Virus record (IMG/VR): IMGVR_UViG_2541047864_000006
Direction: 5' to 3' (one strand)
Source of the DNA: a virus
Lineage: Duplodnaviria > Heunggongvirae > Uroviricota > Caudoviricetes
DNA length: 46,863 nucleotides
Shown here: one piece after another, positions 1 through 46,863 of the stretch
Layout of the letters: each line of letters starts with the position of its first letter
Position numbering within the stretch: the stretch's first letter is position 1
The notes under the pieces: generated by a model
Told to the model about the DNA's origin: nothing
The model's database searches: none
What the model saw: only the letters and a program-made list of their open reading frames with translations
Made by a program: the position numbers and the translations under genes

Positions 1-319
1 TTGCCTCCCCCCCGTTGATGGGTAAAATAGCCGCAATTTTTCGTTTTCAACAAGCGCGGCGCGATGCCGCTTACTCAAGAAGAAAGAATTATGACGTTGT
101 CTCCTTATTTGCAAGAGGTGGCGAAGCGCCGCACTTTTGCCATTATTTCTCACCCCAATAATTAATCCCAAATTAAAGCTCTTTTACTCTTTCAAAATCC
201 TTTCAGTTAATTGAGGTCTGGTTATATAACTCATTTAAATACATATGGTTATGTGGCTTCTTTAATTGAAAATTCTTTCATGTAACTTTAAATCGATCAG
301 GTTGCTTTCATCAAAAATC

Positions 320-377
320 TGTACATATGCTTGTACATAATGTACAAAGCAGCAGAGGTGTTTTGCGATTTGTACAA
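320..377. promoter_or_regulatory. Cluster of four TGTACA(A) motifs in the 66 bp upstream of the integrase start; candidate repressor or Int arm-type binding sites
   Basis: TGTACA at 320-325, 332-337, 341-346, 371-376; same GTAC-centred motif as the operator half-sites at 7334-7352. Confidence 0.3.
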
Positions 378-385
378 GGTGAGTA

Positions 386-1609
386 ATGGCGCTGTCTGAT
401 GCGTGGTTGCGTTCAGTCGTTGGAAAGGAACGTGATAAGGTTTTGGTTAAATCCGATCGTGATGGTCTGTCTGTCAGAGTATCACCGAAAGGTCGCGTAG
501 TGTTCCAATATCGTTATCAATGGGCAGGGAAAGGTGAGCGTCTTGATATCGGAACTTACCCGGCAACTGGATTAAAAGAGGCCAGAGAAGAAGTTATCCG
601 TCTCCGTGGTGAACTCGAGTCAAACCGTAATCCACGATTGGTCAAGCAGGCTGAAAAACGAAAAGCTACTGAAGCCATGACGGTAGAGTCTGTGATCCGT
701 GCCTGGTATGAAGCATATTGTGTAAAAAATAAAAAGGGTTCTGAACAGATACTCCGCTCGTTTGAGCTGCACCTGTTCTCTAAAATCGGGAATATCCCTC
801 ACGATGCAGCTACATTGCATGATTGGTTAGAAGTCCTGGAGCCTCTTAGCACTAAGACTCCAGCAATAGCAGACCGATTGCTAATTAACGCAAAGCAGGC
901 CCATGTCTGGGCGTATAAGAGAAAGCTTATTGAAACTCGCCCGCTGTCGGATATCACGGGTAAAGATATGGATATCCGTAAAGGTCAGAAGAAACGGTTT
1001 CTGACACACGATGAAATTAAAATTCTTTATGCTGCGATCGATGGCTCTAGAATGGTTCCCAAATACAGGGCCTTCATTAAACTATTACTGCATTTTGGTT
1101 GCCGTAGTTCGGAGCTAATTACTGCTAGGGTGGGTGATTTTGATTTCATAAATAAGGTATGGACTGTACCACCTGAACGACATAAGACAGGGGACATAAC
1201 AGGCGAACCGCTAAAGCGGCCCATTATTGAACCGGTTGAAGAGCTTATAAAATACGTTATCTCTATGAACAACGGTTCCGATATGCTTTTTACTAAGGAA
1301 GGAAGCAGGGAGCCAGTCGGTAGGACATCATTACAGTCGCTGCCTTACAATTTAATGCAGTACGCGTGGCGGCGTTTAGGATATCAATTCCCTCATTGGT
1401 CTCTTCATGACTTGAGACGGACAGCACGAACAAATTTTTCTGATCTTACTGCGCCTCATATCGCAGAAATTATGCTTGGTCATAAGCTGCCAGGGGTATG
1501 GCAAGTTTATGATAAGAGCGATTATCTAGAAGAACAGCGTAAAGCTTACCTGGCATGGTGGAAGAGGGTTGAATCGATTGTTAATTGTACTATCTCTGAT
1601 TCAAACTGA
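386..1609 (+). CDS. int: Phage tyrosine integrase (site-specific recombinase)
   Basis: 407-aa ORF; C-terminal catalytic region with HDLRRT motif and downstream conserved Tyr region typical of tyrosine recombinases; located at prophage left end; SD-like AAGGTGAG upstream. Confidence 0.9.
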   Translation: MALSDAWLRSVVGKERDKVLVKSDRDGLSVRVSPKGRVVFQYRYQWAGKGERLDIGTYPATGLKEAREEVIRLRGELESNRNPRLVKQAEKRKATEAMTVESVIRAWYEAYCVKNKKGSEQILRSFELHLFSKIGNIPHDAATLHDWLEVLEPLSTKTPAIADRLLINAKQAHVWAYKRKLIETRPLSDITGKDMDIRKGQKKRFLTHDEIKILYAAIDGSRMVPKYRAFIKLLLHFGCRSSELITARVGDFDFINKVWTVPPERHKTGDITGEPLKRPIIEPVEELIKYVISMNNGSDMLFTKEGSREPVGRTSLQSLPYNLMQYAWRRLGYQFPHWSLHDLRRTARTNFSDLTAPHIAEIMLGHKLPGVWQVYDKSDYLEEQRKAYLAWWKRVESIVNCTISDSN

Positions 1610-1894
1610 CGGTTTGTATCACCTGAACATAACCAAATCTCCTAGCACACTTTGAGCGAGATGTGAGCGTTAAGTTTACGCCATTGTGTTGACATAAGAG
1701 GGCACGGGTATAGATATCATCACTATCCCTATGCCCCTAAATCGCTCCTGCTATTTGATAAATGCAGATGTTTACCACCAAATGTTTTTGATACTATAGG
1801 TTGATTCATGATTTACCTAGAAACTTAGTTGTAACGAAAACTTCTTAACGGACACTATCTGGATAAAGTTAGTTTTTTATTTAAGAGGGTTAAC

Positions 1895-2614
1895 ATGTCA
1901 AAGTTAAAAAATGAACCATTAGTAAGGGTATCAGAAGAAGACGGAATAGAAATAAGGAAGATCCAATATCCAGATAATACGATAGAAAGAGTTTATAAGC
2001 AGAAAGGTGTAATATTACCACGAATACCTTTAAAAGGCCGCTTTGTAGAACAATATGTGGCCTTACAGTTGCTGGATAAAGATCTTCGGAATGTTATTGG
2101 TTGGGAGAATATAATAAAAAACATTTGTAATAACATTAATAGAGAACAACACTTTATTTATCCTGATTTAGAAAAGAATCTAATATTAAAGTCTTTATTT
2201 ATATCAAAAGTTGTTACTTACGGTAAGTGTTTTACAGAGGCGAAAGGGCGTCGATTCACATTGCAGAGAAAGCATGTGCCAGAAAAATACAGAGATTTAC
2301 ATGATTCTATTATGAATGTTAGACATAACTTTGCTGCCCATAAAGGTGAATTTGAATATGATCAATGCGGCTTGGTTTTAATATTGCCTGGGACCAAGAA
2401 AAAAAGGTGCTATCATATTTTTTCAGAACTCAATCAAATAAATTACGGTAATAATGAGGAAGATGATGAACGTTTTTTTATGTTATATGATTCACTGCGT
2501 AAAGTCATTAAAGAAAAACGAGATAAATTAATTGAAAAAATATACGCTGAAAAGATTCATACTCAAACAATGGAGTATTGGTTGAGCCGAACAGGAAAAG
2601 AAACAGAGATTTAA
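1895..2614 (+). CDS. Hypothetical protein; AT-rich orphan cargo gene next to integrase (candidate exclusion/defence gene)
   Basis: 239-aa ORF with AGAGGG SD 6 nt upstream; markedly lower GC than flanking phage genes; flanked by AT-rich non-coding DNA; contains an R-x5-H (RHNFAAH) motif; no family recognised by eye. Confidence 0.6.
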   Translation: MSKLKNEPLVRVSEEDGIEIRKIQYPDNTIERVYKQKGVILPRIPLKGRFVEQYVALQLLDKDLRNVIGWENIIKNICNNINREQHFIYPDLEKNLILKSLFISKVVTYGKCFTEAKGRRFTLQRKHVPEKYRDLHDSIMNVRHNFAAHKGEFEYDQCGLVLILPGTKKKRCYHIFSELNQINYGNNEEDDERFFMLYDSLRKVIKEKRDKLIEKIYAEKIHTQTMEYWLSRTGKETEI

Positions 2615-2804
2615 TTTGTTCAGTATATAAAAGCTAATTTTTAAGGAGTAATTTTCAGATGATTAAAGCTGATTACATTGCGATAGGTACTCTACGACTA
2701 ACTTTTCAACAAGAGTAAGGGGGTAATCAATTTTATTTGTATCAATACATTTCTTGGCGATAATGTTTTGATCTTATCGATTCATGTCATATGGTCATTG
2801 GTAA

Positions 2805-2877
2805 CGTCCGCTCTTGGTAAAGAGTGGACGCTCAGATTAGGTTTGGCATCTAATCATAGATGTGTCAGCTCACATCT
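2805..2877. other. Two strong stem-loops (11-bp stem 2805-2830; 7-bp stem 2858-2877) between cargo ORF and xis; candidate bidirectional terminators/RNA processing sites
   Basis: cgtccgctctt-ggta-aagagtggacg and agatgtg-tcagct-cacatct inverted repeats read directly from sequence; no clear T-run. Confidence 0.4.
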
Positions 2878-2890
2878 AAGCTAATACATA

Positions 2891-3085
2891 TTAATCAATC
2901 ACTCCCGCAAATCTGTAAATCTTGTGTGATGCCCATTTATTTGGGCAGGATTTAATATCAGGATCTGGAAAGTCAGGCCTGTATTTCTGGCCAGTTCTCC
3001 TGTTTACGCTGTTCCAGCGAAGAACTGTCGATACTGAAACACCACAGAAATCGGCGACTTGTTTAGTTGTCATTAAGTTGTTCAT
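2891..3085 (-). CDS. Excisionase / AlpA-like HTH DNA-binding protein
   Basis: 64-aa ORF, strong SD (AGGAGGT) upstream of ATG at 3085; sequence TTKQVADFCGVSVSTVLRW is a typical Xis/AlpA helix-turn-helix; start overlaps stop of upstream gene. Confidence 0.6.
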   Translation of the reverse strand: MNNLMTTKQVADFCGVSVSTVLRWNSVNRRTGQKYRPDFPDPDIKSCPNKWASHKIYRFAGVID

Positions 3086-3705
3086 TACTTCACCTCCTGC
3101 GGCGGCTCCGGTAGCGGCATCCAGTGGGTTACTTTCGATGCCGGTTCTTCCCCATTGTCAGTAACTGCCCACCATTTGTTTCTCGAACAATCGTAATACC
3201 CTTCGAAGGTATCGCACTCAGTCCAGCCGTAAGACTTACCCCAACACCAAACATACTGTTTATCGTTCGGCATTCGCTCACTACAGCTTATCCAACCATC
3301 CGGAGTTACCGGAGAGTTGCCCGACAGCTCGTTCAACTTATAAGTCTGGCTTACAGGTTCGGCACCATTAAGCATGGAGGCGCGGCAGGCGTTCCAGCCT
3401 TCATCAAAGCCGACTATGCCATTATTTAAAGACGGACGAGCATCTGGCACCATCGGCACTGGCTTGGCTATATATAGCGGCTGAACATACCAGCCCTTTG
3501 ATAACCAACTGTCAGCAATGTTTTTACTCCTCGTTATTGCCGGAATACCTAAGCCATTTTCTGAATGCAGCCATGCCACCGGCTCCTCTTCTAGCGATGC
3601 CAGAGCAATTTCATAAGCACGGCGCTCAATATCGTCTCGAACCTCTAGGCTGCTGATTCGTTCTTTGATTTCTTTAATCAGTTCTTTATTGGTAAATGTG
3701 GTCAT
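3085..3705 (-). CDS. Phage protein, Trp-rich C-terminal region (DUF551/Ea22-like)
   Basis: 206-aa ORF translationally coupled in leftward early operon; W/C-rich C-terminus resembling DUF551 prophage proteins (recall only). Confidence 0.5.
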   Translation of the reverse strand: MTTFTNKELIKEIKERISSLEVRDDIERRAYEIALASLEEEPVAWLHSENGLGIPAITRSKNIADSWLSKGWYVQPLYIAKPVPMVPDARPSLNNGIVGFDEGWNACRASMLNGAEPVSQTYKLNELSGNSPVTPDGWISCSERMPNDKQYVWCWGKSYGWTECDTFEGYYDCSRNKWWAVTDNGEEPASKVTHWMPLPEPPQEVK

Positions 3706-4067
3706 TATGCTCCAGCCTCCGGCGCTTTTGGCATTACTGCCCAGTGAGTGATATTGAAGTTTTCAAGGTCCCCGACCTGAAATGTCCACTGCCATTCTCC
3801 GGTTTCTTTTTGTCCCCAGGTGTACCAGAGAGAACGCCAGCCAATCAGCCAGCCTTCTCCGTTAGCATCAAATAACAGAACACTTTCATTTGCTGGTGGC
3901 AGTTCAGCTGACACTGGTATTATTTTGTTTTCCAGTGCCGCACATTTAGCTTCAAGCGCGTCGAATTTACGTACCAGGTACTCAGCATTTGTTTCGTTCA
4001 CTTTCAGATCTCGCGGTACACATTTCCCGCGAAGAAACCCTTCCATTTCGAAAACATTCATGCGCAT
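3705..4067 (-). CDS. Hypothetical early protein (YfdS-like, 120 aa)
   Basis: 120-aa ORF, coupled to neighbours; size and position match CPS-53 yfdS (recall). Confidence 0.5.
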   Translation of the reverse strand: MRMNVFEMEGFLRGKCVPRDLKVNETNAEYLVRKFDALEAKCAALENKIIPVSAELPPANESVLLFDANGEGWLIGWRSLWYTWGQKETGEWQWTFQVGDLENFNITHWAVMPKAPEAGA

Positions 4068-4594
4068 TTGCGTAACTCCGATAACTCGTTAAAACGTTCC
4101 ATAAACATCCCGTAGGCATGGCTAGGTGCCAGTGGAATCACGTTGAACATCTCTGTTGCCGGGATGCCTTCCAGTACAGGCCAGAAAGAGCCATCATCAA
4201 GCCCGAGATCGCGGCGTTCGGTTGCCAGCATGATAAGATCGGCATATTTCACGGGCGTACTCATAACTGGGGGTAACCCGTATTTCTCACGGATTACGGC
4301 GTCAATTTTTTCTTCCATCCGTTTATAGTCAGGAAGAAGGCGTTTCAGTGGAGCGGGAATATCCTGGCAATACGCTTCTGTTGCATCATGCATTAACGCT
4401 TCAAAAGCAAATTCCTGCGGCACCAGCTGGCTGCAAAGCACCGCATGTTGGGCGACACTGTAGAAGTGAGAAAGATGACCGGCAAAGCGGCAGATATTTG
4501 AAAGGGAAACCGCGATATCGTTAATCACGATGTCGTCTTTATTTATCTTGTCATAATAAAAATGCTTCCCGGAAAAAGTTTTAATAAATGACAT
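4058..4594 (-). CDS. yfdR: HD-domain phosphohydrolase (5'-deoxynucleotidase, YfdR-like)
   Basis: 178 aa from ATG at 4594 with GGAG SD 8 nt upstream; H..HD-type motifs (MHDATEAY); matches my recollection of CPS-53 YfdR. Confidence 0.7.
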   Translation of the reverse strand: MSFIKTFSGKHFYYDKINKDDIVINDIAVSLSNICRFAGHLSHFYSVAQHAVLCSQLVPQEFAFEALMHDATEAYCQDIPAPLKRLLPDYKRMEEKIDAVIREKYGLPPVMSTPVKYADLIMLATERRDLGLDDGSFWPVLEGIPATEMFNVIPLAPSHAYGMFMERFNELSELRKCA

Positions 4595-4721
4595 TTTGTT
4601 CTCCACGTATATGCGCTGCACCGCGCTGAGTTTGGGTAAAAGGAAGCCCTCACCATCCGGTGATTATTGAGTTAATTACGTTTCCATAAATGCCCCCGCA
4701 GGGGCATTTGCAGTAATGAAA

Positions 4722-5546
4722 TCAGGCGGTGAAAGTACCAATAAAGGTTTCTACTTTGCTGTCTTTGAATTTCTCAACAAGCAGATCACGAAATTCGTTA
4801 GCCATATCTTCCTGCACCGCTTCCAGCTGAATAATGCGCAGAACCAGTACAGGACGATCGCCAGTGATAATGCTGAGGCGTAATTTAAACGGACGTTCTT
4901 TCAGACCTTCAAACGGAACGCATTTAAATTCAAATGCCACTGGCATAATGTCTTTGGTCTTCGCTTCGACAGATTCCATCAGGGAGCGTTTGCCGCTGAA
5001 GTCATTATCTTCAAAATCAGCGGTCTGGTTTGCTTCAATCGTGATTTTACGGACTGCCGCAGCCGCTTTTGTTGCCTGAATGGTGTCACCATTAGCATCA
5101 AAGCCCACAAGGTAGTCGGCCCAGTCTTCAATCCATTCTGCCAGTGACTTCTGGGAGTTACGCTCGCCGTTAACAGACAACAGGGCAGAGAACGGTGCTG
5201 TCTTTTTCAGTTTGAGAGTGGCGGTGTTATCTGCGTGACCTGGTTCATCAATAGTACCCAGGTTAAGTACACTGACGGCACGCATATTATCAGCATCGAT
5301 AAAGCAGCGGGTGCCTTCATCTGCAAGATCTTTAGAATAACGGGTAAAGTCATCGATGCTGGCAGTGGAAAGCGCACCACGGAAACGGAAGCGATTTAAA
5401 TTAAATTTTTCCAGATCATGAATGCGGAAATTCTCAGGCAATGCCACAGCATCGGCACCAATATTACTGATAATTTCATTAACACCCTGAGCAGAAATAA
5501 GGGCATGGATTTGATTAATTGCGGTTGCGTCTAAGTTCTGAGACAT
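4722..5546 (-). CDS. yfdQ: YfdQ-like protein (DUF2303)
   Basis: 274-aa ORF with GAGGA SD; size and N-terminus consistent with prophage YfdQ family (recall). Confidence 0.55.
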
Positions 5547-5611
5547 AATAAGTCCTCACTATATAAAGATATTCAGTGATGAGATAAATAATCAGTTAAT
5601 TAAGAACGATA

Positions 5612-5974
5612 TTAATGACCTGCTGCGCGTAGTTTTCCGTCAGGTTCACCGGCAAGAGTCAGTAATTGTCCCTGGTCTTCCTGCAGAATAGTCAGGCGAC
5701 CACCGCGATTGACATACATCGGCGTTTCGGTGGTGTCTTCTTCGGAAATTTTCCCGCGGTTAGTCGGGCGAACATATGAGAGTTTGTGTTTGATTTTCAC
5801 ACGGTTCTCATCAAATGGTTCGATTTCCAGGTTGAGTGAGACCTTACCTTTGGTTTTCGTGTTCATCACACCGGAAGCGACTTCACTGAGAACTGCGCCG
5901 ATTTTGGTTTCAAATACGCCGCCGTCCAGCTCCCCGATAAATGCCTGCACATCAGTACTGCGTTCGCTAGCCAT
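5612..5974 (-). CDS. YfdP-like hypothetical early protein
   Basis: 120 aa from ATG at 5974 preceded by AGGAG SD 7 nt upstream; the longer 197-aa track ORF is an unsupported upstream extension. Confidence 0.55.
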   Translation of the reverse strand: MASERSTDVQAFIGELDGGVFETKIGAVLSEVASGVMNTKTKGKVSLNLEIEPFDENRVKIKHKLSYVRPTNRGKISEEDTTETPMYVNRGGRLTILQEDQGQLLTLAGEPDGKLRAAGH

Positions 5975-6570
5975 TTTGCTGCTCCTCATCATATCGACCC
6001 TGCAAGGTCGGTTGGTTTCTCCACAAAACAGAGAAGAACACCTGCGGTGGCAGCCGCCCGGATGGATTGGGTTATGAGCCTGTCGTCCGGTGATGCTCTT
6101 CTCTGTTTTGTAAAAAGAGCGGTACCAGCCGGAAGCAAGTGTACAAACTGGTACCGCCAAAGCAGTGGCTGTTGTGGTGGGGTTGTCACTCAGGCGTATG
6201 GTCAACCTGACAATCCGGTGTCCTCAACGGGGAAAGAGTAACCCCGCCATACTTACCGCCGCGCCATTTCGCGGATTACCACAACGCTGAGAGCACTTAG
6301 CCAGTTACGGCACCACACTTTGTCGCGGCTCCATAAATGCCCTCATCGTTGCACCCTGGTCTCTTCCCAGGCGTCAAACCGGATCGCCACGCTGGTTAGG
6401 CGTCTTATCAGCATCATCATTGACTTGCACATTCCGGCTACCTGGTTTGTTTGCCCGAGCAAGAAGTGGATTGTCCCCTTTAACGTCCCCAGACCGCTAA
6501 CGACGCATGTGCCATACGCCGTGTTACAACCAAATTTTGTTTGAATCTTGCCTGCCTCATGTTTCTTTTG

Positions 6571-6603
6571 GATACATTATGTATCTCATGGGTACATTGT
6601 CAA
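6571..6603 (-). promoter_or_regulatory. Leftward early promoter pL (-35 TTGACA, 16-bp spacer, -10 CATAAT) overlapped by operator palindrome GATACAT-T-ATGTATC (OL)
   Basis: On minus strand: TTGACA at 6603-6598, CATAAT at 6581-6576; 15-bp palindrome 6571-6585 overlaps the -10. Confidence 0.5.
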
Positions 6604-6605
6604 GT

Positions 6606-6628
6606 ATAAAAAAACCTGCCGAAGCAGG
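6606..6628 (-). terminator. Rho-independent terminator downstream of cI
   Basis: Stem CCTGC/GCAGG with TTCG loop followed by U-run on minus strand, ~15 nt after cI stop. Confidence 0.6.
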
Positions 6629-6642
6629 TTCATAAATATTGA

Positions 6643-7317
6643 TTAGGCCTTTATTGTGTATCTTCTTGGTTTTCCCGAGAAAATCACTGTACCAATTATA
6701 GAGCAATTACCGTTAATCTTAATGTAAGGCTCAGGCCAGTTTGGGTTTAATGCTTTGAGATAACGCTGTGTTCCATCTTCTATCAATCGCTTGAAGGTGG
6801 TTTCGCCTGTATCGTGCATCAATGCAATAACGTCGTCACCGTGGCAGGCAGGGACTTCGGGATCAACAAAAATCATGTCTCCAGGGCGGTACTCATCAAT
6901 CATTGAATCACCAATCACCCGCAAGATATAAGTCATTTCGCCACAGGGTACAGGGCAGGGATACGTTTCTGCTGTGCTCAAATCAACCTCAGAATAGCCA
7001 ACTTCTTTCCATGCTCCGGCCTGTACCCATGATATGACAGGGACTAACGTTATTTGTTTGTTAGTGATTGAAACATCAGGTTTTTTTGTGATGTTCGTTG
7101 TCTGGTGTTCTTGATCAAGCCATCCGACAGGCAGGTCGAAACATTTTTCGATGTGCCGTGCCATGCTGTCACCGATATTTTTAGTAGCGCCATCCCCCAT
7201 AAACCTGCTGGTTTGGGTTGGCTCGCGATCAATCATGGTGGCAAAGGATGAATTTCCGCCAACACCATCTCTCAGTTTTCTGGCGTTAGACCGCCGGATG
7301 TCATGGATTGTTTTCAT
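6643..7317 (-). CDS. CI-type prophage repressor (N-terminal HTH, C-terminal S24 LexA-like autopeptidase)
   Basis: 224 aa; C-terminal GDSM (Ser nucleophile) and FKRL (Lys) motifs of S24 peptidases; divergent from cro. Confidence 0.85.
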   Translation of the reverse strand: MKTIHDIRRSNARKLRDGVGGNSSFATMIDREPTQTSRFMGDGATKNIGDSMARHIEKCFDLPVGWLDQEHQTTNITKKPDVSITNKQITLVPVISWVQAGAWKEVGYSEVDLSTAETYPCPVPCGEMTYILRVIGDSMIDEYRPGDMIFVDPEVPACHGDDVIALMHDTGETTFKRLIEDGTQRYLKALNPNWPEPYIKINGNCSIIGTVIFSGKPRRYTIKA

Positions 7318-7333
7318 AACGAAATTAAAACCT

Positions 7334-7352
7334 TTGTACCGATAAGGTACAA
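7334..7352. promoter_or_regulatory. Operator OR: palindrome TTGTACC-GATAA-GGTACAA
   Basis: Perfect 7-bp inverted repeat with 5-bp spacer between cI and cro. Confidence 0.55.
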
Positions 7353-7357
7353 GTATC

Positions 7358-7385
7358 TTGAAGGTTCATTTCAATCATGTAATAT
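7358..7385 (+). promoter_or_regulatory. Rightward early promoter pR (-35 TTGAAG, 16-bp spacer, -10 TAATAT)
   Basis: Hexamers at 7358-7363 and 7380-7385, ~25 nt upstream of cro. Confidence 0.5.
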
Positions 7386-7407
7386 GTATACCGGAGGTAC
7401 ATATTGT

Positions 7408-7608
7408 ATGAAAGCGTATTGGGACTCTTTAACCAAAGAACAGCAGGGCGAGTTGGCCGGAAAAGTTGGCTCAACACCTGGCTACTTACGGCTGGTTTTC
7501 AATGGTTATAAAAAAGCCAGTTTTGTGCTGGCGAAAAAACTTGAGCAATGCACGTCAGGTGCAATTACGAAATCTGACTTAAGACCGGATATCTATCCGA
7601 AAGATTAA
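7408..7608 (+). CDS. Cro/YdaS-like small HTH regulator
   Basis: 66 aa from ATG 7408 with GGAGG SD 10 nt upstream; divergent from cI; the track ORF start at 7303 would run through the operator region. Confidence 0.7.
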   Translation: MKAYWDSLTKEQQGELAGKVGSTPGYLRLVFNGYKKASFVLAKKLEQCTSGAITKSDLRPDIYPKD

Positions 7609-7639
7609 CAGAACACCTTCAATTTTTAACCACAGAACG

Positions 7640-8203
7640 ATGAGGCTAACCGTGGGTAAGTATCACTGGAAAGTAGAAAAACAGCCTGAGTGGTACGTGA
7701 AAGCTGTCAGAAAAACTATCGCAGCGTTGCCGGGTGGTTACGCTGAAGCAGCTGACTGGCTGGATGTAACAGAGAACGCATTATTTAACCGCCTTCGTGC
7801 CGATGGCGATCAGATTTTCCCGCTGGGATGGGCAATGGTTTTACAGCGCGCGGCTGGCACTCACTACATTGCGGATGCTGTCGCACAGTCTGCTGGTGGG
7901 GTGTTCGTATCGCTTCCTGAAATTGAGGAAGTAGAGAACGCCGATATAAACCAGCGCCTGCTGGAAGTCATCGAACAGATCGGGAATTACTCAAAGCAGA
8001 TTCGTTCGGCAATCGAAGATGGGGTCGTGGAGCCACACGAGCAGACAGCAATTAATGATGAGTTGTATCTGTCAATTTCGAAGCTCCAAGAGCATGCAGC
8101 ACTGGTCTACAAAATCTTTTGCGCTCCAGAAAAGAGTGACGCCCGCGAGTGTGCAGCTCCGGGCGTCGTGGCGTTTTGTGTCTGTGGAGAAACTAACGCA
8201 TGA
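7640..8203 (+). CDS. Hypothetical early regulatory protein (CII/YdaT/YmfL-like position)
   Basis: 187-aa ORF first after cro; possible alternative GTG start at 7652 with GAGG SD. Confidence 0.5.
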   Translation: MRLTVGKYHWKVEKQPEWYVKAVRKTIAALPGGYAEAADWLDVTENALFNRLRADGDQIFPLGWAMVLQRAAGTHYIADAVAQSAGGVFVSLPEIEEVENADINQRLLEVIEQIGNYSKQIRSAIEDGVVEPHEQTAINDELYLSISKLQEHAALVYKIFCAPEKSDARECAAPGVVAFCVCGETNA

Positions 8204-9036
8204 ACAGTTTAACGGCAAATAACCGTTTGTCGCAACAGCTGGTGGTCAGTGTCGCTGAACACCTGTTGTTACGGCATGAATGCAGATTACCAAATTACCT
8301 GGCTGTAAGTAACCACAGAGAACTTTACCTGACTGTGGGGGGCGAGTTGTGCGGGAACTTAACCGCTGGTTTCGTGACGGAAGAGGGCTTTATGTCCATG
8401 TTATTCGTTGGGAACCAGAAACACAGCGCGTTATCTATCTTCGCAAAGACTACCCGCATGAGTGCTTTAGTCCTTTGTGGAAATTCAGGCGTGATTTTGT
8501 TGAGTGTGAAGGACCACCAGCACATTGATTCTGCCATTCCGGGACGTTACACTGTTCAGGCACCTTATAAAGCGGGTGACGGGATTGGCGTCCTGGAAAT
8601 GTTATCGGCGATATATGACGCGCCAGCGTCTTTTTTATCGTCTGCGTCTGTGCACACCCAAATTATGGTGGGCTGGACGGGGGCACCGAAAGGTGCGCCG
8701 GTTTCCGATAACGCCGGTTACGCCAACCCCGTTCAGTTCACCACCAGCGAAATTGGCGTTTCCGGTGGTGAAGGTAATTCACTGTTATCGGAGGCTGCCA
8801 TCATGGCTACTGTCCCAGCCCTCACTCGTCTGAATGATGAAGACTTACATAAACTCAGTTATGTAACAACTGCACTACGTGCTCTGCGCAAGGTAACTCT
8901 TTCGGATCCGCAGGCGCATCAGGTTTTGGTAGAAACCCTTCTTAACTTGCAGGCTGAACGTATTCGTCTGGCGGATAAGGCTAATTTTCATATTCACCGT
9001 CTCCTGAATATCAGCGGAGGGCATCGTCATGCTTAA
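8200..9036 (+). CDS. Hypothetical protein
   Basis: 278-aa ORF, ATGA overlap with upstream gene. Confidence 0.5.
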   Translation: MNSLTANNRLSQQLVVSVAEHLLLRHECRLPNYLAVSNHRELYLTVGGELCGNLTAGFVTEEGFMSMLFVGNQKHSALSIFAKTTRMSALVLCGNSGVILLSVKDHQHIDSAIPGRYTVQAPYKAGDGIGVLEMLSAIYDAPASFLSSASVHTQIMVGWTGAPKGAPVSDNAGYANPVQFTTSEIGVSGGEGNSLLSEAAIMATVPALTRLNDEDLHKLSYVTTALRALRKVTLSDPQAHQVLVETLLNLQAERIRLADKANFHIHRLLNISGGHRHA

Positions 9037-9265
9037 TCCGTTGATCCTCAATATTTGCCGTTTGCTTCAGCGTAAAAAAACATCAATTCCTACAGTTGGG
9101 CAGTGGTACACCACGCCTGCAGGGCATGTTCTACGTGTTAGCCTGGTTGACCGTGAATGTCAGAAGGTGATTTGTGAACCGCTGGGCCGTAATTACCGCA
9201 TCAGTATGCCGCTTATAGCCTTTTGCTCCGGAAAAAACATGAAGCATCTCGGAGGTGCAGCATGA
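9029..9265 (+). CDS. Hypothetical small protein
   Basis: 78-aa ORF, start overlaps upstream stop, end overlaps downstream start. Confidence 0.4.
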   Translation: MLNPLILNICRLLQRKKTSIPTVGQWYTTPAGHVLRVSLVDRECQKVICEPLGRNYRISMPLIAFCSGKNMKHLGGAA

Positions 9266-10080
9266 GTATGGAGCTGATGGTTAAAGCGATGAAAATTCGA
9301 GTGGGTAATCCATTGCGAAAACTGGTTCTGATCAAGCTGGCTGATAATGCCAGCGATCAGGGTGAGTGCTGGCCCAGCTACCAGCATATTGCTGACCAGT
9401 GCGAGATTAGCAAACGTTCTGTGATGAATCATATTGCGGCCCTTTGTGATTCCGGGCTGGTAAAAAAAGTCACCCGGAAAGGTGAAAAAGGTAACTCAAG
9501 TAATATCTATCTCCTTCATCTTGATGGTGCAGGAGATTCACTAGGGGGTAGTGCAAATAATTCACTATCTGGTGCAGCAAATTCACCAGGTAGTGCAGGA
9601 GTTGCACCAGGGGGTGGTGCAGGAGATTCACCCAGAACCAGTCACTCTTTTGAACCAGTCAAAGAACCAGTCAATGAACCAATAGCTGTTGGTGCATCTG
9701 CTGATGAGTCTGTGCGAGTTCGTTCAAACCGACCGGAATACTCTCCGGAGTTTGAGCAGGCATGGCTGGCATACCCCAAACGTGCTGGTGGCAATTCAAA
9801 ATCTGCAGCCTTCAAAGCCTGGAAAGCCCGTTTGAATGAGGGGGTAAAACCCGAAACCATGCTGGAAGGTGTGAAACGCTACGCGGGCTGGGTATCTGCG
9901 ATGGGTAACAGCGGCACACAATTTGTGAAACAGGCTGTCACGTTCTTTGGTCCGGATCGTCATTTCGAAGAATCCTGGGAAGTTCCTGCGGTATCTGCAG
10001 CCAGACGCGAGGACCCGTACTTCAAAGCCAGTTACGACAACGTGGACTACAGCCAGATCCCGGCAGGATTCAGGGGATAA
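9262..10080 (+). CDS. Putative replication initiator (N-terminal winged-helix, internal iterons)
   Basis: 272 aa from ATG 9262 (GGAGGTG SD); N-terminal HTH-like region; gene body contains five direct repeats, analogous to lambda ori within O. Confidence 0.6.
   Translation: MSMELMVKAMKIRVGNPLRKLVLIKLADNASDQGECWPSYQHIADQCEISKRSVMNHIAALCDSGLVKKVTRKGEKGNSSNIYLLHLDGAGDSLGGSANNSLSGAANSPGSAGVAPGGGAGDSPRTSHSFEPVKEPVNEPIAVGASADESVRVRSNRPEYSPEFEQAWLAYPKRAGGNSKSAAFKAWKARLNEGVKPETMLEGVKRYAGWVSAMGNSGTQFVKQAVTFFGPDRHFEESWEVPAVSAARREDPYFKASYDNVDYSQIPAGFRG
9526..9631. repeat. Five ~16-bp iterons (GGTGCAGGAGATTCAC-like) at 21-24-bp spacing; putative origin of replication
   Basis: Iteron starts at 9526, 9550, 9571, 9592, 9616; followed by three GAACCAGTCA direct repeats at 9635-9673. 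Confidence 0.55.
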
Positions 10081-10082
10081 TC

Positions 10083-10571
10083 ATGAGTCTTTTGAATGAA
10101 GTTCAGAAATTCATTGAAGCCCATCCGGGGTGTACTTCCGGAGACATTGCGGATGCTTTTGCAGGTTACTCACGGCAGCGCGTTCTGCAGTCTGCAAGCA
10201 AGTTACGTCAGAGTGGGCGTGTGGCTCACCGTTGTGAAGGATATACACGCAGACATTTCCCGCGCCTGACTGAGAGAGCGCAGGAGCCGGAACCACAACC
10301 AGTTCGTGAAACCAGACCTGTGCGCAATTTCTATGTCGGCACTAACGATCCCCGGGTGATTTTGTGCCTGACCCGCCAGGCTGAAGAACTGGAGTCCAGG
10401 GGCTTATACCGTCGTGCTGCAACCGTGTGGATGGCGGCATTCCGTGAAAGCCACTCCCAGCCAGAACGAAACAATTTTCTGGCACGTCGTGAGCGGTGCT
10501 TACGGAAAAGCAGCAAGCGCGCTGTATCGGGTGATGAGTGGTATCTGTCAGGGAATTACGTGGGGGCTTAA
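10083..10571 (+). CDS. Putative transcriptional regulator with PerC-like C-terminal region
   Basis: 162 aa; motif AEELESRGLYRRAATVWMAAF resembles the conserved PerC/Pch core (recall). Confidence 0.45.
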   Translation: MSLLNEVQKFIEAHPGCTSGDIADAFAGYSRQRVLQSASKLRQSGRVAHRCEGYTRRHFPRLTERAQEPEPQPVRETRPVRNFYVGTNDPRVILCLTRQAEELESRGLYRRAATVWMAAFRESHSQPERNNFLARRERCLRKSSKRAVSGDEWYLSGNYVGA

Positions 10572-11224
10572 TGAGTAATAAATATTGCCAGGAGCTGGTG
10601 GAGCTGCGGAACAAACCAGCCCATGAACTGAAGGAAGTGGGCGATCAGTGGCGCACGCCGGATAACATTTTCTGGGGAATTAACACCCTGTTTGGCCCGT
10701 TTGTCCTGGATCTGTTTACTGACGGTGATAACGCCAAATGTACCGCGTATTACACGGCGGAAGACAACGCGCTGGCGCATGACTGGTCAGAACGTCTTGC
10801 GGAGCTTAAAGGTGCTGCCTTTGGTAATCCCCCATACAGCCGCGCCAGTCAGCATGAGGGGCAATACATCACCGGCATGCGTTACATCATGAAACATGCC
10901 AGTGCCATGCGTGATAAAGGCGGGCGCTATGTTTTCCTGATCAAAGCTGCCACCAGCGAAGTGTGGTGGCCGGAAGATGCAGATCATATTGCTTTTATTC
11001 GCGGGCGTATTGGTTTTGAACTGCCTGCCTGGTTTATCCCGAAAGATGAGAAGCAGGTGCCGACAGGCGCTTTCTTCGCTGGTGCTATTGCTGTTTTCGA
11101 CAAGACCTGGAAGGGACCGGCAATCAGCTACATCGGGCGCGATGAACTTGAGGCATGTGGTGAGGCGTTTCTGGCGCAGGTTCGCCAGCAGGCGGAAAAA
11201 CTGGTCAGGGAGATGGCGGCATGA
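10571..11224 (+). CDS. Phage DNA N6-adenine methyltransferase
   Basis: 217 aa from ATG 10571 (TAATG overlap); catalytic NPPY motif (AFGNPPYS). Confidence 0.8.
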   Translation: MSNKYCQELVELRNKPAHELKEVGDQWRTPDNIFWGINTLFGPFVLDLFTDGDNAKCTAYYTAEDNALAHDWSERLAELKGAAFGNPPYSRASQHEGQYITGMRYIMKHASAMRDKGGRYVFLIKAATSEVWWPEDADHIAFIRGRIGFELPAWFIPKDEKQVPTGAFFAGAIAVFDKTWKGPAISYIGRDELEACGEAFLAQVRQQAEKLVREMAA

Positions 11225-11547
11225 CGACTTTAACTCAATGCCAGCAGCAGGTGCTGGATATGCTGATTTCTTATCAGAAAGAACGTGGCTTCCCGCCAAC
11301 CAATCAGGAGGTGGCAACCATGCTGGGATACCGTTCAGTGAATGCAGCGGTGGAGCATCTTCGCGCACTGGAGAAAAAAGGCGTCATCACGATAAAGCGT
11401 GGTGTGGCCCGGGGGATCACGCTTCATACCGTGGTGAAGGACGACGACAGCGAGGCGGTCGGGATTATCCGCTCACTGCTTGCCGGTGAGGAAAACGCCA
11501 GGCTGCGTGCAGCCCACTGGTTACATGAGAGGGGCCTGAAAGTATGA
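11221..11547 (+). CDS. LexA N-terminal DNA-binding-domain paralog lacking the S24 peptidase domain
   Basis: 108 aa; clear similarity to the E. coli LexA N-terminal domain including the recognition-helix segment RSxNAAxEHL. Confidence 0.75.
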   Translation: MTTLTQCQQQVLDMLISYQKERGFPPTNQEVATMLGYRSVNAAVEHLRALEKKGVITIKRGVARGITLHTVVKDDDSEAVGIIRSLLAGEENARLRAAHWLHERGLKV

Positions 11548-11939
11548 AGCTGATCCTGCCTTTTCCGCCCAGCGTGAACACGTACTGGCGACACCCCAAC
11601 AAAGGGGCGTTTGCTGGTAAGAGCCTGATAAGCGCGGCGGGGCGAAAATTCCAGAGCGCGGCGTGTGCAGCAATAGTTGAGCAGTTACGTCGTCTGCCAA
11701 AACCAACGTCGGCACCTGCTTCAGTGGAGATCGTGTTGTTTCCTCCGGATAACCGGATCCGCGATCTGGACAACTATAACAAGGCGCTGTTTGACGCCCT
11801 GACCCACGCGGGTGTGTGGGAAGACGACAGTCAGGTGAAAAGAATGCTGGTGGAGTGGGGACCGGTTATCCCGGAGGGGAAGGTCGAGATCACTATCAGT
11901 AAGTACGAAAAAGCGAGTTGCAAATTAGCAACTCGGTAA
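11544..11939 (+). CDS. rusA: RusA Holliday-junction resolvase
   Basis: 131 aa; N-terminal LPFPPSVNTYWRH and DLDNYNKALFDALT motifs characteristic of RusA. Confidence 0.85.
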   Translation: MKLILPFPPSVNTYWRHPNKGAFAGKSLISAAGRKFQSAACAAIVEQLRRLPKPTSAPASVEIVLFPPDNRIRDLDNYNKALFDALTHAGVWEDDSQVKRMLVEWGPVIPEGKVEITISKYEKASCKLATR

Positions 11940-11984
11940 CGGAATTGAGCAACACCCTAAATTTGGGTATTACCTCGTTAAAGA

Positions 11985-12004
11985 TACTGTATTTATGAAC
12001 AGTG
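11985..12004. promoter_or_regulatory. LexA (SOS) box TACTGT-N8-ACAGTG upstream of KilA-N gene
   Basis: CTGT(11987-11990)-ATTTATGA-ACAG(11999-12002), matching CTGT-N8-ACAG consensus; ~100 nt upstream of ATG 12102. Confidence 0.6.
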
Positions 12005-12101
12005 TATCCTTGATAACTATTAAAAATCGCAGTAAGTTCATCCTGCATCAACGAAAAGGGAGTGCAGTCCCGCTCGTGGATAAAAATTTGTGGAGAAACC
12101 A

Positions 12102-12917
12102 ATGAATCAGTTGCTTGTAATTGATGGCGTTTCTGTGCGCCAGTACTTCGAATCTAACTACTGTCTTAACGACCTTCAGAAAGCTGCTCTTCTTGCCGCT
12201 GGTGAGAATCGCTCCTCCCGTTCGCTGGAAGTTCACGAGTTTATGCGTCGTCCTGAAACGAAGGCTCTTGTGGAATTATTGGAAGAAGAAACTACGGGAG
12301 ATTCCCGTAGTATTCCTGTCATCACCATTCAGGGGCGCAATGGTGGGACGTATGTCTGTAAAGAGCTGGTCTATGCATATGCAATGTGGATCAGCCCGGC
12401 ATTCAGCTTAAAAGTGATACGTACTTTTGATGCGCTTCATAATTCATCACCAGAAGAAACCACATCCGACAAAATTAAATCCGGGGTCATTCTGCTTGAA
12501 TCAGCAGCAAAGACTCTAAATCTGTCAAACTCCTCGAAACTTGGTGCATACCAGAAATTATCAAAGGTAGCTGGTCTTCCTGAACTTATGCCGATCTATG
12601 CCATTGATGCACCTGCTGATGCGCCAGATGGTTCAAGCCGCCCTACGCTGTCGCTGAGTGCACTGCTGAAGCAGTATGGTATCCGCCTGACGGCTAATCA
12701 GGCATATCACCAGATGGCGAAGCTGGGGATCGTTGAACAACGCGAACGATACAGTCGTACCGCGATTAACAACATCAAAAAATTCTGGTCGCTGACCGCG
12801 AAAGGCTGCATGTTCGGCAAGAACATCACCAGTCCTGCAAATCCGCGCGAGACGCAGCCGCATTTCTTCGAATCCCGATTCCCTGAGCTGTTAAAGCTGC
12901 TCGATACCGTTCATTGA
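12102..12917 (+). CDS. KilA-N domain protein (antirepressor-like)
   Basis: 271 aa from ATG 12102 (GGAG SD 6 nt upstream); N-terminal KilA-N/APSES-like region (GTYVCKELVYAYAMWISPAF). Confidence 0.7.
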   Translation: MNQLLVIDGVSVRQYFESNYCLNDLQKAALLAAGENRSSRSLEVHEFMRRPETKALVELLEEETTGDSRSIPVITIQGRNGGTYVCKELVYAYAMWISPAFSLKVIRTFDALHNSSPEETTSDKIKSGVILLESAAKTLNLSNSSKLGAYQKLSKVAGLPELMPIYAIDAPADAPDGSSRPTLSLSALLKQYGIRLTANQAYHQMAKLGIVEQRERYSRTAINNIKKFWSLTAKGCMFGKNITSPANPRETQPHFFESRFPELLKLLDTVH

Positions 12918-12918
12918 G

Positions 12919-13914
12919 GTGACCGTGAGAGCACTACTGACCCCTGAAATTGCCCCGCGTATGGGGATCGTATTGTTCAGACCAGGTTCAGAGCTGATGC
13001 CCTTGTTTATGCAGGGGCGTGTCCTGCTGGAGCCTGAGCCGGAACGTTATTCATCTTTCGCCAGTGGTGCCGTTCCGGCGGCATCACAACCGCTGGCGGA
13101 TGATCCTGCCGTTCGGGCCGTGTTCCGCAATGAGGCAGTGATCCGTCGTGCTGGTGGCGTGGAATGTCTTGAAAGCTGGTTACTTCGTGAAAAAGGCTGC
13201 CAGTGGCCTCATTCCGACTGGCACAGCGAGAATATGACAACAATGCGACACGCTCCGGGCGCAATCCGTCTGTGCTGGCACTGCGATAACCAGCTGCGCG
13301 ATCAGTTCACGGAACGGCTGGAATCAATGGCAACGGATAACTGTGCCCGCTGGGTGTTGTCTGTTGTGCGTCGGGATCTCGGTTTTGATGACAGTCATGT
13401 TGTGACAATGCAGGAACTGTGCTGGTGGCTGATTCGTAATGATCTGGCGGATGCCTTACCGGAAAGTGCAGCCCGTAAGGCACTGAGATTACCGAAGCCT
13501 GTTGTGCCGTCTGTTACCCGGGAAAGTGACCTTGTGCCTTCGGTTCCTGCCACCAGCATCATCCAGGATAAGGCGAAAAAGGTGCTGGCGCTGAAAGTGG
13601 ATCCGGAGTCGCCGGAGTCTTTTATGTTACGCCCAAAACGTCACCGCTGGGTTAATGAAAAGTACACGCGCTGGGTTAAGACGCAGCCGTGCGCATGTTG
13701 TGGAAAACCTGCTGATGATCCCCACCACCTGATAGGCCACGGTCAGGGGGGAATGGGTACAAAAGCGCATGACCTTTTTGTGTTGCCTTTGTGCAGAAAG
13801 CATCACGACGAGCTGCATGCGGATACCGTGGCATTTGAAGAGAAGTATGGCTCCCAGCTGGAGCTGATATTTCGTTTTATCGATCGTGCGCTGGCAATAG
13901 GCGTACTGGCGTAA
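12919..13914 (+). CDS. DUF968-like protein with C-terminal Cys/His zinc-binding (HNH-like) region
   Basis: 331 aa, GTG start; C-terminus CACCGKPADDPHHLIGH...CRKHHDELH; position just upstream of Q as in Qin ydfU (recall). Confidence 0.6.
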   Translation: MTVRALLTPEIAPRMGIVLFRPGSELMPLFMQGRVLLEPEPERYSSFASGAVPAASQPLADDPAVRAVFRNEAVIRRAGGVECLESWLLREKGCQWPHSDWHSENMTTMRHAPGAIRLCWHCDNQLRDQFTERLESMATDNCARWVLSVVRRDLGFDDSHVVTMQELCWWLIRNDLADALPESAARKALRLPKPVVPSVTRESDLVPSVPATSIIQDKAKKVLALKVDPESPESFMLRPKRHRWVNEKYTRWVKTQPCACCGKPADDPHHLIGHGQGGMGTKAHDLFVLPLCRKHHDELHADTVAFEEKYGSQLELIFRFIDRALAIGVLA

Positions 13915-13927
13915 GTGGAGAACGAGC

Positions 13928-14680
13928 ATGAACCTTGAAGCCTTACCAAAATATTACTCCCCAAAATCTCCAAAATTGAGTGATGACGCACCGGCGACAG
14001 GCTCTGGTGGTTTAACGATTACGGATGTGATGGCTGCGCAGGGGATGGTGCAATCGAAAGCACCGCTTGGGTTTGCCTTATTCCTGGCAAAAGTTGGTGT
14101 TCAGGATCCTCAGTTTGCGATTGAAGGTCTGCTCAATTACGCGATGGCACTGGATAACCCGACATTGAATAAATTGAGTGAAGAAACCCGGCTACAGATT
14201 ATTCCTTACCTTGTGAATTTTGCCTTTGCTGATTATTCCAGGTCTGCGGCAAGTAAGGCTCGTTGTGAGCATTGTGCTGGTACTGGATTTCATAATGTAT
14301 TGCGCGAAGTGGTGAAACACTCCAGAAGCGGGGAATCTGTTATCAAAGAAGAGTGGGTGAAGGAACTATGTCAGCATTGCCATGGTAAGGGAGAAGTCAG
14401 CACAGCGTGCAGAGGGTGTAAGGGTAAAGGTATTGTCCTGGATGAAAAAAGGACCCGGCTTCATGGCACACCTGTTTATAAGATTTGTGGGCGTTGCAAT
14501 GGAAAACGGTTTAGTCGTTTACCAACCACACTGGCGCGGCATCATGTCCAGAAGCTGGTACCGGACCTGAGTGATTATCAGTGGTATAAAGGATATGCAA
14601 ATGTCATTGATAAACTGGTTACAAAGTGCTGGCAGGAGGAATCTTACGCTGAAGCACAATTGAGAAAGGTGACGAGATAA
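13928..14680 (+). CDS. Late-gene antiterminator Q
   Basis: 250 aa; multiple CxxC zinc-finger motifs; immediately upstream of pR'-tR' module. Confidence 0.75.
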   Translation: MNLEALPKYYSPKSPKLSDDAPATGSGGLTITDVMAAQGMVQSKAPLGFALFLAKVGVQDPQFAIEGLLNYAMALDNPTLNKLSEETRLQIIPYLVNFAFADYSRSAASKARCEHCAGTGFHNVLREVVKHSRSGESVIKEEWVKELCQHCHGKGEVSTACRGCKGKGIVLDEKRTRLHGTPVYKICGRCNGKRFSRLPTTLARHHVQKLVPDLSDYQWYKGYANVIDKLVTKCWQEESYAEAQLRKVTR

Positions 14681-14711
14681 GTGATTTTCGCCGAAGATGG
14701 CGACGTGATGC

Positions 14712-14740
14712 TTGCATTTTTCAAAAAATATGGATAAAAT
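14712..14740 (+). promoter_or_regulatory. Late promoter pR' (-35 TTGCAT, 17-bp spacer, -10 TAAAAT)
   Basis: Hexamers 14712-14717 and 14735-14740, ~30 nt after Q stop. Confidence 0.5.
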
Positions 14741-14787
14741 TTTTTCAACGATGGGCTTTGTATACCCGAAGTTAAGAAAAAGTAGAA

Positions 14788-14812
14788 AACCCGCTGATGA
14801 GCGGGTTTTTGT
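14788..14812 (+). terminator. Rho-independent terminator (tR'-like, Q-antiterminated)
   Basis: Stem CCCGCT/AGCGGG with GATG loop then TTTTT, ~50 nt downstream of predicted pR' start. Confidence 0.65.
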
Positions 14813-15102
14813 GCTTTAAATAGGGTAATAGAGATGTTGAATCTCATTACGGGATTCATGTTAGTTTACTTATTATTTATCGGGTGACTTTGTTTTTTGC
14901 CTGATGTTTAAAATGTTTTCTTCCAGTACAATGTCCATAGATACAATGAGTTTGCTTATTACATTATTAGCAGAGCTATTAAGGTCAAAGTACAGCATAA
15001 GCTTTTAAAGCCAATCAACCAGTCATCAAGACAGACGGGTTTATTCATGAAAACTCTCCATGTTTGATTCGATGGGGCTTGAAGTTAAAGCTTTAATATA
15101 GC

Positions 15103-15315
15103 TCATGAAAGGTAAACATTGGCAGCTGATGGTCCACGCAGGCCATTTATCCGGCAAAATTCCACGCGTAATCCGGTGGTAATTTCTTCTGCATCGCGGA
15201 GATTGAGCGCTGAAACATGAAGCTGGACATCGATACGACCATTGGATGGGGTTATAAGACCTTTGCCGCTTTTGCCGTCAAAGGTTTTGAGAATTCCTGT
15301 CATTTTACGGGACAA
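15103..15315 (-). CDS. cspF: Cold-shock protein, CspF-like
   Basis: 70 aa, CSD fold; strongly resembles E. coli CspF (recall); start codon appears to be TTG with AAGGAA SD. Confidence 0.8.
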
Positions 15316-15614
15316 AAAATTCCTTAATACTGATAACTTGGCGCACTATACACACGTTCCTGAAGAAAGCTATAGTTTTTTGATGGGGTTGAAGATGGCT
15401 GGATGTCTAAAATAAACATTGCTTCATATGTTCAACTATGCGTTAATGATTGCGTCGGTTTGAAGAACAGACGATATACGAAGTAGTTTACTAAAGCAGT
15501 TCTCATTTCAGGTGTTATTCACTTATTCCTTCTTTGAGTCTCTCCAATTAAGTACGAAGTCGTTTCTGTTATACAAGCCATTTATGCCGAAAGGCTCAAG
15601 TTAAGGAATGTAGA

Positions 15615-15830
15615 ATGTCAAATAAAATGACTGGTTTAGTAAAATGGTTTAACGCTGATAAAGGTTTTGGCTTTATTTCTCCTGTTGATGGTAGTAAAGA
15701 TGTGTTTGTGCATTTTTCTGCGATTCAGAATGATAATTATCGAACCTTATTTGAAGGTCAAAAGGTTACCTTCTCTGTAGAGAGTGGTGCTAAAGGTCCT
15801 GCAGCAGCAAATGTCATAATTACTGATTAA
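15615..15830 (+). CDS. cspB: Cold-shock protein, CspB-like
   Basis: 71 aa; near-identical to E. coli CspB by recall ([21 protein letters not shown]); long AT-rich 5' leader; divergent from cspF. Confidence 0.9.
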
Positions 15831-16112
15831 AATTCATAGTTTGTCTGTATACGATAACGAAGAAGGCTGATGCCTGAGTGGAGATACAGACAGAGTGGTG
15901 AATATTGGATCTCTTTAATAAATAGTAAGGAGGTCCAATACATGAAACAATGGCCAGCATATTTGGCAATAACTTAATCAGGAAAAGTATGCTAACCATT
16001 GTGGTGAAGTGCAGGTTTGCTGCATGAATAGTTTTACAGCAGAAGCTAACTGCTGGCATAGCAAAACAAAGTGCGTAAGTGGATGACTCCCACAAAAAGT
16101 ACCACAATATTA

Positions 16113-16136
16113 AACCCGCTCAGGCGGGTTTTTTAT
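16113..16136 (+). terminator. Rho-independent terminator downstream of cspB
   Basis: Stem CCCGC/GCGGG with TCAG loop followed by TTTTTTATT. Confidence 0.6.
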
Positions 16137-16193
16137 TATCTGCTTTAAATATGTTATTAAAATATAAAAAATACTTGTTACGAATAAAATCAA

Positions 16194-16364
16194 TCAAGCT
16201 ACAGCTTTAAGATTTGTCTGGAATACTTTGTTGCAATGAGGGCAGATCAAAAGGGCACCTTTTTGTATTCTTGAAAAACTGTGTTCTGACTCTTGGGTGC
16301 AGTTTGGGCAGGAACATTTAACGAGATAATTACGGCGTGATTTTGAGTCTTTACGTTCTGACAT
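16194..16364 (-). CDS. Small zinc-ribbon protein (YnfU-like)
   Basis: 56 aa from ATG 16364; CxxC...CxxC (CPNC...CPHC); moderate SD. Confidence 0.5.
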   Translation of the reverse strand: MSERKDSKSRRNYLVKCSCPNCTQESEHSFSRIQKGALLICPHCNKVFQTNLKAVA

Positions 16365-16582
16365 AGGCTTTTCCTGTATAAATGGCCGTATACAGTACAC
16401 TAAATATGAAAACATATCTCGTATTATTATTTAACATATGATTTTCTTTTAAAATAATTACCCACATTTTTAATGTGTCTGTTTTTTAGCGCCGTTGAGA
16501 ACAACGTTTGCTATAAAAACTACCCCATAGACTCCGATCTTTTCAAACATATTGCACCATCTGTGTACATCGGGGTGAGGAT

Positions 16583-16798
16583 ATGAAATCAATGGATAAG
16601 TTAACAACAGGTATCGCCTATGGCACATCGGCTGGTAATGCTGGTTTCTGGGCATTGCAGTTACTCGATAAAGTAACTCCGTCACAGTGGGCTGCAATCG
16701 GTGTGCTGGGTAGTCTGGTATTTGGCTTGCTGACGTACCTGACAAACCTTTATTTCAAGATTAAAGAAGACAAGCGTAAGGTTGCACGGGGAGAGTAA
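16583..16798 (+). CDS. Holin (phage 21 S / EssD-EssQ-like)
   Basis: 71 aa; GAGG SD; transmembrane segments and charged C-terminus; resembles E. coli prophage holin EssD by recall. Confidence 0.85.
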
Positions 16799-16802
16799 TT
16801 CA

Positions 16803-17354
16803 ATGACACAAAACTATGAACTGATTGTGAAAGGGATCCGCAATTTTGAGAATAAAGTTGCGGTAACTGTAGCATTAAGGGACAAAAAACGCTTTGACGG
16901 TGAAATTTTTGACCTGGACATCTCGCTGGACCGTGTTGAAGGTGCCGCGCTGGAGTTTTATGAGGCAGCAGCCAGAAGGAGCATCAGACAGGTCTTCCTG
17001 GAAGTTGCAGCCGGGTTATGTGAAGGGGATGAGCAGTCGCCGGAAAAGCGCCCCATAATTTTAGAGGCGCAGAATGTGTGGATAACCTACAAAGGAAAGC
17101 TACCGGGAAGAATTACTGGTTCTCTGAAGACGCCACCGACGGCATTGCGGTCAGAAAAAGATGATATTGAATCGCCCATTGAAAAACTGGAGGGCAGCGT
17201 CGCTGATCTGAATAAAAAATTGTCGGTGCTGATTCCTTCTGAAGATGAAAAAAAACGCCGCGATGAGCAGTTTGCGGCGTTTTACGATTATTGCATTGAA
17301 GTTACTCGCAGGAATTTTGTGAAGATTTTTGAGGAGGGTAAATCTCTTCAGTAA
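16803..17354 (+). CDS. Hypothetical protein inserted between holin and endolysin
   Basis: 183 aa from ATG 16803, 5 nt after holin stop, GGAGAG SD; no TM segment; family not recognised. Confidence 0.5.
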   Translation: MTQNYELIVKGIRNFENKVAVTVALRDKKRFDGEIFDLDISLDRVEGAALEFYEAAARRSIRQVFLEVAAGLCEGDEQSPEKRPIILEAQNVWITYKGKLPGRITGSLKTPPTALRSEKDDIESPIEKLEGSVADLNKKLSVLIPSEDEKKRRDEQFAAFYDYCIEVTRRNFVKIFEEGKSLQ

Positions 17355-17562
17355 GCTTAATGGCGGACGCTGCAATTAATTCAGGAAGGTCCGCAAGGTC
17401 ATCTGTCAGTGGATATGATGAAAAATCGGCGGCAGTTCTGTTAAGAAGCGCTTTAACTAATTCCTTTTCCTTCTCCGGCAACAAGTTGATTAGGGCTACG
17501 ACTGCTTGCCTGAGTGCGATTAAATCAGCAAAAGTTTGTTTTGGTAGATTTGTGTAATCCAT
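17302..17562 (-). CDS. Hypothetical small acidic protein, antisense orientation inside lysis cassette
   Basis: 86 aa from ATG 17562 with AGAGGTG SD; 3' end overlaps 3' end of 16803-17354 by 53 bp (convergent). Confidence 0.45.
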   Translation of the reverse strand: MDYTNLPKQTFADLIALRQAVVALINLLPEKEKELVKALLNRTAADFSSYPLTDDLADLPELIAASAIKLTEEIYPPQKSSQNSCE

Positions 17563-17675
17563 AGTCACCTCTGTGTTTATCAGATTGACATCCTCCTCCC
17601 GCCAGTGCCCATCACTGGTGAGGTAAGATTTAACATATCCAGGGATTTGAAGCCGATAAATCCTGATAAATATCC

Positions 17676-18703
<1,028 letters not shown>

Positions 18704-19066
18704 ATTAATATTAAATCGGATTATTTTTAGCGCTGAATGTGAAATTTAAATAAAAAGGACTCTTCCATGAGTCAAAATCCTTGAAATCTTAAGGGTAAGA
18801 TAAAAGGTCATTAGACAGAATGACACGTTTTATTAATAAATAAAGCTATTGTTTCATTCGTGTGTTTTTCTTTACAAAAGTAATCCTTGCTATGGTTGGT
18901 TAATCATGCGTTAATGGTGTTCTGGTTTGTTACAAAATTATCTGAAGCAGTCATTGTTATAAATTTATTATTTGTACCTCTTGAGATTTCCTTGTTGGTT
19001 TTTCTCTCTGATATTTTTTTTCGGACCATTCTGCCCAAGGGCTAACTTCTTCAAAAGGTAATAATG

Positions 19067-19279
19067 ATGTCTAACAAAATGACTGGTTTAGTGAAATGGT
19101 TTAACCCTGAAAAAGGTTTTGGTTTCATCACGCCGAAAGATGGTAGCAAAGATGTGTTTGTCCATTTCTCAGCTATTCAGAGCAACGATTTCAAAACGTT
19201 AACTGAGAATCAGGAAGTCGAATTTGGTATTGAGAACGGACCTAAAGGCCCCGCGGCTGTTCATGTAGTGGCACTTTGA
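19067..19279 (+). CDS. cspI: Cold-shock protein, CspI-like
   Basis: 70 aa; matches E. coli CspI by recall ([45 protein letters not shown]). Confidence 0.9.
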
Positions 19280-19478
19280 GGTAGAAAATATTACAAACCA
19301 TATTCACTTTAGATGCCCGTGTTGCCATGGTTCTCAGTATAGAACATCATCTTTTGATGTTTCTGACAGGAATCCTTTCGGGGCAAAATGTATCTTTTGT
19401 AAATCAATGATGATTACATTTGATAATATTTCACAATACTTAAATGTTAGCCGTCTGTCGTTAGATTTAAGAAAGTGA
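19269..19478 (+). pseudogene. Zinc-ribbon ORF (CPCC...CIFC) lacking an in-frame ATG/GTG/TTG start; possible pseudogene or non-canonical start
   Basis: 69-codon open frame directly after cspI; first in-frame ATG only at 19407. Confidence 0.35.
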
Positions 19479-19484
19479 AAATGA

Positions 19485-19508
19485 AGGCTCCTTCGGGAGC
19501 TTTTTTGC
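19485..19508 (+). terminator. Rho-independent terminator
   Basis: Stem GCTCC/GGAGC, TTCG loop, then TTTTTT. Confidence 0.7.
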
Positions 19509-19550
19509 TTAGTGTCTAGTCGATGGATACTCACATATTACGGTAACATT

Positions 19551-19781
19551 ATGAAAAAAATAATAGTTTTTTTTAACTCTGAACCAGCAATGGTAGTGCC
19601 AGTGATGACCGGAGTTAACACCATCATGCGTGAATATCCAAATGGCGAAACAACACACCTCACTGTAATGGCTGCAGGGTTTCCATCTCTGACCGGAGAT
19701 CATAAAGTCATTTATGTAGCAGCGGATCGACATGTAACTTCAGAAGAAATTCTGGAAGCAGCAATGAGACTCTTGAATTGA
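19551..19781 (+). CDS. Hypothetical small protein (Qin-type moron)
   Basis: 76 aa from ATG 19551; weak SD. Confidence 0.45.
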   Translation: MKKIIVFFNSEPAMVVPVMTGVNTIMREYPNGETTHLTVMAAGFPSLTGDHKVIYVAADRHVTSEEILEAAMRLLN

Positions 19782-19953
19782 TTTGATTCTAATGCATTGA
19801 TAATAAATGATAATCATCTTTATCTGTTTGTGTGAAATTTAGACCGTCGTATGTTGATTATTGCGATGTTTCATCTTATCTTTTATACGTTTGCTCCATA
19901 TAATTGACACTACTGTGTACCAGGAAAGTCATAACAGACTAAAAGAGGAAATG

Positions 19954-20127
19954 ATGAACATTGAAGAGTTAAAAACAAAAACAGAAGCAGATATTTCTGA
20001 ATATATAACAAAAAAAATCATTGAGCTTAAGAAAAAGACCGGGAAAGAAGTTACCAGTATCCAGTTTACTGCACGGGAAAAAATGACTGGTCTTGAAAGC
20101 TATGATATCAAGATTGATTTAATCTAG
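19954..20127 (+). CDS. gnsB: GnsA/GnsB-family protein
   Basis: 57 aa; MNIEELK...FTAREKMTGLESYD matches Gns family by recall; AGAGGA SD. Confidence 0.85.
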   Translation: MNIEELKTKTEADISEYITKKIIELKKKTGKEVTSIQFTAREKMTGLESYDIKIDLI

Positions 20128-20422
20128 TATGTTTATAGTATTAGCATCAATTTCTCATCAGATGCTATTCAACAATACAAATTACCCATAAACCTCGTTT
20201 TTACGGGGTTTTGTTATATTTAAACATTACCGAATAGATATAAATCTCGATTGTCGATGGTATTGGTTGTGTGACAATACCTAGTCTTTCCGGTATGCCT
20301 GAAGAGAATACAAATGACAGATTATGTAAGGGAAACGCGCTGAAACTTTCACTCTTTCATGCTGAGTGATTTGACGTTATATTTTTAGCCGCAAGTGAAG
20401 AGCAAACGCATGGAGCGACAAA

Positions 20423-20629
20423 ATGCATAAAGATCAATACACTGATGCCCCCTCCCAGGAGCAGGTTCGTGTAAAAACTATGCTTAATAGCACCATTTCG
20501 ATGGGTTACCCGGATGTTGTAATTGCATGTATAGAACATCAAGTGTCTCTGGAAGCATTCAGGGCAATTGAGGCAGCGTTGGTGAAGCACGATAAGAATT
20601 CGAAGGATTATTCCTTGGTGGTTGACTGA
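20423..20629 (+). CDS. Hypothetical small protein
   Basis: 68-aa ORF; GGAG SD 8-12 nt upstream. Confidence 0.45.
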
Positions 20630-20879
20630 TCACCATAACTGCTAACCATTCAAACTATTTCACCTGTGACAGAGTCAATATCGCATTCTGTCACTGTCAG
20701 GCTAATACAGAACTACAATTCAACTACTGCAATGCCTCGTAATTAGGTGAATTTACAATATCGTCCTGTTCGGATGCCAACTGCATTTCTGAGGATAAGG
20801 CGTTTATGACTCACATATTTGTCCCACACGCTCGCCAGTCCTGTGCGGGGTGGGAGGGGAGGTAAAGAAACCGGGATAT

Positions 20880-21074
20880 TCATTCTTCATCACTTTTGAT
20901 TGATGTATATGCTCTCTTTTCTGACGTTAGTCTCCGACGGCAGGCTTCAATGACCCAGGCTGAGAAATTCCCGGACCCTTTTTGATCAAGAGCGATGTTA
21001 ATTTGTTCAATCATTTGGTTAGGAAAGCGGATGTTGCGGGTTGTTGTTCTGCGGGTTCTGTTCTTCGTTGACAT
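20880..21074 (-). CDS. Small ribbon-helix-helix-like protein (DUF3950/YlcI-like; lambda right-end gene homolog)
   Basis: 64 aa from ATG 21074; NIRFPNQMIEQINIAL resembles RHH N-terminus; region is collinear with my recollection of the lambda right end. Confidence 0.5.
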   Translation of the reverse strand: MSTKNRTRRTTTRNIRFPNQMIEQINIALDQKGSGNFSAWVIEACRRRLTSEKRAYTSIKSDEE

Positions 21075-21273
21075 GAGGTTGTCCCGTATTCTGTGTTGCT
21101 GATTTGTATTGTCTGAAGTTGTTTTTACGTTAAGTTGATGCGGATCAATTAATACGATACCTGCGTCATAATTGATTATTTGACGTGGTTTGATGGCGTA
21201 CACGCACGTTGTGATATGTAGATGATAATTATTATCATTTTTCGGGTCCTTTCCGGCGATCCGACAGGTTACG

Positions 21274-21285
21274 GGGCGGCGACCT
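21274..21285. other. cosN (12-nt cohesive-end sequence GGGCGGCGACCT) within a lambda-like cos region
   Basis: Exact lambda cohesive-end 12-mer; flanking sequence matches lambda left-end start from memory; lies just upstream of Nu1. Confidence 0.7.
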
Positions 21286-21501
21286 CGCGGTTTTTCGCTA
21301 TTTATGAGATTTTTTGAGGGGGTGGTTGTTGTTTAATTGTTTGGTATATCTAATTGATAAGTAAGGTGAAAATAAAATAAATACAACAACCTTACGATGT
21401 GCTTTGATGTCATTAATGTGAAAAAATTAAATGATATCAAATGGTTTTGTAAAAACACATGGTTGTTGTATCGCTTTTTATCGATGACTTATGGAGAGGA
21501 G

Positions 21502-22008
21502 ATGGCCTTTTTATTGAATAAAAGTGATATGGCCTCCTCCATCGGTATCTCTGTTCAGGCATTTGATAAATGGGGCGTTCCTCCTGTCGAGCGTCGGGGG
21601 AGGGAAGTTTTTTATGACGTTAAAACTGTACTGGAGATAGATCGCGAGCGGCGACAACACAATCATAGAACACCTGATGACGGGGGCGATCTGGAGGAAA
21701 GGCTGCTTCGGGCCAGAGCTGAACTGACAGAAGAACAGGCCGTAGCTCAAAAACTTAAAAATCAGGTAACCGAAGGTAAGCTCATCGATTCAGACTTCTG
21801 CGTTTTCGCCCTCAGCAAGCTGGCGATGGCATTGTCCAGTACGCTTGATTCTATTCCGTTATCCATGCAGCGACAGTTCCCGGATTTAACGCCACGTCAT
21901 CTTGACCATCTGAAAACCCTTATTGCGAAGGGCGCAAATCAGTGTGCGCGGGCAGGGGATAAATTACCGGATTTGCTGGATGAATATATCAGAGCAACAA
22001 CTGAATAA
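21502..22008 (+). CDS. nu1: Terminase small subunit (Nu1-like)
   Basis: 168 aa from ATG 21502 (GGAGAGGAG SD); C-terminal half resembles lambda Nu1. Confidence 0.85.
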   Translation: MAFLLNKSDMASSIGISVQAFDKWGVPPVERRGREVFYDVKTVLEIDRERRQHNHRTPDDGGDLEERLLRARAELTEEQAVAQKLKNQVTEGKLIDSDFCVFALSKLAMALSSTLDSIPLSMQRQFPDLTPRHLDHLKTLIAKGANQCARAGDKLPDLLDEYIRATTE

Positions 22009-23908
22009 TCTGATGGCTGCCGTTTCGGTTGCGCTGCAGCCTCTGGTCAGGGTTGTACCGATGACGGCAGTTGAATGGGCTGACCAGTATTATTATCTGC
22101 CGAAAGAATCCTCATACGGTGACGGCGAATGGAAAACGCTGCCGTTCCAGATCGCCATCATGAACAGTATGGGGAATGATCAGGTCCGCACTGTTAATCT
22201 GATTAAATCTGCCCGTGTTGGCTATACAAAGATGTTGCTGGGGGTGGTCGGGTATTTTATTGAGCATAAATCCCGAAACAGTCTGCTTTTTCAGCCCACG
22301 GATTCTGCCGCTGAAGATTTTATGAAGTCTCACGTGGAGACGACGATTAGGGACGTGCCATGCCTGAAAGACCTTTCCCCATGGCTGGGTCGTAAACATC
22401 GTGATAATACCCTCACGCTGAAACGCTTTTCATCGGGCGTCGGTTTCTGGTGCCTGGGCGGCGCTGCCGCCAAAAACTACCGTGAAAAATCCGTGGATGT
22501 GGTCTGCTATGACGAACTTTCCTCGTTCGAACCGGATGTTGAAAAAGAGGGTTCGCCAACCCTGCTGGGGGATAAACGTATTGAGGGCTCTGTATGGCCA
22601 AAATCCATTCGCGGCTCGACGCCTAAAATCAAAGGCTCCTGCCAGATCGAAAAAGCCGCTAACGAGTCGGCACATTTCATGCGTTTTTATGTGCCCTGCC
22701 CGCACTGTGGGGAGGCGCAGTATCTGAAATTTGGCGATGAATCCACGCCTTTTGGCCTTAAATGGGAGAAGGACAGCCCCGAAAGCGTTTTCTACCTCTG
22801 TGAACATCATGGCTGCGTGATCCATCAGTCTGAGCTTGACCAGAGCAACGGGCGGTGGATCTGTGAAAACACGGGCATGTGGACCCGTGACGGCCTGATG
22901 TTTTTCAGCGCCCGGGGTGATGAAATTCCGCCGCCGCGCTCCATCACTTTCCATATCTGGACGGCGTACAGTCCGTTCACCACCTGGGTACAGATAGTCT
23001 ATGACTGGCTGGATGCACTGAAAGATCCCAACGGCCTGAAAACCTTTGTGAACACCACGCTGGGCGAGACCTACGAAGAGGCCGTGGGCGAAAAACTCGA
23101 TCACCAGGTACTGATTGATAAGGTCGTGCATTACACGGCGGCGGTGCCAGCCCGGGTGGTTTATCTGACGGCGGGCATTGACTCGCAGCGAAACCGTTTT
23201 GAGATGTATGTCTGGGGATGGGCTCCGGGAGAGGAAGCCTTTCTGGTGGATAAAATCATCATTATGGGACGTCCCGATGAGGAAGAGACGCTGTTACGTG
23301 TGGATGCGGCGATCAACAAAAAATACCGCCATGCAGACGGAACCGAAATGACCATTTCCCGTGTCTGCTGGGACATCGGGGGTATCGATGGCGAAATCGT
23401 TTATCAGAGGTCAAAAAAACACGGTGTTTTCCGGGTGCTGCCGGTAAAAGGCGCATCTGTCTATGGCAAGCCGGTGATCACCATGCCAAAAACCCGCAAT
23501 CAGCGGGGCGTGTATCTGTGTGAAGTGGGGACAGACACCGCAAAAGAAATTCTCTATGCCCGTATGAAAGCCGAGCCCACGCCTGCGGATGAATCCACGT
23601 CGTATGCCATCCGTTTTCCTGATGATCCGGAGATTTTTTCGCAGACAGAGGCGCAGCAACTGGTCGCGGAAGAGCTTGTGGAGAAGTGGGAAAAAGGAAA
23701 GATGCGTCTGCTGTGGGATAACAAAAAGCGGCGTAACGAAGCGCTGGACTGCCTGGTGTATGCCTACGCGGCATTACGTGTGTCCGTGCAACGCTGGCAG
23801 CTTGATCTGGCTGTACTGGCAAAATCCCGGGAAGAAGAGACGACCCGGCCAACCCTTAAAGAACTGGCAGCGAAGCTGTCCGGAGGAGTGAATGGTTACA
23901 GTCGCTGA
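21980..23908 (+). CDS. A: Terminase large subunit (gpA-like)
   Basis: 642 aa from ATG 21980; extensive similarity to lambda gpA by recall (TAVEWAD..YYLPKES, GIDSQ, KRRNEALDC). Confidence 0.95.
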   Translation: MNISEQQLNNLMAAVSVALQPLVRVVPMTAVEWADQYYYLPKESSYGDGEWKTLPFQIAIMNSMGNDQVRTVNLIKSARVGYTKMLLGVVGYFIEHKSRNSLLFQPTDSAAEDFMKSHVETTIRDVPCLKDLSPWLGRKHRDNTLTLKRFSSGVGFWCLGGAAAKNYREKSVDVVCYDELSSFEPDVEKEGSPTLLGDKRIEGSVWPKSIRGSTPKIKGSCQIEKAANESAHFMRFYVPCPHCGEAQYLKFGDESTPFGLKWEKDSPESVFYLCEHHGCVIHQSELDQSNGRWICENTGMWTRDGLMFFSARGDEIPPPRSITFHIWTAYSPFTTWVQIVYDWLDALKDPNGLKTFVNTTLGETYEEAVGEKLDHQVLIDKVVHYTAAVPARVVYLTAGIDSQRNRFEMYVWGWAPGEEAFLVDKIIIMGRPDEEETLLRVDAAINKKYRHADGTEMTISRVCWDIGGIDGEIVYQRSKKHGVFRVLPVKGASVYGKPVITMPKTRNQRGVYLCEVGTDTAKEILYARMKAEPTPADESTSYAIRFPDDPEIFSQTEAQQLVAEELVEKWEKGKMRLLWDNKKRRNEALDCLVYAYAALRVSVQRWQLDLAVLAKSREEETTRPTLKELAAKLSGGVNGYSR

Positions 23909-24098
23909 ACTGCAGGCGCTGCGTCAGGCGCGCCTTGATTTATTAACCGGTAAACGGGTGGTGTCTGTCCAGAAAGATGGTCGCAGAATTGAATATACGG
24001 CGGCTTCTCTGGATGAGCTTAACCGGGCGATCAATGATGCGGAGTCGGTACTGGGGACAACCCGACGTCGCCGTCGTCCGCTGGGAGTGAGGTTATGA
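23892..24098 (+). CDS. W: Head-tail joining protein W
   Basis: 68 aa; LTGKRVVSVQKDGRRIEYTAAS resembles lambda gpW. Confidence 0.85.
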   Translation: MVTVAELQALRQARLDLLTGKRVVSVQKDGRRIEYTAASLDELNRAINDAESVLGTTRRRRRPLGVRL

Positions 24099-25687
24099 AA
24101 CGAACGCCTGTCCTGATTGATGTGAACGGTGTTCCGCTTCGTGAGAGTCTCAGCTACAACGGGGGCGGCGCAGGATTTGGCGGGCAAATGGCGGAGTGGT
24201 TGCCACCTGCGCAGAGTGCCGATGCGGCCCTGCTGCCCGCGTTGCGTCTGGGGAATGCCCGGGCAGATGATCTAGTGCGCAATAACGGAATAGCGGCTAA
24301 TGCGGTTGCCCTGCATAAGGATCACATTGTCGGGCATATGTTTCTGATCAGCTACCGTCCGAACTGGCGCTGGCTGGGGATGCGGGAGACCGCAGCAAAA
24401 AGCTTTGTCGATGAGGTGGAGGCGGCCTGGTCGGAATACGCCGAAGGGATGTTTGGCGAGATCGACGTGGAAGGAAAACGCACGTTCACGGAATTTATCC
24501 GTGAAGGTGTGGGCGTTCATGCGTTTAACGGCGAAATCTTTGTGCAGCCGGTCTGGGATACGGAAACCACGCAGTTATTCCGTACGCGTTTTAAAGCTGT
24601 GAGTCCGAAACGGGTGGACACGCCTGGACACGGTATGGGGAACCGTTTTCTGCGGGCCGGTGTGGAGGTCGATCGATATGGCCGTGCCGTCGCGTACCAT
24701 ATCTGTGAGGATGATTTTCCGTTCTCTGGTAGTGGACGATGGGAACGGATCCCGCGTGAACTTCCCACCGGGCGTCCGGCCATGCTGCATATTTTCGAGC
24801 CGGTGGAGGACGGGCAGACCCGTGGGGCTAATCAGTTTTACAGCGTCATGGAACGGCTGAAGATGCTCGATTCCCTGCAGGCAACACAGCTTCAGTCGGC
24901 CATAGTGAAGGCGATGTATGCAGCGACGATTGAAAGTGAACTTGATACCGAAAAGGCCTTTGAATATATCGCCGGCGCGCCACAGGAGCAGAAGGATAAT
25001 CCGCTTATTAATATTCTGGAGAAGTTCTCCAGCTGGTATGACACGAATAACGTGACACTGGGCGGAGTCAAAATTCCGCACCTTTTCCCTGGTGATGATC
25101 TGAAACTACAGACTGCGCAGGATTCAGACAATGGATTTTCTGCACTTGAACAGGCGCTGCTGCGGTATATCGCCGCCGGTCTTGGCGTTTCCTACGAACA
25201 GTTGTCCCGTGATTACTCGAAGGTCAGTTACTCAAGTGCCCGCGCCTCCGCCAATGAGTCGTGGCGCTATTTTATGGGGCGGCGAAAATTTATTGCGGCC
25301 CGGCTGGCCACGCAGATGTTTTCCTGCTGGCTGGAAGAGGCACTTCTTCGGGGGATTATTCGTCCGCCACGGGCACGTTTTGATTTTTATCAGGCGCGAT
25401 CAGCCTGGTCACGGGCAGAGTGGATTGGTGCCGGAAGAATGGCCATTGACGGGCTCAAGGAAGTCCAGGAATCAGTGATGCGCATTGAGGCCGGACTGAG
25501 CACGTATGAGAAAGAGCTGGCGCTGATGGGCGAGGATTATCAGGACATTTTCCGCCAGCAGGTCAGGGAATCTGCAGAGCGGCAAAAAGCCGGACTCTCA
25601 CGTCCGGTGTGGATATCGCAGGCGTATCAGCAGCAGATAGCGGAGAGTCGCAGGCCGGAAGAGGAGACAACACCACGTGAGACGTAA
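24095..25687 (+). CDS. B: Portal protein (gpB-like)
   Basis: 530-aa ORF in the lambda B position. Confidence 0.9.
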   Translation: MKRTPVLIDVNGVPLRESLSYNGGGAGFGGQMAEWLPPAQSADAALLPALRLGNARADDLVRNNGIAANAVALHKDHIVGHMFLISYRPNWRWLGMRETAAKSFVDEVEAAWSEYAEGMFGEIDVEGKRTFTEFIREGVGVHAFNGEIFVQPVWDTETTQLFRTRFKAVSPKRVDTPGHGMGNRFLRAGVEVDRYGRAVAYHICEDDFPFSGSGRWERIPRELPTGRPAMLHIFEPVEDGQTRGANQFYSVMERLKMLDSLQATQLQSAIVKAMYAATIESELDTEKAFEYIAGAPQEQKDNPLINILEKFSSWYDTNNVTLGGVKIPHLFPGDDLKLQTAQDSDNGFSALEQALLRYIAAGLGVSYEQLSRDYSKVSYSSARASANESWRYFMGRRKFIAARLATQMFSCWLEEALLRGIIRPPRARFDFYQARSAWSRAEWIGAGRMAIDGLKEVQESVMRIEAGLSTYEKELALMGEDYQDIFRQQVRESAERQKAGLSRPVWISQAYQQQIAESRRPEEETTPRET

Positions 25688-27182
25688 TCTTTCACACATT
25701 ATTGCCGCAGCATTCAATGAACCGCTGCTTCTGGAGCCCGCCTATGCGCGGGTTTTCTTTTGCGCGCTCGGGCGCGAGATGGGGGCAGCAAGTCTTTCGG
25801 TACCACAACAACAGGTACAGCTTGATGCTCCCGGAATGCTGGCTGAAACGGACGAGTATATGGCCGGAGGTAAACGACCGGCCCGTGTTTACCGGGTGGT
25901 GAACGGTATTGCTGTACTGCCGGTGACCGGCACGCTGGTGCACCGGCTGGGTGGTATGCGGCCATTTTCCGGAATGACAGGCTATGACGGCATTGTCGCC
26001 TGTCTTCAGCAGGCAATGGCGGATAGCCAGGTGCGGGGCGTACTGCTGGACATTGACAGTCCGGGCGGGCAGGCCGCCGGCGCGTTTGACTGCGCTGACA
26101 TGATTTACCGCCTCCGTCAGCAGAAGCCGGTCTGGGCACTGTGCAATGACACGGCCTGTTCTGCAGCCATGCTGCTGGCGTCGGCCTGCTCCCGACGGCT
26201 GGTTACCCAGACATCCCGTATCGGCTCCATTGGCGTGATGATGAGCCATGTCAGCTATGCCGGTCATCTGGCGCAGGCCGGTGTGGATATCACGCTGATT
26301 TACTCAGGTGCGCACAAGGTGGATGGCAATCAGTTTGAAGCGTTGCCGGCAGAGGTTCGCCAGGACATGCAGCAGCGGATTGATGCGGCGCGCCGGATGT
26401 TTGCCGAAAAAGTGGCGATGTATACCGGTCTGTCTGTTGATGCCGTCACGGGAACAGAGGCTGCCGTTTTTGAAGGTCAGTCCGGCATTGAGGCCGGGCT
26501 GGCGGATGAATTAATCAATGCGTCGGATGCCATCAGTGTGATGGCCACGGCGCTGAACAGTAATGTCAGAGGAGGCACTATGCCGCAATTAACTGCAACG
26601 GAAGCCGCCGCGCAGGAGAACCAGCGAGTGATGGGGATCCTGACATGCCAGGAAGCGAAAGGACGTGAACAGCTTGCCACGATGCTGGCAGGACAACAGG
26701 GCATGAGCGTTGAACAGGCCCGGGCGATTCTGGCCGCGGCGGCACCGCAGCAGCCGGTGGCATCCACGCAGAGTGAAGCCGATCGCATTATGGCGTGTGA
26801 AGAAGCGAACGGTCGTGAACAACTGGCGGCAACGCTGGCGGCGATGCCGGAGATGACGGTGGAAAAAGCCCGCCCGATCCTGGCTGCTTCACCGCAGGCG
26901 GATGCCGGACCATCACTCCGTGATCAGATCATGGCACTGGATGAGGCAAAAGGGGCTGAGGCGCAGGCTGAACAGCTGGCTGCCTGCCCGGGAATGACAG
27001 TGGAGAGCGCCCGGGCTGTGCTGGCTGCGGGATCAGGTAAGGCAGAACCGGTCTCTGCATCCACAACCGCCATGTTTGAACATTTCATGGCGAACCATTC
27101 ACCGGCAGCGGTACAGGGTGGCGTGCCACAGACGTCAGCAGACGGTGATGCGGACGTGAAAATGCTCATGGCCATGCCATGA
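25677..27182 (+). CDS. C: Head maturation protease / scaffold (gpC with nested Nu3-like repeat region; S49/ClpP-fold peptidase)
   Basis: 501 aa, GTG start overlapping portal stop; S49 peptidase-like N-terminal half; C-terminal three ~40-aa repeats. Confidence 0.85.
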   Translation: MRRNLSHIIAAAFNEPLLLEPAYARVFFCALGREMGAASLSVPQQQVQLDAPGMLAETDEYMAGGKRPARVYRVVNGIAVLPVTGTLVHRLGGMRPFSGMTGYDGIVACLQQAMADSQVRGVLLDIDSPGGQAAGAFDCADMIYRLRQQKPVWALCNDTACSAAMLLASACSRRLVTQTSRIGSIGVMMSHVSYAGHLAQAGVDITLIYSGAHKVDGNQFEALPAEVRQDMQQRIDAARRMFAEKVAMYTGLSVDAVTGTEAAVFEGQSGIEAGLADELINASDAISVMATALNSNVRGGTMPQLTATEAAAQENQRVMGILTCQEAKGREQLATMLAGQQGMSVEQARAILAAAAPQQPVASTQSEADRIMACEEANGREQLAATLAAMPEMTVEKARPILAASPQADAGPSLRDQIMALDEAKGAEAQAEQLAACPGMTVESARAVLAAGSGKAEPVSASTTAMFEHFMANHSPAAVQGGVPQTSADGDADVKMLMAMP

Positions 27183-27218
27183 AGTCAGTGCTGACCATCA
27201 ATAGGAGGTTTTTACAAT

Positions 27219-27566
27219 ATGGTGACGAAAACCATCACTGAACAGCGTGCGGAAGTACGTATTTTTGCCGGTAATGATCCGGCTCATACCGCCACAGGCA
27301 GCAGCGGGATTTCCTCGCCAACACCGGCACTGACGCCCCTGATGCTGGATGAAGCCACCGGGAAACTGGTGGTCTGGGACGGACAGAAAGCCGGTAGTGC
27401 GGTTGGCATACTGGTACTGCCGCTTGAAGGTACAGAGACGGCGCTGACGTATTACAAGTCGGGAACCTTTGCGACGGAGGCAATCCACTGGCCTGAAAGT
27501 GTGGATGAACACAAAAAGGCCAACGCCTTTGCCGGCAGTGCCCTGAGTCACGCGGCGCTGCCGTAA
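27219..27566 (+). CDS. D: Head decoration protein D
   Basis: 115 aa; AGGAGG SD; resembles lambda gpD. Confidence 0.9.
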   Translation: MVTKTITEQRAEVRIFAGNDPAHTATGSSGISSPTPALTPLMLDEATGKLVVWDGQKAGSAVGILVLPLEGTETALTYYKSGTFATEAIHWPESVDEHKKANAFAGSALSHAALP

Positions 27567-27574
27567 CACGTTAT

Positions 27575-27594
27575 CAGGCCACCGCGGTGGCCTG
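27575..27594. other. Perfect 20-nt palindrome CAGGCCACCGCGGTGGCCTG between D and E (RNA hairpin)
   Basis: Read directly; no T-run, so not a canonical terminator. Confidence 0.4.
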
Positions 27595-27623
27595 ACTGAT
27601 TTCTGAATGAAAGGAACTGATTT

Positions 27624-28652
27624 ATGGGATTGTTTACGACCCGCCAGTTACTCGGTTATACCGAACAAAAAGTTAAATTTCGTGCGCTGTTTCTGGAGCT
27701 GTTTTTCCGCCGTACGGTGAATTTCCATACCGAAGAGGTGATGCTGGACAAAATTACCGGAAAAACGCCGGTGGCGGCCTATGTCTCCCCGGTTGTTGAA
27801 GGAAAAGTGCTGCGTCATCGTGGTGGTGAAACCCGCGTGTTGCGTCCGGGCTACGTCAAGCCGAAACACGAATTTAATTACCAGCAGGCGGTTGAGCGCC
27901 TTCCTGGTGAAGATCCATCTCAACTGAACGATCCGGCTTACCGCCGTCTGCGTATCATTACCGATAACCTCAAACAGGAAGAGCACGCGATTGTCCAGGT
28001 GGAAGAAATGCAGGCGGTAAATGCTGTGTTGTATGGCAAATACACCATGGAAGGAGACCAGTTCGAGAAAATTGAGGTCGATTTTGGCAGGTCGACGAAG
28101 AATAACATCACACAGGGTAGCGGTAAGGAATGGTCAAAACAGGATCGTGACACGTTCGATCCTACACATGATATTGACCTTTACTGCGACCAGGCCAGCG
28201 GTCTTGTGAATATTGCCATCATGGACGGTACCGTCTGGCGTCTGCTGAATGGTTTTAAGCTGTTTCGCGAAAAACTGGATACCCGTCGCGGTTCAAATTC
28301 ACAACTCGAAACGGCAGTGAAAGATCTGGGCGCAGTGGTGTCCTTCAAGGGGTATTACGGCGATCTGGCTATTGTTGTGGCGAAAACGTCTTATATAGCA
28401 GAAGACGGTATCGAAAAACGTTATCTTCCAGATGGCATGCTGGTCCTGGGGAATACTGCTGCAGATGGGATCCGTTGTTACGGAGCCATTCAGGATGCGC
28501 AGGCGTTTTCCGAAGGTGTGGTGGCTTCTTCCCGTTATCCGAAACACTGGCTGACGGTGGGGGATCCTGCCCGTGAATTTACCATGACGCAGTCCGCACC
28601 GCTGATGGTGTTGCCGGACCCGGATGAGTTTGTGGTGGTACAGGTGAAATAA
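27624..28652 (+). CDS. E: Major capsid protein E
   Basis: 342 aa; lambda E-like by recall and position. Confidence 0.95.
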   Translation: MGLFTTRQLLGYTEQKVKFRALFLELFFRRTVNFHTEEVMLDKITGKTPVAAYVSPVVEGKVLRHRGGETRVLRPGYVKPKHEFNYQQAVERLPGEDPSQLNDPAYRRLRIITDNLKQEEHAIVQVEEMQAVNAVLYGKYTMEGDQFEKIEVDFGRSTKNNITQGSGKEWSKQDRDTFDPTHDIDLYCDQASGLVNIAIMDGTVWRLLNGFKLFREKLDTRRGSNSQLETAVKDLGAVVSFKGYYGDLAIVVAKTSYIAEDGIEKRYLPDGMLVLGNTAADGIRCYGAIQDAQAFSEGVVASSRYPKHWLTVGDPAREFTMTQSAPLMVLPDPDEFVVVQVK

Positions 28653-28660
28653 TCCGTGAG

Positions 28661-28689
28661 CGGGGGCGAAATGCCCCCGTGTCTTTTTT
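28661..28689 (+). terminator. Intra-operon rho-independent terminator/attenuator after major capsid gene
   Basis: Stem GGGGGC/GCCCCC with GAAAT loop followed by GTGTCTTTTTT; between E stop (28652) and FI start (28704). Confidence 0.6.
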
Positions 28690-28703
28690 CACAGGGGGCT
28701 GAT

Positions 28704-29078
28704 ATGGCAACGAAAGAGCAAAATCTGAAACGGCTTGATGAACTGGCCCTGATTCTGGGGCGTGAGCCGGATATATCCGGGAGTGCCGCAGAGATAGCGC
28801 AGCGGGTGGCGGAATGGGAAGAGGAAATGCAGTCATCCGGCGATGATGTACAGGTTATGAATATGGATATCCGGGAGCAGGAAACCGCGGCTCATGATGT
28901 TCGTGAGGAAACATCCGGCGCGTTAACGCGCATCAGAGTTCTGACCTGCCTCCATCTCTGTGGCATTGATGGTGAAACGGGGGAATCCGTTGAGCTTGCG
29001 GATGTTGGTCGGGTGATTCTGATTATGTCCTCAGATGCAAAAACACACGTTGATGGCGGAATGGCTGTTTATGCGTGA
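28704..29078 (+). CDS. FI: DNA-packaging protein FI
   Basis: 124 aa from ATG 28704 (AGGGGG SD); acidic protein in lambda FI position. Confidence 0.75.
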   Translation: MATKEQNLKRLDELALILGREPDISGSAAEIAQRVAEWEEEMQSSGDDVQVMNMDIREQETAAHDVREETSGALTRIRVLTCLHLCGIDGETGESVELADVGRVILIMSSDAKTHVDGGMAVYA

Positions 29079-29424
29079 TTTTCAGAATGCCTTTGATGCC
29101 GCCCTTGCCGGGGTGGACAGTACGATTGTTGAAGTGATGGGCATCAGTGCGCAGTTCACCTCCGGTGCACAGCGTGGCGGCGAGGTTCATGGCGTTTTTG
29201 ACGATCCGGAGTCGCTGGGTTTTGCCAGTAGTGGGATCCGTATTGAAGGAAGCAACCCGTCATTATTTGTGCTTACGGATACGGTTTGTGCTGTACGGCG
29301 TGGTGACACGCTGACCATTAACGGCGAGATATTCTGGGTGGATCGTGTTTCTCCGGATGACGGAGGGAGTTGTTATCTCTGGCTCAACCGGGGGCAACCA
29401 CCTGCCGTTAACCGTCGCCGCTGA
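29071..29424 (+). CDS. FII: Head completion protein FII
   Basis: 117 aa; C-terminus FWVDRVSPDDGGSCYLWLNRG...AVNRRR matches lambda FII by recall. Confidence 0.8.
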   Translation: MRDFQNAFDAALAGVDSTIVEVMGISAQFTSGAQRGGEVHGVFDDPESLGFASSGIRIEGSNPSLFVLTDTVCAVRRGDTLTINGEIFWVDRVSPDDGGSCYLWLNRGQPPAVNRRR

Positions 29425-29434
29425 AAGGGGATGT

Positions 29435-30013
29435 ATGGCCATAAAAGGTCTTGAGCAGGCCGTTGAAAACCTCAGTCGTATCAGCAAAACGGCGGTGCCG
29501 GGTGCCGCCGCAATGGCCATTAACCGCGTTGCTTCATCCGCGATATCGCAGTCGGCGTCACAGGTTGCCCGTGAGACAAAGGTACGCCGGAAACTGGTAA
29601 AGGAAAGGGCCAGGCTGAAAAGGGCCACGGTCAAAAATCCGCAGGCCAGAATCAAAGTTAACCGGGGGGATTTGCCCGTAATCAAGCTGGGTAATGCGCG
29701 GGTTGTCCTGTCCCGACGCAGGCGTCGTAAAAAGGGGCAGCGTTCAGCCCTGAAAGGTGGCGGCAGTGTGCTTGTGGTGGGAAACCGTCGTATTCCCGGC
29801 GCGTTTATTCAGCAACTGAAAAATGGCCGCTGGCATGTCATGCAGCGTGTGGCGGGGAAAAACCGTTACCCCATTGATGTGGTGAAAATCCCGATGGCGG
29901 TGCCGCTTACCACGGCGTTTAAACAGAATATTGAGCGGATACGGCGTGAGCGTCTTCCGAAAGAGCTGGGCTATGCGCTGCAGCATCAACTGAGGATGGT
30001 AATAAAGCGATGA
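29435..30013 (+). CDS. Z: Tail completion protein Z
   Basis: 192 aa from ATG 29435 (AAGGGG SD); position between FII and U. Confidence 0.8.
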   Translation: MAIKGLEQAVENLSRISKTAVPGAAAMAINRVASSAISQSASQVARETKVRRKLVKERARLKRATVKNPQARIKVNRGDLPVIKLGNARVVLSRRRRRKKGQRSALKGGGSVLVVGNRRIPGAFIQQLKNGRWHVMQRVAGKNRYPIDVVKIPMAVPLTTAFKQNIERIRRERLPKELGYALQHQLRMVIKR

Positions 30014-30405
30014 AACATACTGAACTCCGAGCAGCCGTACTGGATGCACTGGAGAAGCATGACACCGGGGCGACGCTTTTTGATGGTCGCCCCGCTGTTT
30101 TTGATGAGGAAGATTTTCCGGCAATTGCCGTTTATCTCACCAGCGCTGAATACACGGGCGAAGAGCTGGACAGCGATACCTGGCAGGCGGAGCTGCATAT
30201 TGAAGTTTTCCTGCCTGCTCAGGTGCCGGATTCAGAGCTGGATTCGTGGATGGAGTCCCGGATTTATCCGGTGATGAGCGATATCCCGGCACTGTCAGAT
30301 TTGATCACCAGTATGGTGGCCAGTGGCTATGACTACCGACGCGACGATGATGCGGGCCTGTGGAGTTCAGCCGATCTGACTTATGTCATTACCTATGAAA
30401 TGTGA
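30010..30405 (+). CDS. U: Tail terminator protein U
   Basis: 131 aa; lambda gpU-like. Confidence 0.85.
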
Positions 30406-30412
30406 GGACGAT

Positions 30413-31153
30413 ATGCCTGTACCAAATCCTACAATGCCGGTGAAAGGTGCCGGGACCACACTGTGGGTTTATAAGGGGAACGGTGACCCTTATGCGAACC
30501 CGCTTTCAGACGTTGACTGGTCGCGTCTGGCAAAAGTTAAAGACCTGACACCCGGCGAACTGACCGCTGAGTCCTATGACGACAGCTATCTCGATGATGA
30601 AGATGCGGACTGGACTGCGACCGGGCAGGGGCAGAAATCAGCCGGAGATACCAGCTTCACGCTGGCGTGGATGCCCGGAGAGCAGGGGCAGCAGGCGCTG
30701 CTGGCGTGGTTTAATGAAGGTGATACCCGTGCCTATAAAATCCGCTTCCCGAACGGCACGGTCGATGTGTTCCGTGGCTGGGTCAGCAGTATCGGTAAAG
30801 CGGTGACGGCGAAGGAAGTGATCACCCGCACGGTGAAGGTCACCAATGTTGGACGCCCGTCGATGGCTGAAGATCGCAGTACGGTGACGGCAGCAACCGG
30901 CATGACGGTAACGCCAGCCAGTGCTTCCGTAGTGAAAGGGCAGAGCACCACGCTGACCGTGGCATTCCAGCCGGAAGGTGTAACCGACAAGAGCTTCCGT
31001 GCGGTGTCTGCGGATAAAACAAAAGCCACCGTGTCGGTCAGTGGTATGACCATCACCGTGAACGGCGTTGCTGCAGGCAAGGTCAACATTCCGGTTGTAT
31101 CCGGTAATGGTGAGTTTGCTGCGGTTGCAGAAATCACCGTCACCGCCAGTTAA
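30413..31153 (+). CDS. V: Major tail protein V (with C-terminal Ig-like domain)
   Basis: 246 aa from ATG 30413; lambda gpV-like. Confidence 0.9.
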
Positions 31154-31168
31154 TCCGGAGAGTCAGCG

Positions 31169-31582
31169 ATGTTCCTGAAAACCGAATCATTTGAATATAA
31201 CGGCGTGACCGTCACGCTTTCTGAACTGTCAGCCCTGCAGCGTATTGAGCATCTCGCCCTGATGAAACAGCAGGCAGAATCCGACAGTAACCGGAAGTTT
31301 ACTGTGGAAGACGTCATCAGAACCGGCGCTTTTGTGGTGGCGATGTCTCTGTGGCATAACCATCCGAAGAAGACGCAGATGCCGTCCATGAATGAAGCCG
31401 TTAAACAGATTGAGCAGGAAGTGCTTACCACCTGGCCCACAGAGGCAATTTCTCATGCTGAAAACGTGGTGTACCGGCTGTCCGGTATGTATGAGTTTGT
31501 GGTGAATAATGCCCCTGAACAGGCAGAGGACGCCGGGCCTGCAGAGCCTGTTTCTGCGGGAAAGTGTTCGACGGTGAGCTGA
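31169..31582 (+). CDS. G: Tail assembly chaperone G
   Basis: 137 aa; lambda gpG-like; ends just after slippery heptamer. Confidence 0.85.
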   Translation: MFLKTESFEYNGVTVTLSELSALQRIEHLALMKQQAESDSNRKFTVEDVIRTGAFVVAMSLWHNHPKKTQMPSMNEAVKQIEQEVLTTWPTEAISHAENVVYRLSGMYEFVVNNAPEQAEDAGPAEPVSAGKCSTVS

Positions 31583-31998
31583 GTTTTGCCCTGAAACTGG
31601 CGCGTGAGATGGGGCGACCCGACTGGCGCGCCATGCTTGCCGGGATGTCATCCACGGAGTATGCCGACTGGCACCGTTTTTACAGTACCCATTATTTTCA
31701 TGATGTTCTGCTGGATATGCACTTTTCCGGGCTGACGTACACCGTGCTCAGCCTGTTTTTCAGCGATCCGGATATGCATCCGCTGGATTTCAGTCTGCTG
31801 AACCGGCGCGAGGCTGACGAAGAGCCTGAAGATGATGTGCTGATGCAGAAAGCGGCAGGGCTTGCCGGAGGTGTCCGCTTTGGCCCGGACGGGAATGAAG
31901 TTATCCCTACTTCCCCGGATGTGGCGGACATGACGGAGGATGACGTAATGCTGATGACAGTATCAGAAGGGATCGCAGGAGGAGTCCGGTATGGCTGA
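31169..31998 (+). CDS. T: Tail assembly chaperone G-T fusion made by programmed -1 ribosomal frameshift
   Basis: Slippery heptamer GGGAAAG at 31558-31564 near 3' end of G; T-frame ORF 31564-31998 lacks its own start. Confidence 0.7.
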
Positions 31999-34552
31999 AC
32001 CGGTAGGCGATCTGGTCGTTGATTTGAGTCTGGATGCGGCCAGATTTGACGAGCAGATGGCCAGAGTCAGGCGTCATTTTTCCGGTACGGAAAGTGATGC
32101 GAAAAAAACAGCGGCAGTCGTTGAACAGTCGCTGAGCCGACAGGCGCTGGCTGCACAGAAAGCGGGGATTTCCGTCGGGCAGTATAAAGCTGCCATGCGT
32201 ATGCTGCCTGCGCAGTTCACTGACGTGGCCACGCAGCTTGCAGGCGGGCAAAGTCCGTGGCTGATCCTGCTGCAACAGGGTGGTCAGGTGAAGGACTCCT
32301 TCGGCGGGATGATCCCCATGTTCAGGGGGCTTGCCGGTGCGCTCACCCTGCCGATGGTCGGGGCCACCTCGCTGGCGGTGGCGACCGGTGCGCTGGCGTA
32401 TGCCTGGTATCAGGGCAACTCAACCCTGTCCGATTTCAACAAAACGCTGGTCCTTTCCGGCAATCAGTCGGGGCTGACGGCAGATCGCATGCTGGTCCTG
32501 TCCAGAGCCGGGCAGGCGGCAGGGCTGACGTTTGACCAGACCAGCGAGTCACTCAGCGCACTGGTTAAGGCGGGGGTAAGCGGTGAGGCTCAGATTGCGT
32601 CCATCAGCCAGAGTGTGGCGCGTTTCTCCTCTGCATCCAGCGTGGAGGTGGACAAGGTCGCTGAAGCCTTCGGGAAGCTGACCACAGACCCGACGTCGGG
32701 GCTGACGGCGATGGCACGCCAGTTCCATAACGTGACGGCGGAGCAGATTGCGTATGTTGCTCAGTTGCAGCGTTCCGGCGATGAAGCCGGGGCATTGCAG
32801 GCGGCGAACGAGGCCGCAACGAAAGGGTTTGATGACCAGACCCGCCGCCTGAAAGAGAACATGGGCACGCTGGAGACCTGGGCAGACAGGACTGCGCGGG
32901 CCTTCAAATCCATGTGGGATGCGGTGCTGGATATTGGTCGTCCTGATACCGCGCAGGAGATGCTGATTAAGGCAGAGGCTGCGTTTAAGAAAGCAGACGA
33001 CATCTGGAATCTGCGCAAGGATGATTATTTTGTTAACGATGAAGCGCGGGCGCGTTACTGGGATGATCGTGAAAAGGCCCGTCTTGCGCTTGAAGCCGCC
33101 CGAAAGAAGGCTGAGCAGCAGACTCAACAGGACAAAAATGCGCAGCAGCAGAGCGATACCGAAGCGTCACGGCTGAAATATACCGAAGAGGCGCAGAAGG
33201 CTTACAAACGGCTGCAGACGCCGCTGGAGAAATATACCGCCCGTCAGGAAGAACTGAACAAGGCACTGAAAGACGGGAAAATCCTGCAGGCAGATTACAA
33301 CACGCTGATGGCGGCGGCGAAAAAGGATTATGAAGCGACGCTGAAAAAGCCGAAACAGTCCGGCGTGAAGGTGTCTGTGGGCGATCGTCAGGAAGACAGT
33401 GCTCATGCTGCTCTGCTGACGCTTCAGGCAGAACTCCGGACGCTGGAGAAGCATGCCGGAGCAAATGAGAAAATCAGCCAGCAGCGCCGGGATTTGTGGA
33501 AGGCAGAAAGTCAGTTCGCGGTACTGGAGGAGGCGGCACAACGTCGCCAGCTGTCCGCACAGGAGAAATCCCTGCTGGCGCATAAAGATGAGACGCTGGA
33601 GTACAAACGCCAGCTGGCTGCACTTGGCGACAAGGTTACGTATCAGGAGCGCCTGAACGCGCTGGCGCAGCAGGCGGATAAATTCGCACAGCAGCAACGG
33701 GCAAAACGGGCCGCCATTGATGCGAAAAGCCGGGGGCTGACTGACCGGCAGGCAGAACGGGAAGCCACGGAACAGCGCCTGAAGGAACAGTATGGCGATA
33801 ATCCGCTGGCGCTGAATAACGTCATGTCAGAGCAGAAAAAGACCTGGGCGGCTGAAGACCAGCTTCGCGGGAGCTGGATGGCAGGCCTGAAGTCCGGCTG
33901 GAGTGAGTGGGAAGAGAGCGCCACGGACAGTATGTCGCAGGTAAAAAGTGCAGCCACGCAGACCTTTGATGGTATTGCACAGAATATGGCAGCGATGCTG
34001 ACCGGCAGTGAGCAGAACTGGCGCAGCTTCACCCGTTCCGTGCTGTCCATGATGACAGAAATTCTGCTTAAGCAGGCAATGGTGGGGATTGTCGGGAGTA
34101 TCGGCAGCGCCATTGGCGGGGCTGTTGGTGGCGGCGCATCCGCGTCAGGCGGTACAGCCATTCAGGCCGCTGCGGCGAAATTCCATTTTGCAACCGGAGG
34201 ATTCACAGGAACCGGCGGCAAATATGAGCCAGCGGGGATTGTTCACCGTGGTGAATTTGTCTTCACGAAGGAGGCAACCAGCCGGATTGGCGTGGGGAAT
34301 CTCTACCGGCTGATGCGCGGCTATGCCACCGGTGGTTATGTCGGTACACCGGGCAGTCTGGCTGACAGCCGGTCGCAGGCGTCCGGGACGTTTGAGCAGA
34401 ATAACCATGTGGTGATTAACAACGACGGCACGAACGGGCAGATAGGTCCGGCTGCTCTGAAGGCGGTGTATGACATGGCCCGCAAGGGTGCCCGTGATGA
34501 AATTCAGACACAGATGCGTGATGGTGGCCTGTTCTCCGGAGGTGGACGATGA
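31991..34552 (+). CDS. H: Tail tape measure protein H
   Basis: 853 aa; lambda gpH-like along its length by recall. Confidence 0.95.
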   Translation: MAEPVGDLVVDLSLDAARFDEQMARVRRHFSGTESDAKKTAAVVEQSLSRQALAAQKAGISVGQYKAAMRMLPAQFTDVATQLAGGQSPWLILLQQGGQVKDSFGGMIPMFRGLAGALTLPMVGATSLAVATGALAYAWYQGNSTLSDFNKTLVLSGNQSGLTADRMLVLSRAGQAAGLTFDQTSESLSALVKAGVSGEAQIASISQSVARFSSASSVEVDKVAEAFGKLTTDPTSGLTAMARQFHNVTAEQIAYVAQLQRSGDEAGALQAANEAATKGFDDQTRRLKENMGTLETWADRTARAFKSMWDAVLDIGRPDTAQEMLIKAEAAFKKADDIWNLRKDDYFVNDEARARYWDDREKARLALEAARKKAEQQTQQDKNAQQQSDTEASRLKYTEEAQKAYKRLQTPLEKYTARQEELNKALKDGKILQADYNTLMAAAKKDYEATLKKPKQSGVKVSVGDRQEDSAHAALLTLQAELRTLEKHAGANEKISQQRRDLWKAESQFAVLEEAAQRRQLSAQEKSLLAHKDETLEYKRQLAALGDKVTYQERLNALAQQADKFAQQQRAKRAAIDAKSRGLTDRQAEREATEQRLKEQYGDNPLALNNVMSEQKKTWAAEDQLRGSWMAGLKSGWSEWEESATDSMSQVKSAATQTFDGIAQNMAAMLTGSEQNWRSFTRSVLSMMTEILLKQAMVGIVGSIGSAIGGAVGGGASASGGTAIQAAAAKFHFATGGFTGTGGKYEPAGIVHRGEFVFTKEATSRIGVGNLYRLMRGYATGGYVGTPGSLADSRSQASGTFEQNNHVVINNDGTNGQIGPAALKAVYDMARKGARDEIQTQMRDGGLFSGGGR

Positions 34553-34878
34553 AGACCTTCCGCTGGAAAGTGAAACCCGGTATGGATGTGACATCGGCTC
34601 CTTCCGTCAGGGAGGTGCGCTTTGGTGATGGCTATTCCCAGCGTGCGCCTGCCGGGCTGAACGCTGACCTGAAAACGTACAGCGTGACGCTGTCTGTCTC
34701 CCGTGAGGAGGCCACGGCGCTGGAGTCGTTTCTGGCTGAGCACGGGGGCTGGAAGGCCTTTCTGTGGACGCCGCCTTATGGTTACAGGCAGATAAAGGTG
34801 ACCTGCGCAAAATGGTCGTCGCAGGTCAGTATGTTGCGTGTTGAGTTCAGCGCAGAGTTTAAACAGGTGGTGAACTGA
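34549..34878 (+). CDS. M: Minor tail protein M
   Basis: 109 aa; lambda M position and size. Confidence 0.9.
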   Translation: MKTFRWKVKPGMDVTSAPSVREVRFGDGYSQRAPAGLNADLKTYSVTLSVSREEATALESFLAEHGGWKAFLWTPPYGYRQIKVTCAKWSSQVSMLRVEFSAEFKQVVN

Positions 34879-35576
34879 TGCAGGATATCCGGCAGGAAAC
34901 ACTGAATGAATGCACCCGTGCGGAGCAGTCGGCCAGCGTGGTGCTCTGGGAAATCGACCTGACCGAGGTAGGCGGGGATCGCTACTTTTTCTGCAATGAG
35001 CAGAACGAGAAAGGAGAGTCTGTCACCTGGCAGAGTCGGCAGTATCAGGCCTATCCCATTCAGGGGAGTGGATTTGAGATGAACGGCAAGGGCAGTGCTG
35101 CCCGTCCGACACTGACGGTTTCTAACCTGCACGGCATGGTCACGGGGATGGCGGAAGACCTGCAGAGTCTGGTCGGCGGAACGGTGGTCAGGCGTAAGGT
35201 TTACGCCCGTTTTCTGGATGCGGTGAACTTCGTCAACGGAAACAGCGACGCCGATCCGGAGCAGGAGGTGATCAGCCGCTGGCGCATCGAGCAGTGCAGC
35301 GAACTGAGTGCGGTCAGTGCCTCCTTTGTGTTGTCCACACCGACGGAAACGGACGGCGCTGTTTTTCCGGGACGTATCATGCTGGCCAACACCTGCACCT
35401 GGACCTATCGCGGCGATGAGTGCGGTTATCACGGTCCGGCGGTCGCGGATGAATATGACCAGCCAACGTCCGATATCACGAAGGATAAATGCAGCAAATG
35501 CCTGAGCGGTTGTAAGTTCCGCAATAACGTCGGCAACTTTGGCGGCTTCCTTTCCATTAACAAACTTTCGCAGTAA
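34878..35576 (+). CDS. L: Minor tail protein L
   Basis: 232 aa; lambda L-like. Confidence 0.9.
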   Translation: MQDIRQETLNECTRAEQSASVVLWEIDLTEVGGDRYFFCNEQNEKGESVTWQSRQYQAYPIQGSGFEMNGKGSAARPTLTVSNLHGMVTGMAEDLQSLVGGTVVRRKVYARFLDAVNFVNGNSDADPEQEVISRWRIEQCSELSAVSASFVLSTPTETDGAVFPGRIMLANTCTWTYRGDECGYHGPAVADEYDQPTSDITKDKCSKCLSGCKFRNNVGNFGGFLSINKLSQ

Positions 35577-35580
35577 TCCC

Positions 35581-36324
35581 ATGACAGAGACAGAATCAGC
35601 GATTCTGGCGCACGCCCGGCGATGTGCGCCAGCGGAGTCGTGCGGCTTCGTGGTAAGCACGCCGGAGGGGGAAAGATATTTCCCCTGCGTGAATATCTCC
35701 GGTGAGCCGGAGGAGTATTTCCGGATGGCTCCGGAGGACTGGCTGCAGGCAGAAATGCAGGGTGAGATTGTGGCGCTGGTCCACAGCCACCCCGGTGGTC
35801 TGCCCTGGCTGAGTGAGGCTGACCGGCGGCTGCAGGTGCAGAGTGATTTGCCGTGGTGGCTGGTTTGCCGGGGGGCGATTCATAAGTTCCGCTGTGTGCC
35901 GCATCTCACCGGGCGGCGCTTTGAGCACGGGGTGACGGACTGTTACACGCTGTTCCGGGATGCTTATCATCTGGCGGGGATTGAGATGCCGGATTTTCAT
36001 CGCGGGGATGACTGGTGGCGTCACGGTCAGAATCTCTATCTGGATAATCTGGAGGCCACAGGGCTGTATCAGGTGCCGTTGTCAGCGGCGCAGCCGGGCG
36101 ATGTGCTGCTGTGCTGTTTTGGTTCATCGGTGCCGAATCATGCCGCCATTTACTGTGGTGACGGCGAGCTGCTGCACCATATTCCTGAACAACTGAGCAA
36201 ACGAGAGAGGTATACCGACAAATGGCAGCGACGCACACACTCCCTCTGGCGTCACCGGGCATGGCACGCATCTGCCTTTACGGGGATTTACAACGATTTG
36301 GCCGCCGCATCGACCTTCGTGTGA
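35581..36324 (+). CDS. K: Tail assembly protein K (JAB/MPN + NlpC/P60-like)
   Basis: 247 aa from ATG 35581; HSHP metal-binding motif; lambda K-like. Confidence 0.9.
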   Translation: MTETESAILAHARRCAPAESCGFVVSTPEGERYFPCVNISGEPEEYFRMAPEDWLQAEMQGEIVALVHSHPGGLPWLSEADRRLQVQSDLPWWLVCRGAIHKFRCVPHLTGRRFEHGVTDCYTLFRDAYHLAGIEMPDFHRGDDWWRHGQNLYLDNLEATGLYQVPLSAAQPGDVLLCCFGSSVPNHAAIYCGDGELLHHIPEQLSKRERYTDKWQRRTHSLWRHRAWHASAFTGIYNDLAAASTFV

Positions 36325-36863
36325 AAACGGGGGCTGAAGCCATCCGGGCGCTGGCCACACAGCTCCCGGCGTTTCGTCAGAAACTGAATGAGGGCTGGTA
36401 TCAGATACGGATTGCCGGGCGTGATGCAGGTGAAACCGAATTATCAGCTCGTCTTAATGAACCGCTGGCGAATGGAGCAGTGATCCACATCGTGCCGCGT
36501 CTGGCAGGAGCCAAAAGTGGCGGTGTGTTTCAGGTAGTGCTGGGAGCTGCTGTTATGGCGGTTGCTATATGGATGCCGGGGGTAGGAATAATGGCGAGTA
36601 ATCTGCTGTTTTCTCTCGGTGCCAGTATGACACTGGGTGGTGTTGCACAGATGCTGGCACCGAAAGCCAGAACTCCCCGTACGCAGGCAACGGATAACGG
36701 TAAGCAGAACACGTATTTCTCCTCACTGGATAACATGGTTGCCCAGGGCAATGTCCTGCCCGTTCTGTACGGTGAAATGCGCGTGGGGTCGCGGGTGATT
36801 TCGCAGGAAATCAGCACGGCAGATGAGGGGGATGGTGGTCAGGTTGTGGTGATTGGCCGCTGA
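36222..36863 (+). CDS. I: Tail assembly protein I
   Basis: 213 aa overlapping K 3' end as in lambda. Confidence 0.85.
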   Translation: MAATHTLPLASPGMARICLYGDLQRFGRRIDLRVKTGAEAIRALATQLPAFRQKLNEGWYQIRIAGRDAGETELSARLNEPLANGAVIHIVPRLAGAKSGGVFQVVLGAAVMAVAIWMPGVGIMASNLLFSLGASMTLGGVAQMLAPKARTPRTQATDNGKQNTYFSSLDNMVAQGNVLPVLYGEMRVGSRVISQEISTADEGDGGQVVVIGR

Positions 36864-36920
36864 TGCAAAATGTTTTATGTGAAACCGCCTGCGGGCGGTT
36901 TTGTCGTTTATGGAGTGTGA

Positions 36921-40322
<3,402 letters not shown>

Positions 40323-40338
40323 ATTTTATAACCCAGAA

Positions 40339-40366
40339 CGGGCGTCAGAAATGACGCCTTTTTTAT
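40339..40366 (+). terminator. Rho-independent terminator after J
   Basis: Perfect stem GGCGTCA/TGACGCC with GAAA loop then TTTTTT. Confidence 0.7.
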
Positions 40367-40388
40367 TGCAGAAAAGCGAGAGGTAATT

Positions 40389-40988
40389 ATGCGTAAATTA
40401 TGTGCTGTTATTCTGTCTGCAGTAGTCTGGCTGGTCGCCGCTGGTACGCCAGCGAGTGCAGCAGAGCATCAGTCCACACTAAGCGGCGGGTATCTTCAGT
40501 CCCATACTGATATGCCCGGCAACGATGACCTGAAGGGCATTAACGTGAAATACCGTTATGAATTTACGGACACGCTGGGGCTGGTGACGTCATTCAGCTA
40601 TGCAGGAGACAAGAATCGCCAGATTACCCGTTACAGCGATACCCGCTGGCATGAAGATTCAGTGCGTAACCGCTGGTTCAGCGTGATGGCGGGGCCGTCT
40701 GTACGCGTGAATGAATGGTTCAGTGCTTATGCGATGACGGGTGTGGCTTACAGCCGTGTTTCGACGTTCTCCGGGGATTATCTCCGCGTAACTGACAACA
40801 AGGGGAAAACGCACGATGTGCTGACCGGAAGTGATGGCGGTCGCCACAGCAACACGTCTCTGGCGTGGGGGGCTGGCGTGCAGTTTAACCCGACCGAATC
40901 CGTGGCCATTGACCTTGCTTATGAAGGTTCCGGCAGTGGCGACTGGCGCACTGACGGTTTCATCGTGGGTGTCGGTTATAAATTCTGA
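40389..40988 (+). CDS. lom: Lom outer-membrane protein (Ail/Lom family beta-barrel)
   Basis: 199 aa with signal peptide; Ail/Lom-like sequence; lambda lom position. Confidence 0.85.
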
Positions 40989-41014
40989 TTAGCCAGGTAA
41001 CACAGTGTTATGAC

Positions 41015-41042
41015 AGCCCGTCGGTTCAGGCGGGCTTTTTTG
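41015..41042 (+). terminator. Putative rho-independent terminator after lom
   Basis: GC-rich stem (AGCCCG/CGGGCT) followed by TTTTTT. Confidence 0.5.
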
Positions 41043-41052
41043 TGGAGTGGAT

Positions 41053-43764
41053 ATGGCAGCAGTAAAAATCTCAGGTGTGCTGAAAGATGGTGCGGGAAAA
41101 CCAATACAGAACTGCACTATTCAACTGAAGGCAAAGCGTAACAGCACCACGGTACTGGTGAACACGGTGGCCTCTGAAAATCCGGATGAAGCCGGGCGTT
41201 ACAGCATGGACGTTGAGTATGGCCAGTACAGCGTTATCCTGCTGGTTGAAGGTTTTCCGCCTTCACATGCCGGAACCATTACCGTCTATGAAGGTTCCAG
41301 ACCAGGTACGCTGAATGATTTTCTCGGTGCCATGACGGAAGATGATGTCATGCCGGAGGCATTGCGTCGTTTTGAGGAAATGGTGGAAGAAGCGGCACGC
41401 AACGCTGAAGCCGCCTCTCAGAGCGCAGCGGCGGCAAAGAAATCCGAAACTGCAGCGGCATCATCGAAGAACGCGGCGAAAACCTCAGAAACGAATGCAG
41501 CTAACAGCGCACAGGCGGCAGCGGCCTCGCAGACTGCATCGGCAAACTCCGCAACAGCAGCTAAAAAATCAGAAACCAACGCGAAAAATAGCGAGACAGC
41601 CGCAAAGACGAGCGAAACCAACGCAAAGTCCAGCCAGACGGCAGCGAAGACCAGCGAAACGAATGCCAAAACCAGTGAAACTGCAGCAAAAAACAGCCAG
41701 GTTGCAGCAGCCCAAAGCGAGAGCGCGGCAGCCGGTTCTGCGACTTCAGCAGCTGGATCAGCAACTGCTGCGGCTAACAGCCAGAAAGCTGCGAAGACGA
41801 GTGAAACTAACGCAAAGTCCAGCCAGACGGCAGCGAAGACCAGCGAAACGAATGCCAAAGCCAGTGAAACTGCAGCAAAAAACAGCCAGGTTGCAGCAGC
41901 CCAAAGCGAGAGCGCGGCAGCCGGTTCTGCGACTTCAGCAGCTGGATCAGCAACTGCTGCGGCTAACAGCCAGAAAGCTGCGAAGACGAGTGAAACCAAC
42001 GCAAAGTCCAGCCAGACGGCAGCGAAGACCAGCGAAACGAATGCCAAAACCAGTGAAACTGCAGCAAAAAACAGCCAGGTTGCAGCAGCCCAAAGCGAGA
42101 GCGCGGCAGCCGGTTCTGCGACTTCAGCAGCTGGATCAGCAACTAACGCAAAGTCCAGCCAGACGGCAGCGAAGACCAGCGAAACGAATGCCAAAGCCAG
42201 TGAAACTGCGGCGAAAAGCAGTCAGGATGCAGCGGCCCAAAGCGAGAGTGCCGCAGCCAGTTCTGCAAGCGCGGCGGCTGCTTCTGCTACTGCATCAGCT
42301 AACAGTCAAAAAGCAGCAAAAACCAGTGAAACCAACGCAAAGGTGAGCGAAACAGCGGCTGCGAGCTCAGCGAAAGCATCGGCAGCAAGCCAGACGGCAG
42401 CTAAAGCAAGCGAAGATGCAGCCAGAGAGTACGCAAGCCAGGCTGCGGAGCCGTATAAATATGTCTTACAGCCGCTGCCTGATGTGTGGATACCATTTAA
42501 CGATTCGCTGGATATGATTACGGGCTTTTCGCCATCATATAAAAAAATTGTTATTGGTGACGATGAAATAACGATGCCTGGCGACAAGATTGTTAAGTTT
42601 AAACGTGCATCGAAAGCAACCTATATTAACAAATCTGGTGTGCTGACAGAGGCTGCCATTGACGAGCCACGATTTGAACGTGATGGCCTGCTTATTGAGG
42701 GGCAAAGAACAAACTACATGCTCAATTCGGAAAGCCCTGCCAGTTGGGGGCGATCGTCAAATATGGATGTGCCCGAAACAGGGACGGATAATTTTGGTTT
42801 TACCTATGGAAAGTTTGTCTGCAACGATTCTCTGATTGGGCAAACCTCAGCCATTAATATGGCATCAATTGCTGCAACAAAGTCAGTTGATGTCTCAGGC
42901 GATAATAAACACGTGACAACCTCATGTCGTTTTAAAACAGAACTGCAGGTAAGGTTGCGTATCCGGTTTGATAAATATGACGGTAGCGCAACAACTTTTC
43001 TTGGTGATGCGTATATTGATACACAAACGCTTGAAATTAATATGACAGGCGGTGCTGCCTCAAGAATTACAGCGAGAGTCAGAAAGGACGAAGCTACCGG
43101 ATGGATTTTTGCAGAGGCAACAATTCAGGCAATTGATGGGGAGTTAAAAATAGGCTCTCAGATACAGTATTCTCCTAAGCAGAGCGGGGCAACCGTATCT
43201 GGTGACTATATTTATCTGGCCACCCCACAAGTAGAAGATGGGCCTTGTGTATCATCTTTTATTATATCAGGAGCGACGGCGGCGACCCGCGCAAGCGATA
43301 TAGTTACAGTTCCAATTAAGAATAATCTTTATAATCTTCCTTTTACGGTTCTTTGTGAGGTACATAAGAACTGGTATAAAACGCCAAATGCAGCGCCACG
43401 TGTTTTTGATACCGGCGGTCATCAAACCGGAGCGGCTATTATTCTTGGCTTCGGTCGTTCAACAGATTACGACGGATTTCCTTATTGCGATATTGGAGGA
43501 GCTAACAGACGGGTAAACGAAAACGCATTGCTTGAAAAAATGGTTATGGGGATGCGTGTAAAGTCAGATCAGTCTACGTGCTCAGTAAGTAACGGGCGTA
43601 TATCCAGCCAAACAAAAACCACATGGTCCTATATTCAGAACACCGCAATTATCCGTATTGGAGGCCAAACTACAGCCGGGTTACGTCATTTATTTGGTCA
43701 TGTCAGGAATTTCAGAATATGGCACAAGGCATTGACTGATGCTCAGGTGGGGGAGTCAATCTAA
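41053..43764 (+). CDS. stf: Side tail fibre Stf (lambda-like N-terminus, repetitive shaft, divergent C-terminal domain)
   Basis: ~903 aa from ATG 41053; N-terminal ~130 aa close to lambda Stf by recall; 63-aa tandem shaft repeats; C-terminal ~450 aa differ from lambda and look lectin/LamG-like. Confidence 0.85.
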   Translation: MAAVKISGVLKDGAGKPIQNCTIQLKAKRNSTTVLVNTVASENPDEAGRYSMDVEYGQYSVILLVEGFPPSHAGTITVYEGSRPGTLNDFLGAMTEDDVMPEALRRFEEMVEEAARNAEAASQSAAAAKKSETAAASSKNAAKTSETNAANSAQAAAASQTASANSATAAKKSETNAKNSETAAKTSETNAKSSQTAAKTSETNAKTSETAAKNSQVAAAQSESAAAGSATSAAGSATAAANSQKAAKTSETNAKSSQTAAKTSETNAKASETAAKNSQVAAAQSESAAAGSATSAAGSATAAANSQKAAKTSETNAKSSQTAAKTSETNAKTSETAAKNSQVAAAQSESAAAGSATSAAGSATNAKSSQTAAKTSETNAKASETAAKSSQDAAAQSESAAASSASAAAASATASANSQKAAKTSETNAKVSETAAASSAKASAASQTAAKASEDAAREYASQAAEPYKYVLQPLPDVWIPFNDSLDMITGFSPSYKKIVIGDDEITMPGDKIVKFKRASKATYINKSGVLTEAAIDEPRFERDGLLIEGQRTNYMLNSESPASWGRSSNMDVPETGTDNFGFTYGKFVCNDSLIGQTSAINMASIAATKSVDVSGDNKHVTTSCRFKTELQVRLRIRFDKYDGSATTFLGDAYIDTQTLEINMTGGAASRITARVRKDEATGWIFAEATIQAIDGELKIGSQIQYSPKQSGATVSGDYIYLATPQVEDGPCVSSFIISGATAATRASDIVTVPIKNNLYNLPFTVLCEVHKNWYKTPNAAPRVFDTGGHQTGAAIILGFGRSTDYDGFPYCDIGGANRRVNENALLEKMVMGMRVKSDQSTCSVSNGRISSQTKTTWSYIQNTAIIRIGGQTTAGLRHLFGHVRNFRIWHKALTDAQVGESI
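41599..42190. repeat. Tandem 189-bp repeat (~3.2 copies) within stf
   Basis: Repeat starts at 41599, 41788, 41977 (period 189); last copy carries a 42-bp deletion. Confidence 0.7.
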
Positions 43765-44045
43765 TGAAAGATTTAACACTCAAATTTCCCGACAGGGCCG
43801 ACTTTTCGGCCTTTATGGAGAGCATTGGCTATTATGATGACGAGTTGATGCAGGATGATATTCTTATTGACGTGATAGGTAACGTGTACAAAGAAACCGG
43901 AGAACTGACTGAAGATGGCGAACCGGTATGTGTTAAGGAAGACGGATATTTTGTAAACGTGCGCATCATTAATGATTCGCAAATATCGTCATTATTCGAT
44001 GAATACGTGGTTGCTGTTGAGCATCAACTTCGTGGCTGGATGTGA
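43764..44045 (+). CDS. Hypothetical acidic small protein (possible fibre chaperone/assembly factor)
   Basis: 93 aa, TAATG coupling to stf stop, GGGGGAG SD; lower GC than the upstream structural genes. Confidence 0.5.
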   Translation: MKDLTLKFPDRADFSAFMESIGYYDDELMQDDILIDVIGNVYKETGELTEDGEPVCVKEDGYFVNVRIINDSQISSLFDEYVVAVEHQLRGWM

Positions 44046-44054
44046 GGAAGAAAA

Positions 44055-45095
44055 ATGGCTACATCGACAGTAATTCCTGATGACATCAAAACGCTAAAAT
44101 CCGACGTTAGCAAATTAAAAAACGATCAAGGAAGCTACGCAACAAAATTATATGTAGACAGCAAAGATGAAATCGTTGGTGACTGGTCTGCTTCATGGTA
44201 TCAGCAGGTATTGCCAACTAGCGGAGCTATATTTGGGAGAAAACTCCGCTCAACTCACAGGACGGCAGGTGTTGAGGATGCGTATTGCGAACTATACCTC
44301 AAAAAATGGATAGACAGTCCAGGTAACGCAATGGCGCGCCTTAACCTGAACGATAACGGGACAAACATTTGCTGGGACTTTACCAACCTTTATGGCGGTA
44401 CGATGATTTTTCCCGGTGACAGCGGATACCTCAAAATGGGTAACTGCCTTATGTCATACAGCAAGCGTGGAAGTAACGCGCTTATTAAATTTGATTACAC
44501 CGACACATTACAGATCAAATATGCCAATCATGGGTCAACCATGACATTAAACACACAGGGAACCGCTTATGCTGGTGTTACTGCTCAATTGTGGGGCAAC
44601 TCCAGCCGTCCTGTTGTTTATGAAGTCGGTGTTGATGGTGGCGCTTATATGTTCTATGCGCAAAAAAATACCGATAACACCTATATGTTAAGCGTTAATG
44701 GTGCATGTCATGCCACCGCATTTAACCAGCATTCCGACCGGGATCTGAAAGACAACATTCAGGTGATCGATAATGCAACCGACCGCATCCGTAAAATGAA
44801 CGGCTATACATACACGCTTAAAGAAAACGGTATGCCCTATGCTGGTGTCATTGCACAGGAAGCTCTGGAAGCAATCCCAGAAGTTGTAGGTTCCGCAATG
44901 AAATATCAGGACGGTGCAAGCGGATCGGAAGGTGAAGAAGGTGAACGTTATTACACAGTAGATTATTCTGGTGTTACTGGCTTGCTTGTTCAGGTAGCCA
45001 GAGAGTCAGACGACAGAATAACAGCACTGGAAGAAGAAAACGCAGAATTAAGACAAAGATTATCTGCAATTGAGGCGGCGCTTGCGTCTAAATAA
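44055..45095 (+). CDS. Second tail-fibre-like protein with C-terminal intramolecular chaperone (peptidase S74-like) domain
   Basis: 346 aa; C-terminal DRDLKDNIQVIDNA...YTVDYSGVTGLLVQ...LEEENAELRQRL typical of self-cleaving fibre chaperone domains; GAGGAAG SD. Confidence 0.65.
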   Translation: MATSTVIPDDIKTLKSDVSKLKNDQGSYATKLYVDSKDEIVGDWSASWYQQVLPTSGAIFGRKLRSTHRTAGVEDAYCELYLKKWIDSPGNAMARLNLNDNGTNICWDFTNLYGGTMIFPGDSGYLKMGNCLMSYSKRGSNALIKFDYTDTLQIKYANHGSTMTLNTQGTAYAGVTAQLWGNSSRPVVYEVGVDGGAYMFYAQKNTDNTYMLSVNGACHATAFNQHSDRDLKDNIQVIDNATDRIRKMNGYTYTLKENGMPYAGVIAQEALEAIPEVVGSAMKYQDGASGSEGEEGERYYTVDYSGVTGLLVQVARESDDRITALEEENAELRQRLSAIEAALASK

Positions 45096-45099
45096 TATC

Positions 45100-45124
45100 A
45101 AGGGGCCGAGCGCCCCGTTTTATT
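45100..45124 (+). terminator. Putative rho-independent terminator
   Basis: Stem GGGGC/GCCCC, loop CGAGC, followed by GTTTTATT. Confidence 0.5.
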
Positions 45125-45131
45125 GGGTAGG

Positions 45132-45431
45132 ATGAAAATGGATATAACACCTTTCCTTCATGCGCTTTGTGCTGTGGCTGCGCAGCTACTGGTTGGTCTT
45201 TTTACCGGGAACTGGGCTTACGGGGCGATAGCCGGTTGTACGTTCTTCATTGCGCGTGAACACACCCAGGCGGAATATCGCTGGATTGAAATGTTTGGGC
45301 ATGGCAAGAGGATTAACATGCCGTGGTGGGGCGGTTTTGATCCGCGCGTGTGGGATGTGGCAAGCCTGATGGATTTTGCTGTGCCGGTGGTGGCGTGTCT
45401 GCTGGTCTGGCTGTTGGTTAATCGTGGGTGA
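45132..45431 (+). CDS. Small inner-membrane protein (candidate superinfection-exclusion/receptor-masking factor)
   Basis: ~99 aa with at least two predicted TM helices; located after fibre genes. Confidence 0.45.
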   Translation: MKMDITPFLHALCAVAAQLLVGLFTGNWAYGAIAGCTFFIAREHTQAEYRWIEMFGHGKRINMPWWGGFDPRVWDVASLMDFAVPVVACLLVWLLVNRG

Positions 45432-45453
45432 AAAAAGGTGAGCTGTATATGCA

Positions 45454-45561
45454 ATGGAGGAAGAAACCCCGTTGCTGGAAGCCTGGAAAAAGTATCGGGT
45501 GTTGCTGAACCGTGTTGATACGTCAACTGCACAGGATATTGAATGGCCAGCACTGCCGTAG
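45454..45561 (+). pseudogene. Remnant encoding only the conserved C-terminal ~35 aa of a Tfa tail-fibre assembly protein
   Basis: Translates to [35 protein letters not shown], which I recall as the conserved Tfa C-terminus; in-frame stop immediately upstream. Confidence 0.6.
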
Positions 45562-45658
45562 GGTAAAACATATAAATTCTATAATTAGATGTATCTTTCC
45601 ATTTACGGCAAGGAAGGGGGCTTGGAAGACGTAAAGCATCTCACACCGAGATTATTTT

Positions 45659-46249
45659 TTATATGTCAGGTGTCTGAAGTTTTGCTTTGGCTCTTAAAAT
45701 GGTTTGCCGCGAGGTTTTGAATTCCCGGGCAATGGCACTTATACTTACACCTGACTTAATTCGTTCGAATACCACCTGTTTCTGTTCTTCATTTAACACA
45801 GGTGGTCGACCAAAACGTTTCCCTGCGCCCCGGGCTCTTACTATCCCGGAATGAGTGCGTTCAAGTAAAAGGTCTCGTTCAAATTCAGCGACTGCTGAAA
45901 TTACTTGCATCATCATTTTTCCTGTTGGACTGGTCAGGTCAATGCCCCCCAATGCTAAGCAATGCACTCTGATACCTGTTTCGGTCAGTTGTTCCACTGT
46001 TTTCCTGATATCCATTGCATTACAACCAAGGCGATCCAGTTTTGTCACAATCAATTGATCACCACATTTCAGGCGAGCAAGCAACCGGTTAAAACCAGGA
46101 CGCTCACTGGTTGCTGCTGAGCCGCTAATGTGTTCTTCGATTATTTGCTGAGGTTTGATTTTAAAGCCTGCACTTTCGATTTCCCGGCGTTGATTTTCGG
46201 TGGTCTGATCCAGAGTTGATATCCGACAGTAAGCAAAAATTCGAGACAT
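45659..46249 (-). CDS. pin: Serine DNA invertase (Pin/Gin/Cin/Hin family)
   Basis: 196 aa; N-terminal YCRISTLDQ catalytic-serine motif and C-terminal HTH; matches E. coli prophage Pin invertases by recall. Confidence 0.95.
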
Positions 46250-46337
46250 AGTGAGACTCTATACGAAATTGGTGTACATATCATAATGCATATCCAAAAA
46301 TTATTTCGCTTATTATTGCACATATTTGTATGTATAC

Positions 46338-46435
46338 GTTCGAAAATAAACAAATTCGGATGCAGTCCCGTAATTTTGGTGTAACCTAAAATCGATTTTT
46401 TGAAAAATGGCTTTAACTCGGTTTGTTTTTCGAAC
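46338..46435. repeat. Imperfect inverted repeat (GTTCGAAAATAAACAAA / GTTTGTTTTTCGAAC) flanking palindrome AAAATCGATTTT, upstream of pin
   Basis: Read directly; 90-190 bp upstream of pin start codon. Confidence 0.35.
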
Positions 46436-46629
46436 TCCGGGCGGACTCGAGAAAGACGAATAATAGTGTTGTATGTTGTTTTAGCCAGATTTCAATTTGT
46501 TTGGTCTTGGAAAAGTGGAGCAAAAAGTTGTTAAAGTGGAAAAATGGTAAAAAAAGTAGGTTGTTGCGGAATAACGTAGTTGTTGATATTTTTTAATGCA
46601 TTGAAAAATTATTTTTCAGGGGGTGTTTA

Positions 46630-46863
46630 TTACACTTTACCATTTAAATTTTGGTTGTCTTTAAGAACTGATATCGCTGTTTGTAATAATTCTTTGTTAT
46701 CCAGCCATGACTTTTTCTTTATGTTTCCTTCAATGTAATCAAGCAATGTTCTGGTATTGATAGGTCTTCCCTGTTTTGCCACTTCCACGACAGCATCTCC
46801 CAGGATAATTCTGACTTCAGGAAGCTGCGCGGGGAACCACTTTAGGGTGTCATTTGATTTCAT
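46630..46863 (-). CDS. ydfK: YdfK-like small protein (cold-shock-induced prophage protein family)
   Basis: 77 aa; MKSNDTLKWFPAQLPEVRIILGDAVVEVAKQGRPINTRTLLDYIEG matches E. coli YdfK/YnaE by recall; start codon at window edge. Confidence 0.8.
   Translation of the reverse strand: MKSNDTLKWFPAQLPEVRIILGDAVVEVAKQGRPINTRTLLDYIEGNIKKKSWLDNKELLQTAISVLKDNQNLNGKV

What the first reader, a model, noticed from the sequence alone, without database searches (positions are those of the whole stretch)
1610..2890. AT-rich orphan gene next to the integrase: candidate single-gene exclusion/defence determinant
A 239-aa ORF (1895-2614) sits in a ~1.3-kb island of low GC between int and the xis-early operon, with its own SD and AT-rich promoter-like flanks. 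Integrase-proximal slots in enterobacterial prophages commonly carry exclusion genes (for example lit in e14). The protein has no family I can recognise; an R-x5-H motif (RHNFAAH) is reminiscent of HEPN-type RNase motifs. A 19-codon ORF with a strong AAGGAG SD (2659-2718) and two strong stem-loops (2805-2877) follow it.
Basis: partly seen in the sequence, partly recalled or inferred. Interest (0 to 1): 0.65.

Follow-up and report, generated by a model that had tools for sequence, protein, structure and literature searches.

The report
Prophage cargo gene, likely HEPN-type defence nuclease
A real, selected but uncharacterised 239-residue gene sits in a swappable cargo slot beside the integrase of an E. 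coli prophage and carries the catalytic signature of HEPN RNases, so it is a good but untested candidate single-gene anti-phage defence.

Summary
ORF 1895-2614 (239 aa, WP_000040220.1) lies in a 32.7% GC island (~1600-2797) between a P4-type integrase and an xis-like gene. The host is a lambdoid prophage (99% identical to phage 2H10) inserted in prfC. The gene is under purifying selection (dN/dS ~0.1). It belongs to a family of 925 representatives at 50% identity (phrog_8440) with no match passing threshold in Pfam, NCBIfam or PADLOC.

Family members are cargo at the edges of unrelated mobile elements. These include the int-att slot of P2-like prophages, ends of lambdoid prophages, a filamentous Vibrio prophage and a conjugative element. 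Sibling prfC prophages carry other orphan genes in the same slot. DefensePredictor (Science 2026) lists this cluster as a predicted novel defence gene (log-odds 9.6), with no sign in the files held that it was tested.

The 19-codon ORF and the stem-loops do not travel with the gene.

Best reading: a lysogen-expressed HEPN-like RNase giving abortive-infection-type defence (confidence ~0.5).

The parts
1895..2614 (+). 239-aa cargo gene (WP_000040220.1, phrog_8440). It has an N-terminal small beta domain (about residues 9-47) and a four-helix bundle (helices 49-79, 92-111, 130-148, 188-221) with a beta-hairpin insert (156-181).
   Evidence: ORF. dN/dS is 0.08-0.18 against copies that are 75-99% identical. 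AF2 models reach pLDDT 86.3 and 93.9. The profile search gave 925 family representatives at E<=1e-3.
2300..2347 (+). Codes for the predicted active-site segment H136-D-x5-R143-H-N-F-A-A-H149-K-G, an HEPN-like R-x5-H at the C-terminal end of helix 3.
   Evidence: H136 128/128, R143 128/128, residue 144 H72/N54/D2, A148 123/128, H149 127/128, G151 124/128. Helix 130-148 in both models.
2219..2254 (+). [quoted passage not shown] It probably forms a second part of the active site.
   Evidence: Y109 128/128, K111 125/128, F113 123/128, G118 116/128, R119 128/128.
1738..1894 (+). 5' leader of 157 nt that travels with the gene. It includes the SD AAGAGGG at 1883-1889 and presumably the gene's own promoter or regulatory region, which is not located.
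   Evidence: Homology to the 85%-identical copy in a different context (L036) spans window 1738-2622 only (alignment). The scan found no consensus promoter.
1610..1737 (+). Left part of the low-GC island. It is specific to this context and contains a hairpin at about 1697-1738 just after int.
   Evidence: Sibling prophages diverge from window position 1591-1660 onward. Fold, where the region as a whole is not significant (z -1.4).
2623..2797 (+). Right part of the island. It is AT-rich, specific to this context, and holds the 19-codon ORF 2659-2718, which is probably a chance ORF.
   Evidence: Not conserved next to the 85% homolog. The AAGGAG-ATG pattern is no more frequent than chance.
2805..2877 (.). 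Three stable hairpins between the convergent cargo gene and the xis-like gene. They are part of the conserved phage backbone. They are probably the terminator or processing region of the leftward early operon (inference).
   Evidence: z = -6.2. Shared with L016, L019 and partly L018, which carry different cargo. No Rfam match. No T-run terminator.
386..1609 (+). P4-type tyrosine integrase (context), on the same strand as the cargo gene and 285 nt upstream of it.
   Evidence: Pfam Arm-DNA-bind_3, Phage_int_M and Phage_integrase. RefSeq annotation.
2891..3085 (-). 64-aa xis-like helix-turn-helix gene (context). It is a backbone gene, not a cargo-specific partner.
   Evidence: Its best Pfam matches (HTH_17, HTH_23, MerR) are all below their curated cut-offs. 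Retained in all four sibling prophages that carry other cargo.

Best explanation
The 239-aa gene is an accessory (moron-type) cargo gene of a temperate phage. It encodes a soluble cytoplasmic protein with a small N-terminal beta domain followed by a HEPN-like four-helix bundle.

Proposed mechanism (inferred):
- The protein is made in the lysogen and held inactive.
- Infection by another phage activates it, possibly through the N-terminal domain.
- A metal-independent RNase site then cleaves RNA. The site would be built from R143/H149, probably helped by H136, Y109, K111 and R119, and probably formed across a dimer as in other HEPN enzymes.
- Cleavage stops the infection, an abortive-infection or growth-arrest type of defence that benefits the prophage and its host.

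Shown here: the gene is real and under purifying selection; it is swappable cargo at the edges of several kinds of mobile element; the signature is invariant and sits in the HEPN position of a confident model.

Inferred: RNase activity, dimerisation, expression in the lysogen, the trigger, and the defence phenotype.
For: Gene reality and selection:
- dN/dS is about 0.10-0.18 over dS up to 1.5.
- The family has 925 representatives at 50% identity, all about 230-250 aa.

Cargo behaviour:
- It is in 71 of 5426 complete E. coli genomes.
- Sibling prfC prophages keep int and xis but carry four other orphan gene sets in the slot.
- Homologs at 37-42% identity are the last gene of the repressor-int operon of P2-like prophages. 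They overlap or abut the end of int and lie within 220 nt of the tRNA-Leu att site. This int-att interval is a documented minor defence hotspot (PMC13586616).
- Other members lie at prophage ends next to a tRNA-Pro-like att fragment (my reading of the sequence) and after the lysis cassette of a phage-like plasmid.
- Further members are in a filamentous Vibrio prophage and on a conjugative element beside a Schlafen/AlbA_2 gene.
- All 23 IMG/VR copies lie within 0-4.9 kb of a viral contig end.
- No partner gene is conserved across these contexts.

HEPN signature:
- R143 is in 128/128 members and H149 in 127/128. The residue after R is always H, N or D.
- The motif is at the C-terminal end of helix 3, with a conserved insert between helices 2 and 3. 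These are the features listed for HEPN in PMC3710099.
- HEPN_AbiU2 is the only Pfam family hit by more than two of 128 members (5 hits, best E 0.0022).
- The one hit in a natural member that I could locate (P0155) covers helix 3 plus the motif.

Independent prediction:
- DefensePredictor Table S10 lists cluster WP_000040220.1 with mean log-odds 9.62 (cut-off 4) as 'Predicted novel defense gene'.
- 45% of the 94 units tested in that study validated.
Against: - No experimental data exist for any family member.
- HEPN homology never reaches a curated threshold: 15 bits against a gathering score of 26.8 for HEPN_AbiU2, and only 5 of 128 members hit it.
- The window protein itself has no such hit.
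- Foldseek against the PDB and BFVD gave nothing significant.
- hhalign against one validated RiboL-PSP-HEPN-like protein gave nothing.
- DefensePredictor's own HHblits and Foldseek steps found no defence homolog.
- The HEPN acidic E-x3-[KR] element is expected in helix 2. Here the comparable D/E61-x3-R65 with D63 is in the first long helix.
- AbiU2 (AbiUii) itself is not the component that confers resistance in Lactococcus (PMC13064643).
- No promoter was identified, and expression in the lysogen is inferred only from gene order.
Confidence: 0.5

Rival explanations
1. It is a defence or exclusion gene, but the mechanism is not a HEPN RNase. The helical bundle would act as a sensor, a binder or a different enzyme, and the conserved R/H/Y/K residues would bind a ligand or a phage protein.
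For: All the location and cargo evidence, together with the DefensePredictor call, is independent of the fold assignment. Fold searches cannot separate this bundle from generic four-helix bundles such as chemoreceptor ligand-binding domains.
Against: The exact R-[HND]-x3-A-H signature at the end of helix 3 matches the HEPN description too closely to be ignored. The only recurrent Pfam hit is a HEPN family.
Confidence: 0.15
2. It is an RNase toxin that serves the phage rather than immunity. It could be an addiction or stabilisation module for the prophage, with an unrecognised antitoxin such as a small ORF or an antisense RNA. Alternatively it could be a host-takeover or regulatory nuclease.
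For: Many HEPN proteins are toxins of toxin-antitoxin pairs (PMC3710099). A short ORF with AAGGAG follows the gene in this window.
Against: No neighbouring gene or short ORF is conserved across contexts. The cassette shared with L036 ends 8 nt after the stop codon, and the SD-ATG pattern is at chance level. The xis-like neighbour stays with the backbone whatever the cargo. The gene is dispensable for the phage lineage, since sibling prophages lack it.
Confidence: 0.15
3. It is a lysogenic-conversion or regulatory cargo gene unrelated to phage-phage conflict, for example one that alters host physiology. A counter-defence protein is a less likely version of the same idea.
For: Prophage edge slots also carry virulence and fitness morons (general knowledge). 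All four alternative cargos in this slot are also of unknown function, so the slot is not proven to be a defence hotspot.
Against: The protein has no signal peptide and no transmembrane or DNA-binding features in the model. It is spread over siphovirus, myovirus, inovirus and conjugative-element hosts in several gammaproteobacterial genera. The int-att slot of P2 is documented to hold defence systems. The defence log-odds is high.
Confidence: 0.15

Closest known systems
HEPN superfamily RNases of single-gene abortive-infection systems (AbiD/F, AbiJ, AbiV, ApeA; Anantharaman et al. 2013, PMC3710099)
   Same: A conserved R-x(4-6)-H with a polar H/N/D after the R. The motif lies at the end of helix 3 of a four-helix bundle, with an insert between helices 2 and 3. 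The protein is small and cytoplasmic, has an extra N-terminal domain, and is carried singly on mobile elements.
   Different: No profile match reaches threshold for any HEPN Pfam family. Additional invariant residues (Y109, K111, R119, H136) define a distinct signature. A beta-hairpin is inserted between helices 3 and 4. The acidic motif sits in the first long helix rather than helix 2. No activity has been tested.
HEPN_AbiU2 (PF18734; AbiUii of Lactococcus lactis)
   Same: It is the only Pfam family that recurs among weak hits (5 of 128 members). The aligned stretch in P0155 covers helix 3 plus the R-N-x3-A-H motif (profile positions 113-142 of 193).
   Different: Scores are about 11-15 bits against a gathering score of 26.8, and the window protein itself does not hit. 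AbiUii is dispensable for AbiU resistance and even lowers it (PMC13064643), so the name does not imply a defence effector.
Tha (tail-activated HEPN anti-phage system) of Staphylococcus aureus prophages (PMC11087260)
   Different: Tha is 301 aa with Rx4H, and its neighbour 'xis' is really its inhibitor Ith. Here the xis-like gene stays with the phage backbone whatever the cargo and is absent from the P2-type and other contexts, so it is not a dedicated inhibitor. Sequence relationship to Tha was not tested.
Defence cargo in the int-att slot of P2-like prophages (PMC13586616) and P2/P4 hotspots (PMC9122126)
   Same: Distant family members occupy exactly the int-att interval of P2-like prophages, as the last gene of the repressor-int operon.
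   Different: In the window the gene sits in a lambdoid prophage between int and xis. The family is not among the recognisable systems in PADLOC v2.
DefensePredictor predicted cluster WP_000040220.1 (Science 2026, PMC13092281, Table S10)
   Same: It is the same protein cluster.
   Different: It is a prediction only. Text searches of the tables held found the accession in no table other than S10, and no mechanism or domain was assigned.

Membership tests
HEPN superfamily | Conserved R-x(4-6)-H motif | tested here: met
   R143 is in 128/128 and H149 in 127/128 diverse family representatives, with a spacing of 5.
HEPN superfamily | Polar residue (N, D or H) immediately after the conserved R | tested here: met
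   Position 144 is H in 72, N in 54 and D in 2 of 128 members. The criterion is quoted from PMC3710099.
HEPN superfamily | Motif at the end of helix 3 of an up-and-down four-helix bundle, with an insert between helices 2 and 3 | tested here: met
   The AF2 models have helices 49-79, 92-111, 130-148 and 188-221. The motif is at 143-149 and the conserved loop at 112-129 (pLDDT 86.3 and 93.9). This rests on predicted models, not solved structures.
HEPN superfamily | Conserved acidic residue (E-x3-[KR]) in helix 2 near the active site | tested here: inconclusive
   E/D61-x3-R/K65 and D63 (126/128) are present but lie in the first long helix.
HEPN superfamily | Significant sequence or profile similarity to an established HEPN family | tested here: not met
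   The best result is HEPN_AbiU2 at E 0.0022, about 15 bits against a cut-off of 26.8, in 5 of 128 members. Neither the protein nor the family profile matched any HEPN chain in the PDB by sequence. hhalign against one RiboL-PSP-HEPN-like protein gave probability 0.1. A full HHpred run could not be done.
HEPN superfamily | Structural similarity to solved HEPN domains beyond a generic helical bundle | tested here: inconclusive
HEPN superfamily | Metal-independent RNase activity with a dimeric composite active site | not testable with these tools
   This needs biochemistry or multimer modelling.
Known anti-phage systems (PADLOC-DB v2.0.0) | Match to a model of a known or candidate defence protein | tested here: not met
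   There were 0 hits for the protein at E<=10. Only scattered single hits appeared among 128 members.
Prophage moron or variable cargo slot | Conserved flanks with alternative unrelated genes between them, and deviant composition | tested here: met
   int and xis flanks are 84-96% identical, with four other cargo sets between them. Island GC is 32.7% against 49.7% for the window.
Prophage moron or variable cargo slot | Own promoter and terminator | tested here: inconclusive
   A 157-nt leader travels with the gene, but no consensus promoter or terminator was found.
HEPN-MNT or other two-gene toxin-antitoxin module; Tha-Ith pair | A conserved adjacent antitoxin or inhibitor gene | tested here: not met
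   Neighbours differ in every context. The downstream mini-ORF is not conserved. The xis-like gene is backbone.

The most novel reading that the evidence does not exclude
The family could be a previously unclassified defence effector clade. Its active site (Y109, K111, R119, H136, R143, H149) and its N-terminal beta-domain sensor would work differently from canonical HEPN RNases, for example on a specific tRNA or rRNA target or on a non-RNA substrate. It would be triggered by a conserved component of incoming phages. It would be carried as a single-gene cassette by siphoviruses, myoviruses, filamentous phages and conjugative elements alike.
Probability: 0.2. Interest if true: 0.65.

Novelty: new variant of a known kind. 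Interest (0 to 1): 0.45.

Why it matters
If confirmed, this would add a compact single-gene defence family that current annotation tools (Pfam, NCBIfam, PADLOC) miss. It would also show that the int-xis slot of prfC-integrated lambdoid prophages is a defence or cargo hotspot, comparable to the int-att slot of P2-like phages. At least four further orphan cargos in that slot would then be worth testing. The invariant residues give immediate mutational targets. The gene is already flagged by a machine-learning screen, so the added value here is a mechanistic hypothesis (a HEPN-like R-x5-H site), the definition of the mobile cassette (1738-2622), and the exclusion of the neighbouring mini-ORF, hairpins and xis as partners.

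Tried and rejected
Searches that gave nothing:
- Pfam, NCBIfam and PADLOC on the protein, on 23 members and on 128 members gave no match passing threshold.
- PHROGs gave only phrog_8440, of unknown function.
- Sequence and profile searches of the PDB gave nothing meaningful.
- Foldseek against BFVD and the PDB gave nothing significant. afdb50 was not available.
- A Pfam scan of sub-clade consensus sequences and of 10 further members located only two HEPN_AbiU2 hits, in P0155 and in one consensus.
- I tried to obtain genuine AbiU2 sequences for a profile-profile test. A word-indexed search with the 128-sequence profile returned only family members with no Pfam labels. E-value limits blocked a looser search. 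An E. coli AbiU2-like protein (WP_000153723.1) is named in DefensePredictor Table S5, but its sequence is not held.
- hhalign against a validated RiboL-PSP-HEPN-like protein gave no alignment.
- Rfam on 1-4000 found nothing relevant.
- Text searches for the accession, the PHROG id and the motif in paper bodies found nothing.

Ideas rejected:
- The 19-codon ORF as an antitoxin or partner. It is not conserved, and its SD pattern is at chance level.
- The stem-loops as part of the cassette. They are backbone.
- The xis-like gene as a Tha/Ith-type inhibitor. It is backbone and is absent from other contexts.
- A membrane superinfection-exclusion protein. The model shows no transmembrane segment.
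- The weak Tcp10_C, Sel1 and CorA Pfam hits, which are noise.
Full report
**Setting**

The window is a lambdoid prophage. Region 1610-2890 is 99.1% identical to Escherichia phage 2H10 (Glaedevirus) and 100% identical to a prophage of E. coli K56-43-un. In that genome the prophage follows holD-rimI-yjjG and a truncated 'hypothetical' stub. The stub corresponds to the prfC 5' fragment seen at window 91-165 ([22 protein letters not shown]; prfC identity is from my own knowledge of the K-12 gene order).

The gene order at the left end is as follows:
- int, 386-1609, + strand, a P4-type integrase with Arm-DNA-bind_3, Phage_int_M and Phage_integrase domains.
- The target ORF, 1895-2614, + strand.
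- A 64-aa xis-like gene with sub-threshold helix-turn-helix matches, 2891-3085, - strand.
- A DUF551 gene and the yfdR/yfdQ/yfdP-type early-left genes on the - strand.

**Checking the observation**

- The ORF, its SD (AAGAGGG, 5 nt before the ATG), the RHNFAAH string (residues 143-149), the 19-codon ORF with AAGGAG, and the stem-loops are all present at the stated coordinates.
- GC falls to 29-36% between about 1650 and 2850, against 43-51% on either side. The ORF is 31.4% GC and the window 49.7%.
- The stem-loop region folds into three hairpins at -40.2 kcal/mol, z = -6.2.
- The promoter and terminator scan found no + strand promoter and no intrinsic terminator in 1500-3200.
- The AAGGAG-N(4-11)-ATG pattern occurs twice in the window, against 2.9 expected. 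The 'strong SD' of the mini-ORF therefore carries no weight.

**Is it a real gene?**

Yes.
- Pairwise Nei-Gojobori estimates against copies that are 99%, 97%, 85% and 75% identical at the protein level give dN/dS of 0.08-0.18, with dS up to 1.5.
- Two of 16 near-identical IMG/VR copies carry frameshifts, both in A-runs (A8 to A9 at 2397-2404; an A6 run at about 2116). These look like homopolymer sequencing errors or slippage.
- One E. coli genome has an IS1 insertion and one has a partial copy.

**Extent of the unit**

- Four sibling prophages at the same prfC site share int (94.6-96.4% identical) up to window position 1591-1660. They resume homology at 2798, 2806, 2821 or 2869.
- Between those points they carry unrelated genes of 331, 342, 436+81 or 413 aa. 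The variable island is therefore about 1600-2797.
- The hairpins (2805-2877) and the xis-like gene belong to the conserved backbone.
- An 85%-identical homolog in a quite different context (L036, downstream of a long ORF and 1.5 kb from a viral contig end) shares only window 1738-2622 at the DNA level.
- The mobile cassette is therefore a 157-nt leader, the ORF, and 8 nt after the stop codon.
- The mini-ORF and the hairpins are not conserved there.

**Family**

- The protein has no match passing threshold in Pfam, NCBIfam or PADLOC. It matches only phrog_8440, of unknown function.
- A word-indexed search found 25 clusters, the named ones all from Enterobacterales.
- An exhaustive profile search found 925 representatives at 50% identity with E<=1e-3, and 398 at E<=1e-10. 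Nearly all are 220-260 aa.
- Named members come from Serratia, Pantoea, Parendozoicomonas, Yersinia, Enterobacter, Citrobacter, Cronobacter, Leclercia and Vibrio, and all are annotated 'hypothetical'.
- In E. coli the gene is in 71 of 5426 complete genomes. In 70 of them int, the island and xis are contiguous.

**Conserved residues and fold**

- In an alignment of 128 diverse representatives (20-54% identical to the query), Y109, R119, H136 and R143 are invariant.
- D63, W70, K111, F113, G118, A148, H149 and G151 are conserved in at least 90%.
- The core signature is H136-[DE]-x5-R143-[H72/N54/D2]-x3-A148-H149-[SA]-G151.
- AlphaFold2 gives confident models: pLDDT 86.3 with 23 sequences and 93.9 (pTM 0.86) with 128.
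- The model has a three-to-four-stranded N-terminal beta unit (9-47) and four long helices (49-79, 92-111, 130-148, 188-221).
- It also has a conserved loop between the second and third helices (112-129, YGKCFTxAxGRR) and a beta-hairpin (156-181) between the third and fourth.
- R143 to H149 lies at the C-terminal end of the third helix and the start of the following loop.

**Comparison with HEPN**

The reference description of the HEPN superfamily (PMC3710099, read) lists these features:
- the Rx4-6H motif is the most conserved feature;
- the residue after R is typically N, D or H;
- HEPN domains are distinguished from other four-helix bundles by inserts between helices 2 and 3.

All of these are met here.

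Direct homology evidence is weak but points the same way:
- HEPN_AbiU2 (PF18734) is the only Pfam family hit by more than two of the 128 members (5 hits, best E 0.0022).
- For the one natural member where I could see coordinates (P0155, E 0.015, 15.2 bits against a cut-off of 26.8), the hit covers residues 118-146, which is helix 3 plus RNTFTAH.
- Foldseek found nothing significant in the PDB or BFVD.
- The HEPN acidic motif is ambiguous. A D/E61-x3-R65 element with near-invariant D63 exists, but in the first long helix.

I therefore treat 'works like a HEPN RNase' as the leading hypothesis, at about 0.6 given everything. Formal membership remains unproven.

**Genomic behaviour**

- Members 37-42% identical to the window protein are the last gene of the repressor-(accessory)-int operon of P2/186-like prophages. 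They overlap the end of int by 17-20 nt or follow it by 17-34 nt, and are then followed by host genes.
- In one Enterobacter genome the gene ends 220 nt from tRNA-Leu(taa).
- A 2026 survey reports the interval between int and att of P2 as a minor defence hotspot, holding 3% of P2 systems (PMC13586616).
- Other members lie about 150 nt from a tRNA-Pro-like fragment at prophage ends (L012, L015, L038, my reading of the sequence). One of these is next to an icd-like fragment and one follows a umuC-type gene and tail-fibre assembly genes.
- Another member lies between the lysis cassette and the HNH/terminase genes of a plasmid whose flanking genes are all phage genes.
- Another is cargo of a 10.9-kb filamentous Vibrio prophage, whose depositors noted 'endonuclease'.
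- Another is on a conjugative element beside a Schlafen/AlbA_2-HATPase gene and an SNase gene.
- Another is in a phage genome near DNA methyltransferases.
- All 23 IMG/VR loci have the gene within 0-4.9 kb of a contig end.
- No neighbouring gene is shared across these contexts, so it is a single-gene unit.
- In the P2-type arrangement, co-transcription with the repressor and int would give expression in the lysogen. This is an inference from the known Pc/pL operon structure of P2 and 186.
- In the window the gene has the same orientation as int and is opposed to the early-left operon. No terminator is predicted between int and the ORF.

**Literature**

- The accession, the PHROG id and the motif are absent from searchable paper bodies.
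- Table S10 of DefensePredictor (DeWeirdt, Mahoney and Laub, Science 2026, PMC13092281) lists WP_000040218.1 in cluster WP_000040220.1.
- The row gives mean log-odds 9.62 (sd 2.0, range 6.3-11.6, cut-off 4) and the label 'Predicted novel defense gene', with empty HHblits and Foldseek homolog fields.
- That table holds 1,041 untested clusters from 3,000 E. coli genomes.
- The accession does not appear in the tables of cloned or validated units that are held. Some of those tables are truncated.
- In that study 42 of 94 tested units (45%) protected, and validation rose with log-odds.
- The closest functional analogue I found is Tha of S. aureus prophages (PMC11087260). Tha is a single HEPN RNase whose neighbouring gene, annotated xis, is really its inhibitor.
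- Here the xis-like gene stays with the backbone regardless of the cargo and is absent from the other contexts. I therefore reject a Tha/Ith-type pairing.
- AbiUii (AbiU2) is dispensable for AbiU resistance in Lactococcus (PMC13064643), so the weak AbiU2 link speaks to fold, not function.

**Verdict**

- The interpretation (a candidate single-gene exclusion or defence determinant with a HEPN-like motif) is supported by family-wide conservation, predicted topology, cargo behaviour across unrelated mobile elements, and an independent prediction.
- The mini-ORF, the hairpins and xis are not part of the unit.
- The function has not been demonstrated and HEPN membership is unproven.
- It is best described as a new variant of a known kind: an unclassified HEPN-like single-gene system carried as prophage cargo.
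- Interest is moderate. It is a well-defined, testable candidate with clear mutational targets, but it is not surprising to a specialist and is already flagged in a public prediction list.

Noticed in passing
window 1591-2869, compared with L016 2192-3853, L017 2241-3703, L018 2197-4093 and L019 2261-3839: The int-xis interval of prfC-integrated lambdoid prophages is a swappable cargo slot. Four sibling prophages carry unrelated orphan genes there: WP_000653746.1 (331 aa), WP_225092812.1 (342 aa), WP_015740443.1 with WP_000551783.1 (436+81 aa), and WP_015364392.1 (413 aa). None matches Pfam or PADLOC, apart from one weak 2TM-effector hit at E 0.0055.
   Followed up: partly
window 2805-2877: Three tandem hairpins (z -6.2) lie downstream of the xis-like gene in the conserved backbone. 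There is no Rfam match and no T-run. They may be the terminator or an RNA-processing element of the leftward early operon. They are present in L016 and L019, partly in L018, and absent in L017.
   Followed up: partly
window 2397-2404 and about 2111-2116: A-runs inside the ORF (A8 and A6) are the sites of the only frameshifts seen, in two IMG/VR copies (L039, L040). These could be sequencing errors or slippage-prone tracts.
   Followed up: partly
window 64-165: The 5' end of prfC ([22 protein letters not shown]...) is cut by the prophage. RefSeq annotates only a 69-nt 'hypothetical, incomplete' stub here, after yjjG. attR is not inside the window.
   Followed up: partly
L021 (PQ189351.1) 2670-3407: A family member (47% identical to a family consensus) is cargo of a 10.9-kb filamentous (Tubulavirales) Vibrio cyclitrophicus prophage, next to a 368-aa unknown gene. 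The depositors' note for it is 'endonuclease'.
   Followed up: no
L012 about 1100-1150, L015 about 2790-2840, L038 about 5806-5850: A conserved fragment resembling the 3' end of tRNA-Pro (TGGTCGGCACGAGAGGATTTGAACCTCCGAC...) lies about 150 nt upstream of three homologs. This places them right at a prophage attachment site. The identification is by eye; ARAGORN finds no complete tRNA there.
   Followed up: partly
L003 3063-6732; L006, L009 and L014 likewise: P2-like prophages that carry the homolog also have extra genes between the repressor and int: a Flk_N-domain protein of about 210 aa, followed by a DUF8087 protein or a 292-aa protein. The lysogenic operon of these phages therefore holds several accessory genes.
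   Followed up: no
NZ_CP151000.1 3739393-3741456 (hit H17): One E. coli genome has an IS1A insertion within the 1610-2890 region. I did not determine whether it interrupts the ORF.
   Followed up: no
window 45659-46249 (-): A 196-aa ORF at the right end of the window has the same length (591 nt) as the gene annotated 'invertase' next to the tail-fibre genes in phage 2H10. This suggests an invertible host-range segment. I did not check whether the two correspond.
   Followed up: no

What the first reader, a model, noticed from the sequence alone, without database searches (positions are those of the whole stretch)
5975..6603. Consensus-like pL followed by a ~600-nt ORF-free GC-rich leader: possible RNA-based antitermination or structured ncRNA
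A near-consensus leftward promoter (TTGACA-16-CATAAT) overlapped by an operator palindrome lies just past the cI terminator. The first leftward gene starts only at 5974, leaving a ~600-nt transcribed region with no plausible ORF (only arginine-rich peptides of about 25 aa) and no N-like gene. In N-less lambdoid phages such as HK022, cis-acting put RNAs at this position provide antitermination, so a comparable RNA element or a regulatory sRNA is plausible here.
Basis: inference. Interest (0 to 1): 0.5.

Follow-up and report, generated by a model that had tools for sequence, protein, structure and literature searches.

The report
Modular non-coding RNA leader after pL
The 600 bases between this prophage's early leftward promoter and its first gene carry no hidden gene and no HK022-type antiterminator; they are a chain of conserved, folded non-coding RNA modules, one of which is a widespread structured phage RNA that is in no catalogue and has no known function.

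Summary
A near-consensus pL (TTGACA-16-CATAAT, 6603..6576, minus strand) carries an operator between its hexamers. It lies just past the cI terminator and is followed by about 595 nt with no conserved ORF.

The leader is structured RNA, but it is not a put or nut site. It is a mosaic of modules that recombine among phages:

- **Module c (6522..6286):** a multi-helix RNA of about 175 nt plus a terminal hairpin. It has a near-invariant 19-mer and strong covariation (96% of cells paired, 11 compensatory pairs). It has no Rfam match. It occurs in more than 120 viral contigs, in P1, Stx2c phages, mEp460 and epsilon15-like phages, and in prophages of at least ten enterobacterial genera.
- **Module b (6285..6171):** the homologue of the 5' domain of the 190-nt DicF precursor of prophage Qin.
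- **A DicF-like hairpin with U-tract (6158..6112):** a candidate sRNA and terminator.
- **A 25-bp stem (6116..6018):** an RNase III-type site, followed by a small hairpin in front of the first gene.

The most likely mechanism is a polycistronic non-coding RNA precursor that RNase III and RNase E cut into stable RNAs and a trimmed mRNA. The function of module c is unresolved, and cis antitermination is not excluded.

The parts
6643..7317 (-). cI-type repressor gene (context; it defines the left end of the immunity region)
   Evidence: Peptidase_S24 domain, E=1.5e-26. 98% identical region annotated as repressor/cI in phages Ayreon and SfV.
6612..6631 (-). Intrinsic terminator hairpin of the cI transcript, followed by a U-run
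   Evidence: Terminator scan: 8-bp stem, loop of 4, then TTTTATACTT. Annotated as a terminator in Ayreon and SfV.
6576..6603 (-). pL promoter, TTGACA-16-CATAAT. The inferred transcription start is near 6569.
   Evidence: 11 of 12 matches to consensus. Identical in SfV and annotated as a promoter in Ayreon. The start site is inferred, not measured.
6580..6596 (.). Operator OL (TGTATCTCATGGGTACA), between the -35 and -10 hexamers
   Evidence: One of three perfect TGTAY-N7-RTACA sites in the window; the other two are in the cI/cro intergenic region.
6523..6569 (-). Spacer of about 46 nt at the 5' end, ending in the A/U-rich AAAAUUUGGUUGUAAC. This may be a single-stranded processing site.
   Evidence: The last ~15 nt are shared with P1 and D6, where they directly follow tRNA-Ile. 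In lambdoid relatives with different promoters the distance from the -10 hexamer to the element is 47-54 nt.
6348..6522 (-). Module c core: a structured RNA with helices P1, P2 (plus a variable P2b), P6, a variable P3, P4 and P5, and the near-invariant 19-mer GGUAGCCGGAAUGUGCAAG (6443..6425)
   Evidence: Covariance model R1 scores 151.8 bits, E=1e-46, as the only hit in the window. On 42 sequences, 96% of cells are paired against 30-43% for slid controls, with 11 pairs changed on both sides and 0 of 500 shuffles reaching the score. An independently found set of 22 gave the same result, and 21 of the 22 keep the 19-mer. No Rfam hit at E<=10. Conserved G-U pairs fix the strand.
6288..6345 (-). 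Terminal hairpin of module c (UGAGGGCA...UGCUCUCA enclosing a variable hairpin). Inferred RNase III site.
   Evidence: The closing helix covaries across relatives: AAGAGCA/UGCUCUU and GAGCGCAC/GUGCGCUC. Folding gives -25 kcal/mol, z=-3.0. The hairpin at the same position in Qin holds the approximate 5' end of the 190-nt DicF species, which RNase III makes (PMC10448788).
6171..6285 (-). Module b: a multi-helix junction RNA closed by GUUGUGGU/ACCACAAC. It is the homologue of the 5' domain of the 190-nt DicF precursor.
   Evidence: 89-90% identical over window 6163-6285 to the Qin and Evi sequence immediately upstream of DicF. 75% identical to the region next to the annotated 'dicF-like region' of P1. 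Structure: 88.8% of cells paired against 35-64% for slid controls, with 6 pairs changed on both sides. The minimum-energy fold reproduces it.
6112..6170 (-). DicF-like sRNA candidate: a single-stranded linker (6170..6159), a 13-bp hairpin (6158..6118) and the U-tract CUUUUU (6117..6112). This is an intrinsic-terminator-type 3' end.
   Evidence: It occupies the DicF position and shares UUUGGCGGUAYCAGUUU with DicF. 9 of 13 stem pairs show changes on both sides in relatives. Folding gives -21.2 kcal/mol, z=-3.75. It does not reach the Rfam DicF model. In SfV the homologous hairpin is the 3' end of the STnc100 hit.
6018..6116 (-). Long hairpin with a 25-bp near-perfect stem (6116..6092 paired with 6042..6018) whose 5' arm includes the terminator U-tract. 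Inferred RNase III substrate that separates the non-coding part from the mRNA.
   Evidence: Folding gives -49.3 kcal/mol, z=-7.4. 96% of cells are paired across 10 phages from Escherichia, Shigella, Salmonella, Klebsiella and Citrobacter, with compensatory changes at 3 pairs.
5993..6010 (-). Small 6-bp hairpin just upstream of the ribosome-binding site. It may act as a 5' stabiliser after cleavage.
   Evidence: 4 of 6 pairs show changes on both sides. Present in the minimum-energy fold.
5612..5987 (-). Shine-Dalgarno GAGGAG (5987..5982) and the first leftward gene (yfdP-like, start codon 5974..5972)
   Evidence: ORF list. PHROG 204, E=1e-49, no Pfam family. Followed by genes for a DUF2303 protein and a YfbR-like protein.

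Best explanation
The ORF-free stretch is a modular, polycistronic non-coding RNA precursor. It is transcribed from pL as soon as the cI repressor is lost.

**Order of transcription**
1. A spacer of about 46 nt.
2. Module c, a pseudoknot-capable RNA core of about 175 nt, ending in a long terminal hairpin.
3. Module b, the conserved 5' domain known from the 190-nt DicF precursor.
4. A DicF-like hairpin with a U-tract.
5. A 25-bp stem.
6. A small hairpin, the ribosome-binding site and the yfdP-like gene.

**Proposed processing (inferred by homology with the Qin dicBF operon, where it was shown experimentally)**
- RNase III cuts in the terminal hairpin of module c. This releases module c as a separate RNA and leaves a species of about 175 nt made of module b plus the hairpin.
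- RNase E then cuts the single-stranded linker and leaves a hairpin sRNA of about 55 nt. Its 3' end is made by intrinsic termination.
- Polymerases that read through transcribe the 25-bp stem. That stem captures the U-tract and is cut by RNase III, leaving the downstream mRNA with a hairpin-protected 5' end.

The leader therefore does two things. It produces accessory RNAs, and it attenuates and insulates expression of the leftward genes.

**Module c.** I think it is most likely an autonomous accessory RNA that acts through a host factor or an invariant host partner. The reasons are that it is a self-contained module found in three unrelated operon contexts, it has no partner protein nearby, and sibling phages do without it.

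**What is shown and what is inferred.** Shown here: the anatomy, the homologies, the covariation and the absence of coding signal. Inferred: the transcription start, every cleavage step, termination efficiency and every function.
For: **The leader is a mosaic of modules.** Each part has its own set of relatives.

**Module c**
- Conserved structure with compensatory changes.
- The 19-mer is kept in 21 of 22 sequences that were found without using it.
- No coding signal.
- Always on the sense strand of the local transcription unit, in three contexts:
  - directly after cI-type repressors of several different lengths;
  - upstream of tRNA-Arg in epsilon15-like phages;
  - between tRNA-Ile and ban in P1.
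- Promoter-proximal in the first two contexts.
- No shared protein family within 5 kb either side across these contexts.
- Absent from SfV, ST64B, phiNP and F1055, which keep the downstream modules.

**Module b and the hairpin**
- Homologous to the Qin sequence just upstream of DicF, with compensatory changes in the closing helix.
- The P1 record annotates a dicF-like region at the equivalent place.

**The downstream hairpins.** The hairpin/terminator, the 25-bp stem and the small hairpin have z-scores of -3.75, -7.4 and (for 5960-6175 as a whole) -6.2, with covariation.

**Transcription evidence from a relative.** In prophage ST64B, which has the equivalent ORF-free gap, RNA-seq found an ncRNA (STnc1310) and the two genes downstream of cI to be highly expressed under the inducing peroxide and nitric-oxide shocks (PMC7067206).

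**A self-contained unit elsewhere.** In epsilon15-like phages the order is promoter, module c, tRNA-Arg, terminator.
Against: - There are no transcript data for this phage. The start site, the cleavage sites and the stability of module c are all inferred.
- The RNase III site in Qin was placed from the published fragment lengths (190 and 53 nt), which is accurate only to a few nucleotides.
- The hairpin sRNA fails the Rfam DicF model and lacks DicF's 5' seed, so its targets, and even its activity as an sRNA, are unknown.
- The single-sequence fold of module c plus module b is only marginally better than shuffles (z=-1.9).
- A near-invariant 19-mer and a constant promoter distance would suit a cis-acting, co-transcriptional role at least as well as a trans-acting one.
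- A terminator follows module c in most loci. That is what an antiterminator design predicts.
- No host partner was found. The invariant blocks show no special complementarity to E. coli rRNA or to the three tRNAs of the rrnH operon.
Confidence: 0.55

Rival explanations
1. Module c is a cis-acting processive antitermination or anti-Rho RNA. It would work like put without being a put homologue. It would fold on the nascent pL transcript, bind RNA polymerase or Nus factors, and carry transcription through the sRNA terminator and the long untranslated leader into the leftward genes of a phage that has no N.
For: - No N-like gene.
- Module c is the first structured element after pL in lambdoid phages with many different repressors, 47-54 nt from the -10 hexamer.
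- A terminator-like hairpin follows on the sense strand within 0.2-0.46 kb in 41 of 43 lambdoid loci, 21 of 21 epsilon15-type loci and 21 of 28 other loci. This is more than on the antisense strand or upstream.
- The near-invariant single-stranded 19-mer suggests an invariant host partner such as RNA polymerase.
- The mEp phage collection was isolated as Nus-dependent (PMC11893012). mEp460 and mEp390 carry the mEp name; their Nus phenotype was not checked here.
Against: - No sequence or structure similarity to HK022 putL or putR.
- Only one copy in the window, and none in the rightward operon.
- In P1 it lies downstream of the operon's dicF-like terminator and directly before ban, with no terminator after it in 0 of 10 loci.
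- SfV, ST64B and phiNP keep the same terminator hairpin and downstream genes without module c.
- The boxA-like string UGCUCUC/UGCUCUUU at its 3' end is base-paired and covaries as a helix, and some members replace it with GCGCUC.
Confidence: 0.2
2. Module c is a catalytic or ligand-sensing RNA. It could be a self-cleaving ribozyme that defines the ends of the neighbouring tRNA or sRNA cassettes, or a riboswitch-like sensor that sets early leftward expression.
For: - Highly conserved joining regions and a possible pseudoknot: the invariant GCACAU in the P1 loop is complementary to the invariant AUGUGC.
- Variable peripheral hairpins surround a fixed core.
- It directly abuts tRNAs. The tRNA-Arg 5' end coincides with its 3' boundary CGUU|GUGG, and tRNA-Ile lies 15 nt upstream in P1.
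- Its gene context is diverse, as is typical of self-cleaving ribozymes.
Against: - No match to any ribozyme or riboswitch family in Rfam, even at E<=10.
- The downstream genes are unrelated to each other, which is unlike a riboswitch.
- No conserved expression platform, meaning no terminator or ribosome-binding site that could pair with the core, is evident.
- The pseudoknot has no covariation support, and two single variants break it.
Confidence: 0.1
3. The leader hides a protein-coding gene: an N-like or other small protein with a non-canonical start, or a gene on the opposite strand, as several GenBank records annotate.
For: - Several records place hypothetical proteins over the region.
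- PHROG families 3651 and 33599 match ORFs read from it.
- Arginine-rich peptides of 25-39 aa can be read from the sense strand.
Against: - No frame stays open across relatives on either strand.
- Variability is equal at the three codon positions: 0.206/0.201/0.210 for module c, 0.188/0.192/0.188 for the hairpin region and 0.129/0.132/0.144 for module b.
- Lengths are not constrained to multiples of three.
- Changes are compensatory across helices, which is the signature of selection on RNA.
- No Pfam family.
Confidence: 0.03
4. The leader is non-functional recombination debris: remnants of tRNA and sRNA regions left by mosaic exchange between phages.
For: - The region is visibly a patchwork with sharp module boundaries.
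- Parts of it are missing or replaced in close relatives.
Against: - Each module keeps its base-pairing through compensatory substitutions across genera.
- The 19-mer is almost invariant across at least ten genera.
- 897 of 5426 complete E. coli genomes keep at least 80% of the leader.
Confidence: 0.03

Closest known systems
dicBF operon of cryptic prophage Qin (DicF sRNA, Rfam RF00039)
   Same: - It is a repressor-controlled operon of the pL type.
- A conserved structured RNA domain (module b here, 89-90% identical over window 6163-6285) lies immediately upstream of a hairpin and U-tract sRNA that shares UUUGGCGGUAYCAGUUU.
- A hairpin that holds the RNase III-made 5' end of the 190-nt species lies just upstream of the GUUGUGG closing helix.
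- Transcription reads through into downstream protein genes (PMC10448788).
   Different: - The window's hairpin fails the DicF covariance model and lacks DicF's 5' seed UUUCUGGUGACG, so its targets probably differ.
- Qin has three small ORFs (ydfABC) upstream, where the window has module c.
- Qin has an STnc100-like cassette after DicF, where the window has the 25-bp stem.
HK022 putL/putR antiterminator RNAs
   Same: It is a folded RNA encoded just downstream of the early leftward promoter of a lambdoid phage that has no N gene.
   Different: - put RNAs are about 70 nt with two stem-loops, and putL begins at the transcript start (PMC9378689). Module c is about 175-235 nt with at least six helices and starts near +46.
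- There is no sequence or covariance-model similarity.
- The putL relatives (HK022, HK75, O276, HK639, phiEt88 and others) and the relatives of this leader share no member.
- There is no second copy in the rightward operon.
STnc100 (Rfam RF02076) and the P1 ban-operon leader ('dicF-like region', tRNAs)
   Same: - All are built from interchangeable non-coding cassettes in phage early operons. Module b in the window and the STnc100-like cassette in SfV are closed by GUUGUGG/CCACAAC-type helices, and tRNA-Arg can take the same slot.
- In SfV the STnc100 hit ends in the same hairpin and terminator as the window's.
- P1 carries a module b-like region with a dicF-like hairpin at the head of the ban operon, and module c just before ban.
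   Different: - The window itself has no STnc100 hit.
- The order and the neighbours of the modules differ in P1.
- The functions of STnc100 and of the P1 dicF-like region are themselves unknown.
Lambda pL leader (nutL, RNase III site, N). This comparison rests on established knowledge, not on a test made here.
   Same: It is an untranslated pL leader that holds a long RNase III-sensitive hairpin ahead of the first gene, with a terminator that early transcription must pass.
   Different: - There is no N-like protein.
- No free boxA and no boxB were seen by reading the sequence.
- The leader is about three times longer and encodes separate structured RNAs.

Membership tests
HK022-type put antiterminator RNA | Sequence and structure homology to putL/putR (about 70 nt, two stem-loops) | tested here: not met
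   Covariance model R1 of the promoter-proximal element finds nothing in the HK022 stretch fetched, which holds putL and probably putR. BLAST relatives of putL share no member with relatives of this leader. No similarity is seen on reading the sequences. Architecture taken from PMC9378689.
HK022-type put antiterminator RNA | Located just downstream of an early promoter in a phage lacking N | tested here: met
   pL at 6603..6576 and the element from 6522. No N-like protein. Same position after several repressor types.
HK022-type put antiterminator RNA | A second copy in the rightward early operon (putR) | tested here: not met
   R1 finds a single copy in the 46.8-kb window.
HK022-type put antiterminator RNA | Suppresses terminators in cis through the beta-prime zinc-binding domain of RNA polymerase | not testable with these tools
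   This needs read-through assays and rpoC mutants. The only indirect data are that terminator-like hairpins follow the element in 83 of 102 loci, and that sibling phages keep the terminator without the element.
DicF sRNA (RF00039) | Reaches the Rfam DicF model | tested here: not met
   No DicF hit in the window at E<=1 or at E<=10 on 5975-6580. Qin, Evi and PPompW score 76-77 bits.
DicF sRNA (RF00039) | Lies in a repressor-controlled early-left operon, directly downstream of the conserved precursor domain | tested here: met
   Module b at 6285..6171 is 89-90% identical (over window 6163-6285) to the Qin and Evi sequence that abuts DicF. The hairpin occupies the DicF position.
DicF sRNA (RF00039) | Terminator-type hairpin with a U-tract | tested here: met
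   A 13-bp stem, -21.2 kcal/mol, followed by CUUUUU. 9 of 13 pairs covary. It shares UUUGGCGGUAYCAGUUU with DicF.
DicF sRNA (RF00039) | The 5' seed UUUCUGGUGACG and the loop sequence of DicF | tested here: not met
   The alignment shows the ~20 nt that hold the seed are absent and the loop differs. A crude duplex comparison with the ftsZ start region was uninformative.
DicF sRNA (RF00039) | [quoted passage not shown] | not testable with these tools
   Shown for Qin DicF only (PMC10448788).
STnc100 (RF02076) | Match to the Rfam model | tested here: not met
   No hit in the window. Sub-threshold hits (33-40 bits against a gathering score of 47) occur in SfV, ST64B, Qin, Evi, PPompW and P1.
Lambda-type N/nut antitermination | An N-like arginine-rich protein encoded first in the pL operon | tested here: not met
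   No conserved ORF in the leader. No Pfam or PHROG antiterminator family. orf33 of SfV, which lies at the equivalent place, is acidic and not N-like.
Lambda-type N/nut antitermination | A single-stranded boxA followed by a boxB hairpin | tested here: not met
   Checked by reading the sequence only. The boxA-like string UGCUCUC is the 3' strand of a covarying helix, and some members replace it with GCGCUC. No boxB-like hairpin follows it.
Module c (the family defined here; no published name found) | Match to model R1, and the 19-mer GGUAGCCGGAAUGUGCAAG set between helix P2 and helix P6 | tested here: met
   151.8 bits, E=1e-46, at 6522..6327. 19-mer at 6443..6425. Family structure supported.

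The most novel reading that the evidence does not exclude
Module c (6522..6286) may be a new class of functional phage RNA that acts through its fold. It would be either a processive antiterminator or anti-Rho element unrelated to put, or a ribozyme or sensor RNA. It sits at the head of early operons in P1, Stx2c phages, mEp460 and epsilon15-like phages, and in prophages of many enterobacterial genera. Its near-invariant 19-mer would contact a conserved host machine such as RNA polymerase.
Probability: 0.3. Interest if true: 0.85.

Novelty: new variant of a known kind. Interest (0 to 1): 0.62.

Why it matters
- **A different account of the early leftward operon.** Lambdoid early-left operons are textbook objects. 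Yet a large group of them, including medically relevant Stx2c and cdt phages and 16% of complete E. coli genomes, start with about 600 nt of conserved structured RNA that databases either leave blank or cover with spurious hypothetical proteins.
- **DicF looks like one member of a cassette system.** A conserved precursor domain and processing hairpins appear to carry interchangeable 3' sRNA hairpins or even tRNAs. That would explain how prophages diversify regulatory RNAs.
- **Module c is a well-supported orphan RNA.** It has the kind of conservation usually seen in ribozymes, riboswitches or RNAs that bind core machinery. Working out what it does could reveal a new way for temperate phages to control or exploit the host at the moment of induction, and could explain how N-less phages of this group get past their own terminator.
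- **Practical use.** The covariance model and the coordinates allow these regions to be re-annotated.

Tried and rejected
- **Rfam.** Searched at E<=1 on 5000-8000, at E<=10 on 5975-6580, and at gathering thresholds on the whole window. Nothing real turned up inside the leader.
- **tRNA search.** No tRNA gene was found in the window, although part of the leader is homologous to regions that flank tRNAs.
- **put homology.** Rejected.
- **N-like or other hidden ORF.** Rejected.
- **Published prophage sRNAs as the identity of these modules.**
  - svsR lies at the 3' end of cI on the other strand.
  - HnrS lies among the late genes.
  - The Pas sRNAs lie in the Q/lysis region.
  - None of them is this feature.
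- **Complementarity to host RNAs.** The invariant blocks of module c were compared with E. coli 16S, 23S and 5S rRNA and three tRNAs. Nothing stood out from shuffles.
- **Partner protein.** No protein family co-occurs with module c across the lambdoid, P1-like and epsilon15-like contexts.
- **Pseudoknot GCACAU/AUGUGC.** Both sides are invariant, so it cannot be tested. Two single variants break it.
- **Loop-to-cassette pairing.** The P4 loop AUUCACCA is complementary to UGGUGAAU in the STnc100-like cassette, but this does not hold for the tRNA-Arg or module b cassettes.
- **Target prediction.** A duplex comparison of the hairpin sRNA with the ftsZ start region was uninformative.
- **Module d as an alternative to module c.** A second promoter-proximal element (module d, in SfV, ST64B and phiNP) looked like a mutually exclusive alternative to module c. 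It is not: the two co-occur in several loci, and module d is absent from the window.
Full report
**1. The observation**

- A cI-type repressor with a Peptidase_S24 domain lies at 6643-7317 on the minus strand.
- It ends in a hairpin and U-run terminator at 6631..6612.
- TTGACA-16-CATAAT follows at 6603..6576, matching 11 of 12 consensus positions.
- The operator TGTATCTCATGGGTACA (6580-6596) lies between the two hexamers. It is one of only three perfect TGTAY-N7-RTACA sites in the window, and the other two are in the cI/cro intergenic region.
- The first leftward gene resembles yfdP. It matches PHROG 204, has no Pfam family, and starts at 5974.
- G+C is 54-57% in the leader against 35-50% in the flanks.

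No reading frame on either strand is conserved among relatives. Substitutions show no 3-base periodicity, and lengths are not multiples of three. The hypothetical proteins that GenBank records and PHROGs place over the region are therefore best read as artefacts of RNA conservation.

**2. The leader is a mosaic of modules**

BLAST against phages and against complete E. coli genomes shows that each part of the leader has its own set of relatives.
- The whole leader (at least 80% of it) is present in 897 of 5426 complete E. coli genomes.
- It is also present in phages cdtI, 2H10 and Ayreon and in many Stx2c phages.

I named the parts, in the order they are transcribed: module c, module b, the sRNA hairpin, and module a (the long stem plus a small hairpin).

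**3. Module c (6522..6286)**

*Structure.* An alignment of nine phages showed invariant blocks separated by helices with compensatory changes.
- A scan of viral contigs with the invariant 19-mer returned at least 120 loci.
- I tested a hand-built structure (helices P1, P2, P6, P4, P5) on 42 non-redundant cores. It gave 96.0% paired cells against 30-43% when the partners were slid, 11 pairs and 99 cells changed on both sides, and 0 of 500 shuffles reached the score.

*Independent sample.* That first set was found by means of the 19-mer, so I repeated the search on one genome per species with a different pattern.
- 22 of the 29 hits are real by the covariance model. They come from Kosakonia, Phytobacter, Citrobacter, Kluyvera, Klebsiella, Enterobacter, Erwinia, Pseudescherichia, Superficieibacter and Escherichia whittamii, plus one 1.75-kb contig binned as Bacillota that is probably misassigned.
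- 21 of the 22 keep the exact 19-mer.
- The covariation is reproduced: 96.7% of cells paired and 10 pairs changed on both sides.

*Other features.*
- Conserved G-U pairs fix the strand as the pL sense strand.
- A terminal hairpin (6345..6288) also covaries.
- Rfam has no match, even at E<=10.
- The P1-loop sequence GCACAU is complementary to AUGUGC inside the 19-mer. Both are invariant, so covariation cannot test a pseudoknot.

*Genomic context in 131 loci*.
- **Lambdoid phages.** Module c lies directly after cI-type repressors of several lengths, and it starts 47-54 nt after the -10 hexamer whatever the promoter sequence.
- **Epsilon15-like phages** (phiV10, TL-2011b, SPN1S). It heads a small leftward unit: promoter, module c, tRNA-Arg, terminator.
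- **P1 and its relatives.** It lies between tRNA-Ile and ban.

No protein family co-occurs with it across these contexts. The window has exactly one copy.

**4. Module b and the hairpin**

- Window 6163-6285, which spans module b (6285..6171), is 89-90% identical to the sequence immediately upstream of DicF in prophage Qin and in phages Evi and PPompW.
- It is 75% identical to the region at the head of the P1 ban operon, next to what the P1 record calls a dicF-like region.
- It folds into a junction closed by GUUGUGGU/ACCACAAC. Qin has GUUGUGGC/GCUGCAAC, which is a compensatory variant.
- Where Qin has DicF, the window has a 13-bp hairpin followed by CUUUUU (6158..6112). It shares UUUGGCGGUAYCAGUUU with DicF but lacks DicF's 5' seed and fails the DicF model.

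Published experiments show that DicF is cut from the operon transcript. RNase III makes the 5' end of a 190-nt form, and RNase E makes the 53-nt form (PMC10448788). Counting back from the DicF 3' end, the 190-nt 5' end falls in the 3' strand of a hairpin just upstream of GUUGUGG. That is the position of module c's terminal hairpin in the window.

The slot after CGUU|GUGG holds different cassettes in different phages: tRNA-Arg, module b, or an STnc100-like cassette.

**5. Module a**

- The U-tract of the hairpin is the start of a 25-bp near-perfect stem (6116..6092 paired with 6042..6018). Folding gives -49.3 kcal/mol and z=-7.4, and 96% of cells are paired across ten phages from five genera.
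- A 6-bp covarying hairpin follows, and then the ribosome-binding site.
- A stem of this length is a classic RNase III substrate. This is an inference from established knowledge.
- ST64B and phiNP have gaps of 815 and 990 nt with no annotated gene at the same place. In ST64B, RNA-seq found an ncRNA (STnc1310) and the two genes downstream of cI to be highly expressed under the inducing shock conditions (PMC7067206).

**6. Mechanism**

The best-supported reading is that the leader is a polycistronic non-coding RNA precursor.
1. RNase III separates module c from a species made of module b plus the hairpin.
2. RNase E trims that species to a short hairpin sRNA whose 3' end is an intrinsic terminator.
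3. Read-through transcripts are cut at the 25-bp stem, which leaves a hairpin-capped mRNA.

The anatomy and the homologies are shown. Every processing step is inferred.

**7. Antitermination**

Arguments against put membership, and against an obligatory antiterminator:
- The model finds nothing in the HK022 stretch fetched, and the sets of relatives do not overlap.
- There is a single copy.
- In P1 the element lies downstream of the terminator.
- SfV, ST64B and phiNP keep the same terminator without it.

Arguments for keeping the idea alive:
- There is no N.
- The element is promoter-proximal at a constant distance.
- A terminator follows in 83 of 102 loci.
- The 19-mer is nearly invariant.
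- The mEp phage collection was isolated as Nus-dependent.

I put this rival at about 0.2, and ribozyme or riboswitch readings at about 0.1.

**8. Novelty**

The arrangement is a new variant of the DicF-type early-operon sRNA locus. Module c itself appears to be an uncatalogued RNA family. I found no description of it in Rfam or in the papers searched.

Noticed in passing
window 8560-8636 (+) and 8661-8748 (+): IsrK (55 bits) and C4 antisense RNA (83 bits) lie inside or next to the Ash-family ORF at 8200-9036. This looks like a P1/P7 immI-type (c4-icd-ant) antirepressor control module inside a lambdoid immunity region. SfV and mEp460 carry the same pair.
   Followed up: partly
window 15454-15893 (+) and 18920-19325 (+): Two matches to the cspA thermoregulator (157 and 113 bits). 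The prophage therefore carries two cold-shock-type genes with long structured 5' UTRs.
   Followed up: no
L002 (SfV) 3400-3490 minus strand; also L137, L139, L005, L138, L029, L102, L141, L143, L155, L166, L167: A second conserved promoter-proximal element (module d, about 65 nt, GGACGCCCACGAAGUAGCCGCC followed by a covarying hairpin) lies at about +25 to +95 of the same pL in SfV, SfII, SfIV, ST64B and phiNP. It also occurs in Yersinia, Pantoea and Pectobacterium phages, with weaker partial matches in Aeromonas and Providencia phages: 51 phage records in all, none of them naming it. It is absent from the window apart from its first ~10 nt, and it co-occurs upstream of module c in several loci. 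BLAST finds no similarity to put. It is a candidate put- or nut-like element in its own right.
   Followed up: partly
window 5975-6570, both strands; GenBank records of Ayreon, mEp460, F1055 and cdtI: The hypothetical proteins annotated over the leader, and PHROG families 3651 and 33599, are built on conserved RNA. No reading frame is conserved and there is no codon periodicity.
   Followed up: yes
window 6285-6278 and relatives (A2, columns ~421-428): The alternative cassettes that follow module c all begin at CGUU|GUGG. These are tRNA-Arg (whose mature 5' end coincides with the boundary), module b, and the STnc100-like cassette. Module b and the STnc100-like cassette are closed by GUUGUGG/CCACAAC-type helices. 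This suggests a shared processing or recombination boundary.
   Followed up: partly
module c P4 loop (window 6398-6392; AUUCACCA in most relatives): The loop AUUCACCA(U) is perfectly complementary over 8-9 nt to UGGUGAAU at the start of the STnc100-like cassette that follows module c in many loci. The same loop also occurs before tRNA-Arg, where no complement exists. This is unexplained.
   Followed up: partly
window ~6643-6720 (3' end of cI, plus strand): A published sRNA, svsR (similar to C0293), was described at the 3' end of cI on the opposite strand in the lambdoid prophage NC-SV (PMC12803456). I did not check whether the window encodes it. The weak Rfam hits near 6567-6688 only reflect the terminator.
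   Followed up: no
L143, L166, L167 (Phytobacter ursingii); L146/L162, L144/L147, L161/L168: Some genomes carry several copies of module c in different prophages: three in Phytobacter ursingii, and two each in Citrobacter braakii, Kosakonia quasisacchari and Pseudescherichia vulneris.
   Followed up: no

What the first reader, a model, noticed from the sequence alone, without database searches (positions are those of the whole stretch)
11221..12917. SOS-wired module: non-cleavable LexA DNA-binding-domain paralog, consensus LexA box, and KilA-N antirepressor-like gene
A 108-aa protein is clearly similar to the LexA N-terminal domain but lacks the autoprotease domain. Downstream, a near-consensus SOS box (CTGT-N8-ACAG, 11985-12004) precedes a KilA-N gene of antirepressor type. 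The phage may use host LexA, its own uncleavable LexA mimic, or both to gate an antirepressor, separate from CI autocleavage.
Basis: partly seen in the sequence, partly recalled or inferred. Interest (0 to 1): 0.6.

Follow-up and report, generated by a model that had tools for sequence, protein, structure and literature searches.

The report
SOS box upstream of prophage KilA-N gene
A lambda-like E. coli/Shigella prophage carries a strong binding site for the host DNA-damage repressor LexA in front of a DNA-binding (KilA-N) gene, and separately encodes a very common uncleavable copy of LexA's DNA-binding domain; there is no evidence that the KilA-N protein is an antirepressor or that the three parts form one unit.

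Summary
All three sequence features are real. ORF 11221-11547 is a LexA DNA-binding domain with no protease domain. 11985-12004 is a high-scoring SOS box and the only such site in the window. 12102-12917 is a KilA-N gene.

They are not a co-inherited module. RusA (11544-11939) lies between the paralog and the box. The paralog is translationally coupled inside the early dam-lexA-like-rusA operon and occurs in 2233 of 5426 complete E. coli genomes. The box-bearing spacer occurs in only 185, always with one KilA-N allele.

The box sits on or next to two promoter-like sites. LexA-like palindromes recur at the same place in orthologous loci of other genera, so LexA control of KilA-N is likely. LexA control may extend to the tightly packed DUF968 and Q genes downstream.

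The antirepressor reading is not supported:
- The protein has an APSES-like KilA-N domain plus a winged-helix-like C-terminal domain.
- It has no ANT/KilAC domain and no similarity to 186 Tum or P22 Ant.
- The phage CI has a complete self-cleaving S24 domain.
- Most orthologues lack any box.

The paralog's function is untested. It keeps four of LexA's five DNA-contact residues.

Verdict: a new LexA-controlled prophage promoter with unusual cargo, of moderate interest.

The parts
6643..7317 (-). CI repressor with a complete S24 self-cleavage domain (context: argues against a need for an antirepressor)
   Evidence: Peptidase_S24 E 1.5e-26 over residues 93-212. The translation shows VQAG (Ala-Gly), GDSM (Ser) and FKRL (Lys).
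10571..11224 (+). Dam-type N6-adenine methyltransferase; its stop overlaps the start of the LexA-like gene (ATGA)
   Evidence: PF05869 E 1.2e-45; sequence.
11221..11547 (+). LexA DNA-binding-domain paralog: winged HTH (residues 1-69), a linker, then a conserved two-helix tail (74-103). No S24 protease domain.
   Evidence: PF01726 E 2.9e-19. LexA structures hit at E about 1e-15. AF2 mean pLDDT 80 with H6-22, H28-35, H40-52, two strands, H74-87, H93-103. S39, N41, A42 and E45 are kept; E44 is V.
11544..11939 (+). RusA Holliday-junction resolvase, translationally coupled to the LexA-like gene (start overlaps its stop)
   Evidence: PF05866 E 6.4e-15; sequence.
11914..11935 (-). Hairpin at the rusA 3' end followed by CTTTTT on the minus strand only (terminator-like). 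Not present in the orthologous rusA ends compared in the alignment or in L007/L009.
   Evidence: Terminator scan; alignment of intergenic regions.
11963..11990 (+). Promoter candidate P1: TTGGGT-16 nt-TACTGT, with the -10 being the first six bases of the SOS box. This is the arrangement annotated for p95 of phage 186.
   Evidence: Promoter matrix score 6.46, 99.89th percentile of the window. 186 p95 is TTCACA-18-TACTGT with the LexA site starting at the -10.
11985..12004 (.). SOS (LexA) box TACTGTATTTATGAACAGTG
   Evidence: 22.3 bits, the only site above 11 bits in 46.9 kb. SfIV has TACTGTATTTATGAACAGTA at 24.2 bits. Present with 46 of 46 copies of this KilA-N allele in viral contigs, one of them mutated to 16 bits.
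12010..12038 (+). Promoter candidate P2: TTGATA-17 nt-TAAGTT, beginning 5 nt after the box. The -35 and -10 are conserved in homologous spacers of other genera.
   Evidence: Score 11.4, 99.997th percentile; window maximum 13.6. TTGA.. and TAA.GT are conserved in L132, L133, L134, L006 and L004.
12058..12071 (+). Leader hairpin GGGA-GTGCAG-TCCC, 31-44 nt upstream of the ATG. The loop is conserved and the stem covaries across genera.
   Evidence: 21 of 37 distinct upstream regions have a hairpin with this loop motif, with 14 different stems; background is 0.034 per 80 nt. Stem position 4 is A-T, C-G or G-C.
12102..12917 (+). KilA-N protein (271 aa): APSES-like KilA-N domain (1-114), helical linker, and a C-terminal alpha/beta winged-helix-like domain (181-266)
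12919..13914 (+). DUF968/YdfU HNH-type protein; starts 2 nt after the KilA-N stop and follows KilA-N in most loci that hold a full-length orthologue
   Evidence: PF06147 E 5.2e-81; tblastn across loci.
13928..14680 (+). Q antiterminator, 13 nt after DUF968. The scan flags only weak terminator-like sites inside coding sequence between the box and Q.
   Evidence: PF03589 E 1.5e-53; terminator scan; sequence.

Best explanation
This is the distal early ('nin') region of an SfIV/PhiR49_1-type lambdoid prophage. A 160-bp spacer between rusA and a KilA-N gene carries a host-LexA operator on or next to one or two sigma-70 promoters.

In the lysogen LexA keeps this promoter shut. DNA damage destroys LexA and allows CI-independent transcription of KilA-N, and probably of the abutting DUF968 and Q genes. 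This adds to ordinary read-through from the early promoter once CI has cleaved itself.

KilA-N is a two-domain DNA-binding protein with a lytic-phase role, not an antirepressor. The LexA-domain paralog is a separate, very common delayed-early gene of the dam-lexA-like-rusA block and is an accidental neighbour of the box. Its most likely activity is binding CTGT-type half-sites when host LexA has been cleaved.

Shown: the sequence features, their distribution and their conservation. Inferred: LexA binding, promoter activity, co-transcription with Q, and the activities of both proteins.
For: - Box quality and uniqueness. SfIV, an inducible phage, has an even better box at 24.2 bits.
- The box's first six bases, TACTGT, can act as a -10 with TTGGGT 16 nt upstream. 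That is the arrangement annotated for the SOS promoter p95 of phage 186.
- The best promoter-like site of the region, TTGATA-17-TAAGTT, starts 5 nt after the box. Its hexamers are conserved in homologous spacers from Raoultella, Kluyvera and other viral contigs.
- LexA-like palindromes of 12 bits or more lie within 250 nt upstream of KilA-N orthologues in 7 of 40 distinct loci, against about 0.55 expected. In L026, L011, L008 and L023 they overlap the predicted -10 or the spacer.
- The box is strictly linked to this KilA-N allele, 46 of 46 copies.
- KilA-N, DUF968 and Q are separated by 1 and 13 nt with no convincing terminator between them.
- CI is of the self-cleaving type.
- The KilA-N fold is APSES plus winged helix.
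- The paralog is coupled to dam and rusA by overlapping codons. Its distribution is independent of the box.
- The position, an SOS promoter embedded downstream of the replication genes and preceded by a palindrome, parallels the Gifsy LexA locus (PMC3121763).
Against: - No experimental datum exists for LexA binding or damage induction.
- For the best-scoring promoter the box lies upstream of the -35 (about -61 to -41). This is not the usual occluding position.
- The promoter with the box-embedded -10 has a weak -35.
- In related spacers the left half-site has decayed: 14, 12 or under 1 bits in L133, L132 and L004. Selection on the box is therefore not universal.
- Most orthologues (Stx2 phages, SfII, mEp460) have no spacer and no box.
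- Rho-dependent termination before Q cannot be excluded.
- The LexA matrix was built from boxes recalled from memory.
Confidence: 0.6

Rival explanations
1. One reading: the KilA-N protein is a LexA-gated antirepressor. It would inactivate this phage's CI, or the repressor of a co-resident prophage, as in Gifsy phages, 186 and N15.
For: A strong LexA box lies upstream. The position outside the immunity region and downstream of the replication genes resembles the Gifsy SOS locus. Fels-1 shows that a phage with a cleavable CI can still carry an antirepressor that acts on another prophage (PMC3121763).
Against: - No ANT/KilAC, P22_AR or DinI/Tum domains.
- BLASTP against 186 Tum, 186 Orf97 and P22 Ant finds nothing.
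- The protein has 271 aa and two DNA-binding-type folds. Known LexA-gated antirepressors are small repressor-binding proteins.
- CI has Ala-Gly, Ser and Lys.
- Most orthologues are expressed only from the early operon, after the repressor is already gone.
Confidence: 0.1
2. LexA bound at 11985-12004 acts mainly as a roadblock to early-operon transcription coming through rusA. Expression of KilA-N, DUF968 and Q would then need both CI inactivation and LexA depletion, an AND gate on late-gene activation.
For: The box lies inside a single-direction operon, 45 nt after the rusA stop and upstream of the -35 of the best promoter-like site. Q lies downstream with no terminator between.
Against: A roadblock would also hinder lytic growth after infection of undamaged cells. 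Conserved -35 and -10 hexamers just downstream argue that a promoter is the selected feature. In other genera the palindrome overlaps the -10 or the spacer of a strong promoter-like site.
Confidence: 0.12
3. The box is the operator of the phage's own LexA-domain paralog rather than of host LexA. The paralog shuts off KilA-N, DUF968 and Q, or a leftward transcript, during lytic growth.
For: The paralog keeps S39, N41, A42 and E45 of LexA's five DNA-contact residues. It is encoded 440 nt upstream. Related phages with the paralog also carry very strong SOS boxes elsewhere: inside cI in SfII and Stx2a_1447, and at a late methylase gene.
Against: The paralog is about 12 times more widespread than the box. 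Boxes occur upstream of orthologues in loci with no paralog within 4 kb: L026, L011, L010, L012. The paralog has no LexA dimerisation domain, so its affinity for a palindrome is unknown.
Confidence: 0.15
4. The box is a fortuitous or decaying palindrome with no regulatory role.
For: Homologous spacers show loss of the left half-site. The exact spacer is nearly invariant among E. coli, so its conservation there is uninformative.
Against: At 22-24 bits it is the only site above 11 bits in the window, and shuffles never reach it. Upstream palindromes are enriched more than tenfold across genera.
Confidence: 0.08

Closest known systems
LexA-controlled SOS locus of Salmonella Gifsy prophages (dinI-gfoA/gftA-irsA; Lemire et al. 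2011, PMC3121763)
   Same: A LexA box with its own promoter is embedded in the rightward early region downstream of the replication genes. It lies outside the immunity region and is preceded by a palindrome.
   Different: The cargo there is a DinI homologue plus a small antirepressor, and the Gifsy repressors lack a cleavage domain. Here the cargo is a 271-aa KilA-N DNA-binding protein (plus DUF968 and Q) and CI is self-cleaving.
p95-tum-orf97 SOS operon of coliphage 186
   Same: The LexA box begins with TACTGT, which doubles as the -10 hexamer. The same hexamer and a TTG-type -35 at 16 nt are present here.
   Different: Tum (DinI-like, 146 aa) and Orf97 show no similarity to the KilA-N protein. 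186 CI is not RecA-cleavable (own knowledge), whereas this CI has an S24 domain.
E. coli LexA and its N-terminal cleavage fragment (residues 1-84)
   Same: The paralog has the same winged-HTH fold and 44% identity. The recognition helix RSVNAAVEHLRAL compares with RSPNAAEEHLKAL in LexA.
   Different: There is no S24 domain and so no LexA-type dimer interface or self-cleavage. A conserved two-helix tail takes its place. The Ala-Gly at 88-89 is not conserved in homologues (G to N or K).
P1 KilA / P22 Ant type 'antirepressor' annotations
   Same: It shares the N-terminal KilA-N (APSES-like) domain with P1 KilA (Pfam PF04383; the P1 architecture is own knowledge).
   Different: It lacks the KilAC/ANT and P22_AR domains that define the antirepressor families. 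Its C-terminus is winged-helix-like instead.

Membership tests
SOS regulon member (LexA-repressed gene) | 20-nt operator matching TACTGT(AT)4ACAGTA with a score in the range of proven boxes | tested here: met
   22.3 bits; the 22 training boxes span 12.5-27.1 bits. It is the only site above 11 bits in the window.
SOS regulon member (LexA-repressed gene) | Operator overlaps or abuts a functional promoter of the gene | tested here: inconclusive
   Two promoter-like sites were found: TTGGGT-16-TACTGT, with its -10 inside the box, and TTGATA-17-TAAGTT, 5 nt downstream. The second is conserved. No transcription start data are available.
SOS regulon member (LexA-repressed gene) | LexA binding and DNA-damage-inducible, lexA(Ind-)-blocked transcription | not testable with these tools
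   Needs EMSA or ChIP and RNA measurements. No paper found.
LexA repressor (TIGR00498 equivalog) | N-terminal winged-HTH LexA DNA-binding domain | tested here: met
   PF01726 matched over 1-65 of 65 positions, E 2.9e-19; PDB LexA hits.
LexA repressor (TIGR00498 equivalog) | C-terminal S24 peptidase/dimerisation domain with the Ser119/Lys156 dyad | tested here: not met
   The protein ends at residue 108. It scores 71 bits against the 110.95 cutoff and only model positions 1-91 are matched.
LexA repressor (TIGR00498 equivalog) | Conserved Ala-Gly cleavage site | tested here: not met
   LLAGE is present here, but the Gly is N or K in several homologues.
LexA-gated antirepressor systems (186 Tum, N15 AntC, Gifsy GfoA/GftA) | Cognate prophage repressor lacks the self-cleavage domain | tested here: not met
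   CI has Peptidase_S24 (E 1.5e-26) with VQAG, GDSM and FKRL motifs.
LexA-gated antirepressor systems (186 Tum, N15 AntC, Gifsy GfoA/GftA) | Gene product related to a known antirepressor family | tested here: not met
   No similarity to Tum, Orf97 or P22 Ant. No ANT, P22_AR or DinI Pfam hits.
LexA-gated antirepressor systems (186 Tum, N15 AntC, Gifsy GfoA/GftA) | Product binds the repressor and releases it from DNA | not testable with these tools
   Requires a protein interaction or induction assay.
KilA-N domain proteins (PF04383, APSES-like fold) | KilA-N domain by sequence and fold | tested here: met

The most novel reading that the evidence does not exclude
The 108-aa LexA-domain protein is found in about 41% of complete E. 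coli genomes and is always in the early lytic operon. It could be an uncleavable LexA mimic that dimerises through its two-helix tail. It would re-occupy SOS boxes once RecA* has destroyed host LexA. That would re-silence host SOS genes, the phage's own SOS-controlled promoters (KilA-N here; the cI-internal and methylase boxes in relatives), and the LexA-gated antirepressors of rival prophages.
Probability: 0.2. Interest if true: 0.75.

Novelty: new variant of a known kind. Interest (0 to 1): 0.42.

Why it matters
LexA-controlled promoters inside prophages are the known route by which non-cleavable repressors are linked to DNA damage. Here the same wiring sits in a phage whose CI can cleave itself, and it drives a DNA-binding KilA-N protein and possibly the late-gene activator Q.

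If the promoter does reach Q, DNA damage could start late (lysis) gene expression independently of CI. The KilA-N, DUF968 and Q genes lie in the same order in Stx2-converting phages, but the Stx2 phages examined here lack the box.

Separately, an uncharacterised uncleavable LexA DNA-binding protein carried by about 40% of sequenced E. coli could modulate the SOS response during prophage induction. Both ideas can be tested directly with standard reporters and EMSA.

Tried and rejected
- **Literature.** Searches combining KilA-N, LexA, antirepressor, SfIV, LexA box and phage-encoded LexA domain found no paper on this locus or on the paralog.
- **Antirepressor homology.** Pfam at E up to 1 on the C-terminal half, PHROGs, NCBIfam and PADLOC gave only KilA-N or 'transcriptional regulator' labels, plus a partial PDC-S22 hit. 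Pairwise BLASTP with 186 Tum, 186 Orf97 and P22 Ant was negative.
- **Paralog as a trans-cleavable LexA substrate.** The Ala-Gly is not conserved, so this was dropped.
- **Co-evolving triad.** Rejected on distribution: 2233 genomes against 185, and boxes without the paralog.
- **Rfam.** Nothing in 11850-12200, even at E up to 5.
- **Minus-strand small RNA.** I considered a LexA-controlled RNA running from the box to the terminator-like hairpin at 11935-11914. The promoter score is weak (6.3) and one natural variant breaks the stem without compensation. It is left as a remark only.
- **Consensus promoter scanner.** It found nothing at the box because TAAGTT has only 3 of 6 matches. A weighted matrix was used instead.
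Full report
**What is there**

The window is a lambdoid prophage almost identical to Escherichia phage PhiR49_1 (99.7% over 11100-13000). It is closely related to the Shigella serotype-converting phage SfIV (98.9%). The rightward early operon reads as follows:

| Gene | Coordinates / note |
|---|---|
| cro, CII-like, Ash-type ORF | upstream part of the operon |
| O-like replication protein | 9223-10080 |
| PerC/YfdN | 10083-10571 |
| Dam methylase | 10571-11224 |
| LexA-domain protein | 11221-11547 |
| RusA | 11544-11939 |
| non-coding spacer | 162 nt |
| KilA-N protein | 12102-12917 |
| DUF968/YdfU | 12919-13914 |
| Q antiterminator | 13928-14680 |

**The LexA-domain paralog**

- The 108-aa protein matches the whole Pfam LexA_DNA_bind model (E 2.9e-19).
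- It aligns to E. coli LexA residues 2-69 at 44% identity.
- It falls below the NCBIfam lexA cutoff because only model positions 1-91 are matched. There is no S24 protease/dimerisation domain, so it cannot self-cleave.
- AlphaFold2 (pLDDT 80) gives the LexA-type winged helix-turn-helix, a floppy linker (residues 71-75), and two well-predicted helices (74-87 and 93-103) that are conserved in homologues.
- LexA has five DNA-contacting residues: Ser39, Asn41, Ala42, Glu44 and Glu45 (PMC3091678). Four are retained and Glu44 is Val. Recognition of CTGT-like half-sites is therefore plausible but unproven.
- The 'LLAGE' that aligns with LexA's VAAGE cleavage site is not conserved as Ala-Gly (Gly becomes Asn or Lys). 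I do not think it is a cleavage substrate.
- Its start overlaps the dam stop and its stop overlaps the rusA start. It belongs to the early lytic operon and is probably not made in the lysogen. This is inference.
- The gene is extremely common, in 2233 of 5426 complete E. coli genomes. In every listed full-length hit rusA is annotated next to it, with dam or yfdN on the other side.
- I found no paper on it.

**The SOS box**

TACTGTATTTATGAACAGTG (11985-12004) has both CTGT and ACAG half-sites. A symmetrised matrix from 22 E. coli SOS boxes, recalled from memory, scores it 22.3 bits. That is inside the upper half of the training set. The next site in the window scores 11.0, and 50 shuffles reached at most 19.6. 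SfIV has a one-base variant scoring 24.2.

The spacer that carries the box is much rarer than the paralog. It is in 185 of 5426 E. coli genomes and five phage records. In viral contigs it accompanies all 46 copies of this particular KilA-N allele, though one copy carries a box mutated to 16 bits. The 69-70% identical allele found in Stx2 phages, SfII and mEp460 has rusA running straight into KilA-N, with no spacer and no box.

**Is the box functional?**

Three lines of indirect evidence say probably yes.

1. *Promoters.* The best sigma-70-like site of the region, TTGATA-17-TAAGTT (12010-12038), is in the top 0.003% of the window and starts 5 nt after the box. A second candidate, TTGGGT-16-TACTGT, uses the first six bases of the box as its -10. 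That is exactly the arrangement annotated for the SOS promoter p95 of coliphage 186 (TTCACA-18-TACTGT).
2. *Conserved spacers.* The spacers of several diverged loci are alignable: viral contigs L132-L134, Raoultella L006 and Kluyvera L004. They keep the TTGA -35, the TAA.GT -10, a leader hairpin and the Shine-Dalgarno sequence. A CTG/GTG-N10-CAG palindrome sits at the same position, with strength falling from 22 to 14, 13.7, 12 and then nothing.
3. *Other genera.* In more distant genera the spacers are not alignable. Yet LexA-like palindromes again lie 71-165 nt upstream of the orthologue: Edwardsiella 18.9, Erwinia 17.3, Serratia 14.9, Pantoea 13.0 and Rosenbergiella 12.8 bits. Several overlap the -10 or spacer of a strong promoter-like site. 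Seven of 40 distinct loci have a site of 12 bits or more in the 250 nt upstream, where about 0.55 is expected from the frequency in all loci.

Against: the left half-site has decayed in some relatives, most orthologues have no box, and nothing has been measured.

**What the promoter would drive**

KilA-N, DUF968 and Q are separated by 1 and 13 nt. I see no convincing intrinsic terminator between them. A LexA-controlled start here could therefore reach Q. That would give DNA damage a CI-independent path to late-gene activation. This is inference, and Rho-dependent termination is possible.

**Is KilA-N an antirepressor?**

I find no support.

- Only the N-terminal KilA-N domain is detected. The C-terminal 155 residues hit nothing in Pfam even at E up to 1, and in particular not the ANT/KilAC or P22_AR domains.
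- BLASTP against 186 Tum, 186 Orf97 and P22 Ant is negative.
- The phage CI has a full S24 domain with VQAG, GDSM and FKRL. It can therefore respond to RecA* on its own.
- Most orthologues are expressed only from the early operon, after the repressor has gone. The family's core role is thus a lytic-phase one.
- It is followed by the DUF968 HNH-type protein in most loci that hold a full-length orthologue. A DNA-transaction or regulatory role is my best guess.
- The antirepressor model remains possible in trans on other prophages, as with Fels-1 FsoA. I give it about 0.1.

**Are the three parts one module?**

No. The paralog is about twelve times more widespread than the box. Boxes occur upstream of orthologues in loci with no paralog within 4 kb. 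The paralog-rusA pair is a fixed block, whereas the spacer travels with one KilA-N allele.

One observation keeps a looser link alive. Related phages that carry the paralog also carry very strong SOS boxes elsewhere. There is a 27.1-bit box inside the cI coding sequence of SfII and Stx2a_1447. There are 22.6-23.6-bit boxes at the start of a late-region DNA methylase gene in Stx2a_1447 and mEp460. A phage-made uncleavable LexA domain that re-occupies such sites after host LexA is destroyed is the most novel reading left open. I put it at about 0.2.

**Comparison with known systems**

By position and logic, the nearest analogues are the Gifsy dinI-antirepressor SOS locus (PMC3121763) and the 186 p95-tum operon. 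The differences are threefold. The cargo here is a KilA-N DNA-binding protein, with possibly DUF968 and Q. A self-cleaving CI is present. A LexA-domain gene lies nearby. It fails the membership tests for a LexA-gated antirepressor system on two tested features: repressor type and antirepressor homology. It passes the sequence test for an SOS operator.

**Verdict**

This is most likely a LexA-controlled promoter feeding the distal early genes of an SfIV-type prophage, next to an independent and very common LexA-domain gene of unknown function. It is a new variant of a known kind of wiring. Interest is moderate (0.42), resting mostly on the uncharacterised paralog and the possible LexA-to-Q shortcut.

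Noticed in passing
window 12058-12071 and orthologous loci (L007, L009, L011, L003, L012, L016, L025, L031 and others): A short hairpin with a conserved loop, (G/T)TGCAG, or T(G/A)TACGG and ATGCGG in Morganellaceae, lies 29-50 nt upstream of the KilA-N start codon. It is found in 21 of 37 distinct loci with 14 different stems that covary, against a background of 0.034 per 80 nt. It is present even where rusA abuts KilA-N and there is no promoter, and is preceded by an invariant CGAA. No Rfam family matches it. It is a candidate leader RNA (or DNA) element controlling KilA-N.
   Followed up: partly
window 8450-9040 (isrK 8560-8636; C4 antisense RNA 8661-8748): Rfam gathering-score hits to isrK and the P1/P7-type C4 antisense RNA lie inside the long ORF 8200-9036, whose C-terminal part is Ash family. 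The same DNA is annotated 'putative antirepressor' in phage 2H10 and 'immunity region' in SfV, and is absent from SfII and SfIV. If this phage has an antirepressor-type module, this RNA-controlled insert is a better candidate than KilA-N.
   Followed up: partly
L084 (SfII) 2567-2586; L166 (Stx2a_1447) 6408-6427; L009 371-390; L007 270-289: A near-perfect SOS box (TACTGTTTTTATATACAGTA, 27.1 bits) lies inside the cI coding sequence of SfII and of the Stx2a-converting phage 1447. The same box, or a 23.8-bit variant, lies at a similar distance upstream of KilA-N in L009 and L007, where no gene annotation was checked. The cI allele of this window has no such box.
   Followed up: no
L166 15934-15953; L167 39700-39719; L004 7156; L012 6951; L031 6460: Strong SOS boxes (22.6-23.6 bits, for example TACTGTAAAAATAAACAGTG) sit right at the start codon of a roughly 350-aa ORF. 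In Stx2a_1447 and mEp460 this ORF is annotated as a DNA methylase in the late region, downstream of Q. In Stx2a_1447 it lies just upstream of the tRNAs and stx2.
   Followed up: no
window 11914-11935: The last codons of this rusA allele form an 8-bp hairpin followed by CTTTTT on the minus strand only, so it is terminator-like for leftward transcription. Together with a weak leftward promoter whose -10 (TACAGT) lies in the SOS box, it could define a LexA-controlled antisense RNA of about 75 nt. The evidence is weak.
   Followed up: partly
window 15454-15893 and 18920-19325: There are two full-length matches to the cspA thermoregulator RNA (157 and 113 bits). These indicate cold-shock-protein genes in the late region, as in the Qin prophage (own knowledge).
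   Followed up: no
L167 (mEp460) 21688-21735: Two adjacent SOS boxes (23.2 and 21.4 bits) lie just upstream of a dinI-like gene next to the integrase gene. This is a further LexA-controlled accessory gene in a phage that carries the LexA-domain paralog.
   Followed up: no

What the first reader, a model, noticed from the sequence alone, without database searches (positions are those of the whole stretch)
16803..17675. Two-gene insertion (convergent, overlapping 3' ends) splitting the holin-endolysin pair
Between holin and SAR endolysin, which are normally adjacent, lie a 183-aa soluble protein translationally coupled to the holin and an 86-aa acidic protein on the opposite strand with its own strong SD. 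Their 3' ends overlap by 53 bp, so the mRNAs are mutually antisense. Neither is recognisable; the arrangement suggests a self-contained moron such as a toxin-immunity pair, a lysis-timing regulator, or a defence module expressed from the lysogen.
Basis: partly seen in the sequence, partly recalled or inferred. Interest (0 to 1): 0.6.

Follow-up and report, generated by a model that had tools for sequence, protein, structure and literature searches.

The report
Antisense moron inside prophage lysis operon
Between the holin and endolysin genes of this E. coli lambdoid prophage lie the known late gene ydfR, lengthened at its end, and a small backward-facing gene that appears to carry its own promoter and terminator; the pair recurs in E. 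coli and Salmonella prophages, and what the small protein does is unknown.

Summary
A 183-codon + strand ORF (16803-17354) and an 86-codon - strand ORF (17562-17302) overlap by 53 bp between a P21-type holin and a SAR endolysin.

The interpretation needs revising. ORF183 is recognisable: residues 1-112 are YdfR/DUF1327 (E 7e-42). This late gene normally occupies this slot, as in E. coli K-12 Qin essQ-ydfR-rrrQ, and the K-12 protein was recently reported to bind RNase E.

The movable piece is about 510 bp (17139-17648, 43% GC). It holds the last 71 codons of ORF183 plus ORF86. ORF86 has a conserved promoter-like block, a Shine-Dalgarno site, and a hairpin-U8 terminator that lies inside ORF183.

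ORF86 is a real gene. Homologues at 40-49% identity exist in other E. coli and in Salmonella Gifsy-like prophages, with dN/dS about 0.3. In every lineage it converges on a late-operon ORF and overlaps it by 53 or 59 nt in the same phase.

It is best read as an antisense moron of a new, function-unknown family: an acidic three-helix protein with no fold or family match. A toxin-immunity, defence or lysis-timing role is neither supported nor excluded.

Interest is moderate.

The parts
16583..16798 (+). P21-type class II holin (essQ-like, 71 aa, Met1/Met4 dual start). Context: the upstream neighbour.
   Evidence: Pfam PF04971, E 1.1e-33. RefSeq annotation essQ.
16803..17354 (+). ORF183, a YdfR-family late gene. 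Modelled as a beta3-alpha N-domain (aa 1-73), a disordered linker (74-123) and a C-terminal helical hairpin (123-181).
   Evidence: PF07041 DUF1327, E 7.4e-42 over aa 1-112. phrog_2091 over the full length. 82% identity to K-12 YdfR over aa 1-74. AlphaFold2 model with mean pLDDT 58; N-domain 70-84.
16790..16795 (+). Shine-Dalgarno GGAGAG for ORF183, inside the end of the holin gene. There is a 4-nt gap between the holin stop and the ORF183 ATG.
   Evidence: Read directly from the sequence.
17139..17648 (.). Mobile, lower-GC segment (43.1% against 48-51% in the flanks). It is absent from the 116-aa ydfR variant of phage vB_EcoS-689R5. It contains the last 71 codons of ORF183, ORF86 and most of the ORF86 upstream region.
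   Evidence: BLASTN junctions at 17138/17139 and 17648/17649. GC values. Complete in 281 of 5426 complete E. coli genomes.
17139..17354 (+). C-terminal extension of ORF183 ('A' part): a coiled-coil stretch, the KKRRDEQFAAF motif and a tail. The last 35 aa are homologous to the C-termini of the partner ORFs in the other lineages.
   Evidence: Alignment A3. BLASTP 43% identity over 35 aa, E 9e-06. dN/dS about 1 on the tail and 0.3-1 on the coil.
17248..17283 (-). Intrinsic-terminator-like hairpin for the leftward ORF86 transcript. Stem 17283-17274 pairs with 17261-17252, the loop is 12 nt, and the run of eight U is at 17255-17248. It starts 18 nt after the ORF86 stop and is encoded within ORF183 codons KKRRDEQFAAF.
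   Evidence: RNA fold -15.9 kcal/mol, z -2.8. The eight core pairs are present in all three lineages, with one G-C to A-U compensatory change; 88% of cells are paired against 39-68% with slid partners. The consensus scan missed it because the loop exceeds 8 nt.
17302..17562 (-). ORF86 ('B'): an acidic (pI 4.57) three-helix cytoplasmic protein with a disordered tail. It belongs to a new family confined to Escherichia and Salmonella prophages (phrog_2572; RefSeq WP_001306174.1, 'hypothetical protein').
   Evidence: Homologues P0140, P0141 and P0171 at 38-49% identity and the same length. dN/dS 0.30-0.37 across lineages, and the only stop-free frame. AlphaFold2 pLDDT 71 with helices 8-25, 30-48 and 59-74.
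17302..17354 (.). 53-bp convergent overlap of the two ORFs. In the other two lineages the overlap is 59 bp, in the same phase (length mod 3 = 2).
17566..17571 (-). Shine-Dalgarno GAGGTG for ORF86, 3 nt before the ATG. The other lineages have TAAGGA at the matching position before an ATG or GTG start.
   Evidence: Sequence. Alignment A4.
17632..17670 (-). Candidate ORF86 promoter block. -35 TTTATC at 17660-17655, a 17-nt spacer, and -10 TATGTT at 17637-17632. It is overlapped by the invariant direct repeat ATAAA-N5-ATAAA (17656-17670 on the + strand).
   Evidence: This is the only promoter-like hexamer pair at the same position in all five aligned lineages, with 7 of 12 consensus matches. The repeat is unique in the window; 0.08 expected by chance. 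The block is also conserved in Salmonella, where no endolysin gene follows. Promoter activity was not shown.
17676..18209 (+). SAR endolysin (rrrQ-like, 177 aa). Context: the downstream neighbour. It has no recognisable Shine-Dalgarno site.
   Evidence: PF00959, E 2.6e-24. RefSeq rrrQ. Sequence.

Best explanation
The interval holds two things of different origin.

(1) ydfR. This is the DUF1327 late gene that ordinarily sits between the P21-type pinholin and the SAR endolysin in E. coli lambdoid prophages. It is translated right after the holin. By homology to K-12 YdfR it is a soluble protein that binds the RNase E catalytic domain.

(2) A moron of about 510 bp, with lower GC, inserted antisense into the late lysis operon. 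Its core is an autonomous leftward transcription unit made of four parts:
- a conserved AT-rich promoter block with a direct repeat, next to the endolysin start;
- a Shine-Dalgarno site;
- an 86-codon gene for an acidic three-helix cytoplasmic protein;
- a hairpin-U8 terminator.

The late + strand ORF reads through that terminator and the last 17 codons of ORF86 in one conserved phase. This gives YdfR a helical C-terminal extension and produces the 53-bp ORF overlap.

Inferred mode of action:
- In the lysogen, ORF86 is transcribed from its own promoter. Its transcript stops about 50 nt past its stop codon, so it does not run antisense into ydfR and the holin gene.
- After induction, Q-antiterminated late transcription runs head-on through the cassette and ignores the hairpin. 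It makes YdfR with its extension and shuts ORF86 off by promoter occlusion and collision.
- The ORF86 protein most likely acts by binding another protein. Its target is unknown.

Shown: gene reality, cassette boundaries, conservation of the hairpin, Shine-Dalgarno site and upstream block, and conservation of the overlap. Inferred: promoter activity, expression in the lysogen, the expression switch, and the protein's function.
For: ORF183 is YdfR:
- Pfam E 7e-42; 82% identity to K-12 YdfR.
- The essQ-ydfR-rrrQ order is seen in K-12 and in many phages.
- K-12 YdfR aa 1-72 binds the RNase E N-terminal domain and co-purifies RNA (PMC13232886).

Cassette:
- Junctions at 17139 and 17648 relative to the 116-aa variant.
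- GC 43% against 48-51% in the flanks.
- Present in 281 of 5426 E. coli genomes and in plaque-forming phages 2H10, PhiR5_1, PhiR12 and PhiR63_1.

ORF86 is real:
- Homologues in other E. coli and in Salmonella Gifsy-like prophages at 38-49% identity and 89-93 aa.
- dN/dS 0.30-0.37 with dS above 1, and the only frame without stops.
- A Shine-Dalgarno site is conserved before the ATG or GTG start.
- Three-helix model with pLDDT 71.

Autonomy of the unit:
- Hairpin plus U8, 18 nt after the stop.
- The stem nucleotides are invariant across lineages even where the encoded peptide differs, with one compensatory pair.
- The upstream block and repeat are conserved even where the neighbouring gene differs.

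The same convergent overlap (53 or 59 nt, same phase) occurs in three lineages and two positions: between S and R, and after Rz.
Against: - No transcript, transcription start site or protein data exist for ORF86.
- The promoter hexamers match the consensus at only 7 of 12 positions, and the consensus scan did not flag them.
- The U-tracts after the hairpin are weak in the other two lineages.
- Hairpin covariation is not statistically significant.
- About 12 of 96 sampled copies carry start-codon, frameshift or nonsense changes in ORF86. Selection is therefore not strict in all hosts.
- The constant association with an in-phase late ORF could mean the two proteins work together, which a plain moron reading does not require.
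- Within-lineage polymorphism cannot separate the ORF86 frame from its antisense frame.
Confidence: 0.6

Rival explanations
1. Cognate protein pair. The helical C-terminal module of the late ORF ('A') and ORF86 ('B') bind each other and act as antagonists. B, made in the lysogen, would neutralise A or the YdfR-A fusion until late expression outruns it. The unit would then be a lysis-timing device, an abortive-infection device or a toxin-immunity-like device that moves as one piece.
For: - A and B always travel together, in the same phase, across three diverged lineages.
- A occurs alone (73 aa, coupled to the Rz stop, in Salmonella), fused to DUF1327, or fused to another N-terminal region.
- The A frame is open in every lineage.
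- The A coil shows dN/dS about 0.3 in one comparison and about 0.5 for the stand-alone gene.
- Both are predicted to be helical, as expected of partners in a helical bundle.
Against: - The only part of A conserved between lineages is the 35 aa that lie over B's terminator and 3' end. On these dN/dS is about 1, as expected for tolerated read-through.
- There is no match to any toxin, antitoxin or defence family.
- The convergent layout is unlike type II toxin-antitoxin operons.
- A-like coils occur without B in Stx phages.
- No complex prediction could be run.
Confidence: 0.2
2. Cis-antisense RNA device. The important product would be the leftward RNA, not the protein. It would pair with the late mRNA over about 100-370 nt, trigger RNase III or RNase E cleavage between the holin-ydfR and endolysin-Rz segments, and so set the ratio or timing of lysis gene expression. 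This is analogous to lambda oop acting on cII.
For: - The transcription units converge and overlap. The terminator sits inside the partner ORF.
- The stem nucleotides are conserved more strictly than the encoded peptide.
- The neighbouring YdfR domain binds RNase E.
- The position between S and R is well suited to uncouple them.
Against: - ORF86 shows protein-level constraint (dN/dS about 0.3), a conserved Shine-Dalgarno site and in-frame indels only. Translation therefore matters.
- In Salmonella the cassette lies after Rz, where it cannot uncouple holin from endolysin.
- There is no Rfam family and no significant structure beyond the terminator.
Confidence: 0.1
3. Decaying remnant. The extension and ORF86 would be leftovers of recombination in cryptic prophages, with no present function.
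For: - The slot is highly mosaic, with many deletion variants of 103, 114, 116 and 176 aa.
- About 12% of sampled copies have disruptive changes.
- PGAP labels ydfR here as a pseudogene.
Against: - The cassette is present in plaque-forming phages.
- ORF86 is kept at 86-93 aa with dN/dS about 0.3 between E. coli and Salmonella lineages whose synonymous sites are saturated.
- The Shine-Dalgarno site, hairpin and upstream repeat are all retained.
Confidence: 0.07
4. ORF86 is a chance or shadow ORF. On this reading the real feature is non-coding DNA, or the + strand 65-codon ORF at 17360-17557.
For: The + strand ORF65 shares wobble positions with ORF86, so within-lineage pN/pS is equally low for both. 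ORF65 starts 6 nt after the ORF183 stop.
Against: - Across lineages the antisense frame carries 2-3 stops and has lower amino-acid identity than the ORF86 frame.
- ORF65 has no Shine-Dalgarno site and is a basic Ser/Ala-rich sequence typical of a shadow frame.
- ORF86 has a conserved Shine-Dalgarno site and start, and similar-length homologues.
Confidence: 0.03

Closest known systems
E. coli K-12 Qin prophage YdfR (b1555, P76160; Pfam DUF1327)
   Same: It lies in the same position, directly after the P21-type holin essQ and before the SAR lysozyme rrrQ. It is 82% identical over residues 1-74. That region is reported to bind the RNase E catalytic domain and to co-purify RNA (PMC13232886).
   Different: K-12 YdfR is 103 aa. 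Its stop overlaps the rrrQ start, and there is no reverse gene. The window protein has a disordered linker and a 60-aa helical extension that runs over the ORF86 terminator and 3' end. RNase E binding of this variant has not been tested.
Lambdoid morons at the lysis cassette, e.g. lambda bor (from general knowledge of Hendrix/Juhala moron concept; not tested here)
   Same: It is a small autonomous transcription unit on the strand opposite to the late operon, at the lysis cassette. Its base composition deviates from the flanks, and it is absent from otherwise collinear relatives. In Salmonella the cassette sits right after Rz, as bor does in lambda.
   Different: Bor is a secreted lipoprotein, whereas ORF86 has no signal peptide or lipobox and is acidic and cytoplasmic. 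The ORF86 terminator and last 17 codons lie inside the coding sequence of the upstream late gene. Here the unit splits S from R.
Lambda oop RNA / cII and P22 sar / ant cis-antisense pairs (from general knowledge; not tested here)
   Same: The transcripts converge, and their 3' ends overlap the 3' part of a phage gene by some tens of nucleotides. This gives scope for duplex-dependent RNA cleavage and transcriptional interference.
   Different: The leftward RNA here is a translated mRNA under protein-level constraint. No processing or regulatory effect has been shown.
Other reverse ORFs in the same S-R slot: Stx2-converting phage 86 gp06 (phrog_1853) and an unannotated 210-aa ORF in Stx1_699/Stx2_499
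   Same: They lie in the same slot, downstream of a DUF1327 or coil ORF and upstream of the endolysin, on the opposite strand. The 210-aa ORF has its own hairpin-T7 terminator inside the + strand ORF.
   Different: They show no sequence similarity to ORF86. gp06 does not overlap its neighbour.
Type II toxin-antitoxin modules
   Same: Both have two small adjacent genes on a mobile element, one of them acidic.
   Different: The genes here are convergent and not co-transcribed. Neither matches any toxin or antitoxin family, and the + strand partner is expressed only with the late genes.

Membership tests
YdfR / DUF1327 (PF07041) | Sequence match to the family model above the curated cut-off | tested here: met
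   141.9 bits against a cut-off of 25, E 7.4e-42, covering aa 1-112. 82% identity to K-12 YdfR.
YdfR / DUF1327 (PF07041) | Position between a class II (P21-type) holin and a SAR endolysin in the late operon, with close coupling to the holin | tested here: met
YdfR / DUF1327 (PF07041) | Binding of the RNase E N-terminal catalytic half through residues 1-72 (reported for K-12 YdfR) | not testable with these tools
   Known only from PMC13232886 for the K-12 protein.
Phage moron (autonomous unit inserted between genes of a phage operon) | Present in some phages and absent at the same site in otherwise collinear relatives | tested here: met
   17139-17648 is missing in vB_EcoS-689R5 and in K-12 Qin, while the flanks align at 89-91%.
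Phage moron (autonomous unit inserted between genes of a phage operon) | Own promoter | tested here: inconclusive
   A hexamer pair (-35 TTTATC, 17-nt spacer, -10 TATGTT) and the ATAAA-N5-ATAAA repeat are conserved in position in all lineages. The match is only 7 of 12, the consensus scan did not call it, and no activity data exist.
Phage moron (autonomous unit inserted between genes of a phage operon) | Own terminator | tested here: met
   A 10-bp stem plus U8, 18 nt after the stop; -15.9 kcal/mol, z -2.8. The stem is conserved in all lineages. This evidence is in silico only.
Phage moron (autonomous unit inserted between genes of a phage operon) | Base composition different from the neighbours | tested here: met
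   GC 43.1% against 48.2% (ydfR N-terminal part) and 51.5% (endolysin). GC3 of ORF86 is 0.37.
Phage moron (autonomous unit inserted between genes of a phage operon) | Expressed from the repressed prophage | not testable with these tools
   No transcriptome or proteome evidence was found.
Type II toxin-antitoxin pair | Two co-directional, co-transcribed genes with a member of a known toxin or antitoxin fold family | tested here: not met
   The genes are convergent. There are no Pfam, NCBIfam or PADLOC matches and no significant fold matches.
Antiholin / membrane lysis regulators (S21-71, T4 RI, P1 LydB type) | Transmembrane or secreted domain that allows contact with the holin | tested here: not met
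   ORF183 has no hydrophobic span: its highest 19-residue hydropathy is 0.84. The ORF86 maximum of 1.62 falls on an amphipathic helix that contains D, R and Q.
Cis-antisense RNA regulators (lambda oop type) | Convergent transcripts that overlap at their 3' ends | tested here: inconclusive
   The ORF overlap and the terminator position predict about 107 nt of overlap with ORF183, and full coverage of ORF86 by late mRNA. The transcripts themselves were not observed.
Anti-CRISPR AcrIIC4 | Significant sequence or fold similarity | tested here: not met
   The profile hit has E 0.2 only. AcrIIC4 is absent from the Foldseek PDB matches.

The most novel reading that the evidence does not exclude
The conserved in-phase 3' overlap would be functional. 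The late-operon helical module (here fused to the RNase E-binding YdfR domain) and the lysogen-expressed ORF86 would form a sense/antisense interlock working at both RNA and protein level. ORF86 protein would sequester the module. Convergent transcription plus the mRNA duplex would make the two expression states mutually exclusive. Together they would set when, or whether, the lysis cassette fires. This would be a new kind of lysis-lysogeny safety catch, shared by E. coli lambdoid and Salmonella Gifsy-like prophages.
Probability: 0.12. Interest if true: 0.7.

Novelty: new member of a known kind. Interest (0 to 1): 0.4.

Why it matters
The S-R interval of P21-type lysis cassettes is present in most E. 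coli genomes, yet its resident genes have no assigned function.

This work separates the resident late gene from a mobile antisense cassette. The resident gene is ydfR, now linked to RNase E. The cassette occurs in about 5% of complete E. coli genomes and is widespread in Salmonella Gifsy-like prophages.

The cassette is everywhere annotated only as 'hypothetical protein', while the intact ydfR ORF beside it is called a pseudogene. The work gives exact coordinates for a promoter block, a terminator and start codons that can be mutated cleanly.

If ORF86 proves to be expressed in lysogens, it is a candidate lysogenic-conversion or phage-host interaction factor in pathogenic lineages such as CFT073, S88 and APEC O1. 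If it instead works together with the YdfR extension, it would bear on how lysis-gene expression is kept safe in lysogens.

Tried and rejected
**Family and structure searches on ORF86 and the ORF183 C-terminus**
- Pfam gave only sub-threshold ABATE and DUF1823 matches (13-14 bits against cut-offs of 24-25). The GenBank label 'DUF1823 containing protein' in the PhiR phages is therefore probably over-annotation.
- NCBIfam, PADLOC and the PDB sequence search found nothing.
- A PDB profile search gave only coiled-coil noise for A, and AcrIIC4 at E 0.2 for B.
- Foldseek against PDB and BFVD gave nothing below E 1.
- The AFDB50 library was unavailable.

**RNA families**
Rfam found nothing in the interval.

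**Within-lineage population analysis**
96 loci gave 16 haplotypes and 37 polymorphic sites. This could not discriminate ORF86 from its antisense frame, because the two share wobble positions. Cross-lineage comparison was needed.

**Rejected readings**
- The + strand ORF65 (17360-17557) was rejected as a shadow frame.
- A LexA box in the upstream block was considered and rejected by eye. The resemblance of ATAAA-N5-ATAAA to response-regulator direct repeats such as the CpxR box comes from memory and is untested.

**Other searches that led nowhere**
- The genome-contig scan returned only one E. coli locus.
- Literature searches for the RefSeq accession, the candidate Salmonella locus tags and the phage names gave nothing useful.
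Full report
**Context**

The window is a complete lambdoid prophage of E. coli. The stretch 16583-18209 is 100% identical to several E. coli chromosomes, and 5154 of 5426 complete genomes match part of it. RefSeq annotation of an identical copy gives this gene order: antiterminator Q, cspF, cspB, ynfU, essQ (class II holin), 'YdfR family protein', 'hypothetical protein' (reverse strand), rrrQ (lysozyme), rzpQ, cspI, and so on to the terminase. This is a Qin-type late region.

**The observation**

All coordinates hold.
- The holin ends at 16798.
- ORF183 starts at 16803, 4 nt later. GGAGAG lies 7 nt upstream of its ATG. It ends at 17354.
- ORF86 runs from 17562 down to 17302 on the - strand. 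GAGGTG lies 3 nt before its ATG.
- The ORFs overlap by 53 bp (17302-17354).
- The SAR endolysin starts at 17676.

ORF86 is acidic (pI 4.57). Neither protein has a membrane-type hydrophobic span.

**ORF183 is recognisable**

Residues 1-112 match Pfam DUF1327 at E 7.4e-42. Residues 1-74 are 82% identical to E. coli K-12 YdfR.

In K-12 Qin the order is essQ, a 4-nt gap, ydfR (103 aa), then rrrQ, with the ydfR stop overlapping the rrrQ start. The same slot is filled by DUF1327 genes of 103, 114, 116, 168, 176, 183, 211, 268 and 296 aa in E. coli, Shigella, Salmonella and Stx phages. S and R are therefore not 'normally adjacent' in this cassette type.

A 2026 study found that K-12 YdfR residues 1-72 bind the catalytic N-terminal half of RNase E, by two-hybrid and co-purification. 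YdfR preparations also carried RNA, and overexpression changed few transcripts (PMC13232886).

The AlphaFold2 model of ORF183 has three parts:
- a beta3-alpha N-domain, aa 1-73, pLDDT 70-84;
- a disordered linker, aa 74-123;
- a helical hairpin, aa 123-181, pLDDT about 60.

**What is actually inserted**

Against the 116-aa variant (phage vB_EcoS-689R5), homology breaks at 17138/17139 and resumes at 17648/17649. Against K-12 it breaks at 17010 and resumes at 17666.

The extra 510 bp has 43% GC, against 48-51% in the flanks. It is complete in 281 of 5426 E. coli genomes. It is also present in plaque-forming phages 2H10, PhiR5_1, PhiR12 and PhiR63_1.

The short spacer in the 116-aa variant still resembles the ORF86 leader region. 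That variant therefore looks like a deletion derivative.

PGAP aligns only 112 codons of ydfR and calls the intact 183-codon ORF a pseudogene 'missing C-terminus'.

**ORF86 is a real gene**

Word-based searches found only copies at 85% identity or more in E. coli. The exhaustive HMMER scan found diverged homologues of the same size:
- P0140, 93 aa, 49% identity;
- P0141, 89 aa, about 40% identity. The related P0171 (93 aa, 38% identity) came from the profile search.

P0140 belongs to a cluster seen on at least 1000 Salmonella enterica contigs. A profile search added nothing outside Escherichia and Salmonella.

Across lineages the ORF86 frame is the only one without stops. It has the highest amino-acid identity of the six frames, and dN/dS is 0.30-0.37 with dS above 1. 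Indels are in-frame and fall in a loop. A Shine-Dalgarno site precedes the ATG or GTG start in each lineage.

The model is a three-helix protein with a disordered tail, pLDDT 71. It has no significant match in the PDB or BFVD.

Within-lineage polymorphism was uninformative, because the antisense frame shares wobble positions.

About 12 of 96 sampled copies carry a changed start codon, a frameshift or a nonsense mutation.

**The convergent overlap is conserved**

In every lineage the ORF86 homologue converges on a late-operon ORF and overlaps its 3' end by 53 or 59 nt, in the same phase. The partner ORF differs between lineages:
- DUF1327 plus linker plus coil (this window);
- DUF1327 of K-12 type plus a different extension, 174 or 243 aa;
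- a 144-aa ORF without DUF1327;
- in Salmonella Gifsy-like prophages, a stand-alone 73-aa ORF whose start overlaps the Rz stop. There the cassette lies between Rz and the small terminase subunit, not between holin and endolysin.

Only the last 35 residues of these partners are detectably homologous (43% identity, E 9e-06). Those residues are exactly the part that lies over the ORF86 terminator and 3' end.

On that tail dN/dS is about 1. On the upstream coil it is 0.3-1.0, and for the stand-alone Salmonella gene it is about 0.5.

Whether the extension is a functional domain or a tolerated read-through remains open. I put it near even odds.

**An autonomous transcription unit**

Terminator. Eighteen nt after the ORF86 stop, the - strand can form a 10-bp stem (AAAACGCCGC / GCGGCGUUUU) with a 12-nt loop, followed by a run of eight U. 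The fold is -15.9 kcal/mol, z -2.8. The consensus scan missed it because of the loop size.

On the + strand the same bases encode KKRRDEQFAAF of ORF183. The eight core pairs are present in all three lineages, although the encoded peptide differs in one of them (RQRHHENGVAF). One pair changes from G-C to A-U. 88% of cells are paired, against 39-68% when the partners are slid. Covariation is too sparse to be significant.

Upstream block. Upstream of ORF86 a block is almost invariant in all lineages, including Salmonella, where no endolysin follows. It contains:
- the direct repeat ATAAA-N5-ATAAA, which is unique in the window against 0.08 expected by chance;
- the only promoter-like hexamer pair found at the same position in every lineage: -35 TTTATC, 17-nt spacer, -10 TATGTT. 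It matches the consensus at 7 of 12 positions.

Overall. Lower GC, presence or absence between collinear phages, its own Shine-Dalgarno site, a terminator and a conserved upstream block together fit the classical moron pattern. Here the unit is placed antisense in the late operon.

**Other cargo in the same slot**

Other reverse genes occupy the S-R slot in Stx phages. One is Stx2-86 gp06 (phrog_1853). Another is an unannotated 210-aa ORF that has its own hairpin-T7 terminator inside the annotated + strand ORF. The slot is therefore a recurrent docking site for backward-facing cargo.

**How it most likely works**

Shown: the anatomy described above.

Inferred:
- In the lysogen, ORF86 is transcribed leftward. 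Its transcript terminates inside the ydfR extension and does not run antisense into ydfR and the holin gene.
- After induction, Q-modified polymerase reads through the hairpin and through ORF86 head-on. It makes YdfR with its extension, the endolysin and Rz, and it silences ORF86.
- The ORF86 protein is small, acidic, helical and cytoplasmic, with no catalytic motif. It most plausibly acts by binding a partner.

No data say whether that partner is host, phage or the YdfR extension. A toxin-immunity or defence role has no positive evidence. A membrane-level antiholin role is unlikely because there is no membrane segment.

**Verdict**

The cassette is a new, narrowly distributed member of a known kind of element. 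It has one unusual, conserved feature: its terminator and 3' end are overprinted by a late ORF in a fixed phase. Interest is moderate. The main value is a corrected annotation and a cleanly testable unit inside a very common lysis cassette.

Noticed in passing
window 15454-15893 (+) and 18920-19325 (+): Two Rfam cspA thermoregulator 5' UTRs (157 and 113 bits) precede cspB-like and cspI-like cold-shock genes. They bracket the lysis cassette, so cold-inducible host-type genes are interleaved with the late lysis genes.
   Followed up: no
window 8560-8636 (+) and 8661-8748 (+): Rfam hits to the isrK Hfq-binding sRNA (55 bits) and the C4 antisense RNA (83 bits) lie side by side in the early region. 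This suggests a P1/Gifsy-type RNA-based immunity or anti-Q element in this lambdoid prophage.
   Followed up: no
window 16803-17354; L001 6221-6556; L002 3221-3556: RefSeq/PGAP annotates only the first 112 codons of the intact 183-codon ydfR ORF and flags it as a pseudogene 'missing C-terminus'. This is probably a systematic mis-annotation wherever the cassette is present.
   Followed up: partly
window 17640-17680: The SAR endolysin start (17676) has no Shine-Dalgarno site and lies 321 nt after the previous + strand stop. Five nt upstream of the ATG (5 nt between the repeat's last base, 17670, and the ATG at 17676) is the AT-rich repeat ATAAA-N5-ATAAA, which also forms the candidate -35 region of the leftward ORF86 promoter. 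Endolysin initiation and ORF86 transcription may therefore compete for the same DNA or RNA.
   Followed up: partly
L008 2041-2673 (-) and the equivalent region of L009 (Stx1_699, Stx2_499): An unannotated 210-aa reverse ORF lies in the same S-R slot. It overlaps the annotated + strand 'hypothetical protein' by about 250 nt and has its own hairpin-T7 terminator. The annotated + ORF C-terminus there may be read-through. It has no Pfam, PHROG or PADLOC match.
   Followed up: partly
L006 2317-2631 (-) (Stx2-converting phage 86 gp06): A third, unrelated reverse gene (104 aa, phrog_1853) sits in the same slot, downstream of a 268-aa DUF1327 protein. It does not overlap its neighbour.
   Followed up: no
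L049, L050, L060, L062, L069, L071, L074; L014, L020, L025, L036; L083: Natural variants of the cassette:
- Seven loci have the ORF86 ATG changed to ACG; the three of these examined in detail (L049, L060, L074) also carry a 7-aa in-frame deletion in the ORF183 coil. This is the 176-aa form, common in Shigella.
- Four loci differ at the ORF86 stop; in the three examined (L014, L020, L036) a 2-nt insertion frameshifts both tails.
- One locus has a nonsense codon in ORF86.

   Followed up: partly
window 16194-16415 (-): A ynfU-like zinc-ribbon ORF (two CxxC pairs) lies on the reverse strand just upstream of the holin. It is another backward-facing small gene in the late region.
   Followed up: no
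L003 (PhiR5_1) 2084-2344 and related PhiR12 records: The GenBank label 'DUF1823 containing protein' for the ORF86 homologue rests on a sub-threshold Pfam match (best E 0.028, about 13 bits against a cut-off of 25).
   Followed up: yes

Follow-up and report, generated by a model that had tools for sequence, protein, structure and literature searches.

How did a lambdoid prophage come to carry a side tail fibre gene (stf) that begins like that of lambda, ends differently, and is followed by only the last codons of a tfa gene? The question arose at the right end of a 46,863-nt stretch of Caudoviricetes DNA (IMG/VR record IMGVR_UViG_2541047864_000006), which was analysed as a whole and is called the window here. 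The explanation we consider probable is a mosaic host-range end with a foreign module, comprising a lectin-like Stf tip, a 93-aa protein (p93) and a docked second fibre with an S74 chaperone domain, together with an accessory membrane gene. On this view, the locus belongs to a Tritos/Rac-like lambdoid prophage and forms its host-range end. A foreign lateral-tail-fibre module would have displaced the gp37-like tip of Stf and about 155 codons of tfa in an ancestral stf-tfa-pin arrangement, while the part for virion attachment (N-terminal domain and shaft of Stf) was retained. Each element named in the original prediction was recovered at its given position or a few bases away, and all features are listed in Table 1.

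Table 1. Features of the stf-tfa-pin locus (positions in the window)
Feature	Position	Strand	GC	Evidence or remark
stf 5' part: lambda/Rac-type N-terminal domain and Ala/Ser/Thr/Lys-rich repeat shaft	41053..42426	+	0.552	
Tandem repeat in stf shaft: 189 bp, 2.9 copies, 97% matches, 21-bp heptad units	41590..42144	+		TRF
stf 3' part: non-lambda module with head-spike-fibre-like domain and ConA/LamG-like C-terminal end	42427..43764	+	0.442	
p93: 93-aa acidic protein, candidate fibre chaperone or connector	43764..44045	+	0.418	phrog_1361; start overlaps stf stop (ATGA)
346-aa second fibre: N-terminal motif and helix (~aa 1-30), beta-rich middle, S74 chaperone	44055..45095	+	0.444	phrog_4563
Predicted S74 intramolecular chaperone domain of the 346-aa protein, from Ser227	44733-45095	+		PF13884
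Terminator-like GC hairpin, then GTTTTATT, between second fibre and membrane genes	45102..45125	+		Consensus match only
97-aa membrane protein, separately conserved unit	45138..45431	+	0.544	phrog_1443
tfa 3' remnant, pseudogene, TfaR/lambda Tfa residues 156-191	45450..45561	+		45454-45561 matches PF02413
PinR/PinQ-type serine DNA invertase, intact, orphan	45659..46249	-		PF00239 + PF02796

The stf reading frame spans 41047-43764 and encodes 903 aa from the annotated ATG at 41053; homologues are 727/728, 790/791 or 903 aa long. The prophage tail fibre N-terminal domain PF08400, the part that attaches the side fibre to the tail, was found on aa 5-134 (223.9 bits, cut-off 26.6). The protein aligned with StfR of Rac over aa 5-126 only (88% protein identity) and with lambda Stf over aa 5-309 only, in agreement with the original prediction of a lambda-like N-terminus and shaft. 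That prediction had also described the C-terminal ~450 aa as divergent, and the last ~446 codons are indeed low in GC and without similarity to the lambda or StfR C-terminus; at the protein level, nothing resembling either end (lambda orf-314, StfR C-terminus) was detected anywhere in the window. At the DNA level, the 5' flank and start of stf (40799/40861-41405) share 90% identity with Rac and 83% with lambda. Homology to lambda and Rac covers 40799-41405, is then absent until 45450, and to the right of this position continues through pin and ydfK, as in the stfR-tfaR-pinR-ynaE region of Rac, where the ancestral stf-tfa-pin architecture is intact. The left homology edges of the new module lie at 42427 (tunus), 42443 (phage 21) and 42469 (ESCO3, VogelGryff). 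Rac, Qin and lambda share the order and the flanks of the locus (J, lom, stf, tfa 3' end, pin, ynaE/ydfK), whereas here 3 kb of unrelated genes stand where those loci encode the gp37-like C-terminus of Stf and residues 1-155 of Tfa.

At the right edge, the DNA from 45450 onwards is 96% identical to tfaR and 93% to lambda tfa, with five differences from tfaR, too few for a dN/dS estimate. The match to PF02413 (Caudo_TAP) is confined to positions 97-130 of 131, and a stop five codons upstream closes the frame. As proposed earlier, only the end of tfa survives, with 36 codons rather than 35. An intact Tfa in an overlooked frame was looked for in all frames of the window; no other Tfa-like sequence was found, and residues 156-191 are the only Tfa encoded. 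RefSeq/PGAP already marks the fragment as a pseudogene. Since phage 21 carries the same junction of membrane gene and tfa stump, the scar must be old. The original prediction had read this stump as the scar of a recombination that exchanged host-range determinants, and had proposed an alignment with lambda-type stf-tfa regions to place the breakpoints. This alignment, run against lambda and Rac, placed the homology edges given above; the interval between ~41405 and 45450 carries a fibre module that also occurs in unrelated phages, and the cassette genes are related to tail fibres rather than foreign to them. Breakpoint mapping thereby supports an exchange of the receptor-binding module, as judged from sequence comparison.

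The composition of the cassette differs from the earlier description, according to which a low-GC cassette of three genes had replaced tfa. This holds for the genes of the 93-aa and 346-aa proteins, but the membrane gene (GC 0.544) lies outside the low-GC block, and the stf 3' part had been omitted from it. The block starts at ~42427-42469 and consists of the stf 3' end (~446 codons) and the 93-aa and 346-aa genes. The cassette as a whole is composite, with this low-GC three-gene block, a nested second-fibre allele (44098-45137) and the separate membrane-gene unit. Second-fibre alleles would be exchangeable in the interval from their conserved N-terminal motif to the membrane gene, which is likewise conserved.

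The new tip of Stf points to glycan binding. The GTA head spike fibre domain NF048003 was found on aa 549-749 (50.2 bits, curated cut-off 36), and Rcc01080, the head spike fibre of RcGTA, is a sequence homologue of aa ~518-764 (phmmer, E 1.1e-7). A Laminin_G_3 match at the C-terminal end remained below threshold (E 0.0013), and a hypervariable stretch at aa 563-717 is flanked by conserved sequence on either side. Taken together with the documented role of the RcGTA head fibre in binding capsule polysaccharide, a property established for RcGTA only, these matches suggest that the tip is a globular lectin-like domain, kin to that fibre, which may work without Tfa. However, Rcc01080 is a single-subunit head decoration of an alphaproteobacterial gene transfer agent, while the domain here ends a tail fibre shaft. 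No experimental model exists for the fold of the shared domain, since just residues 2-10 are resolved in the deposited structure of Rcc01080. A profile search of PDB sequences with the C-terminal 175 aa of Stf gave nothing informative on function, a homologue search with the C-terminus returned near-identical sequences only, and the Pfam scan detected no S74 domain in Stf.

For the protein encoded next, the predicted acidic character was borne out by a pI of 4.05 for the product of the reading frame at 43764-44045. The p93 gene lies directly 3' of fibre genes in six phage groups. Its AF2 model reached a pLDDT of 88.7 with no informative structural neighbour, a profile search of PDB sequences and a Pfam search at E values up to 10 gave nothing useful on function, and homologue searches returned near-identical sequences only. 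Phage 21 and the rV5-like phage naswa encode p93 but no second fibre, which ties p93 to the first fibre. The p93 gene is probably translationally coupled to stf, and its product may serve as the dedicated chaperone or connector of Stf.

The 346-aa protein had been described as a fibre with a self-cleaving chaperone domain, an assignment that the sequence supports. Peptidase_S74 (PF13884) matches aa 227-278 with 52.8 bits (cut-off 22), and S227, D228, R229, L231 and K232 are each at least 90% conserved among 29 homologues. Ser227 and Lys232 are taken, from established knowledge of endoNF and T5 pb1, to be the cleavage-site dyad of a domain predicted to be self-cleaving, and both are nearly invariant. 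The protein would trimerise by means of this chaperone of its own. The structure prediction that had been proposed for it was carried out with AF2 on a 29-sequence alignment; it indicated an N-terminal helix and a 160-aa beta-rich domain, but the model was poor (pLDDT 63.7) and allowed no fold assignment. When compared with the PDB by Foldseek, the model had no match with E below 0.05, and T4 gp34 alone reached a probability of 1.0 (E 0.12), in line with a gp34-like stretch in the middle part of the sequence. A Pfam search with the N-terminal part at E values up to 10 gave nothing useful.

What connects the two fibres is their joint occurrence. Five groups, the lambdoid, Drexlerviridae, Queuovirinae, Dhillonvirus and T5-like phages, have the same triad, in which the first fibre ends in ...HLFGHVRNFRIWHKALTD, a protein of ~90 aa comes next, and the second fibre opens with M[AV]T.T.IP.DI..LK. 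Among IMG/VR loci retrieved as close relatives (at least 90% identical), all 78 that extend past p93 carry the motif in an open reading frame starting 10 nt after the p93 stop, with the second fibre in two main forms of 346 aa and about 234 aa. Both searches had 14 phage records in common, and in each of these the motif begins 10-20 nt beyond the p93 match. The locus studied here has two adjacent fibre genes, the conserved N-terminus of the second co-occurring with the conserved part of the first. Because these three components recur together in five phage groups, the sequences suggest a two-component fibre. The conserved N-terminal ~20-30 residues of the 346-aa protein may dock onto the Stf tip or p93, and the result would be a branched or extended fibre with two receptor-binding regions. 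A candidate docking site, sought along the conservation of the Stf tip as a stretch tracking the presence of the second fibre, gave no clean pattern.

A comparable architecture is known from the T5-like phages DT57C and DT571/2, which have branched lateral tail fibres made from a protein pair, LtfA and LtfB; LtfB has a short conserved N-terminus, common to unrelated phages, that was read as docking onto LtfA (PMC4728585, PMC10713586). Both systems consist of an adjacent pair of fibre genes with the virion-attachment N-terminus on the first and an S74 chaperone and a short conserved N-terminus on the second. However, the first fibre here lacks S74 and terminates in a globular, lectin-like domain, the two fibre genes are always separated by one for a ~90-aa protein, and attachment of the second fibre is a prediction. 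Beyond this, we tentatively propose, as a possibility short of an even chance, that p93 (phrog_1361) represents an unrecognised fibre-accessory class which forms a 'socket' with the lectin-like Stf tip, that distal fibres are interchangeable through a ~20-residue N-terminal 'plug' carrying the motif, and that this system is common to all five groups named above and was recently exchanged (94% DNA identity). No description of p93 or of the triad was found in the literature.

Other roles were considered for the two genes downstream of p93. That the 346-aa protein is a free chaperone for Stf rather than a virion fibre would fit the annotations 'putative lateral tail fiber chaperone' and 'endosialidase chaperone' in VogelGryff and ESCO3, and chaperoning in trans is conceivable given that Stf itself has no S74 domain. 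However, S74 domains work in cis, each on its own polypeptide, as established for K1F endosialidase and T5 pb1, and the protein has a full fibre layout, from N-terminal helix and beta-rich gp34-like domain to cleavage motif. Between alleles, its middle is variable and both ends are conserved, as in receptor-binding domains, and PHROG 4563 belongs, like its relatives, to the tail fibre families; the free chaperone is hence unlikely. Somewhat less unlikely, but still doubtful, is a working part in the fibre system for the membrane protein, for instance as a membrane-anchored assembly factor. In lambdoid phages its gene always lies immediately 3' of the fibre genes, it forms the conserved right flank of the second-fibre allele exchange, and it is missing from the reported lysogen-expressed morons of Tritos, not being among the genes listed at least 5-fold above background in LF82. 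Against this, it is absent from all virulent phages with the same fibre triad, is 90-97% identical in lambdoid phages whatever type of fibre tip they bear, and differs in GC content. In P22-like phages it adjoins tailspike, oafA and int, the usual place of conversion genes. Upstream it has the terminator-like hairpin, with no promoter match before the gene, although the regional total of such sites in the scan equals chance. The two strongly hydrophobic segments agree with the membrane protein originally predicted, while the length is 97 aa from the annotated start at 45138 or 102 aa from a TTG at 45123 instead of ~99 aa. Pfam at E values up to 10 gave nothing useful, leaving PHROGs as the sole family match. 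We favour a separate accessory, moron-like gene that would be no part of the fibre.

Two further readings concern the locus as a whole, and both are far less probable. Decaying prophage debris, with a broken fibre system and unused cassette genes, would account for a truncated tfa and an orphan invertase, which are typical of cryptic prophages like Rac and Qin, but this is very improbable, as none of the four cassette reading frames is disrupted and each is conserved across hundreds to thousands of sequences. Plaque-forming phages and phages isolated as virions carry the same module, the classical viable phage 21 has the same membrane gene/tfa stump junction, and the three-gene block occurs in virulent phages without any tfa. 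Still harder to credit is a present or recent host-range switch inverted by Pin, comparable to Mu G, P1 C or e14 P, in which the tfa fragment would be one arm. An intact Din-family invertase gene does lie 98 bp downstream on the opposite strand (PF00239, 125 bits, and HTH_7; phrog_125, DNA invertase), and De Paepe et al. (2014) attributed ancient exchanges of stf genes to such Din-type invertases. However, the inverted repeats around the locus are at chance level (at best 71-89% complementary over 14-31 nt), and the window holds no reverse-strand fibre or Tfa coding sequence. Near the locus there is also no AAACCNNGGTTT core of gix/pix-type crossover sites. The 20 E. coli matches listed are colinear and in a single piece, and Rac has the same orphan invertase arrangement, the gene and its flanks being 91% identical to Rac pinR at the DNA level.

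The preferred reading, a foreign module in a mosaic host-range end, is consistent with the spread of the sequence. Of 5426 complete E. coli genomes, 392 (about 7%) contain at least 80% of the stretch as a single piece. The plaque-forming phage Tritos and the phage isolates HannyBb, on which nothing was found in the literature, PhiR63_1 and 2G7b carry the module with 99% identity. The lateral-fibre locus of the virulent Nonagvirus ESCO3 is 94% identical over 2.56 kb of DNA, and at 77-81% identity the module recurs in tunus and VogelGryff. The three-gene block is common to the small virulent siphophages ESCO3, Seuratvirus VogelGryff, Warwickvirus tunus and Dhillonvirus KarlBarth at 94% (ESCO3) to 77% (tunus) DNA identity, but they carry it on another N-terminal domain and have neither membrane gene nor tfa stump nor pin. 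For such siphophage lateral fibres, binding of O-antigen glycans as primary receptor has been proposed in the BASEL papers. In phage 21, Stf is of this type, p93 has a homologue with 54% identity, the membrane gene is 95% identical, and the tfa stump is represented by its first 57 nt; in contrast, the second fibre gene is absent, the last ~117 aa of Stf are divergent, and sitABCD takes the place of pin. PADLOC gave nothing useful on the function of the locus. Judged from its presence in plaque-forming and virulent phages, the module appears to be functional and mobile.

The locus is real, but it is common, already annotated and otherwise an instance of ordinary tail-fibre mosaicism; new is the recurrence of first fibre, ~90-aa protein and second fibre in five phage groups, as seen at the sequence level. 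Which surface glycans of E. coli a phage can pass depends on its side and lateral tail fibres, and several cultured phages have the cassette as well. If the N-terminal motif and p93 mediate docking, they would constitute a natural portable interface for swapping distal receptor-binding fibres, with possible uses in lambda-based delivery particles and therapeutic siphophages. Among temperate and virulent phages, De Paepe et al. (2014) described no recent mosaics of the two, save for ancient stf gene transfer. Here, a temperate prophage and a virulent Nonagvirus share a module at 94% identity, which is a concrete instance of fairly recent gene flow between coliphages of the two lifestyles.

The window represents the late-gene arm of an E. 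coli prophage of the lambdoid type. The elements of the tail-fibre module named in the original prediction were confirmed by their ORF coordinates and by family matches.

Gene layout from J to the invertase
Feature	Position	Strand	Remark
J	36924-40322	+	
lom	40389-40988	+	
stf	41047-43764	+	ORF as listed; annotated ATG 41053, 903 aa
93-aa gene	43764-44045	+	overlaps stf stop
346-aa gene	44055-45095	+	
97-aa membrane-protein gene	45138-45431	+	
35-codon ORF (tfa stump)	45454-45561	+	
serine invertase	45659-46249	-	

Family searches matched Stf aa 5-134 to PF08400, aa 227-278 of the 346-aa protein to PF13884 (Peptidase_S74) and the invertase to the Resolvase and HTH_7 domains; the 35-codon ORF covers positions 97-130 of the 131 in PF02413 (Caudo_TAP). 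All four cassette proteins (Stf, 93-aa, 346-aa and membrane protein) fall into the existing PHROGs phage families 1419, 1361, 4563 and 1443. The 93-aa protein has a pI of 4.05, and the membrane protein contains two strongly hydrophobic segments. A 117-codon ORF on the reverse strand (45218-45571) overlaps both membrane gene and tfa stump; it has no support from homology and is probably spurious. In the stretch past the invertase, at 46200-46863, the GC content drops to 0.33-0.35, and the genes listed by RefSeq are the cold-shock gene ydfK and one of the YnaM/YnfT family. Outside the window, prfC and a DinI-like gene follow, which probably places the end of the prophage nearby.

The predicted swap of the receptor-binding module was borne out by blastn, since homology to lambda and K-12 Rac is confined to 40799-41405 (lom 3' end and Stf N-terminal domain) and to the region from 45450 onwards, with the right junction placed at 45449/45450 by fine alignment. 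From there, Rac is colinear at 91% (tfaR 3' end, pinR, ynaE), and the lambda counterpart is the tfa 3' end. Likewise, only a 3' Tfa remnant survives: a tblastn search with lambda Tfa, TfaR and both Stf C-termini returned Tfa residues 156-191 as the sole match in the entire window. Compared with tfaR, the stump shows 96% identity and has gained its ATG at TfaR Thr156 by an ACG-to-ATG change; a stop five codons upstream closes the reading frame. In E. coli genomes, PGAP labels it 'tail fiber assembly protein, incomplete, missing N-terminus'. The GC content is 0.552 in the 5' part of stf versus 0.442 in its 3' part, 0.418 in the 93-aa gene and 0.444 in the 346-aa gene, and rises again, to 0.544, over the membrane gene. 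The original prediction of a low-GC cassette was therefore correct for the 93-aa and 346-aa genes, but it omitted the Stf tip, which belongs to the cassette too, and included the membrane gene, which is a separate unit conserved across Stf tips.

Over the entire length of 42300-45700, the phages Tritos, HannyBb and PhiR63_1 are all 99% identical to the window, 2G7b shows 98% identity across 96% of the region, and 392 of 5426 complete E. coli genomes hold at least 80% of it in one place. Virions and plaques are made by Tritos. The low-GC block 42469-45031 (2.56 kb) shares 94.4% DNA identity with the locus for lateral tail fibres in the virulent Nonagvirus ESCO3 (L006 3001-5563), a temperate-virulent mosaic of fairly recent date; none so recent was reported by De Paepe et al. 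(2014), whose one exception was an ancient stf gene transfer. Identity to the block is 81% in Seuratvirus VogelGryff, ending at 43787, and 77% in the Drexlerviridae phage tunus, ending at 44126. Phage 21 matches the window at 42443-43411 (82%) and 45129-45507 (94%). The membrane gene is shared, as are the first 57 nt of the tfa stump, but phage 21 has no second fibre gene. As phage 21 shares it, the junction of membrane gene and stump is old, common to lambdoid phages and not specific to this prophage. The proposed recombination scar is hence a real junction, but one that predates a large group of lambdoid phages.

In approximately 50 lambdoid phage records, the membrane protein is 90-97% identical regardless of the Stf tip. 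The P22-like podovirus vB_EcoP-611R6 carries, between oafA and int, a segment with 94% identity (L009 3793-4243 versus window 44930-45380) that comprises the final 165 nt of the S74 fibre gene and the membrane gene. Its S74 fibre gene is cut down to a 37-codon stump, which makes it another scar like the tfa stump but independent of it. Second-fibre forms were compared in 80 IMG/VR loci retrieved using the 93-aa protein, and two main forms follow the 93-aa gene, namely the 346-aa S74 form and a form of ~234 aa, which is 55% identical to the tunus second fibre (gp83). In L065, the representative of the shorter form, homology to the window stops at 44098 and restarts at 45137, which argues for an exchangeable segment nested between a conserved second-fibre N-terminus and the membrane gene. 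A GC hairpin followed by GTTTTATT is located at 45102-45125. L065 shares the shorter form with about 30 further IMG/VR loci (at ~5292-5996 in the locus); it has the same N-terminal motif as the longer form, with only a weak S74 resemblance (25% over 67 aa). Some relatives contain ~1-1.3 kb of extra DNA between membrane gene and tfa stump (L089 5717-7028, L042 6785-7737), with a second stump copy in L042, and in others (L015, L021) homology ends straight after the membrane gene.

The stf shaft contains, at 41590-42144, a 189-bp tandem repeat of 2.9 copies with 97% matches, built from 21-bp heptad units. Stf homologues measure 727/728, 790/791 or 903 aa, so strains differ in repeat copy number and presumably also in fibre length. 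NCBIfam NF048003, the GTA head spike fibre domain, scores 50.2 bits (cut-off 36) on Stf aa 549-749, and the RcGTA head fibre Rcc01080, which binds Rhodobacter capsule polysaccharide, matches the same region at E 1e-7. No fold can be read from this match, because the deposited Rcc01080 structure resolves residues 2-10 only. The final 50 residues hit Laminin_G_3 at a sub-threshold E of 0.0013. A comparison of eight phages shows conservation at aa 470-562 and 873-903 and high variability at aa 563-717, a sequence pattern that fits a scaffold with variable ligand-binding parts. We infer a lectin-like, glycan-binding tip, in agreement with the proposal in the BASEL papers that such lateral fibres bind O-antigen.

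The PinR/PinQ-like invertase ORF is intact. Within 6 kb there were no convincing inverted repeats, near the locus no gix/pix-type core, and on the reverse strand of the window no fibre coding sequence by tblastn. The invertase is an orphan without detectable crossover sites or invertible segment, as is that of K-12 Rac. As to the probable route of exchange, the left crossover would fall either within the repetitive shaft or within the conserved stretch aa 470-562, common to all carriers, and homologous recombination is plausible there; for stf-tfa of lambda with Rac and Qin, a recombination frequency of about 2e-6 is reported. The right junctions (45031-45137 and 45449/45450) have no shared sequence and look illegitimate.

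Overall, the locus is common, already annotated and typical of tail-fibre mosaicism; new here, though unproven, are the near-identity with a virulent phage and the recurrent triad with the 93-aa protein. Homologues of this protein directly follow tail-fibre genes in lambdoid, Drexlerviridae, Dhillonvirus, Queuovirinae, T5-like and rV5-like phages. The family is small (52 clusters at 50% identity among 1.84 billion representatives) and has no Pfam entry, and the structural neighbours of its confident AF2 model (pLDDT 88.7) are all generic. The next gene encodes, in every group except the rV5-like phages (five of six), a fibre beginning M[AV]T.T.IP.DI..LK, and the first fibres (Stf or its counterparts) each end in ...HLFGHVRNFRIWHKALTD. 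The motif-bearing ORF begins 10 nt past the 93-aa gene stop in all 78 IMG/VR loci that extend far enough, and 10-20 nt beyond the 93-aa match end in all 14 phage records listed by both searches. In the 346-aa protein, a helix is predicted at the N-terminus (aa 9-28), a beta-rich domain resembles T4 gp34 in sequence, and the S74 domain retains the conserved Ser227/Lys232. In phage 21 and the rV5-like naswa, the 93-aa protein is present without a second fibre, so the first fibre is probably its primary partner. By the same logic as for LtfA/LtfB, the branched two-protein lateral tail fibres of T5-like DT57C (PMC4728585, PMC10713586), we propose a two-component fibre. Here, Stf would be proximal and carry a glycan-binding tip of its own, the 93-aa protein would be a candidate Stf chaperone or connector, and the 346-aa protein would be a self-maturing distal or branch fibre, predicted to dock via its N-terminus.

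What the first reader, a model, noticed from the sequence alone, without database searches (positions are those of the whole stretch)
45132..45431. Small membrane protein after the fibre genes: candidate superinfection-exclusion factor
Genes directly downstream of tail fibre loci often encode membrane or lipoproteins that mask or inactivate the phage's own receptor (for example Cor or Llp). This ~99-aa protein has two predicted TM helices and follows a terminator, so it may be expressed from the lysogen.
Basis: inference. Interest (0 to 1): 0.45.

Follow-up and report, generated by a model that had tools for sequence, protein, structure and literature searches.

The report
Conserved small prophage inner-membrane protein, function unknown
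The ORF is a real, strongly conserved 97-residue membrane-protein gene at the end of the tail-fibre genes of an E. coli lambda-like prophage. It belongs to a widespread family nobody has characterised, it is not a Cor/Llp-type receptor-masking lipoprotein, and whether it blocks superinfection remains untested.

Summary
The ORF is real, but the likely start is 45138 (97 aa), not 45132. It is the last gene after J, lom, stf, a 93-aa ORF and a 346-aa S74-type fibre, in a lambdoid prophage next to prfC. It matches phrog_1443 (E 1e-58, unknown function) and no Pfam, NCBIfam or PADLOC family.

It is found in 1907 of 5426 complete E. coli genomes (median 2 copies, up to 7). It also occurs in phage 21, P22-like and SSU5-like phages, Comamonas and Acidovorax prophages, virulent Aeromonas phages, and non-phage chromosomal sites in Aeromonas, Leclercia and Silvania. 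dN/dS is 0.13-0.25. GC is 54% against 42-44% in the neighbouring genes.

AlphaFold2 (pLDDT 94) predicts three transmembrane helices. Between TM2 and TM3 lies a nearly invariant 34-residue basic and aromatic loop (AREHTQAEYRWI..FG.GKR.NMPWWGGFD.R.W), probably cytoplasmic.

There is no signal peptide or lipobox and no detectable homology to Cor, SieA or gp15. The preceding terminator belongs to the inserted fibre gene. In other layouts the gene abuts or overlaps the upstream late gene, and no promoter was detected.

My best guess, at about 0.3, is an autonomous inner-membrane moron acting at the genome-entry step, like SieA, Imm or gp15 in principle. Receptor masking is unlikely.

The parts
45138..45431 (+). 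Coding sequence of the 97-aa small membrane protein (family phrog_1443, UniRef name 'Ybl63', RefSeq WP_001306187.1). The in-frame ATG at 45132 would add 2 residues.
45129..45132 (+). Shine-Dalgarno-like AGGA, 5 nt upstream of the ATG at 45138
   Evidence: read directly from the sequence; the start agrees with RefSeq and with homologue N-termini
45147..45206 (+). Predicted TM helix 1 (aa 4-23), carrying the conserved H8, Q16 and G20xxxG24
45213..45254 (+). Predicted TM helix 2, hydrophobic part (aa 26-39), with invariant G29. The helix continues to aa 53.
45255..45356 (+). Nearly invariant polar and aromatic loop (aa 40-73): REHTQAEYRWIEMFGHGKRINMPWWGGFDPRVWD. It carries 5.4 Lys+Arg on average and is predicted cytoplasmic by the positive-inside rule.
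45357..45425 (+). Predicted TM helix 3 (aa 74-96), carrying the conserved D79 and P83
45102..45124 (+). Terminator-like hairpin (5 G-C pairs, 5-nt loop) plus T-tract at the end of the S74 fibre gene. It travels with the target as a cassette into the P22-like phage 611R6 and the plasmid prophage of strain Esc18.
44055..45095 (+). 346-aa tail-fibre protein with a Peptidase_S74 intramolecular chaperone domain. It is an insertion relative to the phage 21 layout and forms the upstream boundary of the target.
43764..44045 (+). 93-aa ORF (phrog_1361, unknown function). It is present between stf and the target in all 10 E. coli-type loci examined, directly adjacent to the target or separated from it by an inserted fibre gene. 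It may be a fibre chaperone; this was not tested.
45454..45561 (+). C-terminal 35-aa fragment of a tail-fibre assembly protein (pseudogene). It marks the recombination joint just downstream of the target.

Best explanation
The gene is a horizontally mobile, compositionally foreign cargo gene (a moron) at the 3' end of the tail-fibre module.

**Predicted, not shown.** It encodes a 97-aa protein that inserts into the cytoplasmic membrane as an up-down-up three-helix bundle. The N-terminus would be inside and the C-terminus outside.

**The likely functional part.** This is a nearly invariant 34-residue loop with flanking polar residues (H8, R40-E41, Q44-A45-E46, R58, P62-W63-W64, W72, D79, P83). 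I infer that it sits at the cytoplasmic face of the membrane.

**Inferred mode of action.** The protein acts alone, since no partner gene is conserved. It probably binds a conserved inner-membrane component or lipid.

**Proposed role (speculative).** My best guess is that this makes the inner membrane non-permissive for incoming phage genomes. That would be exclusion at the DNA-entry step, as with P22 SieA, T4 Imm or HK97 gp15, and not masking of an outer-membrane receptor. It is not homologous to any of those proteins.
For: - **Real, selected gene.** phrog_1443 E 1e-58; 585 homologues; 433 clusters at 50% identity; dN/dS 0.13-0.25.
- **Moron-like composition and mobility.** GC is 54.4% against 41.8-44.4% in the 93-aa ORF, the S74 fibre and the stf 3' end. 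The cassette made of the last ~170 nt of the fibre gene, the terminator and the target is nearly identical in P22-like phage 611R6. There it lies between an O-antigen acetylase and int.
- **Recurrent position.** It is the last gene after receptor-binding genes in lambdoid, SSU5-like and P22-like phages and in Comamonas, Acidovorax and Chelativorans prophages.
- **Decay in four virulent Escherichia/Salmonella phage records.** It is reduced to the same partial, unannotated remnant in four such records: Escherichia phages HC6, HC8A and PBM-2 and Salmonella phage ST1UNAM. In HC6, the one examined, the remnant is frameshifted and lies right after an S74-type fibre gene. This suggests it is dispensable for lytic growth there.
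- **Acts alone.** No partner gene is conserved across genera. Stand-alone chromosomal copies sit at conserved loci in Aeromonas, Leclercia and Silvania.
- **Structure and topology.** AF2 pLDDT is 93.7 with helices 4-23, 26-53 and 74-96. Lys+Arg counts are 5.4 in the loop plus 0.2-0.7 in the N-tail, against 0.03 in the turn plus about 0.5 in the C-tail.
- **Precedent.** P22 SieA is an inner-membrane exclusion protein with three predicted TM helices, no signal sequence and a conserved motif predicted to be cytoplasmic (PMC10883804).
Against: - No homology to any known exclusion protein. hhalign probabilities are 0.2% for SieA, 0.4% for Cor and 0.3% for gp15. No PHROG, Pfam or PADLOC exclusion or defence family matches at E <= 1.
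- No promoter-like site lies upstream in four layouts. The gene often overlaps or abuts the upstream late gene, with gaps of -4 to 22 nt. It may therefore be expressed only late in lytic growth, whereas sieA has its own promoter on the opposite strand.
- The polar motif is almost invariant from Alphaproteobacteria to E. coli phages. That looks more like a catalytic or ligand-binding site than like a fast-evolving exclusion protein.
- Chromosomal, non-phage orthologues point to a cellular function.
- Genomes carry up to 7 copies. Two different alleles sit in two prophages of one E. ruysiae contig, so carriers are not protected from acquiring further carriers.
- Topology is uncertain. The phage 21 annotators report TMHMM 2 TM, N-in/C-in. 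Long C-tails, where present, are net basic.
Confidence: 0.3

Rival explanations
1. The protein serves host physiology or envelope chemistry. It could be a minimal membrane-embedded metal-dependent enzyme, or a regulator acting on a lipid-linked or membrane-bound substrate such as undecaprenyl-linked O-antigen intermediates or phospholipids. Phages would have picked it up from bacterial chromosomes. Any effect on phage infection would be indirect.
For: - The invariant residues form a His/Glu/Glu/Asp/Arg constellation (H8, R40, E41, Q44, E46, D79). They are predicted near one membrane face and are conserved across classes of Proteobacteria and in virulent Aeromonas phages.
- Chromosomal copies lie at conserved non-phage loci. 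In Aeromonas it follows pirin in 5 genomes. In Leclercia it lies between an M3 peptidase gene and ABC-transporter genes. In Silvania it lies next to a porin gene. In three uncultured alphaproteobacterial genomes the upstream gene matches NAD-dependent DNA ligase families.
- In phage 611R6 it lies in the conversion region beside an O-antigen acetylase.
Against: - 97 residues with three helices is very small for an enzyme.
- No substrate-related genes are consistently linked.
Confidence: 0.25
2. The protein has a late lytic-cycle function at the membrane. It would be made from the late transcript and would modulate lysis timing or holin function (antiholin-like), or otherwise condition the inner membrane before release.
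For: - It runs in the same direction as the late structural genes and is tightly packed with them or overlaps them.
- No promoter of its own was detected.
- In Acidovorax prophage L037 it lies immediately upstream of a 67-aa ORF that looks like a holin by its features (untested), followed by an endolysin (PHROG match) and ORFs resembling Rz/Rz1 spanins (read from the ORF list).
- In Comamonas L030, and probably L009, it lies upstream of a lysis-type cassette. L030 has a PHROG-matched Rz-like spanin. L009 shares the phrog_3108 gene, and its spanin is inferred from clustering only.
- In EC.W1-9 it lies one gene upstream of holin, endolysin and Rz.
Against: - In lambdoid E. coli phages it is about 25 kb from S-R-Rz.
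- It lacks the charged C-terminal tail typical of holins, and no holin or antiholin PHROG or Pfam family matches.
- Chromosomal non-phage orthologues exist.
- It is a pseudogene in the virulent siphovirus HC6.
Confidence: 0.18
3. A Cor/Llp-like factor masks or inactivates the phage's own outer-membrane receptor and so blocks adsorption.
For: Position only. cor lies after the tail-tip genes in phi80, and the target lies after the fibre genes here and in many phages.
Against: - No signal peptide or lipobox, whereas phi80 Cor has LTGC.
- By prediction, only a 2-residue turn and a tail of about 2-4 residues could face the periplasm.
- hhalign probability to Cor is 0.4%.
- Alleles 80-95% identical follow unrelated receptor-binding proteins: two Stf types, an S74 fibre and two different tailspikes.
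- Several copies coexist in one genome.
Confidence: 0.03
4. The protein is an accessory factor for tail-fibre assembly, acting together with the 93-aa ORF in place of Tfa.
For: The 93-aa ORF lies between stf and the target in all 10 E. coli-type loci examined. The pair occupies the place of tfa, and only a 35-aa tfa fragment remains here.
Against: - It is a membrane protein with no known precedent in fibre assembly.
- It occurs without the 93-aa ORF behind tailspikes, in early or unrelated regions of Aeromonas phages, and in non-phage chromosomal loci.
Confidence: 0.04

Closest known systems
phrog_1443 (PHROGs v4, 'unknown function'); RefSeq WP_001306187.1 / WP_000355360.1 'hypothetical protein'; UniRef 'Ybl63'; phage 21 gene CPT_21_24 'putative membrane protein'
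   Same: Full-length profile match (E 1e-58, residues 3-98 of the 99-aa translation on profile positions 1-96 of 97). It is 95% identical to the phage 21 protein and has the same position after stf and the 92-aa ORF.
   Different: Nothing of substance differs. In this window a 346-aa S74 fibre gene and its terminator are inserted between the 93-aa ORF and the target.
P22 SieA (inner-membrane superinfection-exclusion protein that blocks DNA injection)
   Same: Both are small prophage inner-membrane proteins with three predicted TM helices, no signal sequence and a conserved motif predicted on the cytoplasmic side (PMC10883804).
   Different: - No homology (hhalign probability 0.2%).
- SieA is 162-164 aa, against 97 aa here.
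- sieA has its own promoter and lies on the strand opposite the late genes. The target runs with the late genes and no promoter was detected.
- Exclusion activity has not been tested for the target.
HK97 gp15 (moron inside the tail operon; predicted inner-membrane exclusion protein)
   Same: Both are small membrane-protein morons embedded in, and running with, the late structural operon, with a putative terminator alongside (PMC10883804).
   Different: gp15 is 62 aa with one N-terminal hydrophobic helix. No homology (hhalign probability 0.3%).
Cor (phi80, N15, T1, HK022) and Llp (T5): lipoproteins that inactivate FhuA
   Same: Both are small genes placed next to receptor-binding or tail-fibre genes.
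   Different: Cor has a signal peptide and the lipobox LTGC. The target has neither. No homology. The target shows no association with one receptor-binding protein type. That Llp is a lipoprotein comes from established knowledge; its sequence was not examined here.
T4 Imm (small inner-membrane protein that blocks DNA injection)
   Same: Small size and inner-membrane location. A family that also occurs in virulent phages.
   Different: No PHROG or Pfam match to any Imm family at E <= 1. No direct pairwise comparison was run.

Membership tests
phrog_1443 / 'Ybl63' small membrane protein family | Full-length profile HMM match | tested here: met
   E 1e-58, residues 3-98 on profile positions 1-96 of 97. 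585 homologues of 90-130 aa.
phrog_1443 / 'Ybl63' small membrane protein family | Conserved motif H8 ... R40-E41-x-x-Q44-A45-E46 ... R58 ... P62-W-W ... W72 ... D79 ... P83 | tested here: met
   All of these residues are present in the window protein. They are invariant or at least 90% conserved in alignments A1, A2 and A5.
Cor / Llp-type receptor-masking lipoproteins | N-terminal signal peptide with a lipobox cysteine | tested here: not met
   The N-terminus MDITPFLHALC has no basic N-region, and HALC does not fit L-[AS]-[GA]-C. Cys11 is not conserved. phi80 Cor has MRKLIICMAGAVMLTGC.
Cor / Llp-type receptor-masking lipoproteins | Sequence or profile homology to Cor or Llp | tested here: not met
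   hhalign of the family profile against phi80 Cor gives probability 0.4%. No such PHROG or Pfam hit at E <= 1.
Cor / Llp-type receptor-masking lipoproteins | Linkage to one receptor-binding protein or receptor type (FhuA users) | tested here: not met
   Alleles 80-95% identical follow two Stf types, an S74 fibre and two unrelated tailspikes.
Cor / Llp-type receptor-masking lipoproteins | Blocks adsorption or receptor function | not testable with these tools
   Needs adsorption and plating assays.
Inner-membrane injection-blocking exclusion proteins (SieA, Imm, gp15), a functional class and not a homology family | Integral inner-membrane protein without a cleavable export signal | tested here: met
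   By prediction only. Three helices with pLDDT 93.7, hydrophobic segments, and the conserved H8 and Q16 inside the first helix argue against a cleaved signal peptide.
Inner-membrane injection-blocking exclusion proteins (SieA, Imm, gp15) | Homology to a known member | tested here: not met
   hhalign probabilities are 0.2% for SieA and 0.3% for gp15. No PHROG or Pfam hit.
Inner-membrane injection-blocking exclusion proteins (SieA, Imm, gp15) | Expression in the lysogen from its own promoter | tested here: inconclusive
   No site of 9/12 or better lies upstream in four layouts. By eye there is only an 8/12 match, TTGAGG-17-TAATAT at 45070-45098, overlapping the fibre stop codon. A consensus scan cannot exclude a weak or non-sigma-70 promoter.
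Inner-membrane injection-blocking exclusion proteins (SieA, Imm, gp15) | Blocks DNA entry of superinfecting phage | not testable with these tools
   Needs plating-efficiency, K+ efflux or DNA-entry assays.
Holins / antiholins | Match to a holin family; charged C-terminal cytoplasmic tail; gene adjacent to an endolysin gene | tested here: not met
   No holin PHROG or Pfam hit. The C-tail is only NRG. There is no endolysin gene nearby in this window. Where a lysis cassette follows (L037), a separate 67-aa ORF with holin-like features (no family match tested) lies between the target and the endolysin.
Known anti-phage defence systems (PADLOC-DB v2) | Profile match to a defence protein | tested here: not met
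   0 families at E <= 1.

The most novel reading that the evidence does not exclude
The 97-aa protein founds a new, non-homologous family of inner-membrane exclusion or defence factors. Its invariant cytoplasm-facing His/Glu/Asp/Arg and Trp-rich loop would bind, or enzymatically modify, a universally conserved inner-membrane component that many phages need for genome entry. That would explain why the same motif is kept from alphaproteobacterial chromosomes to E. coli, Comamonas and Aeromonas phages.
Probability: 0.2. Interest if true: 0.65.

Novelty: new variant of a known kind. Interest (0 to 1): 0.38.

Why it matters
About one in three complete E. coli genomes carries this gene, often in several prophages at once, yet it is annotated only as 'hypothetical'. 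The polar motif is strikingly invariant, and the gene recurs at the end of receptor-binding modules in very different phages. Both observations suggest a specific, selectable activity at the inner membrane.

If that activity is exclusion or defence, it would influence prophage competition and the host range of therapeutic phages in a large fraction of clinical E. coli. If it is enzymatic, it would be among the smallest membrane enzymes known. Phage 21 (gene 24) and the common sitABCD-carrying UPEC prophage offer easy genetic systems to test it.

Tried and rejected
- **Family searches.** Pfam, NCBIfam and PADLOC scans gave no family. The best Pfam hit was PhoR at E 0.24.
- **Literature.** Searches for accessions, FIG/PHROG ids, 'ybl63' and 'c1596' found nothing relevant. 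The infant-gut coliphage paper that sequenced many carriers, as found by term search, discusses sitABCD, bor, sie and blc as morons, and the passages retrieved do not mention this gene. The svsR sRNA paper is unrelated.
- **Homology to known exclusion proteins.** hhalign against P22 SieA, phi80 Cor and HK97 gp15 gave probabilities below 1%.
- **Invertible segment.** I considered that the gene lies in a Pin-invertible segment. Only chance-level inverted repeats were found, the best being 18 nt at 89%. All genes in the candidate segment face the same way, so I rejected this.
- **Holin.** I considered that the protein is the holin of the betaproteobacterial prophages. A separate ORF with holin-like features lies downstream of it, so I rejected this.
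- **Cleaved signal peptide.** The phage 21 record notes a SignalP call for the N-terminal 29 aa. The conserved H8, Q16 and G20xxxG24 lie inside that stretch, so this is unlikely.
- **Neighbour annotation.** Scanning 41 upstream neighbours at once gave only a diffuse summary. Per-locus calls were more useful.

Full report
**Locus.** The window is a lambda-like prophage of E. coli. The stretch 43700-46300 is 100% identical to strain K56-43-un. There the prophage ends with a pin-like invertase, ydfK, a YnaM/YnfT-family gene and a dinI-like gene, next to prfC. The gene order around the finding is:
- J (36924-40322)
- lom (40389-40988)
- stf (41047-43764)
- a 93-aa ORF (43764-44045, phrog_1361, unknown function)
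- a 346-aa fibre protein with a Peptidase_S74 chaperone domain (44055-45095)
- a hairpin and T-tract (45102-45124)
- the target ORF
- a 35-aa C-terminal fragment of a tail-fibre assembly protein (45454-45561, pseudogene)
- the invertase on the other strand (45659-46249)

**The observation.** The ORF exists and is a real gene.
- The likely start is the ATG at 45138, giving 97 aa. An AGGA lies 5 nt upstream, RefSeq uses this start (WP_001306187.1), and homologues begin MD(I/L)(T/S)P.
- It matches phrog_1443 end to end (E 1e-58).
- It has 585 homologues in the 5.8-billion-protein collection and 433 clusters among the 50%-identity representatives. All are 90-130 aa and stand alone.
- Pairwise dN/dS against E. 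coli-phage and Leclercia homologues is 0.13-0.25.
It has only five pairs, and neither its folding energy nor the number of such sites exceeds shuffled controls.

**Structure and topology.** AlphaFold2 on a 38-sequence alignment gives a confident model (pLDDT 93.7) with helices 4-23, 26-53 and 74-96.
The turn is flanked by conserved small-residue motifs, G20xxxG24 and the invariant G29.
- Hydrophobic segments agree with this picture.
- Residues 40-73 form a polar and aromatic loop.
- Across the family the loop carries 5.4-5.5 Lys+Arg. The N-tail carries 0.2-0.7, the turn 0.03 and the C-tail about 0.5-0.7.
- By the positive-inside rule (established knowledge) this gives N-in, loop-in, C-out, with almost nothing exposed to the periplasm.
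- This is an inference. The phage 21 record cites TMHMM with two TM helices and N-in/C-in. The minority of members with long C-tails have net basic tails.

**Conservation.** The loop and a few membrane-embedded polar residues are almost invariant. The pattern is H8, Q16, R40-E41, T43-Q44-A45-E46-Y47-R48-W49, R58, M61-P62-W-W-G-G-F-D68, W72, D79 and P83. The core set survives in the most distant members and in virulent Aeromonas phages. The first and last helices vary much more. This pattern suggests a specific binding or catalytic site at one membrane face.

**Similarity searches.**
- No Pfam, NCBIfam or PADLOC family matches.
- A family profile finds nothing in PDB sequences.
- The only source name is the systematic label 'Ybl63'.
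- No paper mentions the gene.

**Distribution in E. coli.** 1907 of 5426 complete genomes carry the gene, with a median of 2 copies and up to 7. Of the 3924 places found, 57 are on plasmids. The exact arrangement of this window occurs in only 68 genomes.

**Layouts in phages and prophages.**
- stf, a 92-aa ORF, then the target with a 12-nt gap. This is the layout in phage 21, in the 'Lambda_ev' phages from infant gut and in the common sitABCD prophage.
- stf, the 93-aa ORF, a 234-aa ORF, then the target with a 10-nt gap.
- stf, the 93-aa ORF, the S74 fibre, the terminator, then the target. This is the layout here, in E. ruysiae and in an SSU5-like plasmid prophage.
- After the tailspike of P22-like phages. 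In 611R6 the last ~170 nt of the S74 fibre gene, the terminator and the target form a nearly identical cassette. It lies between an O-antigen acetylase and int.
- Outside Escherichia it follows J-like or fibre genes in Comamonas, Pantoea, Chelativorans, Leclercia and Acidovorax prophages. It often overlaps the preceding gene, and in some it lies just upstream of a lysis cassette.
- In the virulent siphovirus HC6 a frameshifted remnant follows an S74-type fibre gene. Three further virulent Escherichia/Salmonella phage records give the same partial, unannotated hit.
- Intact copies occur in an Aeromonas podovirus among small hypothetical genes about 3.5 kb from the left end of the record (probably the early region), inside the structural operon of a P22-like Aeromonas phage, and in jumbo Aeromonas phages.

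**Non-phage copies.** Stand-alone copies lie at conserved chromosomal loci.
- Aeromonas: after pirin, in 5 genomes.
- Leclercia: between an M3 peptidase gene and ABC-transporter genes.
- Silvania: next to a porin gene.
- Three uncultured alphaproteobacterial genomes: the upstream gene matches NAD-dependent DNA ligase families.

No partner gene is conserved across genera.

**Composition.** The target has 54.4% GC. The 93-aa ORF, the S74 fibre gene and the 3' part of stf have 41.8-44.4%. This fits a separately acquired cargo gene.

**Expression.**
- Only about 14 nt separate the T-tract from the start codon.
- No sigma-70-like site of 9/12 or better precedes the gene here, in phage 21, in IdasGreatGrand or in 611R6.
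- The terminator is part of the inserted fibre cassette and is absent from the other layouts.
- By eye there is an 8/12 match, TTGAGG-17 nt-TAATAT, at 45070-45098. Its transcript would start inside the 5' arm of the hairpin. This is only a lead.
- The default expectation is co-transcription with the late operon, because Q-modified RNA polymerase reads through terminators (established knowledge for lambdoid phages).
- Expression in lysogens cannot be decided from sequence.

**Comparison with known exclusion proteins.**
- *Cor and Llp.* phi80 Cor has a signal peptide and the lipobox LTGC. The target has neither, shows no homology (hhalign probability 0.4%), and is not tied to one receptor-binding protein type. 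A receptor-masking mechanism is therefore unlikely; I put it at about 0.03.
- *P22 SieA.* This is the closest functional analogue. It is an inner-membrane protein with three predicted TM helices, no signal sequence and a conserved motif predicted to be cytoplasmic, and it blocks DNA injection (PMC10883804).
- *HK97 gp15 and T4 Imm.* gp15 is a small membrane-protein moron inside the tail operon. Neither SieA nor gp15 is homologous to the target. Imm was covered only by the PHROG and Pfam scans.

**Weighing the explanations.**

For an autonomous inner-membrane exclusion or defence moron:
- the recurrent position at the end of receptor-binding modules
- foreign composition and cassette-like mobility
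- decay in four virulent Escherichia/Salmonella phage records (frameshift confirmed in HC6)
- stand-alone action
- the SieA precedent

Against it:
- tight late-operon packing with no detected promoter
- very deep conservation of a polar motif, which looks like an enzyme or ligand site
- chromosomal orthologues
- polylysogeny, with up to 7 copies per genome and two different alleles in two prophages on one E. ruysiae contig

I commit to the exclusion-at-entry model at about 0.3. The rivals are:
- a cellular or envelope-chemistry role, about 0.25
- a late lytic or lysis-timing role, about 0.18
- fibre assembly, about 0.04
- Cor-like receptor masking, about 0.03

**Verdict.** This is a genuine, widespread and uncharacterised small inner-membrane protein gene. 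The specific mechanism it proposed is disfavoured, and its general hypothesis remains open and is easy to test in phage 21.

Noticed in passing
window 41590-42144 (inside stf, 41047-43764): A 189-nt (63-aa) tandem repeat, rich in Ala, Ser, Thr and Lys, is present in 2.9 copies at 97% identity. The stf ORF is 905 aa here but 793 aa in the K56-43-un locus, which is identical to the window over 43700-46300. The repeat copy number probably varies between strains.
   Followed up: partly
window 43764-44045 (+): A 93-aa ORF (phrog_1361, unknown function) lies between stf and the target in all 10 E. coli-type loci examined. It occupies the place of tfa. It may be a chaperone for this Stf C-terminus type.
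   Followed up: partly
window 44055-45124 (+): The 346-aa S74-chaperone fibre gene and its terminator are an insertion relative to the phage 21 layout. The last ~170 nt of the gene, the terminator and the target recur almost unchanged in P22-like phage 611R6 and in a plasmid prophage. This suggests recombination at the conserved S74 3' end.
   Followed up: yes
window 45429-45527 (+): A partial Rfam hit to IS009 (RF02111) scores 66 bits, below the gathering score of 117, with E 5e-14. It overlaps the tfa C-terminal pseudogene fragment. It is probably inherited similarity to a cryptic-prophage tfa region and not a functional sRNA.
   Followed up: no
window 45454-46249: A tfa fragment converges on a pin-like invertase (Resolvase plus HTH_7). 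No convincing crossover-site inverted repeats were found; the best is 18 nt at 89%, 42841-42858 against 46140-46157. This looks like a degenerate remnant of an invertible fibre segment, as in Qin, Rac and phi80.
   Followed up: partly
L010, L015, L016, L018, L022 (Aeromonas); L017, L024, L025, L027, L028 (Leclercia); L021, L026, L029 (Silvania): Family members sit at conserved non-prophage chromosomal loci: after pirin in Aeromonas, between an M3 peptidase gene and ABC-transporter genes in Leclercia, and next to a porin gene in Silvania. This implies vertically inherited cellular copies.
   Followed up: partly
L037 5998-7700 (Acidovorax MAG prophage): The target overlaps the stop of a 153-aa coiled-coil ORF that follows the fibre gene. 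It is followed by a 67-aa ORF with holin-like features, an endolysin (PHROG match) that looks SAR-type from its N-terminus, and nested ORFs resembling Rz/Rz1 spanins.
   Followed up: partly
L011 and L012 (one E. ruysiae contig): Two prophages in one genome each carry the gene, at 97% and 95% identity to the query. They have different stf and 93-aa ORF types, and one carries sitABCD.
   Followed up: partly
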